DNA of 64,000 nucleotides from Acidobacteriota bacterium. Lineage in GTDB: Bacteria > Acidobacteriota > UBA890 > WLXD01. The first letter of the stretch is position 1. Each line of letters opens with the position of its first letter. Position numbers and translations under genes: made by a program. The stretch lies in assembly GCA_965248695.1 (NCBI GenBank), contig CBDFKD010000002.1:1216001-1280000 (forward strand), given 5' to 3'. The notes beneath the pieces are model-generated. The model saw nothing but the letters and a program-made list of their open reading frames with translations. It had not been told where the DNA came from and ran no database searches. Shown in pieces: positions 1 to 64,000 of the stretch.

Positions 1-1343
1 CACAGCAGTTGCAGGTTGTCGATGTGGTGTGAGCCTCCCATGGACTGCGGCACGATGTGATCCACCGTCATATTGCGGAAGCGGAAGTGTACCTCGCAGC
101 CCGCGCAGGAGCCCTCCTGGCGTCCGTAGAGCGTGTGCCGATGGGTGCGATAGTTTGGCAGGTCGCCCAGGTCGGTGCGGTGTGGGATGTCCGTGCGGTG
201 GTGTACGTCGTAGTACAGGTCCCTCTGCCGCTTATCCGCGGCCACATGGCGCCACGTTGAAGAATCCTCCAGGCGCGACTTCACCAGCTTCGCGGCGAGC
301 GGCGATAGGTCAATACCTACCCACTGGCGACGCAGGCGCTCGGCGGCAACGCAGGCGGTGGCGCAGCCGGCAAAGGGGTCGAGCACCATATCGCCTTCGT
401 TGGAGCTGGCGGCGATGATGCGTTCAAGCAGCGCCAGCGGCTTCTGGGTTGGGTAGCCGACGCGCTCGGCTGCGCGGGCGCCAATTGGAGGGATGTCCGT
501 CCACAGATCCTGCAACGGCACCCCTGGCATCTCATCGAGGTACCGCTTGTATGCAGGCACACGGCCTGGAGCTGTTTGCACGATGCGCCCTTCGTCGACG
601 AGCTGTTGCATGCGCTCCCGCGAGTAGCGCCAGAATCGCGTTACACCCATAACCTCGTACTGTGGGTTCCCTTTCGCGGCACCGCCCGGGCCGGTCAGGT
701 TGTCCAATCGGTATCGCCTGCCCGTGTCCGGCTCCACGTGCCGGTAGAAACCGTCGATGTATCTCTGGTCGTAGGGCACGAACTGCGGGTTCCAGGTCCA
801 TTCCTCGTCCTGCGAATAGAACAGGATCAGGTCTCGAACCCGCCCGTACTGCTTGCGGCCTTGCGCCCCGTCGCTGTGGCTGCTGGTCCGCTTCCACGCA
901 ATCTCGTTTCGGAATCTACCCGGCCCGAGCACCGCGTCCAGCAGCATCCTGAGGTAATGGCTAGCGGTCGGGTCGCAGTGCAGGTACAGGCTGCCGGTGC
1001 TCTTGAGCACCCGCCGCATCTCCAGCAGCCGCACGGCCATCATGACGAGGTAGGCTTTCATGTCCTTGCCGTGCGCAGTCCGCGCGGCGCCGACCACGTC
1101 GTAGACGGGCGGCTCCCGGTCGGCTATCTCGCCGTGCCATGCGTCGTCAACGTCGCTGAGCGTCCACGTGTCCTTGAACGCCGCGCCGGCCGCCTCCGAG
1201 CCGATGGGGGCCGCGTAGTCGCGGTTACTGTTGAACGGCGGGTCCAGGTAGATCAGGTCGACCGACTCGGAGTTCATGCCGCGCATAATCTCTAGGTTGT
1301 CGCCCGTCCATAGCGTCCGGTTGCTCCAGTTCGGATCGCTCAT
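1..1343 (-). CDS. DNA amino-methyltransferase (N6A/N4C, beta-class motif order) fused to a C-terminal HNH endonuclease domain; runs off the left edge
   Basis: Manual translation from ATG 1343: MSDPNWSNRTLWTGDNLEIMRGMNSESVDLIYLDPPFNS (DPPF), later GYPTQKP and VLDPFAGC (SAM motif), then CAGCEVHFRFRNMTVDHIVPQSMGGSHHIDNLQLLC (HNH). Absent from the ORF track because it has no stop in the window. Confidence 0.9.
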   Translation of the reverse strand, partial: MSDPNWSNRTLWTGDNLEIMRGMNSESVDLIYLDPPFNSNRDYAAPIGSEAAGAAFKDTWTLSDVDDAWHGEIADREPPVYDVVGAARTAHGKDMKAYLVMMAVRLLEMRRVLKSTGSLYLHCDPTASHYLRMLLDAVLGPGRFRNEIAWKRTSSHSDGAQGRKQYGRVRDLILFYSQDEEWTWNPQFVPYDQRYIDGFYRHVEPDTGRRYRLDNLTGPGGAAKGNPQYEVMGVTRFWRYSRERMQQLVDEGRIVQTAPGRVPAYKRYLDEMPGVPLQDLWTDIPPIGARAAERVGYPTQKPLALLERIIAASSNEGDMVLDPFAGCATACVAAERLRRQWVGIDLSPLAAKLVKSRLEDSSTWRHVAADKRQRDLYYDVHHRTDIPHRTDLGDLPNYRTHRHTLYGRQEGSCAGCEVHFRFRNMTVDHIVPQSMGGSHHIDNLQLL

Positions 1344-1396
1344 CAACTCAGGAGGTCTAGAGTCCTCGATGATCTATGGTCGACATGGGGGGCTAC

Positions 1397-2344
1397 CTAC
1401 CCTGGTGGTGGTAGGCGGCCGGGGCTGGCGCGAACACCGAGCACGGTGTCGGTTTCCGGGTCGATGTCGCATTGGTAGGTGTGGTTCTGCCAAGCACCGA
1501 GGCCATTTTGGAATTGGATCTTGTCGCCGATCAGGGTGAGGGTACCGGCGGACTGATCCTTCCAGCGGAAGCGGCTGAACTTTGGCTCGAGGAAGCCGTC
1601 TGTCCACTGGTGGCTGTATTGCGCTAGCCGCTCGATGTGGTCTTCGCAGTACACCCCCTTGGAGACGTGCCTATTGCCCCAGCAGTTGAGGTCTTGCCGA
1701 CAGGAATCTTTAGAAGTAGTTACGGCCTCGGTAGCGCGAGCAGCTGTACGAGAAGCCTTCTTGCGTTGCCGTTCTACAGCCGCGCGATACTCTGCTAAGT
1801 TGCCTACACCGAGCCTGCGTGCATCCTGCCAGAGAATTCCTGACACAAGACCAGCTATTAAGGTCGCGCCTACAGCGAGCCGTAGCCGTGATCGCTTGCT
1901 GGGCTTCATGGAGCCAAAGACCCGGCTCCACAGTGGTGTGATCATCACCAAGCCAAAGCCGAGAATTGCAGCACCTATGGCCGCCTCAGGTGATATCACG
2001 CCGGGTGCCGGGAGCAGAATCGCGACCCCGATCACAGCTACAAGGAACCCGGGAACCACGGCTCGTGCCGGTGTTTTGTCCTTCTTCGCCGTGGGCTCAT
2101 CCACATCTTTGGGCGTTGGCGGAGCTGCTGCTTCCGCTGCTGGTTCTTCAGAGGTCGTGTCCGTACTCGCTGCCTCTACCTCACCCCACAGGCTTTCCGC
2201 TGAGGGTTGCTCCGAGATCGGCGAAGACTCAGCGTCGTCGACCGGCTCCTGAGCCGCTACCGCCGCAGGGCAACCGCACTGCGGACAGGCTGCCGCCTGG
2301 TCGGAAATCTGAGCCTTGCATTCAGGGCATTCGATCAGAGCCAA
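1397..2344 (-). CDS. Zinc-ribbon membrane protein
   Basis: MALIECPECKAQISDQAAACPQCGCP N-terminus, acidic linker, three hydrophobic segments, C-terminal soluble domain; GGGGAG SD before TTG. Confidence 0.75.
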   Translation of the reverse strand: MALIECPECKAQISDQAAACPQCGCPAAVAAQEPVDDAESSPISEQPSAESLWGEVEAASTDTTSEEPAAEAAAPPTPKDVDEPTAKKDKTPARAVVPGFLVAVIGVAILLPAPGVISPEAAIGAAILGFGLVMITPLWSRVFGSMKPSKRSRLRLAVGATLIAGLVSGILWQDARRLGVGNLAEYRAAVERQRKKASRTAARATEAVTTSKDSCRQDLNCWGNRHVSKGVYCEDHIERLAQYSHQWTDGFLEPKFSRFRWKDQSAGTLTLIGDKIQFQNGLGAWQNHTYQCDIDPETDTVLGVRASPGRLPPPG

Positions 2345-2357
2345 CGTCAGTCTCCCC

Positions 2358-2424
2358 GTTCAGCGTTCACCGACCCTCGGGTGAGGTCGGCCTGTAGCGT
2401 GTAGGGCCCTGCCGTAGCAGGCGT
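2358..2424 (-). repeat. Copy 1 of a ~65-nt imperfect direct repeat; candidate structured 5' leader RNA
   Basis: Shares GTTCAGCGTTC and TCGGCCTGTAGCGTGTAG with 5018-5081; two hairpins on the minus strand. Confidence 0.7.
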
Positions 2425-2567
2425 CTTCGATTGCGCAATCACAGAAGCGTTTTCCCTGTCCAGGCAACCTGACGATCTTGCCATCCACCTCACCTCGCCG
2501 ATGGTTTCGGCATCATTGGGCCAGGGTATAGGGGGGTGCTCTTCGTTGTCGCTGGCGAGGATGCCAA

Positions 2568-3785
2568 TCAGTTCGGCCTCGGTTGTTCATCGGCTCGTAT
2601 CGCGTTGGACCTGCGGTAATCTTCTGCCGGCGGCTTAGTCACGAAGGTTACGGTGCCGTGATGCCTTTCGACTGCCGACATGATTTCTTCAAGGGAAACG
2701 CGAAAGTACTCACGCCGGAGGTTTACGCGATTAATCCTCCGAGCGGCGAACTCCTCGTGCAGGGTGCTCTCAAGTCTTGGAGCATCTTCTGTGTAAATTA
2801 GTGCGTGAACGTCAAACCGAAACGGGACCGACGCATCGCCTAACTCATACACCCGATCAAGTGGCTCGAGCCTCCTGGTCATTCCGATCTTGTAGATCCC
2901 CTCGCCGAAGGAACCAATGTTCGACAGAACATAGACATGCCCGGACTTCGTGAGCTGTGCGCGTGCGATACTCTTGGCCTTCCTGTCGATTGCGGTCGCA
3001 AGCTCTTGCTCTAGCTTTTCTACAAGGTCTCCAAGCTTTTCGACCTGAGCGCCTGTTGCCTTGTCTAATTGTGCGCGTGCCTTCTCCAACGCCTTGGCGT
3101 AACGTTGCTCTTCTTCTTCTGCATCATGGCGTGCCTTCTCGATTTCCTTTTCTGCCTTCTGTTCATCGCGCATCCGCGCTCGAACTTCTCTCTGTTCCTC
3201 TTTCTCTTCGTAAAGTTTCTCTCGGTGCTCATGTACTAGGTGTAGCTCCTCCAGCTTCTTCTGGAGGTATGTATCAGCAATCGCGATCTTCTTCGTCGCG
3301 CCTAGTTTGTTGATGGCCTCGAAAGCCTTGCTGATTCGTGTTCCGACCTTTTCGACATTGTCGTACTTGACCCTGCCGATCGCGGAATCGCAATCGCCAT
3401 TGAAGGCGCGCAACATCAACTTGGAGTGCTCGGACATCATTTGTCGACCTTTTGCAAGGCTTCCGTCTACCACCCAGTCTCTCGGGCACACTGTTGCAGT
3501 TTTCTCGCGAATCAGGGCCTTCTGTTCCTCTCGAACGGCCTTGAGACGGCTTACATATTCCTCGGAGGTTTCGAAGCCATATCGTGGTTCATAGAATCCG
3601 AAGGACTGGATTTCAATCGCGTCCTCGACAGACTCTAGCTCTGCACGCAAACGAGCAAGTTCGTGGCGCAGGGCCTCAGCTTCACCGCCTTGCAGAGGAA
3701 TAATCTGCGGGAGAACTCCTCCGCACTGAGCACAGAACCGAGCTGCCGACTCTTGTTGCGCGCCACAGCTTTCGCAGTGGATCAT
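2568..3785 (-). CDS. DUF4041 coiled-coil plus T5orf172/MUG113 (GIY-YIG-like) domain protein with N-terminal Zn ribbon
   Basis: CESC..CAQC; LMLRAFNGDCD; GHVYVLSNIGSFGEGIYKIGMTRRLEPLDRVYELGDASVPFRFDVH and RREYF motifs. Confidence 0.85.
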   Translation of the reverse strand: MIHCESCGAQQESAARFCAQCGGVLPQIIPLQGGEAEALRHELARLRAELESVEDAIEIQSFGFYEPRYGFETSEEYVSRLKAVREEQKALIREKTATVCPRDWVVDGSLAKGRQMMSEHSKLMLRAFNGDCDSAIGRVKYDNVEKVGTRISKAFEAINKLGATKKIAIADTYLQKKLEELHLVHEHREKLYEEKEEQREVRARMRDEQKAEKEIEKARHDAEEEEQRYAKALEKARAQLDKATGAQVEKLGDLVEKLEQELATAIDRKAKSIARAQLTKSGHVYVLSNIGSFGEGIYKIGMTRRLEPLDRVYELGDASVPFRFDVHALIYTEDAPRLESTLHEEFAARRINRVNLRREYFRVSLEEIMSAVERHHGTVTFVTKPPAEDYRRSNAIRADEQPRPN

Positions 3786-4990
3786 TCGTCTGCCTCCTGG
3801 ATTTGACCAACACCTTCACTGAGGTGCCTAATGCAAGAGGCTGGGTCGATACGAGAGAGGTCAATAGCTTCGAAGGTAGCTCTGTCCACAACGACTGAAC
3901 GAAGGCGTTTGCGCGAATCGTTTCCAGTTGCCTTGTTGACGCTTGTCACCCAGCCATTGAGAAGCATGCCCGCAACCGTGTTGATATAGCAGCCCTCGAT
4001 GACTTCATGGACCGTTCTCAGGACGAGTTGGTCGAGAATCGACTCGTAAAGCGCTGCGATTTCTTTCTTCTTGAGTGAGATGGGTTCTACGCGATTGCCA
4101 CCAGAGACGAACTTGTACCCCGCTACGGTGGGGATCGTATCGAGAGGAGGAAGCTCAAGTTCAACCACTACGTACCGAGATTCTTCATCGAACTCGACCT
4201 TGTTGCTCATCACCACCCAGTCCGGATACTGCGACCTTTCGAGAACGCGGGAGCAGTACTCGACAATTGCAGATACCTCTCCGGCTTCCAGAGCCCGTCG
4301 AAACTCGACAAGCGCCTTGTTTGAACGCTTCTTTTCGGCGAGAAACTGCGCCTTGTCAATCGCGTGACGATTCCGCGCTTCATCCTTTTCTTGTTCGTGC
4401 TGTCGTACGGCCTCCTGCCAGTCTTGCTGCGCCTTCGCTTCTGCTTGCTGGTGAAGGCGTACATTCTTTTCGCACGTAGCCTCCCACTTGCGAAATCGAC
4501 CTCGAAGCAACCATGCAAGACCCGGCTCAGGTGGAAGGCGTAACCTCTGTGGCGGCGGCTGCTGTGGGGGCTTTGGAAACGAAAACCGTCTGAAGGCTCG
4601 CGTATCGCGCTCTGCTTTCCAGTCGATGCGATCGTCAATCGCAAGCGTTGCCGCAAGAAGACCCTCGGCGTCGGCTAAAGTCTCCTTCGCCTCCTTGTCA
4701 AGGCGTTGCGCCTCGGCTTGAGCCTGTTCTTTTGCGTCACGTTTACCGTCAGCTATTCGTTTTCGAATCTCTTGTTCAGCCCAAGTCTCAACGAGTTGCC
4801 GCGCTTTGGTTTCAATTTCATCCGTGGATTTTGCTTTGATGGTTCGTCGCTTATTTAGATACTCATTTTTGACTTCGGCCTCGTAAATTGGCGCAGAGCG
4901 CAGCTTTCCAGCCGGTGTGTACCAACTAGTCGTTGCCTCAATGACGAGTTTCCTCGATTGAACTAGCTTGCGAATCTCAGATTCATCCAC
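3782..4990 (-). CDS. Coiled-coil protein resembling the N-terminal part of long Mrr-family restriction proteins, without the Mrr catalytic domain
   Basis: LAATLAIDDRIDW, VLERSQYP, LYESILDQLVLRTVHE, LNGWVTSVNKATG, IDLSRIDPASC; stop overlaps the next start (ATGA). Confidence 0.6.
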   Translation of the reverse strand: MDESEIRKLVQSRKLVIEATTSWYTPAGKLRSAPIYEAEVKNEYLNKRRTIKAKSTDEIETKARQLVETWAEQEIRKRIADGKRDAKEQAQAEAQRLDKEAKETLADAEGLLAATLAIDDRIDWKAERDTRAFRRFSFPKPPQQPPPQRLRLPPEPGLAWLLRGRFRKWEATCEKNVRLHQQAEAKAQQDWQEAVRQHEQEKDEARNRHAIDKAQFLAEKKRSNKALVEFRRALEAGEVSAIVEYCSRVLERSQYPDWVVMSNKVEFDEESRYVVVELELPPLDTIPTVAGYKFVSGGNRVEPISLKKKEIAALYESILDQLVLRTVHEVIEGCYINTVAGMLLNGWVTSVNKATGNDSRKRLRSVVVDRATFEAIDLSRIDPASCIRHLSEGVGQIQEADE

Positions 4991-5017
4991 AGTATTCTTG
5001 ACTCATGTTCTATTCCT

Positions 5018-5081
5018 GTTCAGCGTTCCCGATTCCCGCCTGAGATCGGCCTGTAGCGTGTAGAGCCTGCCGTGCAAGCGT
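5018..5081 (-). repeat. Copy 2 of the ~65-nt imperfect direct repeat
   Basis: Aligns to 2358-2424 with a compensatory stem change and G-U-compatible changes. Confidence 0.7.
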
Positions 5082-5132
5082 TCTCGGTTCCTCCGTTGCG
5101 CCTCCGTGCGCACCTTCGCATCTCTCCTTGTG

Positions 5133-5154
5133 GTAGCAGACATTTGTCTGCTAC
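5133..5154. promoter_or_regulatory. Perfect 10-bp inverted repeat, possible operator
   Basis: GTAGCAGACA-TT-TGTCTGCTAC. Confidence 0.4.
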
Positions 5155-5304
5155 GGTCGCTCGCTTGGTTACGAGAATACTCTTACTCGCTCCGCAGCCG
5201 GAAGCAGCCCCTCGCCTCCCGGTTCGGGATGCTGGGAGGCATGGGCATGATGGTTGCAGTCTTGATAGTCCTAGCGATTCTAGTTGCCGGTACCGGAGGG
5301 TTCG

Positions 5305-5757
5305 TCATAGGCCGTCGGTTCGGTGTGCGCGAGGTGCTAGAGCTTGCGCGAGCGCTTCGATATCGGTTTCCTCAAGTAGCTCCACGAGCGCTTTGATCGA
5401 GACCCCGCCAGCGCGGGCGACGTTAGCGGCAAGGAGTACGAGCTTTTCTGGTGACATGCCGGCGTCGATGGCGAAGGCGTCCAGGCGGTCGAGGTTGATT
5501 AGGTCGCGGACTTCTTCCTCGCTGAGCCCTAGCCTTGTTAATCGCTGAACATCTTCATCGGTCGAAGGCAGAATTCGACCCTTGATCCAGCCGTTGAATT
5601 TGGACCGGCCATTTAGGCCAAGCCAACGTGCTACTGCGGATTGCGAGTCGAGACCCACGCTTTTGGGGATAAGCGCTTGTAGGGCCTCCTGCAAACGTTT
5701 GCCTAGATGCCTGTTTGGGTAGGCTACTCCGCGCGCCATCGCCATCGCGTGGTCCAT
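5305..5757 (-). CDS. Putative cI-like XRE/HTH repressor
   Basis: SQSAVARWLGLNGRSKFNGWIKGRILPS is XRE-HTH-like; divergent from a cro-like gene; exact start uncertain. Confidence 0.55.
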   Translation of the reverse strand: MDHAMAMARGVAYPNRHLGKRLQEALQALIPKSVGLDSQSAVARWLGLNGRSKFNGWIKGRILPSTDEDVQRLTRLGLSEEEVRDLINLDRLDAFAIDAGMSPEKLVLLAANVARAGGVSIKALVELLEETDIEALAQALAPRAHRTDGL

Positions 5758-5804
5758 AGTACTTATAGACACATGGACACATGAAGATAAGTATGTTTTT
5801 CTGG

Positions 5805-5840
5805 TTGCAATGTCCTAAAGCATGGTGTACGTTAGGACGC
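5805..5840 (+). promoter_or_regulatory. Sigma70-type promoter for a probably leaderless cro-like gene, overlapped by an inverted repeat
   Basis: TTGCAA(5805)-17 bp-TACGTT(5828), ATG 7 nt later; GTCCTAA-N13-TTAGGAC at 5812-5838. Confidence 0.55.
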
Positions 5841-6083
5841 ATGGGAGACTTCAACTACAACAAGATCCGTGAGCAGCGAGAGAAACTTGGGCTGTCGCAG
5901 TTCAAACTCGCGGCCCGTGTCGGGCGCCATCTCAACACGATCCGATCTTGGGAAACCGGAACATCGCAACCTGACGCAGACGATCTCGCGGCCCTTGCTG
6001 CGGTTCTGCAAGTATCTATCGAGTCTTTTTTTGGCCCTCTTCGTACACGAGTACCTGATACATCATTACGACACTCGCCATGA
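5841..6083 (+). CDS. Cro-like XRE-family HTH regulator
   Basis: KIREQREKLGLSQFKLAARVGRHLNTIRSWETGTSQPDADDLAALAAVLQVSIESFF. Confidence 0.85.
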   Translation: MGDFNYNKIREQREKLGLSQFKLAARVGRHLNTIRSWETGTSQPDADDLAALAAVLQVSIESFFGPLRTRVPDTSLRHSP

Positions 6084-6385
6084 CGCCCATGACGTTACCG
6101 AGTTCCACCACCCCCACGCCACTGCGGAATCAGGCAGACGGCGCAGCCATGAGCGCCCGGACTCGGTTCGTTGAGACCCGCCACCACGAAGGCCCCCTGT
6201 GCCCGGCATGTTTCAGGGAGCTCCCGGAGACACCGAGCGAAGCTGTGAGCCAGCTGCTCGAATACTATGCGCGGCTCGATGAGCAGGACCAACTCGCATT
6301 CGTAGCGACTCTGATTGGCGACGCCGTGACGCAGCGAATGGTTGCGCGCCTTCAGCCGGTCAGCGAGCCCCAGGGGGCGGCGTGA
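6080..6385 (+). CDS. Small phage early-region hypothetical protein
   Basis: ATGA overlap with the cro-like gene; CPAC motif. Confidence 0.5.
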   Translation: MTPMTLPSSTTPTPLRNQADGAAMSARTRFVETRHHEGPLCPACFRELPETPSEAVSQLLEYYARLDEQDQLAFVATLIGDAVTQRMVARLQPVSEPQGAA

Positions 6386-6591
6386 GCGTCGGCGAGATCG
6401 CTGAAATCGTTACGTCGCTCGGGCTGCTGTTCACCGCCATCGTGAACGTGCTGGCTACGCGTCGCCTCCGCTGGCTATCGGGAGACCTGATACAGGCCAT
6501 CCACACCCTCCGAGTCACGCGGCGCGACGCAGCATCGAACGGGTACTCGACGGCGAACTCTGGGCTGGGCCCTGAGGCGAACCGTGAATAG
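6382..6591 (+). CDS. Small membrane hypothetical protein
   Basis: GTGA coupling to the upstream ORF; hydrophobic N-terminus. Confidence 0.45.
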   Translation: MSVGEIAEIVTSLGLLFTAIVNVLATRRLRWLSGDLIQAIHTLRVTRRDAASNGYSTANSGLGPEANRE

Positions 6592-6606
6592 CACGGTAAA
6601 GGGCCC

Positions 6607-6843
6607 ATGAACATCGCGGTGAAGCAGACACTGCCCCTTGCTAAGTGGCGGTTCGAAGACAACGCGGCGCTGCCAAGAGCCGTCGCTGAGCCACCGCCCA
6701 TCCCCGAAACCGTCCTGGATGAACTGTGCCGCTACCGTCAGGACATGGCCTGCGCGCAGTGGGACGACGATCAGCGCCCCGACGACGATGGTGAGCTCGT
6801 CGCCGCCTTCGGCTCCCAGGCCGTGTTTGGAGTGGGGCGGTAG
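6607..6843 (+). CDS. Small hypothetical protein
   Basis: Closely packed, same strand as the early operon. Confidence 0.45.
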   Translation: MNIAVKQTLPLAKWRFEDNAALPRAVAEPPPIPETVLDELCRYRQDMACAQWDDDQRPDDDGELVAAFGSQAVFGVGR

Positions 6844-6845
6844 CG

Positions 6846-6940
6846 ATGCGCCGCGAACGCCGTCTCGATTCGCTGGCCCGCTGGTGCCGGGAGTACTGCG
6901 AGCGCCATGGCCTGGACTATGCCGCCACGCGTCGTGCTTT
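6846..6940 (+). pseudogene. Small phage ORF truncated by IS insertion
   Basis: MRRERRLDSLARWCREYCERHGLDYAATRRAF runs straight into the IS left end. Confidence 0.45.
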
Positions 6941-8200
6941 TGACCTGACCCCCGAAAACGGATCCGGATGTAATCTCACGATCTGGGTCAAGAACGGGAG
7001 GTCAGAATGCCGAGTAAGAGGCACAGCGCCGAGCAGATCGTACGCAAGCTCCGGGAGGCTGAGGTGGAGCTGGCTCGAGGGGCGACGGTCAAGGATGCCT
7101 GCCGCAAGCTAGCAATCACCGAGCACACCTACTACCGGTGGCGGCGAGAGTACGGCGGACTGAAGCTCAACCAGGCCAGAAAGCTCAAGCAACTGGAGAA
7201 GGAGAATGCCCGGCTCAAGAGGCTGGTGGCGGAAAAGGAACTCGACCTGTCGATCCTGAAGGAAGTGGCGGAGGGAAACTTCTGAGCCCAGCTCGGCGGC
7301 GAGAGGCGGTGGCACATGTACGGGGGCGGCTGGGCGTCTCGGAGAGGCGGGCGTGTCGGGTACTGAAACAACCACGCACGACACACCGGTACGTGCCAAG
7401 AGAGCCGCAACAGGAGCAGATTTTGACGGAGCGGATCGTGGATTTAGCCCGACAGTACGGGCGCTACGGATATCGGAGGGTGACAGCGTTGCTGCGCATG
7501 GAGGGCTGGTCCGTGAACCACAAACGAGTGCAGCGTATCTGGCGGCGCGAAGGGCTGAAAGTACCGAGAAAACAGCCCAAACGAGCACGGCTGTGGCTGA
7601 GCGATGGCTCCTGCATCCGGCTGCGCCCACAGCACCGGGATCATGTCTGGGCGTATGACTTCCTGCACCACCGGACGCACGACGGTCGGGCTATGAGGCT
7701 GCTGACGATCGTCGATGAGTACACACGAGAAAGCCTGGCGATCCATGTAGCACGGAAGCTCAACTCTGAGGACGTGCTGGAGCAGCTCGGGAGGTTGTTC
7801 GTACACCGGGGCATACCTGAGCACATCCGGTCGGATAACGGACCAGAGTTCACCGCCGAGGCGGTTCGCGACTGGCTGGGCCGGTTGGGCGTGGGGACGC
7901 TGTTCATCGAGCCGGGCTCGCCGTGGGAGAACGGTTACGTGGAGAGCTTCAACGGCAAGCTACGCGACGAGCTGCTGGATGGAGAGATCTTCTACACGCT
8001 CAAGGAGGCAAAGGTTCTGATCGAGAGATGGCGTCAGCACTACAACCGCATGCGACCGCACAGCTCGCTGAGCTATCGGCCGCCCGCACCCGAAGCGACG
8101 TTGTTGAAGCCGGCTGCGCTCCGCTTCGCCGGCCTCAACAACCTCTTGTCAGCACCGAGTTACTGAGATAAGACATGGTACTAACCGCGGGGTCAGGTCA
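6941..8200 (+). mobile_element. IS3-family (IS407-group) insertion sequence, copy 1, complete, 1260 bp
   Basis: Ends TGACCTGACCCC...GGGGTCAGGTCA; orfA/orfB; no matching flanking duplication (CTTT vs CCTG). Confidence 0.95.
7007..8166 (+). CDS. IS3-family transposase OrfAB (orfA 7007-7285, -1 frameshift into orfB)
   Basis: HTH OrfA; G GGA AAC slippery heptamer at 7273-7279; DDE core WAYDF..SDNGPEF..VESFNG. Confidence 0.95.
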
Positions 8201-8871
8201 CCTGACGAAGCATAGAAGTCGGCGAACTGCGGGATCACCATCACCAGAAGAATGAGCACCACGGCCAGCGAAACGGCGGCCAGAACAATCGGGTACATCA
8301 TCGCGGCCTGAACCCGCCCGCGGAGCTTCAGCGACTTGTCAAGGTGTGCCTGGTAGCGGCGGATCGCCGTGACCAGATCGCCGCTCGCCTCTCCGACTTC
8401 CAGCGATGTGACAAATAGCTCCGGCAATCTCACGCGCTCGATCTCTGGACGAAACGATCCGGAGATGCCCTCGCCACCGGCGAGCAGGCCGCGAACGCGA
8501 TCGAGCATGCTTCCGACCACCGAGCCAGCGCGCCGCGTACGAAGGATATCGACACAGCGGAGTAGCGGTAACCCAGCATTTACCAGCGCCGCGAGCTCCT
8601 GGTTCAGCAACAGTAGCTCGGCGGGCGCTACGTGCGTCCGACGGCGTCTGAAGAGGCCGCGGCCAGAGTCTGCGGCGCCTCCACCCAACTGAATGGACGC
8701 CAGCTTGCGCACCGTCGGCAGGGCGCTGGACGCGCTGCCCTCGACAACGTCGAAGACCTCGAGGCCATCTGCTGCCAGTTGCTCGCGCGCCGCAGGCGCC
8801 GACACCGCCGAGACGTAGCGCTCGGCGATGGCGCCATCGGGGGCGCCGACACGGCAGCGAAACTCAGGCAT
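8201..8871 (-). pseudogene. Type II secretion F / PilC-family inner-membrane platform protein, 3'-truncated by IS
   Basis: LLLNQELAALVNAGLPLL, GEASGDL, AAMMYPIVL, VIPQFADFY; stops at the IS end after about half the usual length. Confidence 0.85.
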
Positions 8872-8885
8872 GGGGAGCGTCCTCG

Positions 8886-9647
8886 CTATTCGCGCTGGCC
8901 GGTATCAGGCGCGGTTGCCGGCGGTTGCGACCGCACGCCGATGGCCAGGAACAACGAGCCGGCATCGACGTCGTCCCCCGGGCGAATACCGATCAGGTGC
9001 GGAACACCGGGGGTCAGCGTCAACTCGGACGCAACCCTGAAGCGCTCCGCGCCCTCGAGCCAAACGTCGCGAAGCTGCAGCGCACCGGCATCGGCGTCGA
9101 CGCCGACGATCTCGTATCTCAGGGTACGGTTGGCGGACAGCCGGATGTTCTGGCCGGCATCGTCTAGCACTCCAGTCCATTCGCCCACCAGACCGAAGTC
9201 ATCGAACTGCACCAATGTCCCGAGATCGGCCCGCAGATCGGCCAACCGACTGGCGCCGCCGGCGCCGTCGACGACCTCGCTGCGCACGTCGACCGGAGGG
9301 ACCCCGTCGAACCCGCGCACCAGACGCACGTCGAGCTCCCAGGCGGCACCGAACAGTGCAACGGCGGGCGGTGACGGCCTGGCCACCGTGGGCGCAGTCT
9401 CGACGACATCGCTCGGTGACCACAGCACCGCCGCCAGCACGATGACCACCGTGACTGCACCGGCGAAGCGCAATACCGGGCGTCGGTTCGACGCTGCCAG
9501 CAGGTGCGCCAGGCGGCTACCCATCGCTGCCGGCTGAGGCTCCAATCGCGCCTCGATACGCCGCCACTGGGCTTCGGAATCGCGCTCCGTGGTGCGACCG
9601 TGCCGTAGGTTACGAAAGATCTTCTCGGGTCGATGCTTGTCGGTCAT
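8886..9647 (-). CDS. Single-pass membrane hypothetical protein (anti-sigma-like layout)
   Basis: AGGAGG SD before ATG 9647; QWRRIEARL N-terminus then a TM segment. Confidence 0.6.
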   Translation of the reverse strand: MTDKHRPEKIFRNLRHGRTTERDSEAQWRRIEARLEPQPAAMGSRLAHLLAASNRRPVLRFAGAVTVVIVLAAVLWSPSDVVETAPTVARPSPPAVALFGAAWELDVRLVRGFDGVPPVDVRSEVVDGAGGASRLADLRADLGTLVQFDDFGLVGEWTGVLDDAGQNIRLSANRTLRYEIVGVDADAGALQLRDVWLEGAERFRVASELTLTPGVPHLIGIRPGDDVDAGSLFLAIGVRSQPPATAPDTGQRE

Positions 9648-9759
9648 GAAACTCCTCCTGGCATGTATACGAACCGCCTTCCCGAAGCGTCCAAGGCGAT
9701 CGCCGGCGGTGTGGTCTATCCTGACTAGAATGGAAACCGGAATGCCTGACCGAGGACCA

Positions 9760-10705
9760 TTACCGGTGCTGTACCTACGGGGTTTGTCGACGGGCGAGTT
9801 CCGAGAGGCGCTGCCGATCCTACTGGGACAGGAAGCGCGCGGCCTGTGGCCATCGGCGATCTGCCGGCTGACGAACGCTTGGAGCGCCGAGTACGAGGCG
9901 TTCCAGAAACTGGATGTGTCCACCAAGCAGTACGTGTATGTATGGGCCGACGGTGTGCACTTCAACATTCGACTCGAGGATGATCGGCTGTGCACGCTGG
10001 TACTGCTGGGCGTGCTGCAGGACGGCTCCAAGGAGCTCATCGCGGTCGAGGACGGGTATCGAGAGAGCACCGAGAGCTGGGCGTTCGTGCTCAGAGAGCT
10101 GAAGTGTCGAGGGATGTCGGCGCCGCTGGTGGCGGTGGGTGACAGCGCGCGGGGTTTCTGGCCGGCGGTGCGGGAAGTATGGCCCGAGACCCGAGAGCAA
10201 CGATGCTCGGTGCATCGACTTGCCAACGTGCTCGACAAGCTACCCAAGCGCCTCCAGGCCAAGGCCAAGCGCGCGCTCCAGGAGATCATCGGCGCGCCGA
10301 TGCGTGACGATGCCCAAGAGGGCATGGCGCGGTTCGAAGCCGACTACGGAGCCAAGTACCCCAAGGCGGTCGCCTCGTTACAGCGCGACGCCGACAAGCT
10401 GCTGACGTTCTACGACTTTCCCGCCGAACACTGGGTTCACCTGCGCACGGTCAACCCGATCGAGTCAGCCTTCGCCACCGTGCGCCTGAGACAACGTGTC
10501 ACCAAGGCGCTGGCTCACGCACCAAGGCCCTGACGATGGCCTTCAAGCTCCTGACATGGCGCAACGGAGATGGCGCCGCATCAACTCTCCCCACCTCGCT
10601 GCCCTTGTGCTCGAGGGCGCCACCTTCGTAGACGGAGTTCACCTGATCGCTAGCGAACACGCCGCTTGATCAAATCCCTCCATCCACAACATTTGCAAAT
10701 AACTC
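9760..10705 (+). mobile_element. IS256-family remnant (5'-truncated, frameshifted transposase, right end present)
   Basis: LYLRGLSTGEF, YVWADGVHF, QRCSVH, RTVNPIESAFATVR; frameshift near 10510; end CCACAACATTTGCAAATAACTC. Confidence 0.85.
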
Positions 10706-10724
10706 CTGCGTGTAAACTTCTGTC

Positions 10725-10909
10725 TGAATTCGAGACCGGCTCCGAGACCCGCGCCGGCATCGGCTCGTGGATGGACTTCTACAACGAGCGCAGACCCCGT
10801 TCGGCGCTCGACGATCGCACGCCCGAGGACGGGGCTGGCAGCCTAAACCATGAACCCCGATTCCACCTTAATTTCCTCGCAAAACTATCCGAAAGATGGG
10901 CCCCACCTC
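10725..10909 (+). mobile_element. 3' fragment of another IS3-family element
   Basis: FETGSETRAGIGSWMDFYNERRPRSAL OrfB tail followed by an IRR-like end. Confidence 0.7.
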
Positions 10910-10993
10910 TCCAGGACGATGGCATGCTTGGCTCGATATTGCTGGCTCGCCTCGCTGTGAACCGCTGAAGGAAAGCACGAGAGAACAGATCGC

Positions 10994-11415
10994 GTGCGCT
11001 GGCTGATCGACTTCTCGGTGCGTCGACCCATTGCAGTGGGCATGCTGTACTGTGCGCTCTCGCCCTTCTCGCGTGGCCCGCCTGTCCGAGCTGCCCGTCG
11101 ACGTTGCTCCTGAGGGCGAGTTCCCCGAGATCATCATCTCGACGAGCTGGCCGGGGGCCTCTCCGGTGTCGATTCAGAGCCTGATCACAAGTCCGATCGA
11201 GTCCGTCTCGGTCACGGTGCCCGGCGTTCACAAGGTGACGTCGACTTCGCAGCCTGGCACGTCGAACGTCACCGTGCAGTTCGTCGAGAGCGCCAACCTC
11301 GACCTGGCGCGCTTCGAGCTGGCGGATCGACTCTCGCTGCTGCACGACGAGCTGCCGCCAGGCATCCCGCTGCCGACGCTGCGGGCCAACCTTCCCCGTC
11401 AGTTCCGCGAGCTCG
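10994..11415 (+). pseudogene. Degenerate 5' fragment of an RND permease paralogous to 27419-30547
   Basis: MRWLIDFSVRRPIAVGMLYC...EFPEIIISTSWPGASP...LRANLPRQFREL, frameshifted. Confidence 0.85.
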
Positions 11416-11945
11416 TCCAGAAGATGCGCGAGCTTAACCAGCGCGGTTCCCTGAAGGACTTTCACGACCGCGTCTACAAGATCCGGCTTCCTGCCGATGG
11501 TGCTGGTGCTTGAAGCGCTGTTCCACCAGCTTGAGCAGGAGTTCGGTGGCGCCGTCGCCGATTGAGGAGAAGACGATGAAACAGCTCGACAAAAGGGGCT
11601 GGGTTGCAGCCGCTCTGGTCCTCGGTGCAATCGCCATCGGCGGCAGCAGTCGACTGAGGGGCAAGACGCTCAACGGGGAGTTCGAGGCGCTGATCGAACG
11701 CTACCTCGCCGAGGTGCGCGGCGTCGGCGCCACCGTCGAGTCCCACGACATGAGGGTCGCTGCGTTCGAGCGCGACATCGAGGTGCAGCGTCGCATCCTG
11801 GCCGACCTGCGTTCCATCGACCGCGCCACCCTGAGCTTCGATCAGGATATCGACTACCGATTCCTGCAGAGCATCTTGAGGGGCAACATCATCTGGGTCG
11901 AGATCGTGGAGCGCTAGCGCCAGGACCCTCGCGGCTACTTCGGCA
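11416..11945 (+). pseudogene. DUF885-like fragments (C-terminal tail of one gene, N-terminus of the next with a nonsense codon)
   Basis: SLKDFHDRVYKI tail; ATG 11576 signal peptide, LRSIDRATLSFDQDIDY, then ER*RQDPRGY. Confidence 0.55.
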
Positions 11946-12005
11946 TCGGCCGCGGCTGGAGCGTGCGCGGTTCACGTCGGAGGGGGACGGTCCTGGCCTG
12001 GACGG

Positions 12006-13088
12006 CTACTCACACACTGGCGGTGCCGTGTAGTCTAGATCTAGTAGTCGGAAATAGTTCTGCCCCAACGCGATATTCCGAAAGGCGGTATCGTGCAGGT
12101 CGCGAAGGATCTGACTCGTGACGTGTAGCTCCGTTCGATAGATGTCGATGTCCTTGTCCCTCGACGCCAAGAAGTCCGTGCCGGGCAGGATCCGTTCCGA
12201 GTAGTCATTCAAGAACGGTACATAGAGCGCCCGTTTGTCCGGCTGTGAGAAATAGGCGTCGTCGATCACCCGCCAAGAGATATCCACCATCAGCTTCGGG
12301 TAGCGATCCAGCAGCGACGTTATCGTCTGGATGTGCTGGGCGGCGGTCATGTCGACCAGTTCACGGGACAGCCCCATATGCACCCAAACGATTGCGTTAT
12401 CAGGATACAAGCGCAGCACTTCCTGCAGGAGAGGCAGGTATCGAGTTGGATCCTCGTCCGTGCCCAGATCCGCGTGTACCGCAAGCGGGATGTTTCGTTC
12501 CCCCAGCGCTTCCATGAAGGGCGCCCACCCCGTGAGGGCGGCCATGGAGACCGGCGTATGCCCGTTAGGGAACAACGCTTGTTTTACCAGGTTTACCTCG
12601 CCCATCCAGGTGAACGCGCCGGGGTATTCTTTCTCCAAGAGGTGCATCCCTCGGAGGATCGCCTCCGGGCGCGACAAGTCCGGGAACGTCATCGAGAGCG
12701 TCAAATGGACGCCAGGGTGCGTATTCATGATGTAGTTGGCAGCATTGACGAAGTCGTTCTTCAGCGTTGGCGTCACTGGCGTGCCTGGGCACTCCAGGTA
12801 ATAGGTGCAGGACGACGCCGGGGGCAGCATCTGACCAATGCCAGAGATGTTGGCGAACAGGACGCCGGTCTCTTGGAGGTACGAGACCATCTCCTCGAAC
12901 GGGATCGCGGAGCCTCCAAATGGACGGAAGTGCAAGTGGGTATCAACGACTGCGGTCTGGGATTGGCTGGAGCGGTCGTAACAGGACGGGTCTTCGATCT
13001 GGAACATCTCCAACGTCGGCTTCGAGACGCATCCAGCGGTGCCTGAGACGCCGATCAGAAGCACTAGGACGCATGTGGGTAGTTTCAT
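12006..13088 (-). CDS. Amidohydrolase-family (TIM-barrel metallohydrolase) lipoprotein
   Basis: Lipobox TAGC; VVDTHLH, GEVNLVK, VHAD, WVHMG, DISW, GTDF motifs. Confidence 0.8.
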   Translation of the reverse strand: MKLPTCVLVLLIGVSGTAGCVSKPTLEMFQIEDPSCYDRSSQSQTAVVDTHLHFRPFGGSAIPFEEMVSYLQETGVLFANISGIGQMLPPASSCTYYLECPGTPVTPTLKNDFVNAANYIMNTHPGVHLTLSMTFPDLSRPEAILRGMHLLEKEYPGAFTWMGEVNLVKQALFPNGHTPVSMAALTGWAPFMEALGERNIPLAVHADLGTDEDPTRYLPLLQEVLRLYPDNAIVWVHMGLSRELVDMTAAQHIQTITSLLDRYPKLMVDISWRVIDDAYFSQPDKRALYVPFLNDYSERILPGTDFLASRDKDIDIYRTELHVTSQILRDLHDTAFRNIALGQNYFRLLDLDYTAPPVCE

Positions 13089-13345
13089 CCCTGGACCCAG
13101 ACCGCGTATTCGGTCGACGCTGAGCACCTCGCGACGTGCCCTTCTTGGATGACGTGCGGCCCGTGTCGTTGCCAGCTGGCTCGACGCAGGCGTGGCGAGA
13201 TGATTACCACAGCGGCGCAAATTCATAAGAGAGCAGCGGTGATGGCGTAACATTGATTATCCCCCAGATGAATTTCCAGCGATTCCACTTCCCCCCAGCC
13301 GTGGCAGCCAACCGTGAGTCTGCCACTGGGCCCCACTCTCTGACG

Positions 13346-14035
13346 CTATTGCTCCCAGGTGTGTCGGATACGAGCGTAGTAGTACGCGCCGTTGAAGCCC
13401 CACGGCGTGTACTCGCTGTACCGCTCGCCGACGCTTCGCGCATTTGGACTCTCGTCGGGAACGTGTTGAACACGTTCTGGCTACCGAACGCGAGCGTGGT
13501 GTCGTCCGACAGCGGAATGCCCAGTTCGACGTCGACGACCGGTTTGCCGCTGAAGAGGGTCTGCGCACTGTCCCAATCGAACCAGGCGCCGTAGTAGCTG
13601 ATCCGCCCGAGGAGGTCCAGCGCACCAGCGCGCTGAGTGACCCTGACGTTCCAGCGGTTCTTGGGCAGCGCCTCCTGCAGCTCGCGAATCCGTCTCGCGA
13701 CGTTGAGCAGCTTCGGATCGAAATGGGTCACCTCGGTCGTCGTGTGGTTGAAGACGGCGCTGAAGACGGTGTCGCCGCCGAAGGCGGGCGGGACGTAGGT
13801 CGAGACGATGTCGAGGCCCTGTGTTGTGGTGGCGACCGCGTTGGTGAAGAACCGGAAGCTGGCGAGGCCCCGTGCGTTCTGGACCCCCTCGGCCAGGAGC
13901 TGGTCGACCTCGCCCGGTGTGAGCGTGAAGTCCTGCGTCACGGCGATCCGGTCGGCCAGGTCGATGCGGAAGTAGTCAACCGTCAGGATGAACGGCCCGT
14001 GATCGATGACGGCCCCGACCGCGTAGTTGTGCGAT
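13346..14035 (-). pseudogene. TonB-dependent receptor C-terminal fragment, frameshifted
   Basis: DYFRIDLADRI, RFFTNAVATTTQGLD, GSQNVFNTFP; after a frameshift near 13455, YTPWGFNGAYYYARI. Confidence 0.8.
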
Positions 14036-14082
14036 AGTCTCGAGGGGGCCTGATCATCAGGACGCCTTAAACGACTTACTCG

Positions 14083-14601
14083 ATGAGTTCTTCAAACGTG
14101 GCCTTCTGGTCTGTCCTGATGGATCGTCTCGATCCGCTCCTGCAACCGAGCATCCTCACGCGCTCGCTGGCTCGGGCGCCGCTGGCGCCACGCGTAGTAC
14201 CCGCTGGTGGAGATCTCCAGCACGCGGCACATCGTGGCTACCGGATAGTTGGCCTGGTGGGCGCTCACGAACTGGAACCCTTCTTGGGCACCGACGTTGC
14301 CAGGATTTCTCGCTCGACTTTGAGCTGCCAAACCTCACGCCGAAGACGCCGCAGCTCTTCCCGCTCCTTCGTGCTCAGTCCCTCTGCGGTGTGCCCCTCG
14401 TCTCGGTCCGCTTGCTTGACCCACTGGTGGATCGTCCAGTACGACGGCTCGAACTCCTCCGCCAGTTCGTACGCGCTTCGGCCGGCTCTGGCCAGCTCGA
14501 TGATCTGCCGCCGGTACTCCGGCGGATACGGTCTTGTTCTCGACATGGTGGATCTCCTCCACCCCAAGCTCGACACTGTCCACCAACCTCACGCAACTCC
14601 A
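14083..14601 (-). mobile_element. IS3-family 5' remnant (left end, orfA, start of orfB, with deletions)
   Basis: End TGGAGTTGCGTGAGGTTGGTGGACA; MSRTRPYPPEYRRQIIELARAG; YPVATMCRVLEISTSGYYAW. Confidence 0.85.
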
Positions 14602-14677
14602 CGGTGGCTCCGGCGCGGCTTGACTGCTCTCATGCGATCCTCTGCAGCAATTGGGGCACATGCGGAGTTTGGACGAT

Positions 14678-15241
14678 ATGATGAGATGCTATCAGCCACT
14701 CGTAGTTGGGTTAACTTTTACCGTCCTTGGGCTATTTGGGCCTGCTGCCGCTCACGCCCATCAAGACGCGGTGATTTCCGGCACGGTTACCAGTGCGGAG
14801 TTCAGCCTTCCCGGCGTCACCGTCCAGGTACGCAGCTCAATGCCTGGCGGTCAGATCCGGCGGACCACGTACACCGACAATAGCGGCAAGTTCACGATCG
14901 CGCTGCCACCTGGTGTGTATGACGTGACGTTGAGCCTGCCCGGCTTCGCCACGGTCATGCGCGAGCGGTTGGATATCATCGCCAGGGCGACGGTAACTCT
15001 CGATATTGAGATGTCCGTGCGACTCCAAGAGGAAGTAGTCGTTGTCGGCAGTCGTGCGCAGCCGCGGTCGGCGACCGAGTCTACAGTGCCGGTCGACGTC
15101 ATCAGTGCCGATGAACTCGCCAGCCAAGGCGATGTCGATATCACCAGCCAGCTGCGCACGGTCGTTCCCTCCTTTAACGTCAACAGGCAGCCGATCAGCG
15201 ATGCGGCCACCATTGTACGGCCGGCCAACCGGATCCGGCCC
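14678..15241 (+). pseudogene. TonB-dependent receptor N-terminal fragment (carboxypeptidase-regulatory-like domain plus start of plug), cut by IS256
   Basis: Signal peptide; LPPGVYDVTLSLPGF; EEVVVVGSRAQPRSATESTVPVDVI. Confidence 0.85.
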
Positions 15242-16158
15242 GAGTCCTGTGGAAATAAAGATGGCGTAACCTCCGAGTAGGAAAAACACAAAGCCGCCAC
15301 GAGCGGCAGGAGGCTACGCCGTGAAGCAGGTTAGCACGGAGGGAACCGGGCTCGTCGAGTTCCGGCAGGACGTACAGGCGCTGTTGCGCACCAGGATCCG
15401 CGAGGCGATCCAGATGACGCTTGACGAGGAGCTCACCGAGGCGCTGGGTTGCGACCGATACGAGCGCAACGGGCAGCGGCGAGGCTACCGCAACGGCAGC
15501 CAAAGGCGTCGGGTGACGACAGCCCAAGGGCTCCAGGAGCTGGACATACCGCGGGGGCGCATCGTGGGGCAAGACGGCAGCACCCGAGAGTTCCGCAGCG
15601 CGATCCTGCCACGGTACGCACGGCGAGCCCGGCAGGTGGACGAGGCGATCCTGGGAGCATACCTGGCGGGAGCCAACACCCGGCGGATCCGCAAGGCGCT
15701 CTCTCCGCTGCTGGGCAAGGCGCACCTGACCAAGAGCACGATCTCCAGGGTGGTGGGGCGCCTGAAGGCGTACTTCGAGCGCTGGAGACAGCGAGATGTG
15801 TCAGGCGAGCGGTACTGGATCCTGTATTTGGACGGGTTCCATCTGAAGGTCAGGCTGGCGAGGCGGGTCGTGTCGGCGCCGGTACTGGCGGTGCTCGGGG
15901 TCCAGCCCGACGGCCAGAAGGTGTTGGTAGCGTTGCAGTTGGCGGTCTCGGAGGCAGCGGTGCACTGGCAAGGACTGATCGAGTCGCTGGTGAGACGAGG
16001 GCTGCAGGCGCCGGAGGTGCTGATCGCCGACGGCCACAAGGGCCTGGCCAAGGCGATCGAGGTATGGCCCGATGTGTCGGTGCAGCGGTGCACACAACAC
16101 AAGTGGAGCAACTTACGCGACCACTGCCCGGTTCATGCACGTGCGGAGATGAAGCGGG
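15242..16158 (+). mobile_element. IS256-family element, left end and transposase 15321-16158, truncated by IS3 copy 2
   Basis: End GAGTCCTGTGGAAAT; GYRNG, LYLDG, IADGHKGL, QRCTQHK motifs. Confidence 0.9.
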
Positions 16159-17220
16159 TGACCTGACCCCCGAAAACGGATCCGGATGTAATCTCACGAT
16201 CTGGGTCAAGAACGGGAGGTCAGAATGCCGAGTAAGAGGCACAGCGCCGAGCAGATCGTACGCAAGCTCCGGGAGGCTGAGGTGGAGCTGGCTCGAGGGG
16301 CGACGGTCAAGGACGCCTGCCGCAAGCTAGCAATCACCGAGCACACCTACTACCGGTGGCGGCGAGAGTACGGCGGACTGAAGCTCAACCAGGCCAGAAA
16401 GCTCAAGCAACTGGAGAAGGAGAATGCCCGGCTCAAGAGGCTGGTGGCGGAAAAGGAACTCGACCTGTCGATCCTGAAGGAAGTGGCGGAGGGAAACTTC
16501 TGAGCCCAGCTCGGCGGCGAGAGGCGGTGGCACATGTACGGGGGCGGCTGGGCGTCTCGGAGAGGCGGGCGTGTCGGGTACTGAAACAACCACGCACGAC
16601 ACACCGGTACGTGCCAAGAGAGCCGCAACAGGAGCAGATTTTGACGGAGCGGATCGTGGATTTAGCCCGACAGTACGGGCGCTACGGATATCGGAGGGTG
16701 ACAGCGTTGCTGCGCATGGAGGGCTGGTCCGTGAACCACAAACGAGTGCAGCGTATCTGGCGGCGCGAAGGGCTGAAAGTACCGAGAAAACAGCCCAAAC
16801 GAGCACGGCTGTGGCTGAGCGATGGCTCCTGCATCCGGCTGCGCCCACAGCACCGGGATCATGTCTGGGCGTATGACTTCCTGCACCACCGGACGCACGA
16901 CGGTCGGGCTATGAGGCTGCTGACGATCGTCGATGAGTACACACGAGAAAGCCTGGCGATCCATGTAGCACGGAAGCTCAACTCTGAGGACGTGCTGGAG
17001 CAGCTCGGGAGGTTGTTCGTACACCGGGGCATACCTGAGCACATCCGGTCGGATAACGGACCAGAGTTCACCGCCGAGGCGGTTCGCGACTGGCTGGGCC
17101 GGTTGGGCGTGGGGACGCTGTTCATCGAGCCGGGCTCGCCGTGGGAGAACGGTTACGTGGAGAGCTTCAACGGCAAGCTACGCGACGAGCTGCTGGATGG
17201 AGAGATCTTCTACACGCTCA
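16159..17220 (+). mobile_element. IS407-group element copy 2, lacking its last ~198 bp
   Basis: Matches copy 1 apart from a synonymous T>C noticed at 16314; interrupted by copy 3. Confidence 0.95.
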
Positions 17221-18480
17221 TGACCTGACCCCCGAAAACGGATCCGGATGTAATCTCACGATCTGGGTCAAGAACGGGAGGTCAGAATGCCGAGTAAGAG
17301 GCACAGCGCCGAGCAGATCGTACGCAAGCTCCGGGAGGCTGAGGTGGAGCTGGCTCGAGGGGCGACGGTCAAGGATGCCTGCCGCAAGCTAGCAATCACC
17401 GAGCACACCTACTACCGGTGGCGGCGAGAGTACGGCGGACTGAAGCTCAACCAGGCCAGAAAGCTCAAGCAACTGGAGAAGGAGAATGCCCGGCTCAAGA
17501 GGCTGGTGGCGGAAAAGGAACTCGACCTGTCGATCCTGAAGGAAGTGGCGGAGGGAAACTTCTGAGCCCAGCTCGGCGGCGAGAGGCGGTGGCACATGTA
17601 CGGGGGCGGCTGGGCGTCTCGGAGAGGCGGGCGTGTCGGGTACTGAAACAACCACGCACGACACACCGGTACGTGCCAAGAGAGCCGCAACAGGAGCAGA
17701 TTTTGACGGAGCGGATCGTGGATTTAGCCCGACAGTACGGGCGCTACGGATATCGGAGGGTGACAGCGTTGCTGCGCATGGAGGGCTGGTCCGTGAACCA
17801 CAAACGAGTGCAGCGTATCTGGCGGCGCGAAGGGCTGAAAGTACCGAGAAAACAGCCCAAACGAGCACGGCTGTGGCTGAGCGATGGCTCCTGCATCCGG
17901 CTGCGCCCACAGCACCGGGATCATGTCTGGGCGTATGACTTCCTGCACCACCGGACGCACGACGGTCGGGCTATGAGGCTGCTGACGATCGTCGATGAGT
18001 ACACACGAGAAAGCCTGGCGATCCATGTAGCACGGAAGCTCAACTCTGAGGACGTGCTGGAGCAGCTCGGGAGGTTGTTCGTACACCGGGGCATACCTGA
18101 GCACATCCGGTCGGATAACGGACCAGAGTTCACCGCCGAGGCGGTTCGCGACTGGCTGGGCCGGTTGGGCGTGGGGACGCTGTTCATCGAGCCGGGCTCG
18201 CCGTGGGAGAACGGTTACGTGGAGAGCTTCAACGGCAAGCTACGCGACGAGCTGCTGGATGGAGAGATCTTCTACACGCTCAAGGAGGCAAAGGTTCTGA
18301 TCGAGAGATGGCGTCAGCACTACAACCGCATGCGACCGCACAGCTCGCTGAGCTATCGGCCGCCCGCACCCGAAGCGACGTTGTTGAAGCCGGCTGCGCT
18401 CCGCTTCGCCGGCCTCAACAACCTCTTGTCAGCACCGAGTTACTGAGATAAGACATGGTACTAACCGCGGGGTCAGGTCA
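17221..18480 (+). mobile_element. IS407-group element copy 3, complete, 1260 bp (orfA 17287-17565, orfB to 18446)
   Basis: Same TIRs and ORFs as copy 1; flanks CTCA vs GGCC, no TSD. Confidence 0.95.
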
Positions 18481-18569
18481 GGCCACGCCCGAGGCGAACT
18501 ACAACACCGGCCCGCACCTACGACTTCGAATCCAAGCGGTCACCTGTCCAACGCAACAGGGTAGCTCCA
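18481..18569 (+). mobile_element. Right-end remnant of another IS3-family element
   Basis: Ends CTGTCCAACGCAACAGGGTAGCTCCA, resembling the IS3 end at 14601. Confidence 0.6.
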
Positions 18570-18580
18570 GTACCTTCTCA

Positions 18581-19045
18581 CTAGCGTTCACACTTGCACC
18601 GCAGCGTTAGCTCGATGTCAAACCAGCCTGTGCAAGTCCACTCGGTTTCACCATCGTCACACCCACCCTTTTCCGTGGAATCGACACATGCCCAATTCCC
18701 AAGCTGGGCGATCTTTCCGCCACTCCATTTCTCCTTGCAAGTAGCGGGCGCGGCGCATCCTGGTCGCTTGTCGCAATCCAGGCCTGCAGCCTTGCGCACC
18801 ATTTTTTGTATCTCCTCATTGCGCCGTCGGTTGGCTTCCCTCTCAGCCGCAGCAGCCGCAGCGGCACAGACCTTGAACTCGACCTTCCGGTTCTTCCAGG
18901 TAGCGCTGAACTTGGCCGGACAATCACCTGGTTTCGCCTTCATGACGTAGTCGAAGACCGGTTCGTCGGTCTCCGCGACTTGGCACTCGAGCATTGAAAC
19001 CCGGTCGGCAAGGTCCGTCAGTTCGGTGCGCAGCTCGTCTTTCAT
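18581..19045 (-). CDS. Cysteine-rich hypothetical protein
   Basis: GAGGAGGGAG SD; 154 aa with 11 Cys. Confidence 0.65.
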   Translation of the reverse strand: MKDELRTELTDLADRVSMLECQVAETDEPVFDYVMKAKPGDCPAKFSATWKNRKVEFKVCAAAAAAAEREANRRRNEEIQKMVRKAAGLDCDKRPGCAAPATCKEKWSGGKIAQLGNWACVDSTEKGGCDDGETEWTCTGWFDIELTLRCKCER

Positions 19046-19319
19046 GTACTCCCTCCTCGTTGTCCGCCTTCCGCACAGGATCTTCTTGAATACCTACCGC
19101 CCGTCAGCGTTCTAGCGGGTCCGGAACATCGTGAACGACTACATGGGCAGCGTCCAGGCGGAGCTGTGGGAGTGGATTGACAGCACCGTCGCGCACCTCT
19201 GGTCAGTACAGCAACTCATGGTCATTGCCAACTTTCGATCTGAGCCCGTGGAGCTGTCGGAGCTCTCTGACATCGATCGCATCGCCGGCAGGTAGCCGGC
19301 ACTGTCCATCGGATCGAAA

Positions 19320-20558
19320 TCAGGGAACCACCTCGACGTCGCGAAGGGCCTCTAGCTCCTGTGACAGTTCGACCCTCACCCGTCCCTCTTGAAGGAATCT
19401 CTTGTGCGCGCCGATGTACGTGTCCGAGAACGAAACGTCGGTAACTCTGAGGGCAGGATCCACGTCGTAGAAAACGCTCGGGCTGGCAGGGACGAGAATC
19501 GATTCGCGAACTGCCACCGTGATCCCATCCGGACCGATGATGACGTTGTAGGCAACGTTGAACCGGTCCGCCAACAGGCTCACGGAGCTGCGCCGGAAGA
19601 ACAGACGTGCGGACCCGCGACCGGGCGGAAGATCCCGGAACTGGTAGTCGACATTGCTCTCCACTCCGGCGCCGCCCATGGTCTCGGGGTCGAGGACAAC
19701 CAGGGTGGCCAGATCGCGTGCGTTGTTGACCCCGGCCGCATAGATCTCGGTATGGCCGTCCTGATCCAGGTCCACCACCTGCAGCTTGTCGTTGTCGACG
19801 CCGATGTGACCGGCGTGCCAGTAGTCCGCCACGAGCTCCCCGGCGGCGGTTAGCACGGCGATGCTCGACGGGTAGAACAGGCGATGATGGCTGGCGACCA
19901 CCAGCATGCGCGAGCCGTCGGCGAATCGGCCGAGCTTTACCGGCTTGATCCAGTACACCTCGTCGAACGTCTGCTGGGCGGTGGAGATCACGCGACCGGG
20001 TCGATAGCGCCACAGTTCGGTCCCATCGCTCGAGAAGCAGACCAGGGTGTCAGAGCGGCCCGGAGACCGGGACACGTGCACGAAGAGCACCTCGGTGCTG
20101 CCGTTGTCGTCGAGATCGACGAACTGCGGTGCGAAGCGGCCGGCGGAGAACACGTCGTCGGTGAGGCCGCCCTCGAGCTCGGTTCGCCATAGCTCCACGC
20201 CGCGAACGTCGGCGACGATCAGCGAGTCCCCCGCGACGTTCCAGCTCGCCGGCGGCCCGGCAGTCGACGTCATTCGCCAAGCAATGATCGCTCCCAGTGC
20301 CAGCGTGATACCGGCGACCAGAACCAACGTCCGCCGGCGCGTCCAGGAGCTCGCCGCCGCGATTCGAGCCGCTTCCTCGCGAGCCATCCATTGCTCGAGC
20401 CGTTCGCGCCGAAGAAACACGCCTCCGTGCTTGCCCGGCCGGCGCTCGACCGGCAGGCCGCGCTCCTTTTCCCACTCTTGGACGGTTCGAACGGAGCGCC
20501 CGATCCGGTTGGCAATTTCCTTCCACGAGACGAATTCTGGCGGATCTTCTCGGCGCAT
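19320..20558 (-). CDS. Membrane-anchored one-component regulator: excisionase-like HTH, TM, FG-GAP/beta-propeller extracellular domain
   Basis: SWKEIANRIGRSVRTVQEWEKERGLPV; TM; DLDDNGSTEV and DLDQDGHTEI repeats. Confidence 0.75.
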   Translation of the reverse strand: MRREDPPEFVSWKEIANRIGRSVRTVQEWEKERGLPVERRPGKHGGVFLRRERLEQWMAREEAARIAAASSWTRRRTLVLVAGITLALGAIIAWRMTSTAGPPASWNVAGDSLIVADVRGVELWRTELEGGLTDDVFSAGRFAPQFVDLDDNGSTEVLFVHVSRSPGRSDTLVCFSSDGTELWRYRPGRVISTAQQTFDEVYWIKPVKLGRFADGSRMLVVASHHRLFYPSSIAVLTAAGELVADYWHAGHIGVDNDKLQVVDLDQDGHTEIYAAGVNNARDLATLVVLDPETMGGAGVESNVDYQFRDLPPGRGSARLFFRRSSVSLLADRFNVAYNVIIGPDGITVAVRESILVPASPSVFYDVDPALRVTDVSFSDTYIGAHKRFLQEGRVRVELSQELEALRDVEVVP

Positions 20559-20752
20559 GGTCGGCAACCTATAGCCCACCGGGATGGCGGTGTCCACGAT
20601 CCGCCCCGACTCTCGACGGACGCGAAAGTGCGCAGGATGGCGCAATTTCGGAGGTTCGCCCCGGCGCCGACTGTCGCCTTGCGGGCGCATCCCTCAGGTT
20701 TGGCCCTCGGTCGCCCTTTGCTGACCATCACCCAACCGGGAGAGAGAGGACC

Positions 20753-22186
20753 ATGCATAGAAGGCTCATCGGGACCACCCTGGCTGCCCTATCGATACTG
20801 GCGCTTGCCATTCCAAGCAGTGGGACGCCTGACCCGCCGTGGTACTTCGACTTCGACTTCGCTGCCTTAGACGTACTGGCCTACTGGCCGCTCGATGGCG
20901 ACGCGATCGACTACGGTCCGCAGACGCATATCGGCTCGTGGTCGGGCGGCAGCGACGTGGTGGGCTACTTCGGATTGGGCCGTGATTTCGGACCGGGGGA
21001 CTACTTCCAGGTCAACGGCTCTGCGGCACTGAGCACCTTCGACCGCCTCACGATGTCAGCCTGGTACCTACCCACGGCGATGGTGAACAACGAGGCCCTC
21101 GTCGGCGCCGGAGACAATACGTCCGGGCCTTTCTACGGCATATGGGCGATCAGGCTCAGCGAATCGGATGGCCAGCCGTACCACGGGGGCGCGGTGTCAT
21201 CGACACACATAGGCATAACCTGCTTGTTCGTACCCACGCAGGCAGCCTTCACCAACACCTGGTTCGCCCCGATCGAATATAGCCAGTGGCACCATCTGGC
21301 GTGCACTTACGATCCCGCCACCGGCGGCAAGCTCTATGTAGATGGCGTCCTCGCCGTGGCTGATCCCTTCTACGCCGGGACGATCTCCGTCCCGCTGGCT
21401 CGTCCGTTCTTCTTCAACTTCCACGAGTGGGCCGGAGGCGGGGCGAGCAGCTCGAGGCTTTCCGGGGTGCTCGACGAGGTGACGATATTCAATCGAGCTC
21501 TAAGCGCGACCGAAGTCGAGCTGCTGTCTGTGGACGACGACGGCGATGGGCGCGCCGCGTTCTGGACCCCGCCGAACGCTCCTCCGGTGGCCGACGCGCA
21601 GCGCACAGTCGCCAGCGTCGAATGCACCGGGCCGTCAGGAACGCAGATAACACTCGACGGCACCGGCTCCACGGATCCGGATGGCGACGAGCTGACCTAT
21701 GCCTGGAGCGGTCCGTTCGGCCAGGCCGCCGGAGCCGAGGTGGACGTCGTGCTGCCGGAGGGCACCCACACCATCACGCTCACGGTGATGGATGAGGGTC
21801 TCTTGATGTCGAGCGACAGCGTCGAGGTGACGGTTCAGGACACGACGGCTCCCGACATCGACTCCGCCACTCCGAGCCCCGACAGTCTGTGGCCTCCGAA
21901 CAAGAAGATGGTCCCGGTGATCGTCTCCGTGGATGTCTCGGATGCCTGTAGCAGCGCCTCCTGCCAGATCGTCTCCGTGTCGAGCAACGAGCCGATCAAC
22001 GGCAACGGGAGTGGGAACACCGCCCCCGACTGGGAGATCACCAGCGACCTGACGGTGGATCTCCGAGCCGAGCGACTGGGAAAGGGTGGCGGTCGTATCT
22101 ACACGATCACGCTGGATTGCACGGACGACGCCGGCAACGTAGCCACGACACAGGTCGAAGTATCGGTTCCCCATTCGAACAAGTAG
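20753..22186 (+). CDS. Secreted LamG/concanavalin-like plus PKD/Ig-like domain protein
   Basis: Signal peptide; WHHLACTYD, LYVDG, GVLDEVTIFNRALS; LDGTGSTDPDGDELTYAW; LWPPNKKM..LRAER. Confidence 0.85.
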   Translation: MHRRLIGTTLAALSILALAIPSSGTPDPPWYFDFDFAALDVLAYWPLDGDAIDYGPQTHIGSWSGGSDVVGYFGLGRDFGPGDYFQVNGSAALSTFDRLTMSAWYLPTAMVNNEALVGAGDNTSGPFYGIWAIRLSESDGQPYHGGAVSSTHIGITCLFVPTQAAFTNTWFAPIEYSQWHHLACTYDPATGGKLYVDGVLAVADPFYAGTISVPLARPFFFNFHEWAGGGASSSRLSGVLDEVTIFNRALSATEVELLSVDDDGDGRAAFWTPPNAPPVADAQRTVASVECTGPSGTQITLDGTGSTDPDGDELTYAWSGPFGQAAGAEVDVVLPEGTHTITLTVMDEGLLMSSDSVEVTVQDTTAPDIDSATPSPDSLWPPNKKMVPVIVSVDVSDACSSASCQIVSVSSNEPINGNGSGNTAPDWEITSDLTVDLRAERLGKGGGRIYTITLDCTDDAGNVATTQVEVSVPHSNK

Positions 22187-22251
22187 CCGTCGAGACGGCT
22201 AGATGGACTGCCATGGATCGAAGCCAGCGGGCGCCATGACGCCAAGCCGAA

Positions 22252-22557
22252 TCAGGCCGCGACGTAACGGCTCACTTCCTCACGCGAGGCCCCGAGCGAA
22301 AACAGCGTCCGAGTCAGCATGTCGAGCGATGCGCTTCCGCGCTCGAGGTTCGCCACCCGCGGCTGCGTGGATCCGATCAGCGCGGCGAGCTGGCTCTGCG
22401 TCATCTTCCGACGTCCGCGCCGCTCCTTCACCGCCCGACCGAGCGCGAGCTTCATTTCAACGAGCTCAGCCTCGGCATCGGTCAGACCGAGGAACTCCTG
22501 GACGGAGCCGACAGACAGTCCGGCAGCTTCTAGGCGAGCCTTTCTTTCTTCGTCCAA
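22252..22557 (-). CDS. XRE-family HTH antitoxin (HigA-like)
   Basis: GGAGG SD, TTG start; GSVQEFLGL..MTQSQLAALIGSTQPRVANLE. Confidence 0.85.
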   Translation of the reverse strand: MDEERKARLEAAGLSVGSVQEFLGLTDAEAELVEMKLALGRAVKERRGRRKMTQSQLAALIGSTQPRVANLERGSASLDMLTRTLFSLGASREEVSRYVAA

Positions 22558-22572
22558 CCCTACGCCTCCATC

Positions 22573-22754
22573 TAGATCGAGTCGTAGACTCGGATTCAGC
22601 GCTCGCCAATCGACGGCATCGGCCGCGACGCCGGCATTCCGACGCGCTCGCCTTCCTGCAAACGGCGTAGCAGCAGGCCGGCCTCGATGCGGGCCGGCTC
22701 CGAAAACGGCGGCGTCTTGATCTCGCCTGCAAACCAAACAACATCCTTCGACAT
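22573..22754 (-). pseudogene. RelE/HigB (Gp49-like) toxin truncated by internal deletion
   Basis: MSKDVVWFAGEIKTPPFSEPARIEAGLLLRRLQEGERVGMPASRPMPSIGER*; the catalytic ELR/RI strands are missing. Confidence 0.75.
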
Positions 22755-22765
22755 GACTAACTATA

Positions 22766-25700
22766 TCAGATCGGGTATATTTCGTCGAGATGTTCGGCGG
22801 CGAACTGACGAGCGACTGCAACGCCACGGCGCCCGTTGAGAATCTCGTAGAAGACCGGCAGGACGATCAGGGTGAGCAGGGTGCCGGTGAACTCTCCACC
22901 GATGATGGCGATCGCCAGCGGTCGCTGAAGCTCAGCGCCGGCTCCGAACCCGAGCGCAAGCGGAATGAGCGCGCAGATTGTGGTGACGGTGGTCATGAGG
23001 ATGGGTCGCAGGCGAAGGGCCGAACCTTCTAGAACCGCATCGCGGAGAGGCGTTCCGGCAGCTCGGAGCCGGTTGATCGTGTCGATCTTGATGATGCCGT
23101 CGTTGACGACGATGCCAGTTAGCACGACGGCGCCGATCAGAGCTACGACGTTGATCGTGATCCCCGTGAGCCATAGGGCCGTTACCGCACCGACCCAGCC
23201 GAGGGGCATCGTGAGCAAGATCACGAGCGGGTGACGGAGCGACTCGAACTGCGCTGCCATCACCATATAGACGAGCGCCGCGGCCAGCAGGAGTGCACGC
23301 GCTAGGCTGCGAAACGACGCTCGGACCTCATCGCGCTCGCCGCCGATGCGCCAGCGATAGCCGGATGGCCAATCCAGCCCGGATAGTGCAGCTTCCGCTG
23401 CGACGACAGCCACCGACAGGTTGATGCCGGCCAGGGTTGCGGTCACCGGGATCTCGCGCACACGGTCACGCCGTCGCACCTCCTGAGGTCCAGTCGTTTC
23501 ACGGTAGTCGACCAAGGCGCGGAAGGGCACGGGGCCGAGCTCCGTCTGATACGGCTGATCGAGCAAGGCGTCGATCGAGCGCTCGCTGCCCAGCGCCTGT
23601 ACACGGATATCGATGCGTCGATCGAACTCGACGAACTGCGTCGGGATCGTTCCCTGCAGGGCAGCCTGCAACGCTCGCGCAACGTCTTGTACCGACACCC
23701 CGTAGGTTGCCGCCTCATCGCGGCGAACCCGCAGCCGGATCTCCGGGTTACCTTGTGAGGTTCGCGAGCTGATGTCGGTGAGACCGTCGATACCGCCAAG
23801 CCGTCCGGCCACATCATCTGCCAGCGTCTGCAGTCGTCCGAGATCTTCGCCCTGAACGAGCACGCGGAATCCGGCGTCACCGAGGCCCAACAGCCGCTGA
23901 AGGGGGTTGGACTGCGGATCGATCGTCACTTGAACGTCCCCGAGGGAGCCGGCCGAGTCGCGCACACGCGTCATTGCTGCCACCATCGCTGGTTCCAGCT
24001 GTCGCGATCGCTCACCACGCATGACCACGGCGAGCTTGGCGCGAGTGGGCGACAGCTCCAGCGCTCCCGCAACCGTGGAAGCAAGAGCTCCGGGGTCGGC
24101 ACCCAACGTCGCGAAGGTCGTCGCCACATCGTCGCCTGCTCGGGCAGCACGCTCTAGTTGCTCCACGATGCCCTGAAGATGCGCGAACGGGGTGCCGGGT
24201 GGCACGTCAATTCTCACCTCGAAGCGGCCGGTGTTGATGCGGGGCATCAGCTCCCATGGCAATTGCATCGCCAGGTTCGCCCCCCACACAAGGAGGGCGA
24301 CCACCCCAAGGACCGTCGCCGCTTTGTGCGCCAGGCTCCAGACAAGGGCCCGGTGGTAGACGCGGGCGATCGCGTCGTAGATAAGGGCGAAGGCGTACAG
24401 CAACGGAGCGATGAGCCACGCAATGCCACGGGCGAACGCCTTCACCCAAAACAGAACGACGGTCAAACCCCACTCGGCAACGCTATCCGGCAGGGCGCGT
24501 AGCGCGGCGAGTCGTACCCCTAAAGCCCCCGGGCGGTCGTGCGTGGCGGGCGCGTCGATCACGGTACCGGCGTCGTCTGGATCGGCCCGCGGATTTCGGT
24601 CCTGGTGGTCGTCCAGACCGAGCTGCAGGAATCGCGCCGCGAGCATCGGGAGTACTGACAAGGACACGACCAGCGACGCCAGCAGCGCGAACGTTACCGT
24701 CCAAGCCTGCGCGGCGAATAGCTCGCCGGCGACACCGTGCACGTAGGCGATCGGCAGGAAGACTGCGATCGTCGTTGCCGTGGCGGCAGCCACCGCCATC
24801 GCAACTTCAGTGGCGCCCTCCTGAGCCGCTTCCCGGGGCCCGAACCCGAGTTGACGATGTCGGAAGATGTTCTCCAGCACGACGATTGAGTTGTCGACTA
24901 GTAGGCCAGCGCCCAACGCGAGGCCTCCCAGCGTCATGATGTTGAGCGTGATACCGGTGAAGTAGCACAGCACGAACGTCGCAACGATCGAGATCGGCAT
25001 CGCCAAGCCGATCAGCAGCGGGTTGCGCGGGTCGCGCAAGAAGAAGAACAGCACCGCGAACGCGAATGCCCCTCCGAGAAGAATGTTCTGCACGACGCTG
25101 CTGATCGCGTCGGAGATAAACGACGCGTTTTCGAAAGCGACTTCCAGCGTCCGCTCGCTGTACTGACCACGCAGCTCATCAAGCGCGACACCAGCTGCAG
25201 CGACAGCGTCAACAGTGTTGCTGCCAGCCTCTTTGTACAGCAGCACGCCGATCGCGGGCACGCCGTTGAGCAGTGCCCCCGCGGTACGGGGCCGCGTCGC
25301 CTCGCGCACCTCGCCGACGTCCCCGAGCAACACGCGGCGCCCGGTACCGCCGGATAGGATTACCGACTGCGCTATCTCGTCGACACTCCGAAACTCGCCC
25401 ATAGCGCGTACCTGGTAGCGGAGCGCGCCCTGGAGCACGTTGCCGCTTTGCAGGCTGCTGTTCGCTGACTCGAGCGCCTGCTCCACGTCGGCAACCGTAA
25501 GGCCGAACAGCGCCAGCTTGTCGGGATCCAGAGTCACGTGGATCTCGCGCTGGGCGCCACCGGTGACTTGCGCGCCGGCGATACCTCGAACCTGTTCCAT
25601 ACGAGGCACAACGACCGCTTCTACCATCTCGCGCAGCGCGCCGAGCGAACCGCTGCCGGCGACGGCCAGCCCCATGACGGGCTCGCTTCCAGGATCCCAT

Positions 25701-26119
25701 CGCAGGACGGCGGGGCGGTCGATTCCCGCGGGAAACCCTTGGCGAACTTTGTCGACCGCCTCACGCGTGTGCAACGCCGCGATGTCGAGATCCGCACCCC
25801 AGGGGAACTCGACGGTGATCACCGACATCCCCTCGCGCGACGTCGAGGTTACGCGTCGTACTCCTGAAACCGTTTGTACGGCGTTCTCGATCGGGGCGGT
25901 GATCAGGCGCTCGACTTCCTGCGGCGCCAGGCCGAGCGCATCGGCCGTGGTCACCAACGTCAGGCGTGGGGTGCCGATGTCCGGCAGCAGATCCACCGCC
26001 AATCCACCGAACGACACGGAGCCCAGTAGCAGCACCGCGAGACACCCCATCAACACGGTTACCGGCCGGCGCACCGCCACAGCGGGCAAGGAGGCACCAC
26101 TCCGGGCGCGGCTAGTCAT
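22766..26119 (-). CDS. RND efflux permease (AcrB/AcrD/AcrF family)
   Basis: GLLVDNSIVVLENI, AQFESL, GIVVNDGI, RLRPILMT motifs. Confidence 0.95.
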   Translation of the reverse strand: MTSRARSGASLPAVAVRRPVTVLMGCLAVLLLGSVSFGGLAVDLLPDIGTPRLTLVTTADALGLAPQEVERLITAPIENAVQTVSGVRRVTSTSREGMSVITVEFPWGADLDIAALHTREAVDKVRQGFPAGIDRPAVLRWDPGSEPVMGLAVAGSGSLGALREMVEAVVVPRMEQVRGIAGAQVTGGAQREIHVTLDPDKLALFGLTVADVEQALESANSSLQSGNVLQGALRYQVRAMGEFRSVDEIAQSVILSGGTGRRVLLGDVGEVREATRPRTAGALLNGVPAIGVLLYKEAGSNTVDAVAAAGVALDELRGQYSERTLEVAFENASFISDAISSVVQNILLGGAFAFAVLFFFLRDPRNPLLIGLAMPISIVATFVLCYFTGITLNIMTLGGLALGAGLLVDNSIVVLENIFRHRQLGFGPREAAQEGATEVAMAVAAATATTIAVFLPIAYVHGVAGELFAAQAWTVTFALLASLVVSLSVLPMLAARFLQLGLDDHQDRNPRADPDDAGTVIDAPATHDRPGALGVRLAALRALPDSVAEWGLTVVLFWVKAFARGIAWLIAPLLYAFALIYDAIARVYHRALVWSLAHKAATVLGVVALLVWGANLAMQLPWELMPRINTGRFEVRIDVPPGTPFAHLQGIVEQLERAARAGDDVATTFATLGADPGALASTVAGALELSPTRAKLAVVMRGERSRQLEPAMVAAMTRVRDSAGSLGDVQVTIDPQSNPLQRLLGLGDAGFRVLVQGEDLGRLQTLADDVAGRLGGIDGLTDISSRTSQGNPEIRLRVRRDEAATYGVSVQDVARALQAALQGTIPTQFVEFDRRIDIRVQALGSERSIDALLDQPYQTELGPVPFRALVDYRETTGPQEVRRRDRVREIPVTATLAGINLSVAVVAAEAALSGLDWPSGYRWRIGGERDEVRASFRSLARALLLAAALVYMVMAAQFESLRHPLVILLTMPLGWVGAVTALWLTGITINVVALIGAVVLTGIVVNDGIIKIDTINRLRAAGTPLRDAVLEGSALRLRPILMTTVTTICALIPLALGFGAGAELQRPLAIAIIGGEFTGTLLTLIVLPVFYEILNGRRGVAVARQFAAEHLDEIYPI

Positions 26120-27422
26120 TCTGCCTGGCAGGGTCCACGTCCACCGCATCGACTACACGGACCGCCGCATCGTGCGCCAGGCTGAAGTGGCCGCTGACGA
26201 TCACTTCGTCACCCGGCGCCACGCCGTCGAGAACCTCCACCCAGCTCTCGTTTGCGAGCCCCCGGTCGATGTAAATCCAGCTACTGCGTGAGTCGTGCAC
26301 AACGAAGAGCATCGGTCGCTCATCACGCAACAACACCGCGTCGGCGGGAACGATCAGGCGATCGGTGAAGATCTCGGTATCAAGGACGATTTGCGCGAAC
26401 ATTCCGGGCTTCAGCCGAAGGTTCGCGTTCGCCAAGGTGACCGTCACACCCAGCGCCCTTTTCTCCGGATCCACCAGCGGGCTAATCGATTCGACCTGAC
26501 CGACGAAAATGTCGCCGGGGAAGGCAGCAAAACGAACCTCAGCACGCCGTCCGCGGCGCACCAGGCCCGCCTCTGACTCCAAGACCTCGACAACAACGCG
26601 AATCGGATCGGCATCGACCAGCGTTAGCAACGTCGTCGCGGCGGACAACCGCTGCCCCACCACGACCTCGATTTCCGCCACCTGACCACCGAACGGAGCC
26701 CGCGTGACGGCGCGCTCGAGCTCGAGCTCCGACTGCCGGTAACTCGCACGCCGGGTCATGAGATTGTCTTGCGCGGCAATGATCTCGTCTCGGGTGATGC
26801 TGTTGAAAAGTTCATCGAAGCGCGGATCGCTGATCAACGACCGAAAGTGCTCCGGCGAAAGAAACCCACCGAAGAGTTGATCCTGGGCTCCTACGAGGTC
26901 CTGGAGGTCATCGGAGGTGTTGTCGTCCGGCTCGAAGAACAATCGACCTTCGGAGAACTTCGCGATCGCAGCGATCAGCCCCTCACGCGCCTTCTGCACT
27001 TCGAGTCGTAGCTCGGTGTCGTCAATGCGCACCAGAATCGCGCCAACCTCGACGACATCACCCTCCCGCGCGGCGATCTCGACGATATTCCCGTTGTTCG
27101 CGGCACTTTGAATCTCGAGAAGACGAGTGGCCTCGGCGATCCCCGTGGCGGTGATCTTCATCACGAGGTCATCGCGTCGCGCGCGCGCCGTGACCACCGG
27201 GACCGGCATTGCGGGCTGCGCGCGCAGGGTCGACGTCGCAGGTCCTTCCCCGCTCGGGGTCGCAGAACTCGATGCAACCTCGGCGTCGTCACGCGGATCG
27301 GCCCTTGCCGGCAGGCCGAACCATGCAACGTAGGTTGCGACCGCCACAGCCAGTAGAACGACCGTACTGGTCAGGATGCGGGCCAAGCCCGGCGCACTCG
27401 GCTCGCAAACGGTTTGCGTCAC
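26112..27422 (-). CDS. RND periplasmic adaptor (MFP) subunit
   Basis: REGDVVEVGAILVRID, RAPFGGQV, LKPGMFA; GTGA coupling. Confidence 0.9.
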   Translation of the reverse strand: MTQTVCEPSAPGLARILTSTVVLLAVAVATYVAWFGLPARADPRDDAEVASSSATPSGEGPATSTLRAQPAMPVPVVTARARRDDLVMKITATGIAEATRLLEIQSAANNGNIVEIAAREGDVVEVGAILVRIDDTELRLEVQKAREGLIAAIAKFSEGRLFFEPDDNTSDDLQDLVGAQDQLFGGFLSPEHFRSLISDPRFDELFNSITRDEIIAAQDNLMTRRASYRQSELELERAVTRAPFGGQVAEIEVVVGQRLSAATTLLTLVDADPIRVVVEVLESEAGLVRRGRRAEVRFAAFPGDIFVGQVESISPLVDPEKRALGVTVTLANANLRLKPGMFAQIVLDTEIFTDRLIVPADAVLLRDERPMLFVVHDSRSSWIYIDRGLANESWVEVLDGVAPGDEVIVSGHFSLAHDAAVRVVDAVDVDPARQND

Positions 27423-30400
27423 CTGTGAACTTCCATCGCTCCGGCGGGCAGCGAATGCCATATGCGAGTGGCGCGGCGCACGAACTCGCCTCCCCGCATT
27501 CGCCAGCGTTCTGTCAGCAGATAGAGGATAGGTGTCACCGTTAGCGTCAAGAGAGTAGACGCCGCCAGCCCGCCAATGGTCGATAGTGCCAACGTTCCCC
27601 AGATGTCATTGCTGCGCATCCGGGCGTCCGCTTCGATGAGCACCAGGGGCAGCATGCCGCCGATCGTCGTGATCGAAGTAATGAGAATCGGTCGCACACG
27701 CTCCGCGGCGCCGGCGACGATGGCCTCCGTCAGCGGCAGCGTCGTGCGACGCATATTGATGTGATCAACGAGCAGGATGGCGTTGTTCACCACGATCCCG
27801 CCTAGCAGAACGACACCGATTGAGGCCGCGGCATCGAACGCTCGTTCGGCTAGGTAGTAGATCCAGAACACCCCGATGAGGGCAGCGGGCACCGCCAGGA
27901 AAACCACAAACGGCTGTAGCAACGACTCATATGACGAAGCCAGCACCATAAATACGATGATCAGCGCCAGAATCGACACGTTGCGGACTTGGATTTGCTC
28001 TTCGGCAGTGAGCGCCAATCGATCCTCGAGCGACGCGGAATAGCCCGGCGGCAACTGCAAGGAGTCGTAGATCGCTTGCCTGTACGCGTTCGAGGCGCGG
28101 CCGGAGCCACGGTACTTCCACTGCACGTAGCGGTCGTAGCGTTGATCCTCGCGAGTGATGACTCCGGGTACGCTGCGTAGTTCCACATCAACCAGCTGGC
28201 CAAGCCGAGTCGTACCGTCGGTCGTCCGAATCGGCGCATCGAGGACATCCTGCAGGTTCCGCTCGTCGACCCCGGCGACCTTGATCTGCAGGTCCCAGTC
28301 TTCCAGACCCACGCGTAGACGGTCCGTACCGGTTTGTCCGGACAACAGACTCATTAGCTGTCCACGGAGCTCGGCCACGGTCACGCCTGTCTGAGCTAGA
28401 CGGTCACGGCGCACGGTCATTACCAACTCACCGCCGGAATCGCGCCAAAACCCTTGACCTCCTGCGGTCACGTTGGCTTCGTTGACCCGAGCGCTGCGCT
28501 CAGCTAGTCGCGCCACCGAGTCGCCGATCCCGCCGACCCGCTCGTAGTCATAGCCGAACAACTTTATGCGACTGTTGAACAACCCCGAGCGGCTGAAGCC
28601 GCTCGAGTACCCTTCCTGGTCGAACCCATAGACACTGATTTGCAGGCCGGCGTACCGGGTCGCAATGCCGATGAGTTGGTCTTTGACCAGCAACGGATAC
28701 GCTGTCACTTCCACTCGGGGCGGGAACCTCACAGACATCGTGCCGTGGTTGCCCGTCACCATGAGCTCGACCCGATCAATATCCGGTAGCCCCAGCACGT
28801 AGTCTTCGAAGGGCGCAAGGGCTGTTTCCGTCCGCGCTGCCTCCGCGCCCGACTGCAACGTGACATGAACGCTGATTTGCTCTTGCGAGCCCCACCAACC
28901 AAAGAAGCCGCCACGCGGGACGTGCTCGTCGAACAGTACGTAGCTTCCGTACCAGACACCGATCGCGAAGATCAACACCGCATATGGGTGCTTCAAGCCG
29001 GCGCCCAGACCACGGCGGAACCACTGGAGCCGTGCGGGCCCCTGCCGCACTCGGGTTGCGATCAACCCTCGCCCCGCCGCCGCCGGCATTAGGGTCATCG
29101 CGACGAACAGCGAGGCTGTCAGGGCGAACGCAATCGCCAACGCCAGCGGCGTGAAGTAGTCGCGCATGCGGCCCTGAAAATAGACGAAGGGGAAGAACAC
29201 ACCGATCGTCGTGAGCGTCGATGCCAGGACCGGTACGATGACTTCGGCCGCGCCGCGCCGCGAAGCCTCGGGCGCAGCTAGGCCACGCTCGCGATAGCGC
29301 ATAATGTTCTCGAGCACCACCACGGCGTTGTCAACCAGCATCCCGAACGCCAACGCCAGGCCGGTCAGCGTCAAAACGTTTACCGGCACGCCTAGGTGGT
29401 AGATCGCAACGATGGTCATTGCCAGCGCGGCGGCAATCGATACGAACAATAACGGCGCGCTACGTAGGTCGCGCAGCAGGGCAACAAGCAAGACTGCCAC
29501 CAGCACGAGAACCATCGTCAAACGTCGGCCGACCAGCTCGAGCTCGGCTTCGAGCACGGCGGCCTCGTCGGTCTTCACTTCGAACGTGATGTCCGGCGGC
29601 AGCTTGGCGCGCAAGCGCTCTAGTCGCGCCCGTACCTCACGCGCCACCCCCAGCACATCCGTGCCTGGCTTACGTTGCACACGAACCTGAACCAGCGGCT
29701 CGCCGTCGACGCGGTTGAACTCACGGATCTTCGCGTATCCGAACGTCACGTCCGCGATATCCGACAGGCGCACCAGCCTGCCTGTCATCTCCCGGATCGG
29801 CAGAGCGCGTAGCGGCTCGAGATCGTCCAGCCGATGGTCCATGCGCAGCACATACGCGGTGCCCTGTAGCTCTGCCGCACCAACCGGCCAGTTCCCCTCG
29901 ATCTGATCTACAGCCTGTCGAACCTGCAACGAGGAAACTCCGTACAGTTCCAGCCGCTTCGAGTCGAGCGTGATGCGTAGATGAGGATCCTGACCGCCGT
30001 GAACACCAACGTCGGAAACGCCCTCGACCGAGATCAACGCATCGACCACATCGTCCTTGGCGATGCGCCGCAGGTCGTTCAGCGGCCGCGAAGCGCGGAG
30101 CGTAAAGCTGTAGAAGTCGCCTCCTTCCAGCTCGCGGAACTGGCGCGGCAGGTTGGCCCGCAGAGTGGGGATCGGGACGCCCGGCGGAAGATCGTCGTGC
30201 AGCAAGGAGAGACGATCCGCCAGCTCAAAGCGCGCCAGATCGAGGTTGACGTCCTCGATGAACTGAACGGTGACGTTCGATGTTCCGCGTTGCGATGTCG
30301 AGGTCACCTTGTGCACGTCTGGCACCGTGACGGTGACCGACTCGATAGGGCTCGTTACCAAGCTCTGGATCGATTCCGGCGAGGCACCCGGCCAGCTCGT

Positions 30401-30547
30401 CGAGATGATGATCTCGGGGAACTCGGCTTCCGGGACGACGTCGACCGGAAGATCCGTCCAGGCGGCCCAGGCGAGGAGGGCAAGGCCGCAATACAGCATG
30501 CCCACCGCGATGGGTCGTCGTACCGAGACGTCGATTAGCCAGCGCAC
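27419..30547 (-). CDS. Second RND efflux permease
   Basis: GMLVDNAVVVLENI, GIVVNNAILLVD, RVRPILITS. Confidence 0.95.
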   Translation of the reverse strand: MRWLIDVSVRRPIAVGMLYCGLALLAWAAWTDLPVDVVPEAEFPEIIISTSWPGASPESIQSLVTSPIESVTVTVPDVHKVTSTSQRGTSNVTVQFIEDVNLDLARFELADRLSLLHDDLPPGVPIPTLRANLPRQFRELEGGDFYSFTLRASRPLNDLRRIAKDDVVDALISVEGVSDVGVHGGQDPHLRITLDSKRLELYGVSSLQVRQAVDQIEGNWPVGAAELQGTAYVLRMDHRLDDLEPLRALPIREMTGRLVRLSDIADVTFGYAKIREFNRVDGEPLVQVRVQRKPGTDVLGVAREVRARLERLRAKLPPDITFEVKTDEAAVLEAELELVGRRLTMVLVLVAVLLVALLRDLRSAPLLFVSIAAALAMTIVAIYHLGVPVNVLTLTGLALAFGMLVDNAVVVLENIMRYRERGLAAPEASRRGAAEVIVPVLASTLTTIGVFFPFVYFQGRMRDYFTPLALAIAFALTASLFVAMTLMPAAAGRGLIATRVRQGPARLQWFRRGLGAGLKHPYAVLIFAIGVWYGSYVLFDEHVPRGGFFGWWGSQEQISVHVTLQSGAEAARTETALAPFEDYVLGLPDIDRVELMVTGNHGTMSVRFPPRVEVTAYPLLVKDQLIGIATRYAGLQISVYGFDQEGYSSGFSRSGLFNSRIKLFGYDYERVGGIGDSVARLAERSARVNEANVTAGGQGFWRDSGGELVMTVRRDRLAQTGVTVAELRGQLMSLLSGQTGTDRLRVGLEDWDLQIKVAGVDERNLQDVLDAPIRTTDGTTRLGQLVDVELRSVPGVITREDQRYDRYVQWKYRGSGRASNAYRQAIYDSLQLPPGYSASLEDRLALTAEEQIQVRNVSILALIIVFMVLASSYESLLQPFVVFLAVPAALIGVFWIYYLAERAFDAAASIGVVLLGGIVVNNAILLVDHINMRRTTLPLTEAIVAGAAERVRPILITSITTIGGMLPLVLIEADARMRSNDIWGTLALSTIGGLAASTLLTLTVTPILYLLTERWRMRGGEFVRRATRIWHSLPAGAMEVHR

Positions 30548-31022
30548 TCTTGCTCCGACCGTTCCTGCTGCCGCGTTCGACTGGACAACACGACACGGCA
30601 CCAATGACGCGCGAGAGCAGTCCGTGGGTCAACGGTGCACAAGGCCGTCCTCTACAAGGAGTCCCGCGTACCGCGCGGGTGCCATTGCCAGAATCAGACG
30701 GTCATCGTCCCTATCTAAGTGCCATTGCCATCGGCTTTCCGACCAGAAAGAAGGATGGAACTGGCGGGTTCTTAGGCCATGCCGAAGAGGCACCGCCGGC
30801 ATTGACTCGCACCTCTTGGTAACCACCTGGACAAAGACGGTATGGTGCGGGTAGTGGGATTCCGTGTCCTGGGGGCGTCACTGACGATCCGGCGGCGGTA
30901 CCGCCGGGTGCGCGCCGGCGCCAACGTGGCAATGGCCATTTTTCGGAAGGAGGCCGCGCAACTCACGCTGAACCTCGGGCGCGCGGCGGGTGGAGTCCTC
31001 GACTCCCTAACGCAACGCCCGC

Positions 31023-31754
31023 CTACTGCTCGATCCAGCTGTGAAACTGCAGTTCCATCTCGCGGATCTGGAAGCGGTTCCGCTGATAGAAGTTCAGCGC
31101 TCTCGGGTTGCGCCCTTCTACCGTCACCACCACGTTGGGACGCCCGGCCTGCTGGTGGTGATGCAGCGCCGCCTTGACCAGGGCGGAGCCGATGCCGGTG
31201 CCGGCGGCGCTGTCGCGCACGCCCACCATCTTCAGCGCGCCGGAGGTCGCACCGGCCGAGGAGCAGGTGGCCAGGCCCACGGGCACGCCGTCGCGGCGGG
31301 CGACGAGGGTGATCTCGGCGCGGCCGGCGCAGTAGTCCTGGATCTTGCGGGCGTAGTAGAGGCGGGCGGCATCCTCGTCGAATGACGGGTCGAGGTTGAA
31401 GCGGCTGTAGGTGCTGAGATCGTGCGCGATGGCGATCAGGTGGGGCATGTCCTCGGGCCGATAGGGGCTGATGTCGATCGCCGTGGACTCATCGGGCTCC
31501 GGGGCGTCCGGGTCGAGGCGGGCCTTGAGGGTGACGCGCACATCGAGCGGGGCGAAGCCGGCCTGGGCAGCCTCTTTGAGGGCGCCGCCGTCGGAGATGC
31601 CGCAGGTGAGGTACAGGCAGCGGTAGCCCTGATCGCGTGCCTGCTGGGGCAGCTCGGCGGGCTTGAACTGGCGCGGGTAGACGCGGCCGATGCGGAAGCC
31701 GAAGAACTCGGAGTCCCACGGTAACGGCTCGATGCTTCGGGAATGGGGGCTCAT
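31023..31754 (-). CDS. wecD: GNAT acetyltransferase, dTDP-fucosamine acetyltransferase-like
   Basis: LPWDSEFFG, YSRFNLDP, GTGIGSALV, NFYQRNRF; adjacent to wecE. Confidence 0.75.
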   Translation of the reverse strand: MSPHSRSIEPLPWDSEFFGFRIGRVYPRQFKPAELPQQARDQGYRCLYLTCGISDGGALKEAAQAGFAPLDVRVTLKARLDPDAPEPDESTAIDISPYRPEDMPHLIAIAHDLSTYSRFNLDPSFDEDAARLYYARKIQDYCAGRAEITLVARRDGVPVGLATCSSAGATSGALKMVGVRDSAAGTGIGSALVKAALHHHQQAGRPNVVVTVEGRNPRALNFYQRNRFQIREMELQFHSWIEQ

Positions 31755-31849
31755 GGCTTGAATTCCAGGATCGACTCGATCACGGGCGTGCTGATCGGAC
31801 TCCGACCGACAGGTCGTTGTAGAAGGGTAACCGCAACAGGCGGTCGGCG
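31677..31849. repeat. Direct repeat copy A (decayed wecE 3' end plus intact wecD 5' end)
   Basis: Near-identical to 32308-32475, with 1-nt and 4-nt insertions. Confidence 0.9.
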
Positions 31850-31957
31850 TCGGGTCATCGAGACCCTCCCTTGCGGGGCGGTGCAAGAGCGCGGTCAGTA
31901 GCTTCGAACCCCGGTAATAGTTAGACAGCCGACCTGCCACGGAGCTAGTCTCTAGAT

Positions 31958-32155
31958 ATGAAATACAAGGTGATACTTCAACAATCTCCGGAAGGGGTTA
32001 GCGCCTCGGTGCCCGGATTGCCCGGATGCTGGTCGCAAGGATCCGACGAGCTCGAGGCGTTGGAGAGCATCAAGGTCGCAGTGCGGGAGTACCTAGAGGT
32101 CGTTGCCGATCTCACGGAGGGCGCCGACGTGCGCGAGATCGAGATCGCTGTCTAG
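31958..32155 (+). CDS. hicB: HicB-family antitoxin (short form)
   Basis: SASVPGLPGCWSQG..EALESIKVAVREYL. Confidence 0.9.
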   Translation: MKYKVILQQSPEGVSASVPGLPGCWSQGSDELEALESIKVAVREYLEVVADLTEGADVREIEIAV

Positions 32156-32158
32156 GCG

Positions 32159-32275
32159 ATGCCCAAGATCCCCGGTGTCAGCCACAAGCGCGCCAACCTA
32201 ATCAACGCATTTACGATGGGCGGAATTGCGCGCGATGCCGGCTTGACTCCCGACGAATTCAAGAAGCTTCTCTAG
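32159..32275 (+). pseudogene. hicA: HicA toxin with internal in-frame deletion
   Basis: MPKIPGVSHK/RANLINAFTMGGIARDAGLTPDEFKKLL*: both ends kept, central G-x-H beta hairpin missing. Confidence 0.8.
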
Positions 32276-32307
32276 CTCATGAGCTCCGGAGTCTACGGGT
32301 GCCGCGA

Positions 32308-32475
32308 GTAGACGCGGCCGATGCGGAAGCCGAAGAACTCGGAGTCCCAGGGCAGCGGCTCGATGCTTCGGGAACGAGGGCTCATGGCACAAATTCCAGG
32401 ATCGACTCGATCACGGCGTGCTGATCGGACTCCGACAGGTCGTTGTAGAAGGGTAACCGCAACAGGCGGTCGGCG
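32308..32475. repeat. Direct repeat copy B (intact wecE 3' end plus 30-codon dead wecD stub)
   Basis: MSPRSRSIEPLPWDSEFFGFRIGRVYSRHP* from 32385. Confidence 0.9.
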
Positions 32476-33536
32476 ACCGACTCGGTTACCGGGCAGTCCC
32501 CTTCCCTGCCGCCCGTGCGCTGGCCCATGGGCGAGAGGTTGAGCGGAAGGTAATGAAACACAGCGTAGATGCCCAGGGCGCGCAGGTGCTCGATGAGCCT
32601 CGCACGCTGCTGCGGCTCGGGCAGGACGATCCAGTACAGGTGGTACGCCTGATCGCATCCGTCGGGCACGGTGGGGCGGCGGACGTCGTGAGTGGCAGCC
32701 CAGTCGCCCAGGGCGGAGTCGTAGTGTTCCCAGATGGCGCGGCGGGCAGCCTGGATGCGCTCGTGCGCCTGCAGCTGCGCGAGCAGGAATGCCGCCAGGA
32801 TCTCCGACGGCGGGTAGCTCGAGCCCAGGTCGACCCAGGTGTACTTGTCGACCTCGCCGCGGAAGAAGCGCGCCCGGTCGGTGCCCTTCTCGCGGATGAT
32901 CTCGGCGCGGTCGACCAGGTCGGGATCGTTGACCACCAGCGCCCCGCCCTCCCCACAGGTGAAGTTCTTGGTGGAGTGGAAGCTCAGGGTCGACATGCGG
33001 CCGAGGGTGCCGAGGGGGCGGCCATTGTAGGCGCCCAGCAGGCCGTGGGCGTTGTCTTCGATCACGTCGAGGCTGTGGCGGAAGGCAATCTGCTCGATGG
33101 TGTCCATCTCACAAGCCACACCGCCGTAGTGCACCGGCACGATGGCGCGGGTTTGCGGGCCGATGAGCGGCTCGAGCTTGGTCTCGTCGAGGTTGAGGGT
33201 GTCGGGGCGGATATCGACGAAGCGCGGCACCGCACCGCGCAGGGCAAAGGCATTGGCAGTGGAGACGAAGGTGAACGACGGCATGATGATCTCGTCGCCC
33301 GGCTGCAAGTTGAGCAGCAGCGCGCTCATCTCCAGCGCGTGAGTGCACGAGGTGGTGAGCATGACGCGCCGGTCGCCACCGAGGAGCTGCTCGAGCAGCT
33401 GCTCGCACTGGCGGCCGTACTCGCCGTTGCCGACGATCTGCCCGGCCTCGATGGCGGCGCCGATGTTGTCGAGCTCGGCACCCGCCAGCGCTGTGCGGTT
33501 GAAGGGAATCTGGAAGGGCGGGCCGTCGGCCGTCAT
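32382..33536 (-). CDS. wecE: dTDP-4-amino-4,6-dideoxygalactose transaminase (DegT/DnrJ family)
   Basis: SCTHALEM, SFHSTKN..GEGG, REKGTDRARFFRGEVDKYTW, VFHYLPL. Confidence 0.92.
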   Translation of the reverse strand: MTADGPPFQIPFNRTALAGAELDNIGAAIEAGQIVGNGEYGRQCEQLLEQLLGGDRRVMLTTSCTHALEMSALLLNLQPGDEIIMPSFTFVSTANAFALRGAVPRFVDIRPDTLNLDETKLEPLIGPQTRAIVPVHYGGVACEMDTIEQIAFRHSLDVIEDNAHGLLGAYNGRPLGTLGRMSTLSFHSTKNFTCGEGGALVVNDPDLVDRAEIIREKGTDRARFFRGEVDKYTWVDLGSSYPPSEILAAFLLAQLQAHERIQAARRAIWEHYDSALGDWAATHDVRRPTVPDGCDQAYHLYWIVLPEPQQRARLIEHLRALGIYAVFHYLPLNLSPMGQRTGGREGDCPVTESVADRLLRLPFYNDLSESDQHAVIESILEFVP

Positions 33537-33758
33537 GGAAGCGCTCAGGGGCGAGGTCGGGCGGGGCTCGGGCGACGATGCCCGGGAGCGGCATTCTACA
33601 ACCGCGTTGCGGCGGCCGACTTCAGGCCCAGATCAGGAACGTTCGGCGTACCTGCTTGCCAGCCATGAGATCCGCACGTAGAGCTGCTTTCAGCGATTCG
33701 TAAGGTGTTTTCGGTTCTTCCTAAGGAGTTGTGATCGGGCTCCCGGCATCGTGCCGGC

Positions 33759-35338
33759 ATGAGCAAACCAAATCCAGAACAGACCGTCAGTTCCAGCCGA
33801 GCAATCCACACCGACGCCTTGATCATCGGATCCGGTTTCGGTGGAGCCGCACCGGCCTTGCGCTTGGCCGAAGCCGGCCTTCGCGTGCACGTGGTGGAGA
33901 GGGGGCCGCGAATCGGCGCAGGGCAGATCCGTCGGACACAAGATCCGAACTACCTGCGCGAGCACATTCGAAGCACCGGAGGCGACGAGATAAGCCTCAC
34001 CCATGTGAACGCCTATGGGGGTGCCGCGCCGTTCTACGAGATGGTGTCGCTACGATCGCCGGCCGCAGCTTTCCGTCAGCGATCGGAGACGGGAACGCGG
34101 CTGTGGCCGGACGGCCTGGATCGCGCCGCACTCGACCTCTACTACGCCCGCGCCGAGCAGACCATGGGCGTACGGCAGCTCGAAAGCAACCGGATCCCGA
34201 AGACCGGTCAGGTGTTCGCGCAGTTGATGCAGGATGCCGGCCACGATTGCACGCGTCTGCCGATGGCGATTGGCAACTGTGTCGGCTCGGGGTTCTGTGT
34301 GACCGGCTGTGTATTCGGCGCGAAGCGCGGACCGGATATGACGTACCTGCCGCGGGCAGAGGCGGCCGGCGCCGAGATTCGCACGGGTTGGGTGGCGCGA
34401 GCCATCCGGCCGCTTCGCGGCGCCGAGGACGCACCTGGCGGCGGACCGATCGAGGACGTTCCCTACCGCTATGACGTGGTGTGCGTCGAAGCCGATGCCG
34501 ATCCGGCTCGCTACCGACGCGTTACATATCGGACCAAGTTGCTGATCCTGGCCTCGGGCACTGTTGGAACCGCAGGTCTCCTGTTGCGCAACCGGGACAC
34601 GTTGCGGCACATGAGTCGGCATGTCGGTCGCAACGTTGCCCTCAACGTCAGCTCGAAGGTAGTGGCGTTGCTGCCCTCGTCGTACCCCGATGTGGACAAC
34701 TTCAGCGGCCAGTCGATCCCAGGGGTCGTCAGCTACTCGTTGCTCGAATCGCACGGCATCGTGACCTTCCCGGCCAAACCGCTGCCGGTGCAGTTGCTGG
34801 CTTCGGCTCGCTTGCGCGTAGAGGCGGAGGAGCATCGCGGCGAGTACTGGGGACCCGACAACGTGGCGTTCATGAAACGGTACCGTCGCCGAGCGCTCGT
34901 TCTGGTCGGCCTGGCGGTGGCGCCGCCGCTGGCGGAGATCCGCTGCCGCCCGGGCGAAGGGGTGCAACCGGACAAGCTGAGCGTTCGCGTTCAGAGCGAG
35001 TTGGCGCTCGAAGTGATGCAGCGACGCTGCGGGAGTTGCTGCGCAGTGCCGGATGCCAGCTCGTCGACTTGACGCTGACGAAGCTGGACGGATCGGCGAA
35101 AGGGAAGCGCCAGTTCGGTGGTGCGCACCACGTCGGTTCGTGCCGCATGGGTGCCTCCGCCGCCGAAGGCGCGGTGGACAGCGCCGGCGAACTGTTCGGG
35201 CATCCCGGGATTCATGTCACGGACGGGTCGGCGATCCCGGCCGCGCCCGGCGTTAACCCGAGCCTCACGATTCTCGCCAACGCGGAGCGCATCGCCGAGA
35301 CGCTTTGTGCTCGCTACACGACCGGAGAGAGAACATGA
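33759..35338 (+). pseudogene. GMC-family oxidoreductase with one frameshift near 35015
   Basis: IIGSGFGG FAD motif, CVGSGFCVTGC; the C-terminal HHVGSCRMG..DGSAIP..GVNPSLTI lies in another frame. Confidence 0.8.
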
Positions 35339-35970
35339 TCGTCGCCGACACTCCGCTGGAACGACCGAACCGCGCACATCGATCGGTCGAACTGACCCCG
35401 CTAGATCGGCGCCGGGCGCTGGCCCTCCTGGGCATGGCAGTGGCCGGGCTGGCGGCGCCAGGTTGCCTCGTATTGGACCGCGTCTTGTCGCGCTATCGCG
35501 GCATGCTGCGCGACGACCGACCCTTGGAAGAAGCCGTGTATCGGGGTTTCGTCGACGCCGTTATCCCGGGACTCGACACGAGAACACTCGACTCGCCGAA
35601 CCTGGTACGAGTGTTCTTCGACGAGGATCTGCCGTTCGCTGACTATCACCTCGACATGTCAGCGCACCTGTGCAAGTCAGCAGCGAAGCACTGTGACGAG
35701 TGGCGCTACCATACGCTGAACCCAGAGCGCCGCCGCGAGGTCATCCGACGAGGCATCGAGTCGGGCGGGCTTGTGCAGCGCCTCTACGAGGGAACGGTGT
35801 TCATCACCCAGGTGGCGACCTACGCCAACATCTACGATGATGCGCGCGGTTGCCGGTTGATCGACTACGAAGGCACCTCCGGCAAGCTCGACTGGAGGCG
35901 GATGTCGTACCCGGATCTGCCGGATCGCTACGCCGCCGACATTCGCTGCCCGGGCGGACAGCCTGGCTAG
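35335..35970 (+). CDS. Tat-type protein resembling gluconate 2-dehydrogenase subunit 3
   Basis: DRRRALALLG signal; FVDAVIPG; ATGA-coupled to the GMC gene. Confidence 0.55.
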   Translation: MIVADTPLERPNRAHRSVELTPLDRRRALALLGMAVAGLAAPGCLVLDRVLSRYRGMLRDDRPLEEAVYRGFVDAVIPGLDTRTLDSPNLVRVFFDEDLPFADYHLDMSAHLCKSAAKHCDEWRYHTLNPERRREVIRRGIESGGLVQRLYEGTVFITQVATYANIYDDARGCRLIDYEGTSGKLDWRRMSYPDLPDRYAADIRCPGGQPG

Positions 35971-36194
35971 GCCTGGCTCGCGACTCGTCGCTAGCAGGCG
36001 GCCAGCTCGTACTTGATACCGGCGCCGTCCACCTCCCGCGCCAGCTCGGCGACCTCGATCACCTGCCGTATGTGACCGGATCGACCGAGGGCGGCATTCT
36101 ACAACCGTGGGGCGACCGGAAACCTTCGGTGCAGCAGCTGCAAACTCAGTATTGAAAATGATGCGCTCCTTTCTTCCGCGTTAGGGTCCCCTGC

Positions 36195-37946
36195 ATGATC
36201 GGCGAGACACTCGGTAAGTACCGCATCGACGCCAAGCTCGGCGCCGGCGGCATGGCGCGCGTATTCCGCGCCCGTCACGTGCACCTGGAGCGCGAGGTGG
36301 CGATCAAGCTGCTGCACGCGCACCTGTCCGACGACGAGGCGCTGCGCGAGCGCTTCCTGCGCGAGGCACAGGCAATTGCCACGCTGCGGCGTCCCGGCAT
36401 CGTGCAGATCTACGACTTCGATGTGGACGACGGGGTGTGCTACATCGCCATGGAGTTTCTGAGCGGCGAGAGCCTCGAGGAGCGCGCGGCGGAGCGTGCC
36501 GTGGATGGTCGGGCGTCCTTCGCGGTCGACGAGGCGCTGCAGATCATCATGTCGGTGGGGGTGGCGCTGGCGCACGCGCATCGGGCCGGCATCGTGCACC
36601 GCGACGTGAAGCCGTCGAACGTCATGCTCACCGACGACGGCCGAACGGTGCTGACCGACTTCGGCCTCGCCACGGTGCTCGATCAGACGCGCATGACGGT
36701 GGAGGGCAGTTCGGCCGGCACGCCGTCGTACATGGCGCCGGAGCAGGCAATGGGCGAGCGCGGCGATCACCGCGCCGACATCTATTCCCTCGGCATCATG
36801 GCCTACGAGCTGCTCGCCGGAGAGCGGCCGTTCCAGTCGGAGACGCTGGCGGGGATGCTCCACAAGCACCTGCAGGAGGCGCCGCCGCCGCTGAGGCCGA
36901 AGGTGCCGGGGCTGGCGCCGCACATCGTCGAGACGATCGAGCGGGCGCTCGCCAAGCGGCCGGAGGATCGCTTCGGCTCGGTAGACGAGATGGTGGCAAC
37001 GCTCAAAGGCGTGCTGCTCGGCGCGCCAACCGGCAGCGCCGACGATGCGACCACGGTCACCGATTACGCCGCCACGGCGCCGGCGATGTCGACCCGTGAG
37101 ATCGCCGCTGCAGTCGGCGGCACCGACGCCGGTCGTGGTGCCGGCGGGGACCGCGTGGCGTCGCGTCAACGGCTGATCATCGGCGTGGCGGCGTTGGTGC
37201 TGGCGGTGGTGGCCGGCTGGTGGGCGCTGGGGAACCTGGCGGCGACGAGCGGCGCGCCTGCCGAGCTCACCGACGACCCGGAGGCGGTGCCATCGATGGT
37301 GGCGCCCGCCGAGCCCGAGATTCCGTCGATGGCGCCGATGCCGCCGTGGACGGATGCTTTTGACGACAATACCCACGAGTGGGACCTGAGCACCGGACCG
37401 GTGTCGCGCTCGATGGTCGACGGCGCCTACCAGATCGAGCTGCGGGTGGGCGGCCAGGCGGTCTCGTCCACGGCGCACGGCGGTGGCCATTTCGGTGACC
37501 TGCAGTTTTCCAGCGACGCCAGCCTCGCCGAGGGTCAGCCAGAGAGCGGCTACGGGCTGGTGTTCCGGCGCGTCGACGAGCGCAACTACTACGTGTTCGC
37601 GGTCAACGGGCTGGGACAGTGGAGCGTGTGGGCGCTGGAGGCCGGCGCCTGGCGCGAGCTGCGCGGTCTGGCACAGCCGTGGACCGACCATGAGGCGATT
37701 CGGCGCGACGGCACCAACCGGCTCGCCGTGAAGGCTCTCGGCAACATGATCACGGTGACGGCCAACGACGTGGAGCTCGGTACGGTAGCCGACGAGACCT
37801 TTGTCGAAGGCTACCTCGGCTACTATGCGGCCTCTTCGCGCAGCGCCGGCAGCCCGTTGACCCGGGCGCGCTTCGACAATGCCAGGGTCGAGCCACTGAA
37901 GATCGACGCCGACGCACCGTCGATGGTGGCCAAGCCGGAGCGCTAA
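36195..37946 (+). CDS. Membrane Ser/Thr protein kinase with extracellular beta-sandwich domain
   Basis: LGAGGMARV, VAIK, HRDVKPSN, DFG, YMAPE; TM segment. Confidence 0.93.
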   Translation: MIGETLGKYRIDAKLGAGGMARVFRARHVHLEREVAIKLLHAHLSDDEALRERFLREAQAIATLRRPGIVQIYDFDVDDGVCYIAMEFLSGESLEERAAERAVDGRASFAVDEALQIIMSVGVALAHAHRAGIVHRDVKPSNVMLTDDGRTVLTDFGLATVLDQTRMTVEGSSAGTPSYMAPEQAMGERGDHRADIYSLGIMAYELLAGERPFQSETLAGMLHKHLQEAPPPLRPKVPGLAPHIVETIERALAKRPEDRFGSVDEMVATLKGVLLGAPTGSADDATTVTDYAATAPAMSTREIAAAVGGTDAGRGAGGDRVASRQRLIIGVAALVLAVVAGWWALGNLAATSGAPAELTDDPEAVPSMVAPAEPEIPSMAPMPPWTDAFDDNTHEWDLSTGPVSRSMVDGAYQIELRVGGQAVSSTAHGGGHFGDLQFSSDASLAEGQPESGYGLVFRRVDERNYYVFAVNGLGQWSVWALEAGAWRELRGLAQPWTDHEAIRRDGTNRLAVKALGNMITVTANDVELGTVADETFVEGYLGYYAASSRSAGSPLTRARFDNARVEPLKIDADAPSMVAKPER

Positions 37947-38043
37947 CCGCCGCACTCGTCGAGCGCTGAGGGGCTCGGGAGCGATACACTCAGGTTCGCT
38001 GGCGCGGGGGTCGCCAGCAGCACTTTCAGAGGCGATCCTGGCA

Positions 38044-39360
38044 ATGCGAACCAGAGCGATCCTGCTTTCCTGCCTGCTGGCTACGGTCGGCGGCTGCGCC
38101 CGGCAGCCGCCCGGCGGCATCGTGCTGGTGGTGATCGACACGTTGCGGGCCGACCACATGAGCCTGCACGGCTACGAGCGCCCGACGACGCCGCGCATCG
38201 ACGAGCTGGCCGCCAGCGGCAGCGTGTTCGAGCGCGCCTACTCGGCCTCCTCATGGACCCTGCCCGGCACCGCCAGCATCCTCACGGGTCTGTATCCCAG
38301 CGCCCATGGGGCCGGCACGTCGGATCATCGACGGATTCGTCAGGGCGTGCTCACGCTGGCGCAGTACCTGTCTGGGGCGGGCTTCTCCACCGGCGCGGTG
38401 GTGAACGTGTCGTTCCTGAGCCCGAAGTTCGGTATGGCGACCGGGTTCGATAGCTACAACCTGGCTTCGGCGACCGCCAACGATCTGCGACTCGCCGATG
38501 AGAGCCTCGACGATGCCCTCGAGTGGCTCGATCTGCGCGATCCGTCGCGGCCCTTCTTCTTGCTGCTGCACGTATTCGACGTGCACCATCAGTACTTCGC
38601 CCCGGAACCGGCACGCGGGGCGTTCACCCAGGTGTTCGCCGATCGCTACGGCGACACGCTGGGCAGCGTCGAGAGCCGTCTGGCGGCGGAGCAATCGCAG
38701 GACGTGGAGTTCTTGAAGGCGGCCTACGACGAGGAGATCCTCGCCGTCGATGCGCAGATCGGACGGCTATTCGAGGCCCTGCAACAACGCGACCTGCGCG
38801 ACACTACCTGGGTGGCGCTGACCTCCGACCACGGGGAGGCGTTCCGCGGGGAGCACTACCACCAGGGGCACGGCCGCTCGCTGTACAACGAAGTAATGCG
38901 GGTGCCGTTGATCCTCTGGGGCCCCGGAGTTCCGGCCGGGGCGCGATACGAGGAACCGGTATCTACGGTGGACATCGTGCCGACTCTGCTCGACGCCGCA
39001 CAGCTGGAAGTTCCCGACCTTTCGGGTGGCTCCCTGCTACCGCTGCTGGCCGGTGGGGCGGCACCCGAGCGCCCGATCTATGCGCGCAGCAACTACTACG
39101 GCATCGAGCTGGAGGCGATCGTCGACTGGCCCTACAAGATGGTGGTCAACCGCACCGCCCGCTCGCCGGCAATCTACGACCTCAGCACAGACCCCGGCGA
39201 GCTCGTGCCGCTCCACGATCCTGACAATGCGCGGCTAACCCGCAGGGCCCGACGTCTGCAGCGTCAGATGCGCGAGCTACGCCGCGACCGCGAGGGCAGC
39301 GCCGTGGAGCTGTCGCCGGAGCTCGAGCGTCAGCTGCGAGCGCTCGGCTATATCCAGTAG
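38044..39360 (+). CDS. Sulfatase-like (alkaline phosphatase superfamily) lipoprotein
   Basis: [39 protein letters not shown]. Confidence 0.9.
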
Positions 39361-39519
39361 CCCGAATCCCGTAAGTAGTCGGTGGCGAATACCCTCCGGC
39401 AGGACCTTGATGGCGACATCACGATCCAGCGTCGTATCGCGTGCTCGGTACACCTGCCCCATCCCGCCTTCACCGAGCGGGGCGAGGATCTCGTAGTGGC
39501 CGAGCGTCTTGCCGATCAT
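39361..39519 (-). pseudogene. N-terminal stub of a second Ser/Thr kinase
   Basis: [42 protein letters not shown], after which similarity is lost. Confidence 0.8.
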
Positions 39520-42161
39520 CAGGAGCCGTCCGTCGGCACTAGCTGGTTCAGCTCGTCGAACCAGTTGAGCACCAGGTGCGGCTGCGCCGGCTCGGTGGGC
39601 GCCAAGGCAATCACGAACCGCAGCGTCGAAGACACGTCCCACTCGCTTCCCACTCCCTCCACGACGAGTTCAGCCGTTGATGTCGTGAGGTCGTTTCCCT
39701 CGATCACGTCGACGACGAACACGCGGTCGCCGGATTGGTAAAAGAGCTGCTGCCCGTTGTCGGACCAGCGAGGACGTGTGCCGCCGGTCGTCGTGACTTT
39801 CCATTCGTACGCGGCCGGCCCTGCCGGATAGGGTGTGACGTAGATCTCCGAGCGTCCCGTTCTGTCGGACGCGAAGGCCAGATGCCGCCCATCGGGGGAA
39901 AAGCTCGGAGTCTCCTCGTCGGCAGTTGACGTCAGGAACGGGGTCCCGCCGTCGGAGGCGTCGATGGGGTACACCCAGACGTCGCGACTATGGTCGGAAC
40001 TTTGAGTCACGGCGAGCACATCGTCCGGCGACCATGAGAGGTTCTGTTTATAGTCGGGCCCGACGACGACTTCGCGCTCCGGACCGCTACCGTTAGCAGC
40101 GCGGACAAAGACGTCGCCGGAGCCGAGCCGCTCCGACACATACGCCACCCGACTCCCGTCCGGCGAGAAGACAGGGTAGTGATCCCAGCCAGCACCCTGA
40201 CCGATGGGAACACGGTCTTCGCGTACCAGATCGTGCACCCAGACCTCCTCGCCCTCGACAGGGTCGACGATCGCCGAGGCAACATGTCGCCCGTCGGGCG
40301 ACAGGGCGATGTCCTGGTACTCCACTTCGGGGTCGCCGATCGGACGTATGCCGTCGTCGAAGTCGATGCGGATCAGGCGTCCTCGCGGTGCGAGCGCACG
40401 CGTCAGATACGCTAGCGACCCGTCGGCGGTAAAGGCGTAGGCGGCGGTCCCCTGCGCTGCGTTGGTCAGTACGTTGTCGAGCACCTGGACGGACTCGCCG
40501 ACGGCCAGCGTCTCCGGGTCGAAAGGAGCTGCCATCAGCACGTTCTCACGCACGTAGATCAGATGTCCGCTGGGGGCGAAGCTCGGCGCGAAGCCACGGC
40601 CAACTAGCAAGGTTCGACGCCCAGTCGACAACGACCGGACCGCGATTCGCCAGTCTGTATCCCAGAACCCGTGCAGCACGTGATCCCCGTCCGGTAGCAA
40701 GGACGCAAAGCTGTGCCCGATCTCGTCGTCCTGGAGCCCCAGCAGCGGCGCCGGCGTTCCACCTGACGCGGGGACGTGCCGCACCATGCCGCCGAACCCA
40801 GTGGAAAACAGAATCGTGTCCCCGGTTGTCCAAGAAACGGAGGTGACTCGTTCGGTGATCGCCCCCGGGATAGCTTCCGGCCGGCCTCCTCCCTGGGGGA
40901 CCAGGGTTAGGCGGTTGTTGACCGCGTAGAAGCCCAGCTGGCCCGAAGGAGAGTAGAAGGGCGCGACGCCGCCGTCGGTGCCGGGAATCGGCTCGATGTC
41001 GCCGGTACTCAGATCGAGGACCTGCAATGAGCTGCCTTCCGTTGCGAACACGAGTCTTTGCCCATCCGGTGAGATTGCGATCTTCGAGTTCTCGTTGTGC
41101 GGGCGCTCATACACCCCCTCGACCGTCGCCAGAGCAAGATGCCGCGTTGGGCTCGTGTCCGGAGCTGTATCAGGCGAGCGCGTAAGCAACACGGTCATCA
41201 CGGCCGCGAGCGCGGCAGCCGCGACACCGATCGCCAGATGTGACAACCCGAGCTTCCGCTCTGAGTCGGGGGCCCTCGTTGCCACGCCAGTCGTCCCGGC
41301 GCGCACATCGACGCTCAGGCGGCGAAGGTCGACGGCGAGGTCGGCCGCCGACTGATAGCGGTGTGCGCGGTCCTTGGCCAGGCACTTGGAGACGATCCAT
41401 TGAAGCTGTGCCGGCGCATCGGCTGCCACTTCCGTCACCGGAGTCGGTTCCGCGTGCCCGATACGGTGCAGTGTGTCGTGCAGGCTTTCGCCAGCGAACG
41501 GCGGTATGCCGGACACCGTCTCGTAGAGCACGCAGCCGCAGGCGAACAGATCGGCGCGATGATCGATCTCCACCGTTCCGTCGACCTGTTCGGGCGCCAT
41601 GTACCCGGCGGTACCCATCACCTGCCCGGCCACAGTGCCGACCATCGTCGGCGACTGCGTGGCACCGCCTTCCCCTGCGCTGGAGACCTCGATCAGCTTT
41701 GCCAGTCCGAAATCCAAGACTTTGGCGTGCCGTTCCCCGGTGACGAAGATGTTCTCGGGCTTGATATCCCGGTGAACGATCCCCGCTGCGTGCGCGGCGG
41801 CGAGTGCCTCGGCGATCTGGGTGGTGAAGTCGAGAGCCTTGGGCAGCGGGAGTGCGCCTCGCCTGAGTGGCTCGCGCAGCGTCTCGCCCTCCAGGTACTC
41901 CTGCACCATGAAATGGGTGCCGTCCTCGGTGCCGACATCGAAGACCGACGCTATGTGCGGATGGTTCAGAGCGGCGGCAGCGCGGGCCTCCTGCTCGAAG
42001 CGGGCCAGTCGCTCGGGGTCAGAGGCAAACTCGGCGGGCAGCACCTTGATGGCCACCTTGCGGCCCAAGCGCGTGTCCTGTGCCAGGTACACCACGCCCA
42101 TACCGCCAGCACCGAGCTGCTCGGTGATCTCGTAGGGGCCTAGTTTGGTGCCGGGTTCCAT
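39519..42161 (-). CDS. Ser/Thr protein kinase with TM and TolB-like (PD40) propeller repeats
   Basis: Kinase motifs HRDIKPEN and DFGLAK; repeated SPDG motifs. Confidence 0.95.
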
Positions 42162-42268
42162 GGCGCTGCCAGACGGAGGTAGATGAGCGCCTGAAGCCTA
42201 TCTCTGAGGCTCGCGAGGGTCCACGGGAGGACGCAGTACCGGTGCGGATCGAGTAAAACGGCGAGTAA

Positions 42269-42554
42269 TCAGGACTCGGCCGCACGCCGCGAGCGCCGGA
42301 GGGCGAGCACGCACATGCCGGCGACAAGCACCACGCTGGTGGCGACCAGCGCCATCGAGACGGTGTTGGCGATCGACATCGGGAACGTCAGCCAGCCCAA
42401 CGCAGACCCCAGCCCGGCGAGCACGAAGGCCCAGCCGCCGAAGCGTCGATAGGCCTGGCCCTTGGCTGGTTCGCAGCGCTCGTTCGACAACGGCCTGAGG
42501 ATCTTGGGAATGACGTTGCCGAAGGATGAGCGAGCGCTTGATGGTCATTGTCAT
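42269..42554 (-). pseudogene. Small membrane protein, apparently internally deleted or frameshifted
   Basis: ATGA-coupled start in one frame; hydrophobic NVIPK..GGWAFVLAG C-terminus in another. Confidence 0.5.
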
Positions 42555-42865
42555 GCCTCCTTGTTGCCTGTGTCACTGGCCGGGCGGTTGTCCTTACCCA
42601 GCTCGAGCTCCAGACCGAACACCTGGGTGAACCCCATGAGCGCTTCCTCGAGCACCGACATCTGCAGTCGGTACGTGATGCTCGTGCCCTGCCGGGTCGC
42701 GTCCACCAGGCCGGCCTCGCGCAGCACCGCGAAGTGAGCCGACATCGTCGGTTTGGAGAGCGTGAATTGATCGGCCAGCTCGCCCGCCGTCATCGGGCGT
42801 CGCCGCAGAAGCTGCAGCACGCGACGCCGTGTCGGATCAGAGAGGGCCTTGAAGACTTTGTTCAT
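42551..42865 (-). CDS. ArsR/SmtB-family repressor (SdpR-like)
   Basis: FKALSDPTRRRVLQLL..TAGELADQF..SKPTMSAHFAVLREAGLV. Confidence 0.93.
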   Translation of the reverse strand: MNKVFKALSDPTRRRVLQLLRRRPMTAGELADQFTLSKPTMSAHFAVLREAGLVDATRQGTSITYRLQMSVLEEALMGFTQVFGLELELGKDNRPASDTGNKEA

Positions 42866-42900
42866 GATTAGATAATTCGCTAATCATCTAATCATGTCAA
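42863..42900 (-). promoter_or_regulatory. ArsR promoter/operator
   Basis: TTGACA at 42900-42895; perfect 11-bp IR CATGATTAGAT-N12-ATCTAATCATG covering the ATG. Confidence 0.75.
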
Positions 42901-42906
42901 GTCGAC

Positions 42907-44919
42907 CTACCGGGACGGCATCTCGTCCGTAATGGAGGTTCTTCGCCGGTCGCGGCTTCGAACGACGAGCTGCTCGCGGACCGCTCGATGCGCCTCGTCG
43001 ATGGCTGCGTCCGTGTGCGAGGAGGCAGCGGCATCGGAGTTGGCGATCGAAATTCGACCGAATCGCCGCCTGCCGATGACGCACGGCCGATCGTCGGGGG
43101 CGAACAGCGCCCACTCGATCGGATCGTCCAGGGTGTTGTAGTGATAGGCAGGACCGTGCGGCCAGCGATTCACTGTGATCGCTTCGATGTCCCGGGCCGG
43201 GTCGAAACCCCCACTCTGTAGGGTTCGACCGAGTTGGTCCCGGATGTTGCGCTCGAAGGTCTCGAAGGTGGTGGCCAACAGATCCGCTCGCCCGATGCGA
43301 TGCTGCTCCTTCTTCGGGAGTCCAGGGGCACAAGGCACCCTGGTCATGTGCAGGATCATCGGGTCGTCAGGCGACCGGGAAGGCTCGTAGTCACCGAACT
43401 GTATCGACCGGCCGAGGTTGGCGCCGCTGTGGTACATCCCCGGAGCGGTCACACTCGAGATGCCCAGGTTCGTGAAGGCGGTCCAATTTCGGATGAGGAC
43501 GTTGGTGTAGACGAGGGGCATCTTGACGCCATACTTGAGCGCCACCTTCTGCTCGTCGGACATCTCGGGGCATAGGTGCGGGATGACCCCGTTGTAGCAC
43601 CCCATCACACAGTGATCCGCCCGTACCTTCTCGGCCTTGCCGCCGCGCACATAAGTGATCTCGACCCCGCGGGCGGCGTCGGGATCGCCCAGGTGCCGGG
43701 CGGAGACCACCATGCTGTTGAGACGAATTCGGGCATCGGAGCCGGCGCGGTCGATGCGGTCGTACGCCAGGCGCGAGGTCATCGAGTCTTCCTGCGAGGT
43801 GCCCGGAAGCGCGTCGGGAATCATCGCACGAACCAGCAACCGGGCCACCGTCGCGTTGCCGTCGGGAAAGTGGATGTTCGGTCCTGTGTTCCACTCGCTC
43901 TCACGACCATGTTGTCCGCCCCCGATGTGGCTGAGGGGGCTCACGCGGGGGAAGGGCTCGAGGTTCATCCCCTGGAAGCCGGGATAGCCCAGGACCCATC
44001 CATAGAGCGCCGGTTGGCCGTCGATGCCGACGCAGAACCTGCCCTTCGGTAGGTCATCGAAGAACGCGATCACATCGGGGTGCACCTTGGCGAGGTCGAG
44101 GAGGAAGTCCCGATAACTGATCCGGGCCAGGCGCTCCTTCTTGTCGGCATCCGACAGTCCGGGCATATAGTCCGGGTTCGCACCGTCATCGTAGAGCCGC
44201 GCGATGTCCCGCCGCGCCTCCGGAGACAGCGGGGTCTGTGCGAGCCAATCGGCCCATCCGCGACCCCCGGATTCCCCTCCGCGTCCCATCAACAGCCGAT
44301 CCTCGCCGAACACCTCTTTGGCGAAGAACGTGGCGCTACCGAGTCCCAGCGATCCGTAGAACCCCCTGCCTGCGGTGCTGGCGGCAATCGCACTTTCCAC
44401 GTCGATGCCGATCGCTGCGAGGAGCGTCTGGGACACGGCGCTGTATTGGCCCACGGACTCGACCTCGTAGGTACCGCCGTTGAGCATCAGCGTACGGCCT
44501 CGATAGGTCATCTCGTTGCGCGTGGCATGGCCACCGAAGTCATCGTGGTTGTCGAGCACCAGCACACGTGCGCCGGGACCAGCCGAGGTCAGGAAGAAAT
44601 AGGCTGCCGAGAGCCCGCTCAGCCCCCCTCCGACCACCACCAGATCGTAGCTTTCACGCGTGTCGGCGACATCGGTCCATGTGTTCCCGTCGCGGAGCGC
44701 ATGGGCGACCTCGAACGAACCGGGGTGACTTCCGCGCATTCCAGTCAGGGCCGGTGGATAGTATTCCTGCGCCCGGGACCCATAGGGCGTGCCCTCGCGT
44801 GCTGACAGCCAGCCAGGTGCGATCAGCGACCCCCCGACGGCAACCCCCACGCCGTTGACGAAATCGCGCCGGCTGATATCCCGGTGCATCCCGAGATCAC
44901 GATCCCCACTCCTGGACAT
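42907..44919 (-). CDS. Tat-exported FAD oxidoreductase, spermidine dehydrogenase SpdH-like
   Basis: SRRDFVNG; YYPPALTGMRGSHPGSF; LDNHDDFGGHATRNE; ITVNRWPHG. Confidence 0.85.
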   Translation of the reverse strand: MSRSGDRDLGMHRDISRRDFVNGVGVAVGGSLIAPGWLSAREGTPYGSRAQEYYPPALTGMRGSHPGSFEVAHALRDGNTWTDVADTRESYDLVVVGGGLSGLSAAYFFLTSAGPGARVLVLDNHDDFGGHATRNEMTYRGRTLMLNGGTYEVESVGQYSAVSQTLLAAIGIDVESAIAASTAGRGFYGSLGLGSATFFAKEVFGEDRLLMGRGGESGGRGWADWLAQTPLSPEARRDIARLYDDGANPDYMPGLSDADKKERLARISYRDFLLDLAKVHPDVIAFFDDLPKGRFCVGIDGQPALYGWVLGYPGFQGMNLEPFPRVSPLSHIGGGQHGRESEWNTGPNIHFPDGNATVARLLVRAMIPDALPGTSQEDSMTSRLAYDRIDRAGSDARIRLNSMVVSARHLGDPDAARGVEITYVRGGKAEKVRADHCVMGCYNGVIPHLCPEMSDEQKVALKYGVKMPLVYTNVLIRNWTAFTNLGISSVTAPGMYHSGANLGRSIQFGDYEPSRSPDDPMILHMTRVPCAPGLPKKEQHRIGRADLLATTFETFERNIRDQLGRTLQSGGFDPARDIEAITVNRWPHGPAYHYNTLDDPIEWALFAPDDRPCVIGRRRFGRISIANSDAAASSHTDAAIDEAHRAVREQLVVRSRDRRRTSITDEMPSR

Positions 44920-45064
44920 ACGTCCTCCGGTTCTCTAATGCGGGAACTGCGCGGAACGCCGGCTTTTCTCAGTCGGGCCTTATAGTATCCATTGCTCTGC
45001 GGTGTAGGGAAGTGATCTGGAGCTTCTACGGCTCGTGCCGACGGACCCGTAGCGGGAGACAGCG

Positions 45065-46303
45065 GTGGACAGGCGCGCGTTACTCAAGACCGGTGGCATG
45101 GCGGCGCTCGGTCTCGGTGTGGGTGGGTGTGCGGGGCGCGCGCCAAGGCCCAACGACCCGCCGAGGCTCAGAGTCAACCTCGCACCTGTCGAAGCCTCCT
45201 GGGATCGGGTTATCCGCACCACGGTCGGGTTGCGTCCGCACCGGCCCTCCGGGTTCGTGCTCAGGGCTCAGAAGCTCGACGCCAAGACCGTCATCCACAA
45301 CTACGGCCACGGTGGAGCCGGCCACTCGATCGGTTGGGGTACGGCCGAACTGGCGGCCGAGATCGCGATGGAGCACGGCGACCGGCGCGCGGCAGTCATC
45401 GGCTGCGGCACCGTTGGGCTGACCACGGCGCGGCAGCTGCAGCGGCGCGGCTTCGACGTGACCATCTACGCCAAGTCGGTGCCTCCAGACACAACCTCCA
45501 ACAAGGCTCTGGCCGCCTTCACGCCGACGTCCGGGCTGATTGACGGGAACCGGCGCACGCCGGAATGGGATGCGCAGTTCCGGCGCGCTGCGGAGATCGC
45601 GTACGAGCAGCTGCAGCTGCTGGTGGGCCGCGGCTACGGAGTCTCGTGGAGCAACATCTACGGGATGATGAACGAGCCGCCGGCAGCGCCGGAGGGACGT
45701 TCGCTCTCACCGTTGCGGCCCGCGTCCTTGCGAACGGGCCCGGTAGTGCTGCAGCCCGGTGAGCACCCGTTCCCGTCCAGGTTCGCCACCCGCAGCCCGT
45801 GGCTCCTGATCGAGCCCGCGATCTACCTGGAGTCGCTAGTGCGCGACGTTCTCCTCTTCAGCGGCCGCATCGTGATTCGCCAGTTTGCGACGTCGCGAGA
45901 TCTGATGTCGCTGCGCGAGTCGCTCATCGTCAACTGCACCGGGCTCGGGGCGCGCGAGCTCTTCAAGGACGACGAGCTGATCCCGCTGAAGGGCCAGCTC
46001 ACCATGCTGGTGCCTCAGCCCGAGGTCGACTACGCGACGTTCGGTGGCGTGCCCGGCAGCCCGAACGCGCGCGGCGGGTTCGTCCACATGGCGCCGCGCA
46101 GCGACGGCATCGCGCTCGGTGGCACGAGCGAAGAGGGCGTCTGGGATCTCGAGCCGGACGAGGCGGCGCGGCGTCGGATCGTCGAGAGCCACATCGAGCT
46201 GTTCGAGGCGATGCGAACGCAGAGCTCCACGCCCGTCGTGCGGCCGCCGTCGGCGCCCGCCAGGGCTCCGGCGCTCGAAAGCTTCTACGATCTCGAGTCC
46301 TAA
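45065..46303 (+). CDS. D-amino acid oxidase-family FAD enzyme
   Basis: VGLRPHR, IHNYGHGGAG, VIGCGTVGL, VNCTGLGA. Confidence 0.88.
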   Translation: MDRRALLKTGGMAALGLGVGGCAGRAPRPNDPPRLRVNLAPVEASWDRVIRTTVGLRPHRPSGFVLRAQKLDAKTVIHNYGHGGAGHSIGWGTAELAAEIAMEHGDRRAAVIGCGTVGLTTARQLQRRGFDVTIYAKSVPPDTTSNKALAAFTPTSGLIDGNRRTPEWDAQFRRAAEIAYEQLQLLVGRGYGVSWSNIYGMMNEPPAAPEGRSLSPLRPASLRTGPVVLQPGEHPFPSRFATRSPWLLIEPAIYLESLVRDVLLFSGRIVIRQFATSRDLMSLRESLIVNCTGLGARELFKDDELIPLKGQLTMLVPQPEVDYATFGGVPGSPNARGGFVHMAPRSDGIALGGTSEEGVWDLEPDEAARRRIVESHIELFEAMRTQSSTPVVRPPSAPARAPALESFYDLES

Positions 46304-46327
46304 CAGGCCGTATTTGCTGGGGTCCGG

Positions 46328-48784
46328 CTACTGGATGTACCCGAGGGCGCGTAGCCTGGAGCGTTCCGCCTCGGTAAGCCCCTCGCCGCTATCCGGCTCG
46401 ACCCGTGTTGCGAGCGTGGCCTCGTGCCAGGTGGCGAGCTCCTCGGACAACTGGGTTACCACGTCCGGGTTATCAGACCCGACGTCGACCTGGTCCATGG
46501 GATCTTCCAGATAGTCGAACAGCTCGTACTCGGCCTTGCCCTCGGGGCGGGTGTAGTTGTGCACCAGCTTCCAGCCGTCGGCGACGATGACGCGCTGCTC
46601 GACCTCGTCGTCGAGCGGCTCGTCGGAATCGATCGAGGCACGCTCGGCGAACGCCGGACGCGGCAGCCAGCCGAGCCCGGTGGGCGCATCCGGACGCGCC
46701 ATGAGCGGCAACAGGCTCTGACCCTGCGCCTGCGCCGGCACCGACAGACGGGACAGCTCCAGCAGCGTCGGGTATACGTTGATCGACTCGACCACGGTGT
46801 CGTCGCGCGCCGCGGGAATACGACCCGGCCACGAGAACATCAGCGGCACGTTGAGGTGCTCGCCGTATGCGTCCCAGCCGTGGAAGTGCTTGCCGTGCTC
46901 GAGAAACGCCTCGCCATGATCGCTCATGAAGACGATCAGGGTGTCGTCGGCGATGCCGAGGCCCTCGAGGCGATGCAACAGTCGGCCGACCTCGGCGTCC
47001 ATTGCCTTGATGGAAGCGTCGTACCAGTCGAGCTCGGTGTCCACAAAGACGTCGGGGTCGATCTCGGCCGCCGCCAACTGCGCCGATGTCGGCATGACGT
47101 CGCCGCGCATGTGGTCGTCGGTGATGTGCTCGGCCACCGACTCCATGCGCTCGCGATGCGCCGCGATCTCGTCCGGGTCGACGTAGAGAGTGTCGTACGG
47201 CGCGTAGGGCTCGAACGGGCTGTGCGGATCGAACACGTGCAGGAAAACGAAGAAGGGCGACTCGTGGTGCAGGTCGAGCCAGTCGAGCAACCGGTCGGTG
47301 AACGTGCGTGCGGTCTTGGCCTCGGAATGGCCGAGATCGCCGATCGATGCCGTCTCATGGAGCACCTCGACTCCCTGGTGCAGGTTGGTCAGCTGCCCGG
47401 TGAACGGCACCGACGAGGTATGGAAAGTGGCGTAGCCGGCCGCCTGGTAGACCTCCTCGAGGGTCGTTACCGAGGCTGGCAGCCGGTGGATGATGTCGGT
47501 GATGCCGTGCGCGGTGGGATACAGCGAGGTCAGGATCGACGGCACCGAGACCTTCGTCCAGGCACCCTGTGACACGGTGTGGGTGAAGACCGTGCCGCCG
47601 GCGGCCAGGCCTGCCAGGTTGGGGGCGTTGTCGCGCTCGCCGCCATGCCAGGGAAGCCGGTCGCGGCGCAGCGTGTCGGCGAGTATCAGAATGACGCCGC
47701 GCGGCGGTTCGGCGTCGCCGACCAGCTCGGTACGCGCCTCGCTAGCCGTCGTCGTGCGTGCTTGGTCGCCGCGCTGGCGCACCACTGGCGTACCCCAGTA
47801 GGCGATCGCTCCGTCGTTGTCGGCCCGCGTGCTCAGCGTGAGCTCGACACGCTGGCCGGCGAGCGCGCTCAGGTCCACCGGCTTGGTTTCCCATCGGTCC
47901 GGGGTCGTGACCGTATGGCGCAGAAGCGTTTGATCGCCGACCGACACGACGAAGGTCACCGGTCCCTTCTCGATGGTGCCGAGGTTGAGCTCCAGCCAGG
48001 GTCGGCTCGGAACGTCGACCGAAAACTGGATGCTCTCCGGCGCCCGCGAAACGATGGTCTCGCGGTAGATCTCGGCCAGCCCCTGCCAGCCGATCCCCGA
48101 TGGAATGGAGCTCAGATGCTCCCGGCGTGAGATCAGGCGGATCGACTCGATGGCGAACTCGGCGTCGGCAACGTCGCTCGGCCGTACCGCCAGGTGCCGG
48201 ATGGCCCCCAACGACACCGTGCCCATGAAGTTGGCCATGCCGCGGCTGAGGGTGAGCGTCTCGGCCTCGTCGCCGGGGGTGATGTCGACCATGACCGCCA
48301 TGGTGCGCTGCTGGGTGGCGGCATTGAGCACCACCTCGTCGTCGATCTCGGGCGCGAACACGAAGTTGAATCCGGTGTTGGTGCCAGCCGAAAGGCGCAC
48401 CCGGACCTCGGCGGAGTGGAACGACCCGTCGAGGCCGGCATCCTCCGGCACCGGGAGATGGATGAACCCGAGCTCGCCGGTGGTGCGACCCACCAGCGCG
48501 CCGTCACGCACTGCCAGCCCCTCGATCTGCTGCATGGCGCGGGCGCCGAGGAGCGCATCCGTGTCGCCGCCGCCCGGCAACGTACCGGCGCTGAAATCCC
48601 ACACCATCGGGTCGGCAGCCGCGACCGTCGGTGTTCCGGTGATCGCCGCCTCGTCGACGACATCGACCAGGCGAATCGTGGCCGGCCCCGCATCGCCGCC
48701 ACCAGCGCAGGCGGGGACGGTGGCAGCGATCAGCACGAGCAGGAACGGGCTACGGACGCGAGTCGGGAGCAAGGCGGGCCTCAT
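46328..48784 (-). CDS. Sulfatase-like lipoprotein with N-terminal accessory domains
   Basis: [43 protein letters not shown]. Confidence 0.88.
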   Translation of the reverse strand: MRPALLPTRVRSPFLLVLIAATVPACAGGGDAGPATIRLVDVVDEAAITGTPTVAAADPMVWDFSAGTLPGGGDTDALLGARAMQQIEGLAVRDGALVGRTTGELGFIHLPVPEDAGLDGSFHSAEVRVRLSAGTNTGFNFVFAPEIDDEVVLNAATQQRTMAVMVDITPGDEAETLTLSRGMANFMGTVSLGAIRHLAVRPSDVADAEFAIESIRLISRREHLSSIPSGIGWQGLAEIYRETIVSRAPESIQFSVDVPSRPWLELNLGTIEKGPVTFVVSVGDQTLLRHTVTTPDRWETKPVDLSALAGQRVELTLSTRADNDGAIAYWGTPVVRQRGDQARTTTASEARTELVGDAEPPRGVILILADTLRRDRLPWHGGERDNAPNLAGLAAGGTVFTHTVSQGAWTKVSVPSILTSLYPTAHGITDIIHRLPASVTTLEEVYQAAGYATFHTSSVPFTGQLTNLHQGVEVLHETASIGDLGHSEAKTARTFTDRLLDWLDLHHESPFFVFLHVFDPHSPFEPYAPYDTLYVDPDEIAAHRERMESVAEHITDDHMRGDVMPTSAQLAAAEIDPDVFVDTELDWYDASIKAMDAEVGRLLHRLEGLGIADDTLIVFMSDHGEAFLEHGKHFHGWDAYGEHLNVPLMFSWPGRIPAARDDTVVESINVYPTLLELSRLSVPAQAQGQSLLPLMARPDAPTGLGWLPRPAFAERASIDSDEPLDDEVEQRVIVADGWKLVHNYTRPEGKAEYELFDYLEDPMDQVDVGSDNPDVVTQLSEELATWHEATLATRVEPDSGEGLTEAERSRLRALGYIQ

Positions 48785-48884
48785 GTCGGAAGGATCTCGA
48801 TCAGCGGAACTCAGGCCGGATATTCAACCATGCTTACATTGACGCCATACCCCGTAGTCCACGCCGCACTGGGAGAGTGCTGAA

Positions 48885-49346
48885 ATGGAAACATGGTCCG
48901 GTGGTTGCCAATGCGGCGAGACACGATATGAAGTCGTGCACGCGGACGTTCTGACGCTCGTTTGCTGCCATTGCCGCGAATGCCAGCGGCAATCCTCCAG
49001 CGCCTTCGGAATGTCCATGATTCTGCCCCGCTCAGCTTTCAGGCTGACACGCGGGAACTTGTCGTCGTGGGAGCGTCCGAGAGATCTTGGTGGCCCAATC
49101 AACCGGGCGAATTTCTGCCCGACCTGCGGTGTGCGGATTTTCCATGATGGCGGCGCTGCAAGCCCGGAGATCTGTGTGAAGGCCGGATCGCTGGACGACA
49201 CGAGCGTCCTGGAGCCAGTCGCCCACCTGTGGACCAAGCGTGCCCAACCTTGGATCCACCTGCCGGACGACGTCCCGCGTTACGACGACGAGCCTCAAAC
49301 CGAGGCCGAGCTGAATGTCGCCTATCGGGATAGGAACAGTCGCTAG
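48885..49346 (+). CDS. GFA/CENP-V family Zn-binding protein
   Basis: GGCQCG, CHCRECQR, FCPTCG. Confidence 0.92.
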   Translation: METWSGGCQCGETRYEVVHADVLTLVCCHCRECQRQSSSAFGMSMILPRSAFRLTRGNLSSWERPRDLGGPINRANFCPTCGVRIFHDGGAASPEICVKAGSLDDTSVLEPVAHLWTKRAQPWIHLPDDVPRYDDEPQTEAELNVAYRDRNSR

Positions 49347-49474
49347 CCACATGAGCTCATGACCAGGACGATACGACCGATCCAGGGTGATCTGGACGGT
49401 TGCCTCCGCGGCTGGCCCGTGCGTACAGTCGGACCCCACCTACGCAGATCTCGACCCGAAGCAGCGAGGAATCC

Positions 49475-50284
49475 ATGCAGATTCGACCGTCCGGAATCGT
49501 GTTTGCCACGGCGGCTGTGCTGGGACTCGTGGCCGGGCTGGCCCTGGGCGTCGGCCCGGTCACCGCCGGGCCCCTTCCCGCCGGCGAAGGCGAGACGTTC
49601 TTCACCGCTCGGGTGCTTCCCGAGCTCGAGGCCAACGGCTGCAGCAACTGCCACATTCCTGCCGCCGGCTATGTGCATCCGGCGGTGAGCTACGCTGAGC
49701 TGCTCCCGTTTCTCGCCATGGGTCGGGCGGCAGACAACAACGTCCTGGTGCAGAAGATGGCCAACTTGCGGAGCTTCCGCCCCGACCGGCCGGCGCACAT
49801 CGGCGGGCAACGTTGCGAGAGCCTCGCGGCCGAGCCCTGCCAGAGCATCATGGCCTGGTGGGAGGTGGAGTTCGGAGCTGACCCTCAGGCCGGCGGCGAG
49901 AGCCACGGCGAGGTCATCGGCATCGTCGATGTCGTCACTACCGCGCCCGACGATGTCGCCACCTACCCCTTCGAGGACTCACCACGGTGGCGGGTGACCG
50001 GAAGCCGGCGGCCGCAGACTGCAGACCGCGACGACTTCCTGTCGTCCGACGGCGCCTTCCATGTGGGCTACAGCCAGTACGACACCATGACGCTGGAGAT
50101 CGACGACTGGCCATGGGACGAGCTTATGTTCCTCATCGAGGGTCAGGTGGAGATCACCGATCTGGGCGGTGTCACCAAGACCTACGGGCCCGGGGACATG
50201 CTGGTGATGCCGCGTGGGTTCTCGGGAACCTGGAAGCAGCTCGGGCCGATCAAGAAGATCTCCGCCAGCTACGGAACGGAATAG
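49475..50284 (+). CDS. Secreted CxxCH-containing protein fused to a DUF861/EutQ-like cupin
   Basis: GAGG SD, signal peptide, CSNCH; ELMFLIEGQVEITD..GPGDMLVMPRGFSGTW. Confidence 0.7.
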   Translation: MQIRPSGIVFATAAVLGLVAGLALGVGPVTAGPLPAGEGETFFTARVLPELEANGCSNCHIPAAGYVHPAVSYAELLPFLAMGRAADNNVLVQKMANLRSFRPDRPAHIGGQRCESLAAEPCQSIMAWWEVEFGADPQAGGESHGEVIGIVDVVTTAPDDVATYPFEDSPRWRVTGSRRPQTADRDDFLSSDGAFHVGYSQYDTMTLEIDDWPWDELMFLIEGQVEITDLGGVTKTYGPGDMLVMPRGFSGTWKQLGPIKKISASYGTE

Positions 50285-50288
50285 GCAC

Positions 50289-51773
50289 ATGCGACGCCGC
50301 GATCTGATCAGGGGTATCGGCGTGGTCAGTGCCGGCGCGGCGCTGGGTGTGCCGCCGGCGCGGGCGGCGATCCCCGGGCGTGTGACGCTGGTTCGAGACA
50401 CCTCGATCGCGGCCTTCTCGTCGCCCGGCGCGCCGCCGAGCGCGGTGGTGGTGGGCGCCGGGATCGCCGGCATGAGCGCCGCATGGGAGCTGCAGCAGGC
50501 AGGGTTCCAGGTCACCGTGCTAGAGAAGGCGTCGATCGCCGGCGGGCGCATGACCGATGAGTTCATCGGTCCGATTTACACCAACCCTCACGCCGGCGGT
50601 GTGTTCGGTGCCAGCACCGAGATGTACGCCCTCGCCGACCAGGTAGGCACCTCGCTCAGCGGCTCGGTGCCGTACGACGAGGGGCTGATCGAGAGCGGCC
50701 ACGGCACCTATTCGCACGGCCTCCGCTTCCACTTGTCGGAGATCCTCAACGTGCCCGGGCTCAGCGACGAGACCAAGCGTCGCCTGCCCTCCTTGCTGCC
50801 CGATCTGGCCGAGATCCGTGCCCGCGTCGACCCCTGCCTGCTGGCCACCGGCGCCGATCTCGACGACGAGAGCATGCACGACTATTGCGTGCGCAAGCTC
50901 GGGGCGCAGGGCGCGCAGGAGTTGCTGGATCTGTGGATCGACCCGGTGTTCGACGCCTGGGGGTTCGAGCCGCACAACACCTCGCGCGTGGCGATCCTGT
51001 CGTGGTTCTCACACCAGGAGGCGTCCTTCATGGTCCCCGACGAGGGGATCGGCGTGCTCACCCGCAAGCTCGCAACGCTGCTGGACGTTCGCCTCGACAC
51101 CACGGTCATGCGGATCTCCGCCCCGGACAGCGCCGGGCGCCACACTGTGCACTATCTGCGGCCCGACGGGGTCCGCACGTCGGTCACTCCCGACGTCGTG
51201 GTCTGTGCCGTCGAGGGCCGCTACTCGCAGCCCATGCTCGAGGAGCTGACGCCGGCCCAGCGCGCGCTTCTGGATCGCGTGTTCTTCACCAAGTACGCCT
51301 ACGTCGTCTACTTGCTGCACCCGCGGCATGCGCCGGCGGAGCCCTCCGGTGGACGCTACATCCCCGACCATCCCGACCCGCTGAAGCAACGCGTCTACAG
51401 CTGGGAGGCCTACCCGGCGTATCCGGGTGATCGACAGCAACGACCAGGCATCTCGGTGGGGCTGTCGCGCCGCGAGACATTCCGGTGGAGCGCGGCGAAC
51501 GTGCCGTTGCCGGACTACTGCCTGCCGCTGGCAAAGAGCTTCTATCCCGTGCTCACGCCGGAGATGGTCGACGACGTGGTGGTGGGAGCGGGCGACGACC
51601 TCATCTACATCCCCACCGGATTCGTGAAGCTGATGGCGGCGTTCCTCGAGGAACAGGCGCGCGAGCGGAGGGGACTGTATTTCGTCGGCGAGTATCTGAG
51701 CCATGCGCACACCGGAGGCGCCTGCGCCAGCGGCCGTACGGTGGGGCGTACGATCGTGAGCCATCGTGCTTGA
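50289..51773 (+). CDS. Tat-exported flavin amine oxidase-family oxidoreductase
   Basis: MRRRDLIRG; VVGAGIAGMSAA..EK..GGR; GLYFVGEY. Confidence 0.85.
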   Translation: MRRRDLIRGIGVVSAGAALGVPPARAAIPGRVTLVRDTSIAAFSSPGAPPSAVVVGAGIAGMSAAWELQQAGFQVTVLEKASIAGGRMTDEFIGPIYTNPHAGGVFGASTEMYALADQVGTSLSGSVPYDEGLIESGHGTYSHGLRFHLSEILNVPGLSDETKRRLPSLLPDLAEIRARVDPCLLATGADLDDESMHDYCVRKLGAQGAQELLDLWIDPVFDAWGFEPHNTSRVAILSWFSHQEASFMVPDEGIGVLTRKLATLLDVRLDTTVMRISAPDSAGRHTVHYLRPDGVRTSVTPDVVVCAVEGRYSQPMLEELTPAQRALLDRVFFTKYAYVVYLLHPRHAPAEPSGGRYIPDHPDPLKQRVYSWEAYPAYPGDRQQRPGISVGLSRRETFRWSAANVPLPDYCLPLAKSFYPVLTPEMVDDVVVGAGDDLIYIPTGFVKLMAAFLEEQARERRGLYFVGEYLSHAHTGGACASGRTVGRTIVSHRA

Positions 51774-51808
51774 AGCCACCGTGCCTGAGCGCCCGGCGGT
51801 GACTCTCC

Positions 51809-52270
51809 CTACGCGTCGTCGGGCATGAACTCCATCGACGCCGAGTTCAGGCAGTGCCGCTTGCCGGTCGGCGGCGGGCCGTCGTCGAACACGTGGCCGA
51901 GGTGGCTGGCGCAGCGGCCGCAGCGGATCTCGGTGCGCGTCATGCCGTGACTGTGGTCCGAGTGCTCCGCAACGTGGTCCGGATCGATCGGGTCGTTGAA
52001 GCTCGGCCAGCCGGTGCCGGAGTCGAACTTGTTGTCGGACCGGTACAGCGGCAGCTCGCACAGCCCGCACACGTAGGTGCCGGTCTCCTTGTTGTCGAGG
52101 AAGCCGCCACAGAACGGCGCCTCGGTGCCGGCGCGCAGCAGCACCCGACGTTCCTCGTCGGTGAGCCTCTCGGCAAGCTCGGCGATGCGCTCGGGGCCCA
52201 GCGGGGTGATGTCGTGGCCGGAAGCGGAGCGCAGGCCAGGCTGCGTGTGTTCGGTGGTGATTTCGCTCAT
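51809..52270 (-). CDS. msrB: Peptide-methionine (R)-S-oxide reductase
   Basis: [38 protein letters not shown]. Confidence 0.97.
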
Positions 52271-52384
52271 GGTGCTCTCGCAGGAGGCGTGTTTGATCGG
52301 ACGTGATCTCCACGGTTGTCTACGCACCAACGATAGGCCACCATCCCGAACATCTCGACCCAACATCGGCTCAGAGAGGCCAAC

Positions 52385-52413
52385 GTGAGCAACGGGCTGG
52401 TCGCAAGGTCCCG
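52385..52413 (+). pseudogene. Original 5' end of the FG-GAP gene, separated by transposon insertion
   Basis: GAGAGG SD, GTG AGC AAC GGG CTG GTC GCA AGG TCC CG; joins in frame to 54608 onward after removing the element and one TSD. Confidence 0.75.
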
Positions 52414-52422
52414 GGTAGTGTC

Positions 52423-53253
52423 CTAATTTGAACCTGCTTCGTCGATCAGCCGACCGATTGACCAAAGCGAGCCCGTCACCCCGGCTTCCATAGCGGGGGT
52501 GACTCGCAGAGTCTGGTGGATGCGCACGAAGTTATAGTGAGCGAAGTGCAGCGCCACGGCCGCGCGCAGGTTCTCGACCTTCTTGCTGAACGCGTTTGTT
52601 AGGCGAGTAAATCTGCGCATGTTCATGCGCATGGTCAGGTTCTGCCGCTCGATGTGGCTGGTGCAGATCTTGTCTGGTGCTGGCTGGCCGACGATCGCCC
52701 TGCGACGGGTGCTCGTGACGTGCGGTGGGCCGTACCTACCCGGACCGATTGGCTCGGCTTCGTAGCACTTTACGATCTGACCGTAGTCGACGTACGGACC
52801 GAATGCCTGCTCGGTCGCTTCGACGTAGGCGGCCAGGGCGTCGGAGGAAAGCTGCACGCGGTTGGCGAGGCGCGAAGCGACATCGCCCATGAACGAGGTA
52901 GCGGTTTCTAGGTCGCGCTTGCCGACGCGAAAAGCTGGGACGATCTTCGATTCCGGGTCCAGCGCAACGAACGTCCAGAAGTCACCCAAGCAGCGCGGGT
53001 CATCGGAGAGCTTTAGGTGGCGCTGTTTCTTCCCGACATAGGCCCAGATCTCATCAACCTGAATCTGCTCGCAAGGAAGGTTCTGCATCCGGTCATCCAT
53101 CGCCGCCGCGCAACCGCTCCCGACGCGGACGAGCAACCGCATGATGGTGTCGCGGTGAACGCCGGTCATGCGCTCTGTCGCGCGAATCGAGCAACCCTCG
53201 ACCAAGCATCGGATGACCGCTTCTTGCTTCTCTCGCTTCAGGACGTTAGCCAT
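52423..53253 (-). CDS. IS1-family single-ORF DDE transposase (HTH, no N-terminal Zn finger)
   Basis: [58 protein letters not shown]; TAG stop inside the TIR. Confidence 0.9.
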
Positions 53254-53277
53254 GTTGTTCTCCTTAGCATGGAGAAC

Positions 53278-53306
53278 AATCTAGCATACAGTCGGAGATT
53301 AGCCAA
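53278..53306 (-). promoter_or_regulatory. Putative sigma70 promoter of the transposase
   Basis: TTGGCT-17 bp-TAGATT with upstream TG; AAGGAG SD downstream. Confidence 0.5.
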
Positions 53307-53367
53307 CTTCCTGCTTGACTAAATTCGGGATTATATGCGAGATTAGTCTGGAAGTGGGGCGGACAAC

Positions 53368-53460
53368 GGAAGGTGACCCATTGGATGGTCCAGTAACGGG
53401 GTTTACACTCGGAGGGCTCGCTGTCACCGCAGCGAAGGGGTTCGACTCCCTCACCTTCCG
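53368..53460 (+). tRNA. Non-canonical tRNA-like gene (8/4 or 9/3 allo-tRNA type), putative anticodon UUA
   Basis: Acceptor GGAAGGTG(A)/(T)CACCTTCC plus discriminator G; D arm ATTGG-ATGGT-CCAGT; anticodon arm CGGG-GTTTACA-CTCG; long V arm TCGCTG..CAGCGA; T arm GGG-TTCGACT-CCC; no encoded CCA. Confidence 0.75.
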
Positions 53461-53513
53461 CTATCAGCATCCCATGGAAGGATAAGTGTAGCATCGACAG
53501 GAGGGCCTATCGA

Positions 53514-54293
53514 ATGGCGAAATCGCGTAGTCCTCGGAAGCCGTCAATTGACTTAGAGCGCGCAGTGGAGCTGGCCACGATACTTCACAGGCAGATTCTC
53601 AATCATTCTTCCGCCAAGGAAACCGTTCTGCAGCACTGGGGATACTCGCCGAAGAGCAGCAACGGGCTTGTGGCATTCGGAGCGTTGCGTCAGTTCGGAC
53701 TGATCGACCAGAGGCGCGGCCAAGACGCGAAACTTAGCCCCTTGGCTCTCGAGATTGTGCTGGATGAGCGGCCCGATTCTCCCGAACGCGACGAAGCTGT
53801 CTGTAGGGCAGCTTTGAATCCGATACTCCACCAGGAACTGTGGAGCAAGTACGCCGGTAAGCTACCTTCAGACGCTGAAATCAAGTTGTACTTGCAGCGT
53901 GACAAGAGCTTCACTCCGAAGGGTGCCGAAGATTTCATCAGCCAGTTTAGGGCAACAATCGCATATGCTAATCTGGACGCATCGGGCAACGGGGCCGAAG
54001 AAACAAGCCCCGAGCAACGGGAGCAAGACGAGTTGATCCCTTCCGAATCATCCGCAAACAGACAGCCCGCTACGCCACCGCGCGTGCCCCTAGAGGGCGT
54101 AGCGCAGATAGACCAGGCGACCTTCCCGCTCGATGAAGGGCCAGCGGTTCTGCAATGGCCAGCTGATCTCAGTCTCGCCAGCGTCGAAGAGTTCGAGGCC
54201 TGGCTTGATCTGGTGAAGAAGAAGGTCCGCCGTGCGTCAACAGCCCGTTCACGGCAGCCGGATACTGAGGATGACCGAAGTAGCGCCGACTGA
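53514..54293 (+). CDS. Transposon cargo protein of unknown function (possible winged helix)
   Basis: GGAGGG SD; RSPRKPSIDLERAV, GALRQFGLI; 259 aa. Confidence 0.8.
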   Translation: MAKSRSPRKPSIDLERAVELATILHRQILNHSSAKETVLQHWGYSPKSSNGLVAFGALRQFGLIDQRRGQDAKLSPLALEIVLDERPDSPERDEAVCRAALNPILHQELWSKYAGKLPSDAEIKLYLQRDKSFTPKGAEDFISQFRATIAYANLDASGNGAEETSPEQREQDELIPSESSANRQPATPPRVPLEGVAQIDQATFPLDEGPAVLQWPADLSLASVEEFEAWLDLVKKKVRRASTARSRQPDTEDDRSSAD

Positions 54294-54573
54294 GCTACAG
54301 CGCCACGTCGAGCGGCTGCACGGCTGCCACGCAGAGCACCAGAAGGCCGTAGCCGTCCGCGAGGAATTCCAGGGAGAGGTGGCTTGGGAAGGCGCGGTCC
54401 ATATCTACAGCCTCACGGACCATCCCTCAGCGACACGCTGCTACGCGTGGTCATCGCCCGTAGAGGGCTCCGAGAATCGCCGCTTTTACGCTGTATTGCA
54501 CACGGAGAGGGTTGATTCTCCTGTGAAGGCCGTCCGGGCGGCGATCGTAAGCGACCACGGGTCGCAAGCCTGA
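54271..54573 (+). CDS. Small transposon cargo hypothetical protein
   Basis: Overlaps the upstream stop region; VERLHGC..WEGAVH..RCYAW..FYAVL..SPVKAVRAAI; ends next to the TIR. Confidence 0.75.
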   Translation: MTEVAPTELQRHVERLHGCHAEHQKAVAVREEFQGEVAWEGAVHIYSLTDHPSATRCYAWSSPVEGSENRRFYAVLHTERVDSPVKAVRAAIVSDHGSQA

Positions 54574-54614
54574 TTCCCGATTCAAATTAGGACACTACCA
54601 GGTCCCGCGGTGTC

Positions 54615-57600
54615 TTGCTTGTCGGGCTGGTGATATCGTCCTCGTCGGCTACTATGCCCCGACTCGGCCAAGTGCCGGCGGCTTCGTGGTTCAGCCCACC
54701 GCACAGAGCCGCGATCGTTTCGAGCGGGGAGGAGTCCTGGGGGCACGCCGCCGGCCGCGGAATCCTGGAGAGCGAATACCACATCCGGCAACTGCCGGTG
54801 GCCGGGTATCAGAGCGCCAACCGTGCTCAGGGCTACCGCGCAATCTACGAGGCCGACGGGTTCGTTCTCGAGCCTCGTGCTCCGGTGGCCCCCGGCTGGC
54901 GCCTGCAACTCCGGCTTGCCCGTATCAGCGTCGGAGCTGCGACGCTGGTGCCCATGGTCGCGCCAACGTTCCGCGTCGACGACAACAGGCTGCGCGTGGC
55001 GCACGAGGGGTTTCACATCGACTATCGCAACGACGAAACCGGGATGCGCCAGGACTTCGTCATCAGCAGCCCGCCGCAGGAGCCAGTTGCGCGCATCATT
55101 GTGGAGCTTGCGATTGCCGGCACTCTCGACGCTGATCTTCGTTCGGCACACGAAGTCGCCTTCGTCGATCCGGCGACCGCGAAACGCGTGGTGGCGTATC
55201 GAGACCTTCAAGCCCAGGACGCCACCGGCCGACGTCTCCCCGCCAGCATGCAACTCGAGGCGCGGGAGTTGCGACTCGAGGTCGACGCCACCGGGGCGAC
55301 GTTCCCGGTTACGATCGATCCCCTCTCGACGACGTCGGTGTGGAGCACTAACGGCGTAGTAAATTCGTGGCACGGCCGCAGCGTCGCGGGCGTCGGAGAC
55401 GTCAACGGCGATGGCTACGACGACGTCCTGGTCGGCGCCCCGGAGCAGAACTTGGCCACCGGCCAGGTTTTTCTCTACAACGGAGCGGCCGACGGCAACC
55501 TGACAGTGGGATTCCAGGCCGGAGGTAACGGTCCTGGCGAGAACTTCGGGCGGAGCGTCGCCCCGGCAGGCGACTTCAACAACGACGGCTACGCCGACTT
55601 CGTCGTCGGCTATCCCGGGGGCGGGCCGGTAGGCCAAGGGATGGTCTTCGTCTACCGCGGTGGACCGGTCAGCCCTGCCTACGAGATTGCCTGGGCCGGA
55701 ATCTCGGGTCAGAACAGCCTGTTCGGTTTCAGCGTCGCCAGCGGCGATGTGAACTGCGACGGCTTCATCGACATCGCCGTCGGAGACCCGTACCTGAACG
55801 CTGGATCCGGCTTTGTGGGACGGGTGCACATTTATTTCGGCTCGGCCGGCGGCTTTCCGAGCGCCGCGGATTGGACTGCCGACGGCGACATAGCCAACCT
55901 CCAATACGGCTACTCGTTGGCCATCGCCGACGTCAACGGCGGCTGTGACGACCTGGTCGTGGGCGCGCCTGGAGGGACTGAAGGCCTCACTTCCGACGTC
56001 GACGGGTTCGTCGACATATTCGCCGGCGTAGCGGGCGGAGCGCCTGCTAGCTCGCCCTCCTGGACGCTGTCGGAGCCCGGGATCGCGAACTTCGGCAACC
56101 GTGTCGCGCCTGCCGGTGATCTCAACGGCGACGGCTACGACGAGATACTGATCTCGTGGCCGACGTACTGGGTCAACTCCTCGACAGACCAGACGGGCAC
56201 TGTGTCCGTCTACTACGGCAGCGCTTCTGGACCAATGACCGGCAGCACCTCCGTTTGGCAAGCACAGGGCCCGGTCGGGATGCAATCCCGTTTCGGCAGC
56301 GGCATTTCCACCGCCGGGGATGTCAACGGGGACGGATACGACGACATTGTCGTTGGCGCCCGCGCGGCTAACGAGGCCCACGTCTACTTCGGCTCAGCGG
56401 GGGGCCTGGCAGAGGTGCCGAATGTTTCGAGCACCGGGCCGACGTTGGCGCCGGACTGGACCGCCCAGGGGGCAGCTCCCGGAGATTGGTATGGAGATGC
56501 CGTCGCCGGTGCCGGCGACGTCAACGGCGACGGCGTCGATGATGTGCTCGTCGGAGCGCCGCACGAAAGCAGCGTGGGCAACTGGAACGGCCGCGTCTAC
56601 GTTTACTTGGGAATCCGAGTCGGTCTCCCCGCTGCCGCCGACTGGAGCTATCCCAACGGAGCCCAGAGCACGGCGGTGCTCCAGAGCCTTGACGAGGCCT
56701 TGCTGGGGTTGAGCGTCGACAACCGAGGCGACATCAACGACGACGGCTATGACGACATCGCTGTCGGCGCACCCTGGTACGACACCGGCGTCGTCGACGG
56801 CGGCGCGGTCTTCGTATTCCATGGCGGAGCCGCAGGTCCGTCGCTGAACTACAACTCCGTCAAGACGGTCACCGACGTCCCCTACGCCCACTTCGGATAC
56901 AGCGTCGCGTTCGTGCGTCAATCCGACGATGACCCGTTCGACAAGCTGCTGGTGGGAGCCCCCGACTACGACAATCGGGGCCGCGTCTACCTCTACCCGG
57001 GCTCTAGTTCCGGGTTGGTGGGCTCTCCTTCATGGGTTCGTGGAGTATCACGGCAATTCGCCAAATACGGCCACAGCGTCGCGTCCGCCGGCGATACCAA
57101 CGAGGACGGCTACGAGGACGTTATCGTCGGTGCCCCCAGCCATGATTGCTACTCCTGCAACTCGCTGACGCGGGAGGGACGGATCTACATCTACTATGGC
57201 GCTTCCTCGGGGCTGAACAGTGGCCTCGCCGAGACCCGGATCGAGGGCGATGTGAGCTACTCGCGATTCGGTCATAGTGTCGGGGCGGCCGGCGACGTCA
57301 ACGCCGACGGTGTAGACGATGTGGTCGTCGGCGCGCCCTACTACCGAAACGGGCAGTTCAGAGAGGGTCGTGGCTACGTGTTCGCCGGCGTCTCGGGCAC
57401 TGGCGTAGCAACTCCGGCGATGTGGACGGCGGAAAGCAACCAGATCATGGCCCAGTTCGGCGCCAGCGTGGCGGGAGCCGCAGACATCTTCGGCGACGGG
57501 GTCGCCGACATCGTGATCGGCGCCCCGCGATACGACCCTTCCGGGCAGTCGCGGGGCGCCGCCTTCGTGTACAGCGGCTCGGAAATCGGGCTGTGGACGG

Positions 57601-57953
57601 CGGCCGGCTCGACGATGCTCGGCTACTGGCCGACCGGGCAACTCGGGCACGCCGTGTCTGCCGCGGACGTCGACGGCGATGGCCTCGCCGACGTTGTGGT
57701 TGGCGCTCCGTACTACGAAGACGGTGAGGTCAACGAAGGAGCAACCTTCGCTTACTACGGTTCTCCTGCCGGGATCGGGCCGCTTCCCGACTGGACCATG
57801 GAGGGTGGGGCCACGTTCGCGCGATTGGGCTTTGCCCTCGTCGGGGGCGGAGACGTGAACGGCGATGGTGTGGCCGACGTCGTGCTGACTGCTCCGTCCG
57901 CGGTCGGACAGGGTCCCGGCGGGCTGCAACTGTACTTGGGCGTGGCGCGCTAG
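54615..57953 (+). CDS. FG-GAP / integrin-alpha repeat protein, native start displaced by the transposon
   Basis: Many GDVNGDGYDD..VGAP repeats. Confidence 0.9.
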   Translation: MLVGLVISSSSATMPRLGQVPAASWFSPPHRAAIVSSGEESWGHAAGRGILESEYHIRQLPVAGYQSANRAQGYRAIYEADGFVLEPRAPVAPGWRLQLRLARISVGAATLVPMVAPTFRVDDNRLRVAHEGFHIDYRNDETGMRQDFVISSPPQEPVARIIVELAIAGTLDADLRSAHEVAFVDPATAKRVVAYRDLQAQDATGRRLPASMQLEARELRLEVDATGATFPVTIDPLSTTSVWSTNGVVNSWHGRSVAGVGDVNGDGYDDVLVGAPEQNLATGQVFLYNGAADGNLTVGFQAGGNGPGENFGRSVAPAGDFNNDGYADFVVGYPGGGPVGQGMVFVYRGGPVSPAYEIAWAGISGQNSLFGFSVASGDVNCDGFIDIAVGDPYLNAGSGFVGRVHIYFGSAGGFPSAADWTADGDIANLQYGYSLAIADVNGGCDDLVVGAPGGTEGLTSDVDGFVDIFAGVAGGAPASSPSWTLSEPGIANFGNRVAPAGDLNGDGYDEILISWPTYWVNSSTDQTGTVSVYYGSASGPMTGSTSVWQAQGPVGMQSRFGSGISTAGDVNGDGYDDIVVGARAANEAHVYFGSAGGLAEVPNVSSTGPTLAPDWTAQGAAPGDWYGDAVAGAGDVNGDGVDDVLVGAPHESSVGNWNGRVYVYLGIRVGLPAAADWSYPNGAQSTAVLQSLDEALLGLSVDNRGDINDDGYDDIAVGAPWYDTGVVDGGAVFVFHGGAAGPSLNYNSVKTVTDVPYAHFGYSVAFVRQSDDDPFDKLLVGAPDYDNRGRVYLYPGSSSGLVGSPSWVRGVSRQFAKYGHSVASAGDTNEDGYEDVIVGAPSHDCYSCNSLTREGRIYIYYGASSGLNSGLAETRIEGDVSYSRFGHSVGAAGDVNADGVDDVVVGAPYYRNGQFREGRGYVFAGVSGTGVATPAMWTAESNQIMAQFGASVAGAADIFGDGVADIVIGAPRYDPSGQSRGAAFVYSGSEIGLWTAAGSTMLGYWPTGQLGHAVSAADVDGDGLADVVVGAPYYEDGEVNEGATFAYYGSPAGIGPLPDWTMEGGATFARLGFALVGGGDVNGDGVADVVLTAPSAVGQGPGGLQLYLGVAR

Positions 57954-58099
57954 ATCATCAACGGTGAACGATGAACAGCGCTGACCGGGTCTGCGACTCA
58001 CTGCGCCGCCGACGGGACGGTGTCCTTCGCGTCGCCGACGCTGATCGTCAGCGCAGAAGGGTCATAGCTGAGAACGACTATCTGGCGTCGACCGACACC

Positions 58100-59413
58100 T
58101 CAGCCCCAGCGCCCGGTCAAATCTAGTAGGCGCGCGACGTCGGCGGCGTTGTTGAACAACGCCACGCCGACGCGAATCTGCCCACCGTCGACACGCAGCG
58201 ATGCCTTGATGCCGGCCTCGTCGAGCTGTCGCCGCACGGTGTCGGGATCACCACCGTGCTCGAAGGCGACGATGGCCGAGCGGTTGCCGGCAGGCGTCCA
58301 CACCGCGAAACCCTGATCGGCGAGACCGGCACGGACCGCCTGCGCCAACCCCACGGTGTGGCTCTCGATGCGATCCACGCCGACCTCGTGCAGGTAATCG
58401 AGAGCTGCGCTGAGCTGGTACACGGCGCCGAACGACATGGTGGCATAGCCGTACTTGCGACCGTCGGCGTGCAGCTCGTAGCGATGATCGGGGAGCTCGC
58501 GGGCGATGTTGAGCGAGCCGCTGCGATCGATGTCGATACGGTCCAGCAAAGCTTCGCGTACATAGAACGGCGCCACACCGTAGCCACCGAGCAACCACTT
58601 GTAGGTACCAGCGGTGAGGAAGTCGATGCCGGTCTGGCGCACGTCGATCTGCAGCATGCCGATCCCCTGAATGGCATCGGCATAGAGGTATGCGCCATGC
58701 GCATGGGCGAGGTCGGCGAGCGCTTTCAGGTCGTGCACGTAGCCGTTCTGATGCGAGACCCACGACACCGAGATCAAGCGGGTGCGGTCATCGACGAGGG
58801 CAGCGAACGCTTCCGGTGGCGCCGCTCCGTGCTCGTTGCGTGCGATGCGCAGCTCGATGCCGTGGCTGTCCTCGAGCCGCCGGTAGAGCGCGAAGGTGGT
58901 CTCGTAGTGCAGGTCGCTGATCACGACGTTGTCGCCCGGCTGCAGATTCAACGCCCGGGTAACTATGTTCTCGCCGTCGCTGGTGGCGTAGAGCACGCCG
59001 ACCTCCGACTGCGTCGCTCCGACCAGACGCGCGAACTTGGCACGCGCGGCATCCGTCTCATCGAGCATCGGCCGCAACATGACCGGATCGTGGGCCTTGG
59101 CTCTCAGAAACTCGGTGCCGCGCTCGACGACCTGTCGTGGCGAGGGGGTGATGCAGGCGGAGTTCAGGTAGGTGCCGGAATCGACGATCGGAAAGTCGGC
59201 GCGTACGCCGAGAGGGTCGTCGAGTGTCGGGGTCCGCTTCGAGGCCCGCGCCACACCAGCGGCGGGGCCGACGGCGCCAAGTGGACCCAGCAACGTCGCC
59301 GCCGACGCCGAGCCGAGAAAGCACCGTCGCGTGCTGGTCGGCGTGTCGCTGTCGTCTCCGGCGCGACCTCGCGTTGCTAACGACGGGAGCTTGTCTTCGT
59401 CGCTATCGGCCAT
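58100..59413 (-). CDS. Class V PLP-dependent aminotransferase (cysteine desulfurase-like), Tat-like N-terminus
   Basis: YLNSAC, DAIQGIG, YKWLLG. Confidence 0.88.
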   Translation of the reverse strand: MADSDEDKLPSLATRGRAGDDSDTPTSTRRCFLGSASAATLLGPLGAVGPAAGVARASKRTPTLDDPLGVRADFPIVDSGTYLNSACITPSPRQVVERGTEFLRAKAHDPVMLRPMLDETDAARAKFARLVGATQSEVGVLYATSDGENIVTRALNLQPGDNVVISDLHYETTFALYRRLEDSHGIELRIARNEHGAAPPEAFAALVDDRTRLISVSWVSHQNGYVHDLKALADLAHAHGAYLYADAIQGIGMLQIDVRQTGIDFLTAGTYKWLLGGYGVAPFYVREALLDRIDIDRSGSLNIARELPDHRYELHADGRKYGYATMSFGAVYQLSAALDYLHEVGVDRIESHTVGLAQAVRAGLADQGFAVWTPAGNRSAIVAFEHGGDPDTVRRQLDEAGIKASLRVDGGQIRVGVALFNNAADVARLLDLTGRWG

Positions 59414-59443
59414 CCATCTTCACCGTCTGACTGCCTACTCTCG

Positions 59444-61672
59444 TCAATCCGTTGGCGGGCTCACCCAAACCGGAACATCCCGCTCGATCGTCACTCCCGA
59501 CACCATGTCGTTGACGTTGACCACGAAGGTGTAGAAACCGCTGGGGAGACCGGTCGGCAGCAGCGCGTTGACCAGCATCTGCGTGGCCCCGGTAGCCGGG
59601 TCGCGCATGCTTCCCACCACCTCGGCCGTGTCGAGCGCCATGGGCTCGCCCTCGGGCGGCCGTAGTCGCACGCCCACCGCCGACTGCGTCTGACCGGTGA
59701 ACGGGTTGGGCACCAGGTTGTGCACCACCAGATACAGCTGCTGCATGGAGCCGGGCGGGCCCGCGGCGCGCGCCGTGGGGGTGAGCTCGGTGTCGCCGAT
59801 AACGAACGGGTACGCAACCGGACCGTCCGCCTTGGTTGGCGGCGGTGCAGCCGGATCGATGCCGCGTACGATCAACCCGGGATGCTGCCAGTCGATCGCC
59901 ACCGGACCGGCGACCGCAAGTCCGGGCTCGGTGTAATTCGGCACGTCCGTATCGATGTTGAAGGCGCTGATTCGACCCACTTCGTTGTCGCGCACGATCA
60001 CTCGTACCTGTCGGCTACCGGCGCGCGACCACAGCAGATCGTAAAAGCGTAGCGGGAGTCCGGCGACCGGCGAGCTGCGCATCGACTCCATATCGAGGCC
60101 GACCTGCCCGTTGGACAAGTCGAGCATGGATCCGTCGTCCGCGAGCACGTAGCTGAAGATCTCCAGCTCGACGCGGTTGTCCTCACCACTACTCTCGAGA
60201 TCCTCCAGCTGTTCCCAGGGAACCTCTACCACCGTCGCCACTCGGCTCACCTCGCCGTCGCCGACGAACGGAACGGTGGTCATGTCGAACGTCATGTCGC
60301 GATCGACGATCCCCTTGGTGATGAACTCGGCGAGCTGTGCCTGTCGCTGCATCGGGTTCATGTCGGTGTATGCGATCGGCGAGGCCAGGCTCTCCGGGGC
60401 CCACGACACCTCCACATCGGACCCCGTCGTCTCGACATCGATGTCGAGGACACCGGAGTCGTCGCGCTGACGCGCGAAGGCGAGCACGTAGTAGGCGCGT
60501 GTAGAGCGCTCCAGCTCGCCGAGTGCGCTGCTGAGATCGTTGGTGTCCCAGGTAGTCGTGCCGCCAGTCTCGGCCGCGAAGGCGTTGAGCGCACTGCGCG
60601 ACGAGCCGCGCTGGTCGAAGGTACCGGCCGCGATCCCACCGGCAGCGAGACCGGCATTGCGCCCTCCGCCCACGCCACTGGGATCGACCACGTGGATGAC
60701 GGCGTCGGCAGCACGCAGCTCGTCGAAGCTGTCATCGAGCGCTGAGCGCACTTCGGCGCTACCGAAACGCTCTTCGACGTCGGAAGCGGCCAGCGCCTCG
60801 CCCGCATTGCTCTGAATGGCGGCGGTCGTGGCAGCAAGCTGATCAAGTGACTGGCCGGTGATCACCCGATCGTCGAAGCCGGTGGAAAAGAAGACGACGT
60901 GCTTGCGACCGCGGATCGCCTGCAGCATCTGACCGAGGGCTCCAACCTGTTCGGCGTAGCTCGCTACCACACCGGTGTACTGTTGAAACTCGAGCGAGGC
61001 GACGTTGCGAACCAACTCTCCGGCAACCTCGGCACCGCGGGTCGGGTCCTGATCCGGCTGCAACGCCGTCTCGAGCTCGCCGGCTATGAAGCCGGCGCGA
61101 TCGATGGTGCGGCTTGCCTGCACCAATCCGAGACCGGCGACGCCTTCGAGCACCTGTCGTCGATCGCGCGTCAGCGGCACGAGCAAACGCACCCCACTGA
61201 CCGTGGAGAAGGTCGCCACGCCCACGAGGTCGCGCTGATGCACCTGGGTCCGAATGAACTCCTGCGCCGACTGTTGGGCGGCCAGCACCCCGCGCGGCGT
61301 ATTGAATCCGACGTCGAAGAACAGTACCCACTGACGCCACGCAGCCGGCGGCATGGCGTCGAGATCGACCATGCCGCCTTCATCGCCGCGGCCCAAATCG
61401 ACCTCATAGACGGTGGTCAGTTCGCGCTCCTTGCCGTCTACGCGTAGCCGGAAATCAGAGGTCCCGAGCCGCGAGGCGAAGTTGCCCGAGCGGTCGGCCA
61501 CCGACACCTGCAACTGAACAACTTCGACGCGGCTACGGAACTGTGGCCGTTGCTGCGCCATCGATAGCGGCGCCGAGGCGACCGTCATGGTTAGGAGCGT
61601 GACTACCAGCCATCGCGTACCGATGGACAGATCACGACTGTAAGAGTTCACCAGCACGCCAGGACGTCTCAT
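59444..61672 (-). CDS. Secreted VWA-domain protein (acidobacterial VWFA-related type)
   Basis: QFRSRVEVVQLQVSVADR, VLFFDV, GRKHVVFFSTGF, AAETGG, YYVLAF. Confidence 0.85.
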   Translation of the reverse strand: MRRPGVLVNSYSRDLSIGTRWLVVTLLTMTVASAPLSMAQQRPQFRSRVEVVQLQVSVADRSGNFASRLGTSDFRLRVDGKERELTTVYEVDLGRGDEGGMVDLDAMPPAAWRQWVLFFDVGFNTPRGVLAAQQSAQEFIRTQVHQRDLVGVATFSTVSGVRLLVPLTRDRRQVLEGVAGLGLVQASRTIDRAGFIAGELETALQPDQDPTRGAEVAGELVRNVASLEFQQYTGVVASYAEQVGALGQMLQAIRGRKHVVFFSTGFDDRVITGQSLDQLAATTAAIQSNAGEALAASDVEERFGSAEVRSALDDSFDELRAADAVIHVVDPSGVGGGRNAGLAAGGIAAGTFDQRGSSRSALNAFAAETGGTTTWDTNDLSSALGELERSTRAYYVLAFARQRDDSGVLDIDVETTGSDVEVSWAPESLASPIAYTDMNPMQRQAQLAEFITKGIVDRDMTFDMTTVPFVGDGEVSRVATVVEVPWEQLEDLESSGEDNRVELEIFSYVLADDGSMLDLSNGQVGLDMESMRSSPVAGLPLRFYDLLWSRAGSRQVRVIVRDNEVGRISAFNIDTDVPNYTEPGLAVAGPVAIDWQHPGLIVRGIDPAAPPPTKADGPVAYPFVIGDTELTPTARAAGPPGSMQQLYLVVHNLVPNPFTGQTQSAVGVRLRPPEGEPMALDTAEVVGSMRDPATGATQMLVNALLPTGLPSGFYTFVVNVNDMVSGVTIERDVPVWVSPPTD

Positions 61673-61692
61673 TTTCGTCGCCGAATGAGACG

Positions 61693-62136
61693 CTACTTGC
61701 GCATCGCGGCGGCGAGGGAATCGATGTAGAGGTCTACGCCGCTGCCGAGCTCGTACGCCTGGCGAGCGTCACCACCGCTGGACAGCGCGGCGATGACTTG
61801 CTGATCCCGTTCCAGAACCAGGTCGCGGAGGCTGGCCCGGGCAGCATGACTGATGGCCGCGGACGCGGTCCTGCGCCGCACGACACGCCGAGTCCGCGTG
61901 CGCCGAACCTTGCGCCGGCCATTGCCGACTTTCTTGCGCTTCTTGGTTCCGGAACGACGCTTGATCGGTACCACATATGTGGCATTGAAGCTGCGCGTCG
62001 ACTGCTTGCGCACCGACTTGTCTGCGCGCTCCGCTACCTTGCGGAAATCATCAGTCGTGGCGTCCGGGTTCTTAGCATACAGTCGCGCGACCGCTGCCTT
62101 CACTTTCTCGATAGCTGGCATGGATTCTGGCCTCAT
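61693..62136 (-). CDS. Highly basic small protein
   Basis: Central KRRSGTKKRKK..RRKVRRTRTRRVVRRR tract. Confidence 0.7.
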   Translation of the reverse strand: MRPESMPAIEKVKAAVARLYAKNPDATTDDFRKVAERADKSVRKQSTRSFNATYVVPIKRRSGTKKRKKVGNGRRKVRRTRTRRVVRRRTASAAISHAARASLRDLVLERDQQVIAALSSGGDARQAYELGSGVDLYIDSLAAAMRK

Positions 62137-62342
62137 CTATGTGGGGAACTTGACGCGGTCGTGACTCGCACTACGAATAACGCCTGCTTTCAAAGAACTC
62201 ACGCGCGTCCCAAAGCCCGCCGAGTCTACGCCGGTCAGTCAGGCTCTGCAAATGCGATTTCTCTGTTGCGAACGAGGTTCGGCGCTATCGAGCGTCGATA
62301 CAATGTGCACATCGAGAAACTCTCCAAGAGGAGCGCACTGCC

Positions 62343-63800
62343 TTGCCTGATCGTCGCGCTGTTTGCGTGTGGTTGATTCTCCTGCCCGCCGGTATGTACG
62401 CCAACACATCGAACGCGTCAATGTGGCCCACGGCACAAGAAGCCAAGGAACAGATCTCGCAGGCACTCGAGTCCCGCGGCCAGCGATACGCGGAGATCGC
62501 CCAGCAGATCTGGGAGTTGGCCGAGGTCGGGTACCAGGAGGAACGCAGCTCACAGTTGCTGCAGTGGGAACTGGAGGAATCGGGTTTCGCCGTGCAAGCC
62601 GGCGTCGCCGGTATACCGACCGCGTTTGTCGCCAGCTACGGATCCGCGGAACCGGTGGTTGGAATCCTGGCGGAATTCGACGCGCTGCCCGGACTGTCGC
62701 AGGCCGCCGTGCCCGAGCGTCAGGCGCTGGAGTCAGACGCCGGCCACGCGTGCGGCCATCATCTGTTCGGCACCGCCTCGACCGGGGCGGCGATCGCGGT
62801 GCGCGATTGGCTCGCGGCGACCGGCGCCAGCGGCACCATTCGTCTGTATGGGACTCCGGCGGAGGAGGGCGGTGCCGGCAAGGTCTATATCGCACGGGCG
62901 GGACTATTCGACGATGTCGACGTGGCGCTGCACTGGCACCCCGCCGACCGCAATGACGCCAGCCCCGGTAACAGTCTGGCCAACAAGTCGGCAAAGTTTC
63001 GCTTCCATGGCCAGTCGACGCACGCCGCGGCGGCGCCCGAACGTGGCCGATCGGCGCTCGACGGAGTGGAGGCCATGAACCACATGGTCAACCTGATGCG
63101 CGAGCACGTACCGCAGGAAACACGCATTCATTACGTGATCACACACGGTGGGCGCGCCCCGAATGTGGTACCCGAGTTCGCCGAGGTCTACTACTACGTC
63201 CGTCATCCGGACGTGGCAACCGCCAAGGAGCTTTTCGATCGGGTGGCTCAGGCCGCAGAGGGAGCTGCTCTGGGCACCGGCACCCGGTTGGAGTACGAGA
63301 TCATTCACGGCATTTACAACCTGCTGCCCAACGAGACCCTCGGGCGACTGATGGACTCCAACCTCCGACGGCTCGGCGGGGTCACCTACGACGATCGTGA
63401 GCGCGAGTTCGCCGAGATGATCCGTCCGACTCTCGGTGCCACTGACATCGCCATGGGGTCGGAAGAGGAGATCCAGCCGTTCGAGATCAAGGACGGCGGT
63501 GGCTCGACCGATGTCGGCGACATCAGCTGGCTGGTTCCGACCGCCGGGCTCGATGCCGCGACCTGGGTACCGGGAACCTCGGCGCACTCCTGGCAGGCTG
63601 TCGCGGCGGGCGGCACCAGCATCGGCACCAAGGGCATGTTGCTGGCGGCGGAGACCCTGGCATGGACGGCGGTGGATCTGTTTCTCGACCCGTCTCAGGT
63701 AGCCGCCGCCCGTGAGGAATTAGAGCGCCGGCGCGGCGCGGACTTTGTCTATGAGGCGCTCGTCGGCGACCGTGATCCGCCGCTCGACTACCGTCAGTAG
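62343..63800 (+). CDS. M20 amidohydrolase, AbgB-like
   Basis: EFDALPGLSQ, GHACGHHLFG, PAEEGG, GSTDVGD; start uncertain. Confidence 0.9.
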   Translation: MPDRRAVCVWLILLPAGMYANTSNASMWPTAQEAKEQISQALESRGQRYAEIAQQIWELAEVGYQEERSSQLLQWELEESGFAVQAGVAGIPTAFVASYGSAEPVVGILAEFDALPGLSQAAVPERQALESDAGHACGHHLFGTASTGAAIAVRDWLAATGASGTIRLYGTPAEEGGAGKVYIARAGLFDDVDVALHWHPADRNDASPGNSLANKSAKFRFHGQSTHAAAAPERGRSALDGVEAMNHMVNLMREHVPQETRIHYVITHGGRAPNVVPEFAEVYYYVRHPDVATAKELFDRVAQAAEGAALGTGTRLEYEIIHGIYNLLPNETLGRLMDSNLRRLGGVTYDDREREFAEMIRPTLGATDIAMGSEEEIQPFEIKDGGGSTDVGDISWLVPTAGLDAATWVPGTSAHSWQAVAAGGTSIGTKGMLLAAETLAWTAVDLFLDPSQVAAAREELERRRGADFVYEALVGDRDPPLDYRQ

Positions 63801-63869
63801 CGACGTGCGCACGGCAGGCTCGCCGGGTGACAATGGAGCACATTGTCCCCTGACAACCAGCGCTCGCGA

Positions 63870-64000
63870 ATGAACGGAGCCCAAGCAGGCGCGCGGCGCG
63901 CCGTGATCGCGCTGGCACTGATCAGCGCAGTAGGCCCGAGCTCGGTAGCGGTACCGACGGTGGACAGTGATCGGCTGACCGTCGAGGCATACGCAGCCGG
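63870..64000 (+). CDS. Start of a probable secreted protein, runs off the right edge
   Basis: MNGAQAGARRAVIALALISAVG signal-like N-terminus. Confidence 0.45.
   Translation, partial: MNGAQAGARRAVIALALISAVGPSSVAVPTVDSDRLTVEAYAA

Follow-up and report, generated by a model that had tools for sequence, protein, structure and literature searches.

A 9/3 allo-tRNA-like gene with a UUA anticodon carried by an IS1-family transposon of Acidobacteriota

The window, i.e. the whole stretch of 64,000 nucleotides of DNA of a soil Acidobacteriota that was analysed, holds at positions 52414-54599 a transposon of 2186 bp composed of a transposase gene on the reverse strand followed, on the forward strand, by a tRNA-like RNA gene, ORF1 and ORF2 (Table 1). 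The transposase is recognised by the Pfam model DDE_Tnp_IS1 (PF03400, E = 4.7e-9, 37.1 bits for a cut-off of 24.1). It scores 70.5 bits with the NCBIfam model transpos_IS1, under the equivalog cut-off of 100, and is therefore a distant IS1 member. IS1 elements generate target duplications of 8-9 bp; here perfect 19-bp inverted repeats are bordered by an 8-bp duplication. The classical arrangement of two ORFs, insA and insB, joined by a -1 frameshift was not found: one ORF holds both HTH and DDE, which places the element in a single-ORF IS1 subgroup, as the ISfinder classification has one.

Table 1. Features of the transposon and of the RNA gene that it carries (positions in the window).
Feature	Position	Strand	Description
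Target-site duplication, left, 8 bp	52406-52413		AGGTCCCG, identical to 54600-54607
Terminal inverted repeat, left, 19 bp	52414-52432	+	GGTAGTGTCCTAATTTGAA; perfect pair with the right repeat
IS1-family DDE transposase	52423-53253	-	276 aa, single ORF, N-terminal HTH; TAG stop inside the left repeat
Variable transposase-RNA spacer	53254-53367		TTGAC motif common to the window and G005 copies
Allo-tRNA-like gene, 9/3	53368-53460	+	93 nt; from structural model, RF01852 alignment, fold and homolog alignments
Acceptor stem of the RNA	53368-53376 with 53451-53459	+	
CCC able to pair with GGG	53377-53379 with 53414-53416	+	would form an extra 3-bp helix enclosing the D and anticodon arms
D arm of the RNA	53380-53394	+	
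Anticodon arm of the RNA	53397-53411	+	
Anticodon TTA	53403-53405	+	UUA, complementary to UAA; inside the 7-nt loop GTTTACA, then C37
V arm of the RNA	53418-53435	+	
T arm of the RNA	53438-53450	+	
Discriminator G of the RNA	53460	+	
ORF1, variable cargo	53514-54293	+	259 aa; winged-helix-like N-terminal domain, disordered linker, small C-terminal domain
ORF2, accessory protein of the IS1 subfamily	54271-54573	+	100 aa
Terminal inverted repeat, right	54581-54599	-	
Target-site duplication, right, 8 bp	54600-54607		AGGTCCCG

The left repeat, with 0-2 changes, also terminates related elements in other genomes. The same element occurs at another site in a genome of the same genus (locus L011 of G005, an Acidobacteriota MAG), where homology to the window starts and stops exactly at the inverted repeats, the flanks differ and the 8-bp flanking duplication differs at one base. 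The repeats, the target duplication and this second copy ending at the repeats show that the RNA is carried in a mobile element, as the initial annotation had claimed, and the window element is complete and apparently recently inserted. The left flank of the insertion site was found in four genomes of the same genus, with homology ending about 130 bases short and the right-flank gene not adjacent.

The two genomic copies of the RNA are identical at 88 of 93 positions. Of the five differences, one replaces a G.U by a G-C pair in the anticodon stem; the others fall in the loops of the V arm (three) and of the T arm (one). Identity between the window and G005 amounts to 93.6% for the transposase, 51.6% (with indels) for the transposase-RNA spacer, 94.6% for the RNA, 96.2% for the RNA-ORF1 spacer, 94.6% and 41.6% for the N-terminal and C-terminal parts of ORF1, and 86.1% for ORF2. 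Between these two copies the RNA is thus no more conserved than its neighbours, and wider relatives were needed.

Standard detectors did not recognise the RNA. ARAGORN reported no tRNA gene in the whole 64-kb window, and no Rfam family matched in the window at gathering score. The tRNA-Sec model RF01852, searched in E-value mode over positions 53200-53650 (451 bases), aligned to 53368-53459 over model positions 1-91 with 28.8 bits (E = 0.001) for a cut-off of 47. The detector check proposed by the initial annotation thus yielded nothing with ARAGORN and a full-length but sub-threshold alignment with the Sec model. Its low score, its UUA instead of UCA anticodon and its 9/3 instead of 8/5 branch set the RNA outside tRNA-Sec, and the lack of ARAGORN and Rfam calls, the 9/3 branch and C37 set it outside the canonical 7/5 tRNAs. 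Allo-tRNAs were originally discovered as sub-threshold tRNA-Sec matches, according to the passages of the founding paper drawn on here (PMC5389517). The single-sequence fold (-39.9 kcal/mol, z = -2.31, one of 200 shuffles being as stable) is on its own only suggestive of RNA structure.

We compared the RNA with the tRNA genes of its host, whose genome has 65.1% G+C and in which, by a rough count, stop codons are TGA (about 53%), TAG (about 39%) and, most rarely, TAA (about 7%). The host has a genuine tRNA-Sec of 70.2 bits (G000:C2:5559426-5559519). CCA is encoded in 9 of its 59 ARAGORN calls and absent in 50, so that its absence from the RNA gene, a caveat of the initial annotation, is uninformative. 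Host tRNA-Ser genes likewise have G73 and a GGAG acceptor start. Position 37 is A in 42 and G in 17 of the 59 calls and C in none, in agreement with the atypical character that had been ascribed to C37. A consensus scan of positions 53150-53650 detected neither a sigma-70 promoter nor a terminator, and no upstream motif was common to 13 members of the RNA family described below, many of which have a hairpin just upstream.

This family consists of 20 homologous RNA copies (alignment A7), smaller alignments comprising 10 and 13 sequences. Members were gathered by three routes. A pattern drawn from the ends of the window RNA, validated on the window (one match, none expected) and also picking up ordinary class-II tRNAs, hit at least 119 stretches in metagenome contigs, of which 80 loci were retrieved; scored with R1, a model derived from the two genomic copies, 10 sequences reached at least 54 bits and all others at most 45 bits. 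Three members came from genomes located via ORF2, independently of the RNA pattern. A 13-sequence model (R2) was finally run on 151 genomes of one Acidobacteriota family and gave 7 members, 9 genomes being positive, 2 of them already known. In the genome of the window, R2 scores 97.6 bits on the window copy and 40.5 bits on the next match, the real tRNA-Sec. Since the gathering pattern and the model include the loop and the acceptor, the family is biased towards similarity.

The cloverleaf drawn by the initial annotation is kept throughout these relatives. In A7, standard pairs are formed in 96.5% of 603 cells; shuffled alignments reach 76.3% and slid partners 44-54%. Both sides change in 22 of 31 pairs, and the covariation score is reached by 0 of 500 shuffles, a statistic inflated by kinship among the sequences; the alignments of 10 and 13 sequences agree with this result. 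Covariation among relatives, which the initial annotation had proposed to test, favours a conserved structure. The 12-bp branch had been read as either 8/4 or 9/3. Covariation is seen at the ninth acceptor pair (AU 6, UA 6, CG 1 in 13 sequences; UA 11, AU 6, CG 1, other 2 in 20 sequences), whereas the fourth T-stem pair required by an 8/4 split (GU 5, unpaired 6, gap 2 in 13 sequences) is unpaired in 6 of 11 cases. The 8/4 split was rejected and the architecture is thus 9/3. In the 20 members, pairs G1-C72, G2-C71 and A3-U70 are invariant and pairs 4, 7 and 9 covary; U33, G19, T54, T55, C56, A58 and G73 are present in all, and the D-loop GG and T-loop TTCRA are kept across the family, the alignments being fitted to the model and the acceptor ends and T-loop being fixed by the pattern for 8 members. 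The Sec-like D stem and long V arm noted initially hold as well: the D stem has 5-6 pairs, each of the 6 showing covariation, and is closed by a loop YGG(Y) of 3-4 nt, and 5 of the 6 V-stem pairs covary.

The anticodon stem is as short as had been described, with 4 supported pairs and mostly a mismatch beneath. Its last pair is G.U in 12 of the 20 members, and such G.U pairs identify the forward strand as the transcribed one. The extra nucleotides reported before the V arm are present as GGG, and they may pair with the CCC at positions 10-12, a possibility that the initial annotation had not included. This pairing is predicted in the minimum-energy fold and feasible in 100% of the 20 sequences, with one covarying pair (CG 18, UA 2), the helix lying outside the alignment model; it would make a five-helix core, which is weakly supported. 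Taken together, the comparative data indicate that the RNA is a real, structured tRNA-class gene under selection. Its 12-bp 9/3 branch, Sec-like D arm, long V arm and G73 are those of allo-tRNAs, whose discriminator is G73 or U73 and confers serine identity jointly with the V arm, and its anticodon stem lacks their greater length. As the long stem is listed as a "typical" and not as a "most striking" feature, the short stem makes the RNA a variant of the class, to which its architecture assigns it, and does not exclude it.

Two further origins were weighed against this structure, and both appear very improbable. A decaying tRNA or allo-tRNA pseudogene hitch-hiking in the transposon would fit the failure of ARAGORN and of the Rfam threshold, the weak anticodon stem and the odd C37, and an allo-tRNA pseudogene overlapping a transposon-related ORF is on record in the parts of the source used here (PMC5389517). 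Decay, however, would not produce conserved peculiarities, and C37, the 4-bp stem and CCC/GGG are themselves conserved; moreover, compensatory changes occur in 22 of 31 pairs over 20 diverged copies, and all 5 differences between the window and G005 lie in loops or convert G.U to G-C. No more credible is a substrate of the Sec pathway, which would be charged with serine, converted by SelA and used to insert Sec at UAA or UAG. The RNA scores far under the cut-off of the tRNA-Sec model and is 9/3 instead of the bacterial 8/5, although its body is Sec-like, its best Rfam match is tRNA-Sec, and the 70.2-bit tRNA-Sec of the host makes it presumable that the pathway is present.

The anticodon was read at 53403-53405 within GTTTACA exactly as first proposed. 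Thirteen of the 20 members have a loop NUUUACA (UUA, C37), three have CUCUACA (CUA, C37), and CUUUAAG (UUA, A37), CUUUGCA (UUG), CUUAUCA (UAU, locus L174) and CUUCCGA (UCC) occur once each. The anticodon is thus a nonsense one in 17 of 20 members (UUA 14, CUA 3) and a sense one in 3, which answers the question of anticodon conservation in its favour. By column, U33 is found in 20 of 20 members, position 34 is U in 17 and C in 3, and U35 occurs in 18, A36 in 17, C37 in 18 and A38 in 19. The nearest neighbours of the CUA members differ, which implies that U34 was replaced by C34 two times or more, a stop anticodon being kept each time. This conservation of the whole loop fits a weak codon reader or a recognition motif alike. 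A pyrimidine at position 37 weakens the decoding of codons starting with U, and C37 together with the 4-bp anticodon stem would argue for weak decoding at best.

The RNA is associated with IS1 elements in 17 of 20 copies: the available flank contains the IS1 transposase or ORF2 for 16 of them and the repeat for L176. It lies inside complete elements in G026 (L171, 5707-9205), G072 (L172, 806-4713) and G472 (L180, 436-3025). Of the remaining copies, L175 is separated by 68 bases from a transposase that belongs to another family (DDE_Tnp_1), L111 has an ORF1 homolog alone beside it and L174 is located at a contig edge. Transposases of the RNA-bearing relatives are 52-59% identical to that of the window. 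In the genome of the window itself, other IS1-family copies are found with different irregular tRNA-like genes.

We examined the two ORFs that accompany the RNA. ORF2 belongs to a family of 126 homologs of about 100 aa, none with a Pfam domain, and has no match in Pfam, NCBIfam, PADLOC or PHROGs. Its AlphaFold2 model (mean pLDDT 89.1) shows an alpha-beta4-alpha arrangement, for which Foldseek found nothing in the PDB at E <=0.001; the best hit of a wider structural search (Z = 6.2, a TraM fragment) is within the range of common arrangements, and a protein atlas returned 'hypothetical protein' clusters alone. Of 401 Acidobacteriota genomes that were sampled, 13 contain ORF2, with 15 loci in all. 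It is adjoined by a transposase of the IS1 type at 12 of these, the two genes following each other on the same strand in the order transposase-ORF2 at 9 loci, and at most such loci the transposase TGA overlaps the ORF2 start. The RNA lies within 1.5 kb of ORF2 at 5 of the 15 loci and is missing there at 10, and six ORF2-positive genomes without an adjacent RNA gave no RNA match anywhere in the genome. Since ORF2 follows the transposase and mostly does so without RNA, we consider ORF2 as a transposon accessory gene and the RNA as optional cargo.

ORF1 has 16 homologs; neither it nor the 15 of them that were aligned matched Pfam, NCBIfam, PADLOC or PHROGs. Its AlphaFold2 model (mean pLDDT 78.1) gave at best weak winged-helix-type matches in Foldseek (E 0.03-0.15). 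It stands beside the RNA in the window, G005 and L079. ORF1 was rejected as a constant partner of the RNA: among loci L024-L029, which contain ORF1 homologs in other genomes, a tRNA occurs in L026 alone, where it is of the 7/5 Ser type and on the opposite strand. Other elements have other cargo, namely a Gp49/HigB-like toxin and Xre antitoxin pair with a DUF3467 protein in G026, a DUF5343 protein in G233 and, in L050, a P63C-domain protein that ends 6 bases ahead of the RNA; when the cargo proteins of four elements were compared all against all by BLASTP, each matched itself alone. The layout varies too. Most commonly the RNA is found just past ORF2 on the opposite strand, i.e. convergent, the order RNA>ORF1>ORF2 of the window being in the minority, and the RNA is divergent from the transposase in the window and convergent with it elsewhere.

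The initial annotation had proposed that the RNA works with the two co-oriented downstream ORFs and had drawn attention to the UAG end of the transposase. In the window the RNA is located 53 nt upstream of ORF1 and co-oriented with both ORFs, and the RNA, the spacer and the N-terminal part of ORF1 are conserved as a single block in the window and G005 copies. The transposase of the window does end in TAG, but among the 10 relatives in which its 3' end could be read, 9 have a TGA stop and the tenth (L155) is doubtful; this TGA mostly overlaps the start of ORF2. ORF1 and ORF2 of the window end in TGA, and the ORF2 stops of relatives vary among TGA, TAA and TAG irrespective of whether the RNA is present. 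No conserved in-frame UAA or UAG was found in the element genes, the sole in-frame TAG being in the ORF2 of L079, a copy with several frame changes. With most RNA-bearing elements lacking ORF1, ORF1 being variable cargo and ORF2 standing without RNA at 10 of 15 loci, the comparative data largely refute a programmed readthrough in which a suppressor would act with ORF1 and ORF2 or on the UAG-ended transposase, and we give this proposal almost no weight.

A non-decoding role is possible, even if we rather doubt it. The RNA would then be a tRNA mimic, with a tRNA-like fold and perhaps even processing or charging, that would be bound or recognised at its NUUUACA loop. It might act as a decoy for, or a regulator of, a toxin or an enzyme directed against tRNA, it might bind to a protein of the transposon, or it might restrain the transposase-ORF2 operon by convergent transcription. 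The whole loop is kept, including A38 (19 of 20) and the non-tRNA-like C37 (18 of 20), the anticodon stem is short, and the possible extra helix would lead to a five-helix core. The commonest layout, with the RNA convergent to transposase-ORF2, and the toxin-antitoxin pair beside the RNA in G026 point the same way, as do the allo-tRNAs near toxin-antitoxin systems and the translation-inactive irregular allo-tRNA(UAU) mentioned in the available text of PMC5389517. However, conservation falls exactly on what a tRNA requires in order to be processed and charged (pairs 1-3, the elbow, U33 and G73), and the U/C variation at position 34 retains a stop anticodon in 17 of 20 members. Neither does a mimic find a constant partner, as the cargo differs per element, ORF2 mostly occurs without RNA and the orientation of the RNA to the transposase is not fixed.

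Our leading reading, held tentatively as a little short of an even chance, is that the RNA reads stop codons as a nonsense suppressor. Its transcript would be processed as a tRNA, with CCA added post-transcriptionally as for most host tRNAs, and the host SerRS would charge it with serine via the long V arm and G73. The UUA form would read UAA, and UAG by U34 wobble, while the CUA variants would read UAG. Given C37 and the short anticodon stem, suppression is expected to be of low efficiency. The transposon would thereby spread a mild stop-codon readthrough trait, the RNA being optional cargo outside the transposition machinery. In weighing nonsense suppression we counted in its favour the nonsense anticodons of 17 of 20 members, the tRNA hallmarks of all 20, the host-like G73 and GGAG, the rarity of UAA and the published use of allo-tRNAs by E. 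coli ribosomes. Counted on the other side were a conserved C37 foreign to host tRNAs, the 4-bp stem, the conservation of the whole loop, the sense anticodons of 3 of 20 members, the bias of the gathering towards similar sequences, the inactivity in E. coli of six irregular allo-tRNA(UAU) variants and the lack of a detected consensus promoter or terminator. It is unlikely, although conceivable, that matters go further and that this IS1 subfamily serves in soil Acidobacteriota as a vehicle for functional nonsense-suppressor allo-tRNAs, inserting serine or, with the host SelA, Sec. Readthrough would then be a horizontally mobile and copy-number-variable trait, C37 and the short stem would tune suppression low, and the elements might be a general shuttle for non-standard decoding.

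Phage suppressor tRNAs that recode stop codons are canonical 7/5 tRNAs and act on phage genes with in-frame stops. They have in common with the window RNA a mobile element and a stop-matching anticodon, whereas the window RNA is 9/3 and lies in an insertion sequence in whose genes no in-frame stops were found. IS1-family elements with passengers resemble the window element by their DDE_Tnp_IS1 transposase, short inverted repeats and 8-bp duplication. The window element differs from classical IS1 by its single-ORF transposase, its translationally coupled 100-aa ORF2 and its tRNA-class cargo. The listings and abstracts returned by our literature searches contain no report of a tRNA or suppressor gene as passenger of an insertion sequence.

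The closest relatives on record are the allo-tRNAs of Mukai et al. (2017, Nucleic Acids Res 45:2776; PMC5389517), considered here through parts of the paper and of its supplementary table; a 2020 review, in the portion drawn on, reiterates their points. These parts describe 9/3 allo-tRNAs whose anticodons correspond to Arg, to Leu and to the UAA stop, and allo-tRNAs with long anticodon stems. Allo-tRNAs of the 8/4 and 9/3 types, including amber (CUA) variants made from GCG and UUA forms, are reported there to be processed, charged and used by E. coli ribosomes, and six allo-tRNA(UAU) variants with irregular cores to be inactive in E. coli (PMC5389517). The published UUA (9/3) allo-tRNA shares with the window RNA the 12-bp 9/3 branch, the Sec-like D arm with a 3-4-nt loop, the long V arm and G73, and both come from Acidobacteria or soil and are sub-threshold tRNA-Sec matches. 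A UUA entry from peat metatranscriptomes, labelled 'tRNA2, allo-tRNA', has the acceptor stem and T arm in common with the window RNA in a by-eye comparison. The UUA entries in the part of the table drawn on, which are of four types, all have A37-type loops (PMC5389517); these are of the CUUUAAA type on longer anticodon stems, whereas the IS1-borne family has NUUUACA, C37, a 4-bp stem and CCC/GGG linkers. Not one occurrence of the loop motifs of this family is contained in the 257,722 available characters of the supplementary table, and the published UUA forms come, in the text available, with no defined transposon context, where the window RNA has its IS1 element. Thus 9/3 UUA allo-tRNAs are already published, and it is the C37/short-anticodon-stem subtype with its defined IS1 vehicle that is absent from the table of Mukai et al., as far as its available text goes.

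The irregular allo-tRNA(UAU) come near to the IS1-borne family in another way. Both have irregular cores for which five-stem junctions are suggested, and L174 has a UAU anticodon. One allo-tRNA(UAU) copy overlaps a transposon-related ORF with toxin-antitoxin genes near, and the G026 element holds a toxin-antitoxin pair. In the portions of the source used here, however, allo-tRNA(UAU) have stem-destabilising mutations and are inactive in E. coli, whereas the IS1-borne family has covarying stems and mostly a nonsense anticodon; the two are set apart by description, with an overlap of their cores being possible.

So far allo-tRNAs have mostly been encountered in metagenomic fragments and as tools for engineering the genetic code, and their natural role may be that of suppressor or of regulator. 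If the RNA is active, the element described here would be an insertion sequence carrying a stop-codon suppressor that can move between genomes, of which the listings and abstracts of our searches gave no earlier report. The locus adds to the literature a genomic setting, with an allo-tRNA inside a complete IS1-family transposon, and a coherent subfamily of 20 members with strong covariation, a mostly nonsense anticodon, a possible extra helix and, among its conserved peculiarities, C37 and a 4-bp anticodon stem; built-in comparisons are provided by related elements that have the RNA or lack it. This setting, the subfamily and the comparisons make the question of suppressor or regulator, raised for allo-tRNAs at large, directly testable.

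The genome in which the window lies (G000) holds four other copies or fragments of IS1-family transposases, sharing 46-60% identity with the transposase of the window. An irregular tRNA-like gene of 75-76 nt was found within about 0.8 kb of each of these four. ARAGORN named three of them 'Ser(gga)' and one 'Ser(cga)', and all of them lack the long V arm. Because the genome contains 59 tRNA calls in 5.9 Mb, a tRNA-like gene beside all four copies is far above the chance expectation. One of these genes, at C2:1401818, was located within the right repeat of its IS1-family element.

The element of the window is inserted between a gene with an MsrB/SelR domain and a gene encoding an FG-GAP repeat protein, whose listed start lies 7 bases downstream of the insertion. 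Elsewhere in the same genome (C2:1393305-1393336), two copies of this transposon's own end repeat stand head to head with zero spacer and form a near-palindrome of 32 bases, which could be either a minimal remnant or the footprint of an excision or circle junction. In a genome of the same genus (G005, L011:~1840-1857) and in genome G072 (L172:4723-4741), the RNA-bearing element has the end of a further, related IS copy as its immediate neighbour; in G072 a second repeat begins 10 bases past the end of the element. The arrangements in G005 and G072 suggest insertion beside or into sister elements. In genome G334 (L163:791-1423), a truncated copy of ORF2, the accessory gene of this IS1 subfamily, in an IS1-type element is adjoined by a group II intron (RF02001, 122.9 bits; RF01998 and RF00029 also match).

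In many members of the RNA family, strong hairpins were observed up to about 60 bases upstream of the 5' end of the RNA (loci L047, L060, L063, L156, L158, L111 and L051), the one at L047 being followed by a T-run. They could act as terminators of upstream cargo genes or belong to the precursor.

Coordinates of host genes and tRNA calls in G000 (contigs C1, C2) and at the insertion site in the window
Feature	Location	Strand	Remarks
MsrB/SelR-domain gene	window 51809-52465	-	PF01641, E 6.4e-48
FG-GAP repeat protein, 1112 aa	window 54615-57953	+	PF01839, 13 repeats
IS1-family transposase copy/fragment + tRNA-like gene	C2:5219663-5222487		
IS1-family transposase copy/fragment + tRNA-like gene	C1:5-2050		
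IS1-family transposase copy/fragment + tRNA-like gene	C2:2238653-2239808		
IS1-family transposase copy/fragment + tRNA-like gene	C2:1400778-1402095		
Full tRNA-Sec gene	C2:5559422-5559519		70.2 bits
Second tRNA-Sec call	C2:4678307-4678404		3' two-thirds identical to full gene, 5' part different
Odd ARAGORN call 'Cys(aca)'	C2:3177552-3177645		94 nt
Odd ARAGORN call 'Pro(ggg)'	C2:4157204-4157301		98 nt
Odd ARAGORN calls 'Ala(tgc)'	C2:1586595-1586681, C2:5218723-5218809		two identical 87-nt genes, long extra arm

The partial identity of the second tRNA-Sec call is the pattern expected from integration of an island into a tRNA gene. Further tRNA and tRNA-like genes were seen in other genomes. At L170:128-1585 (G072), 10 tRNA genes are arrayed in 1.5 kb, one of them a 92-nt 'Ile(tat)' call. 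An allo-tRNA-like gene of another kind, with the anticodon GCG, lies at L169:1501-1587 (G334). It scored 49 bits with R2, the model built from 13 sequences of the RNA family, and on visual comparison looks like the abundant 'major' 8/4 type in the allo-tRNA table of Mukai et al. (2017).
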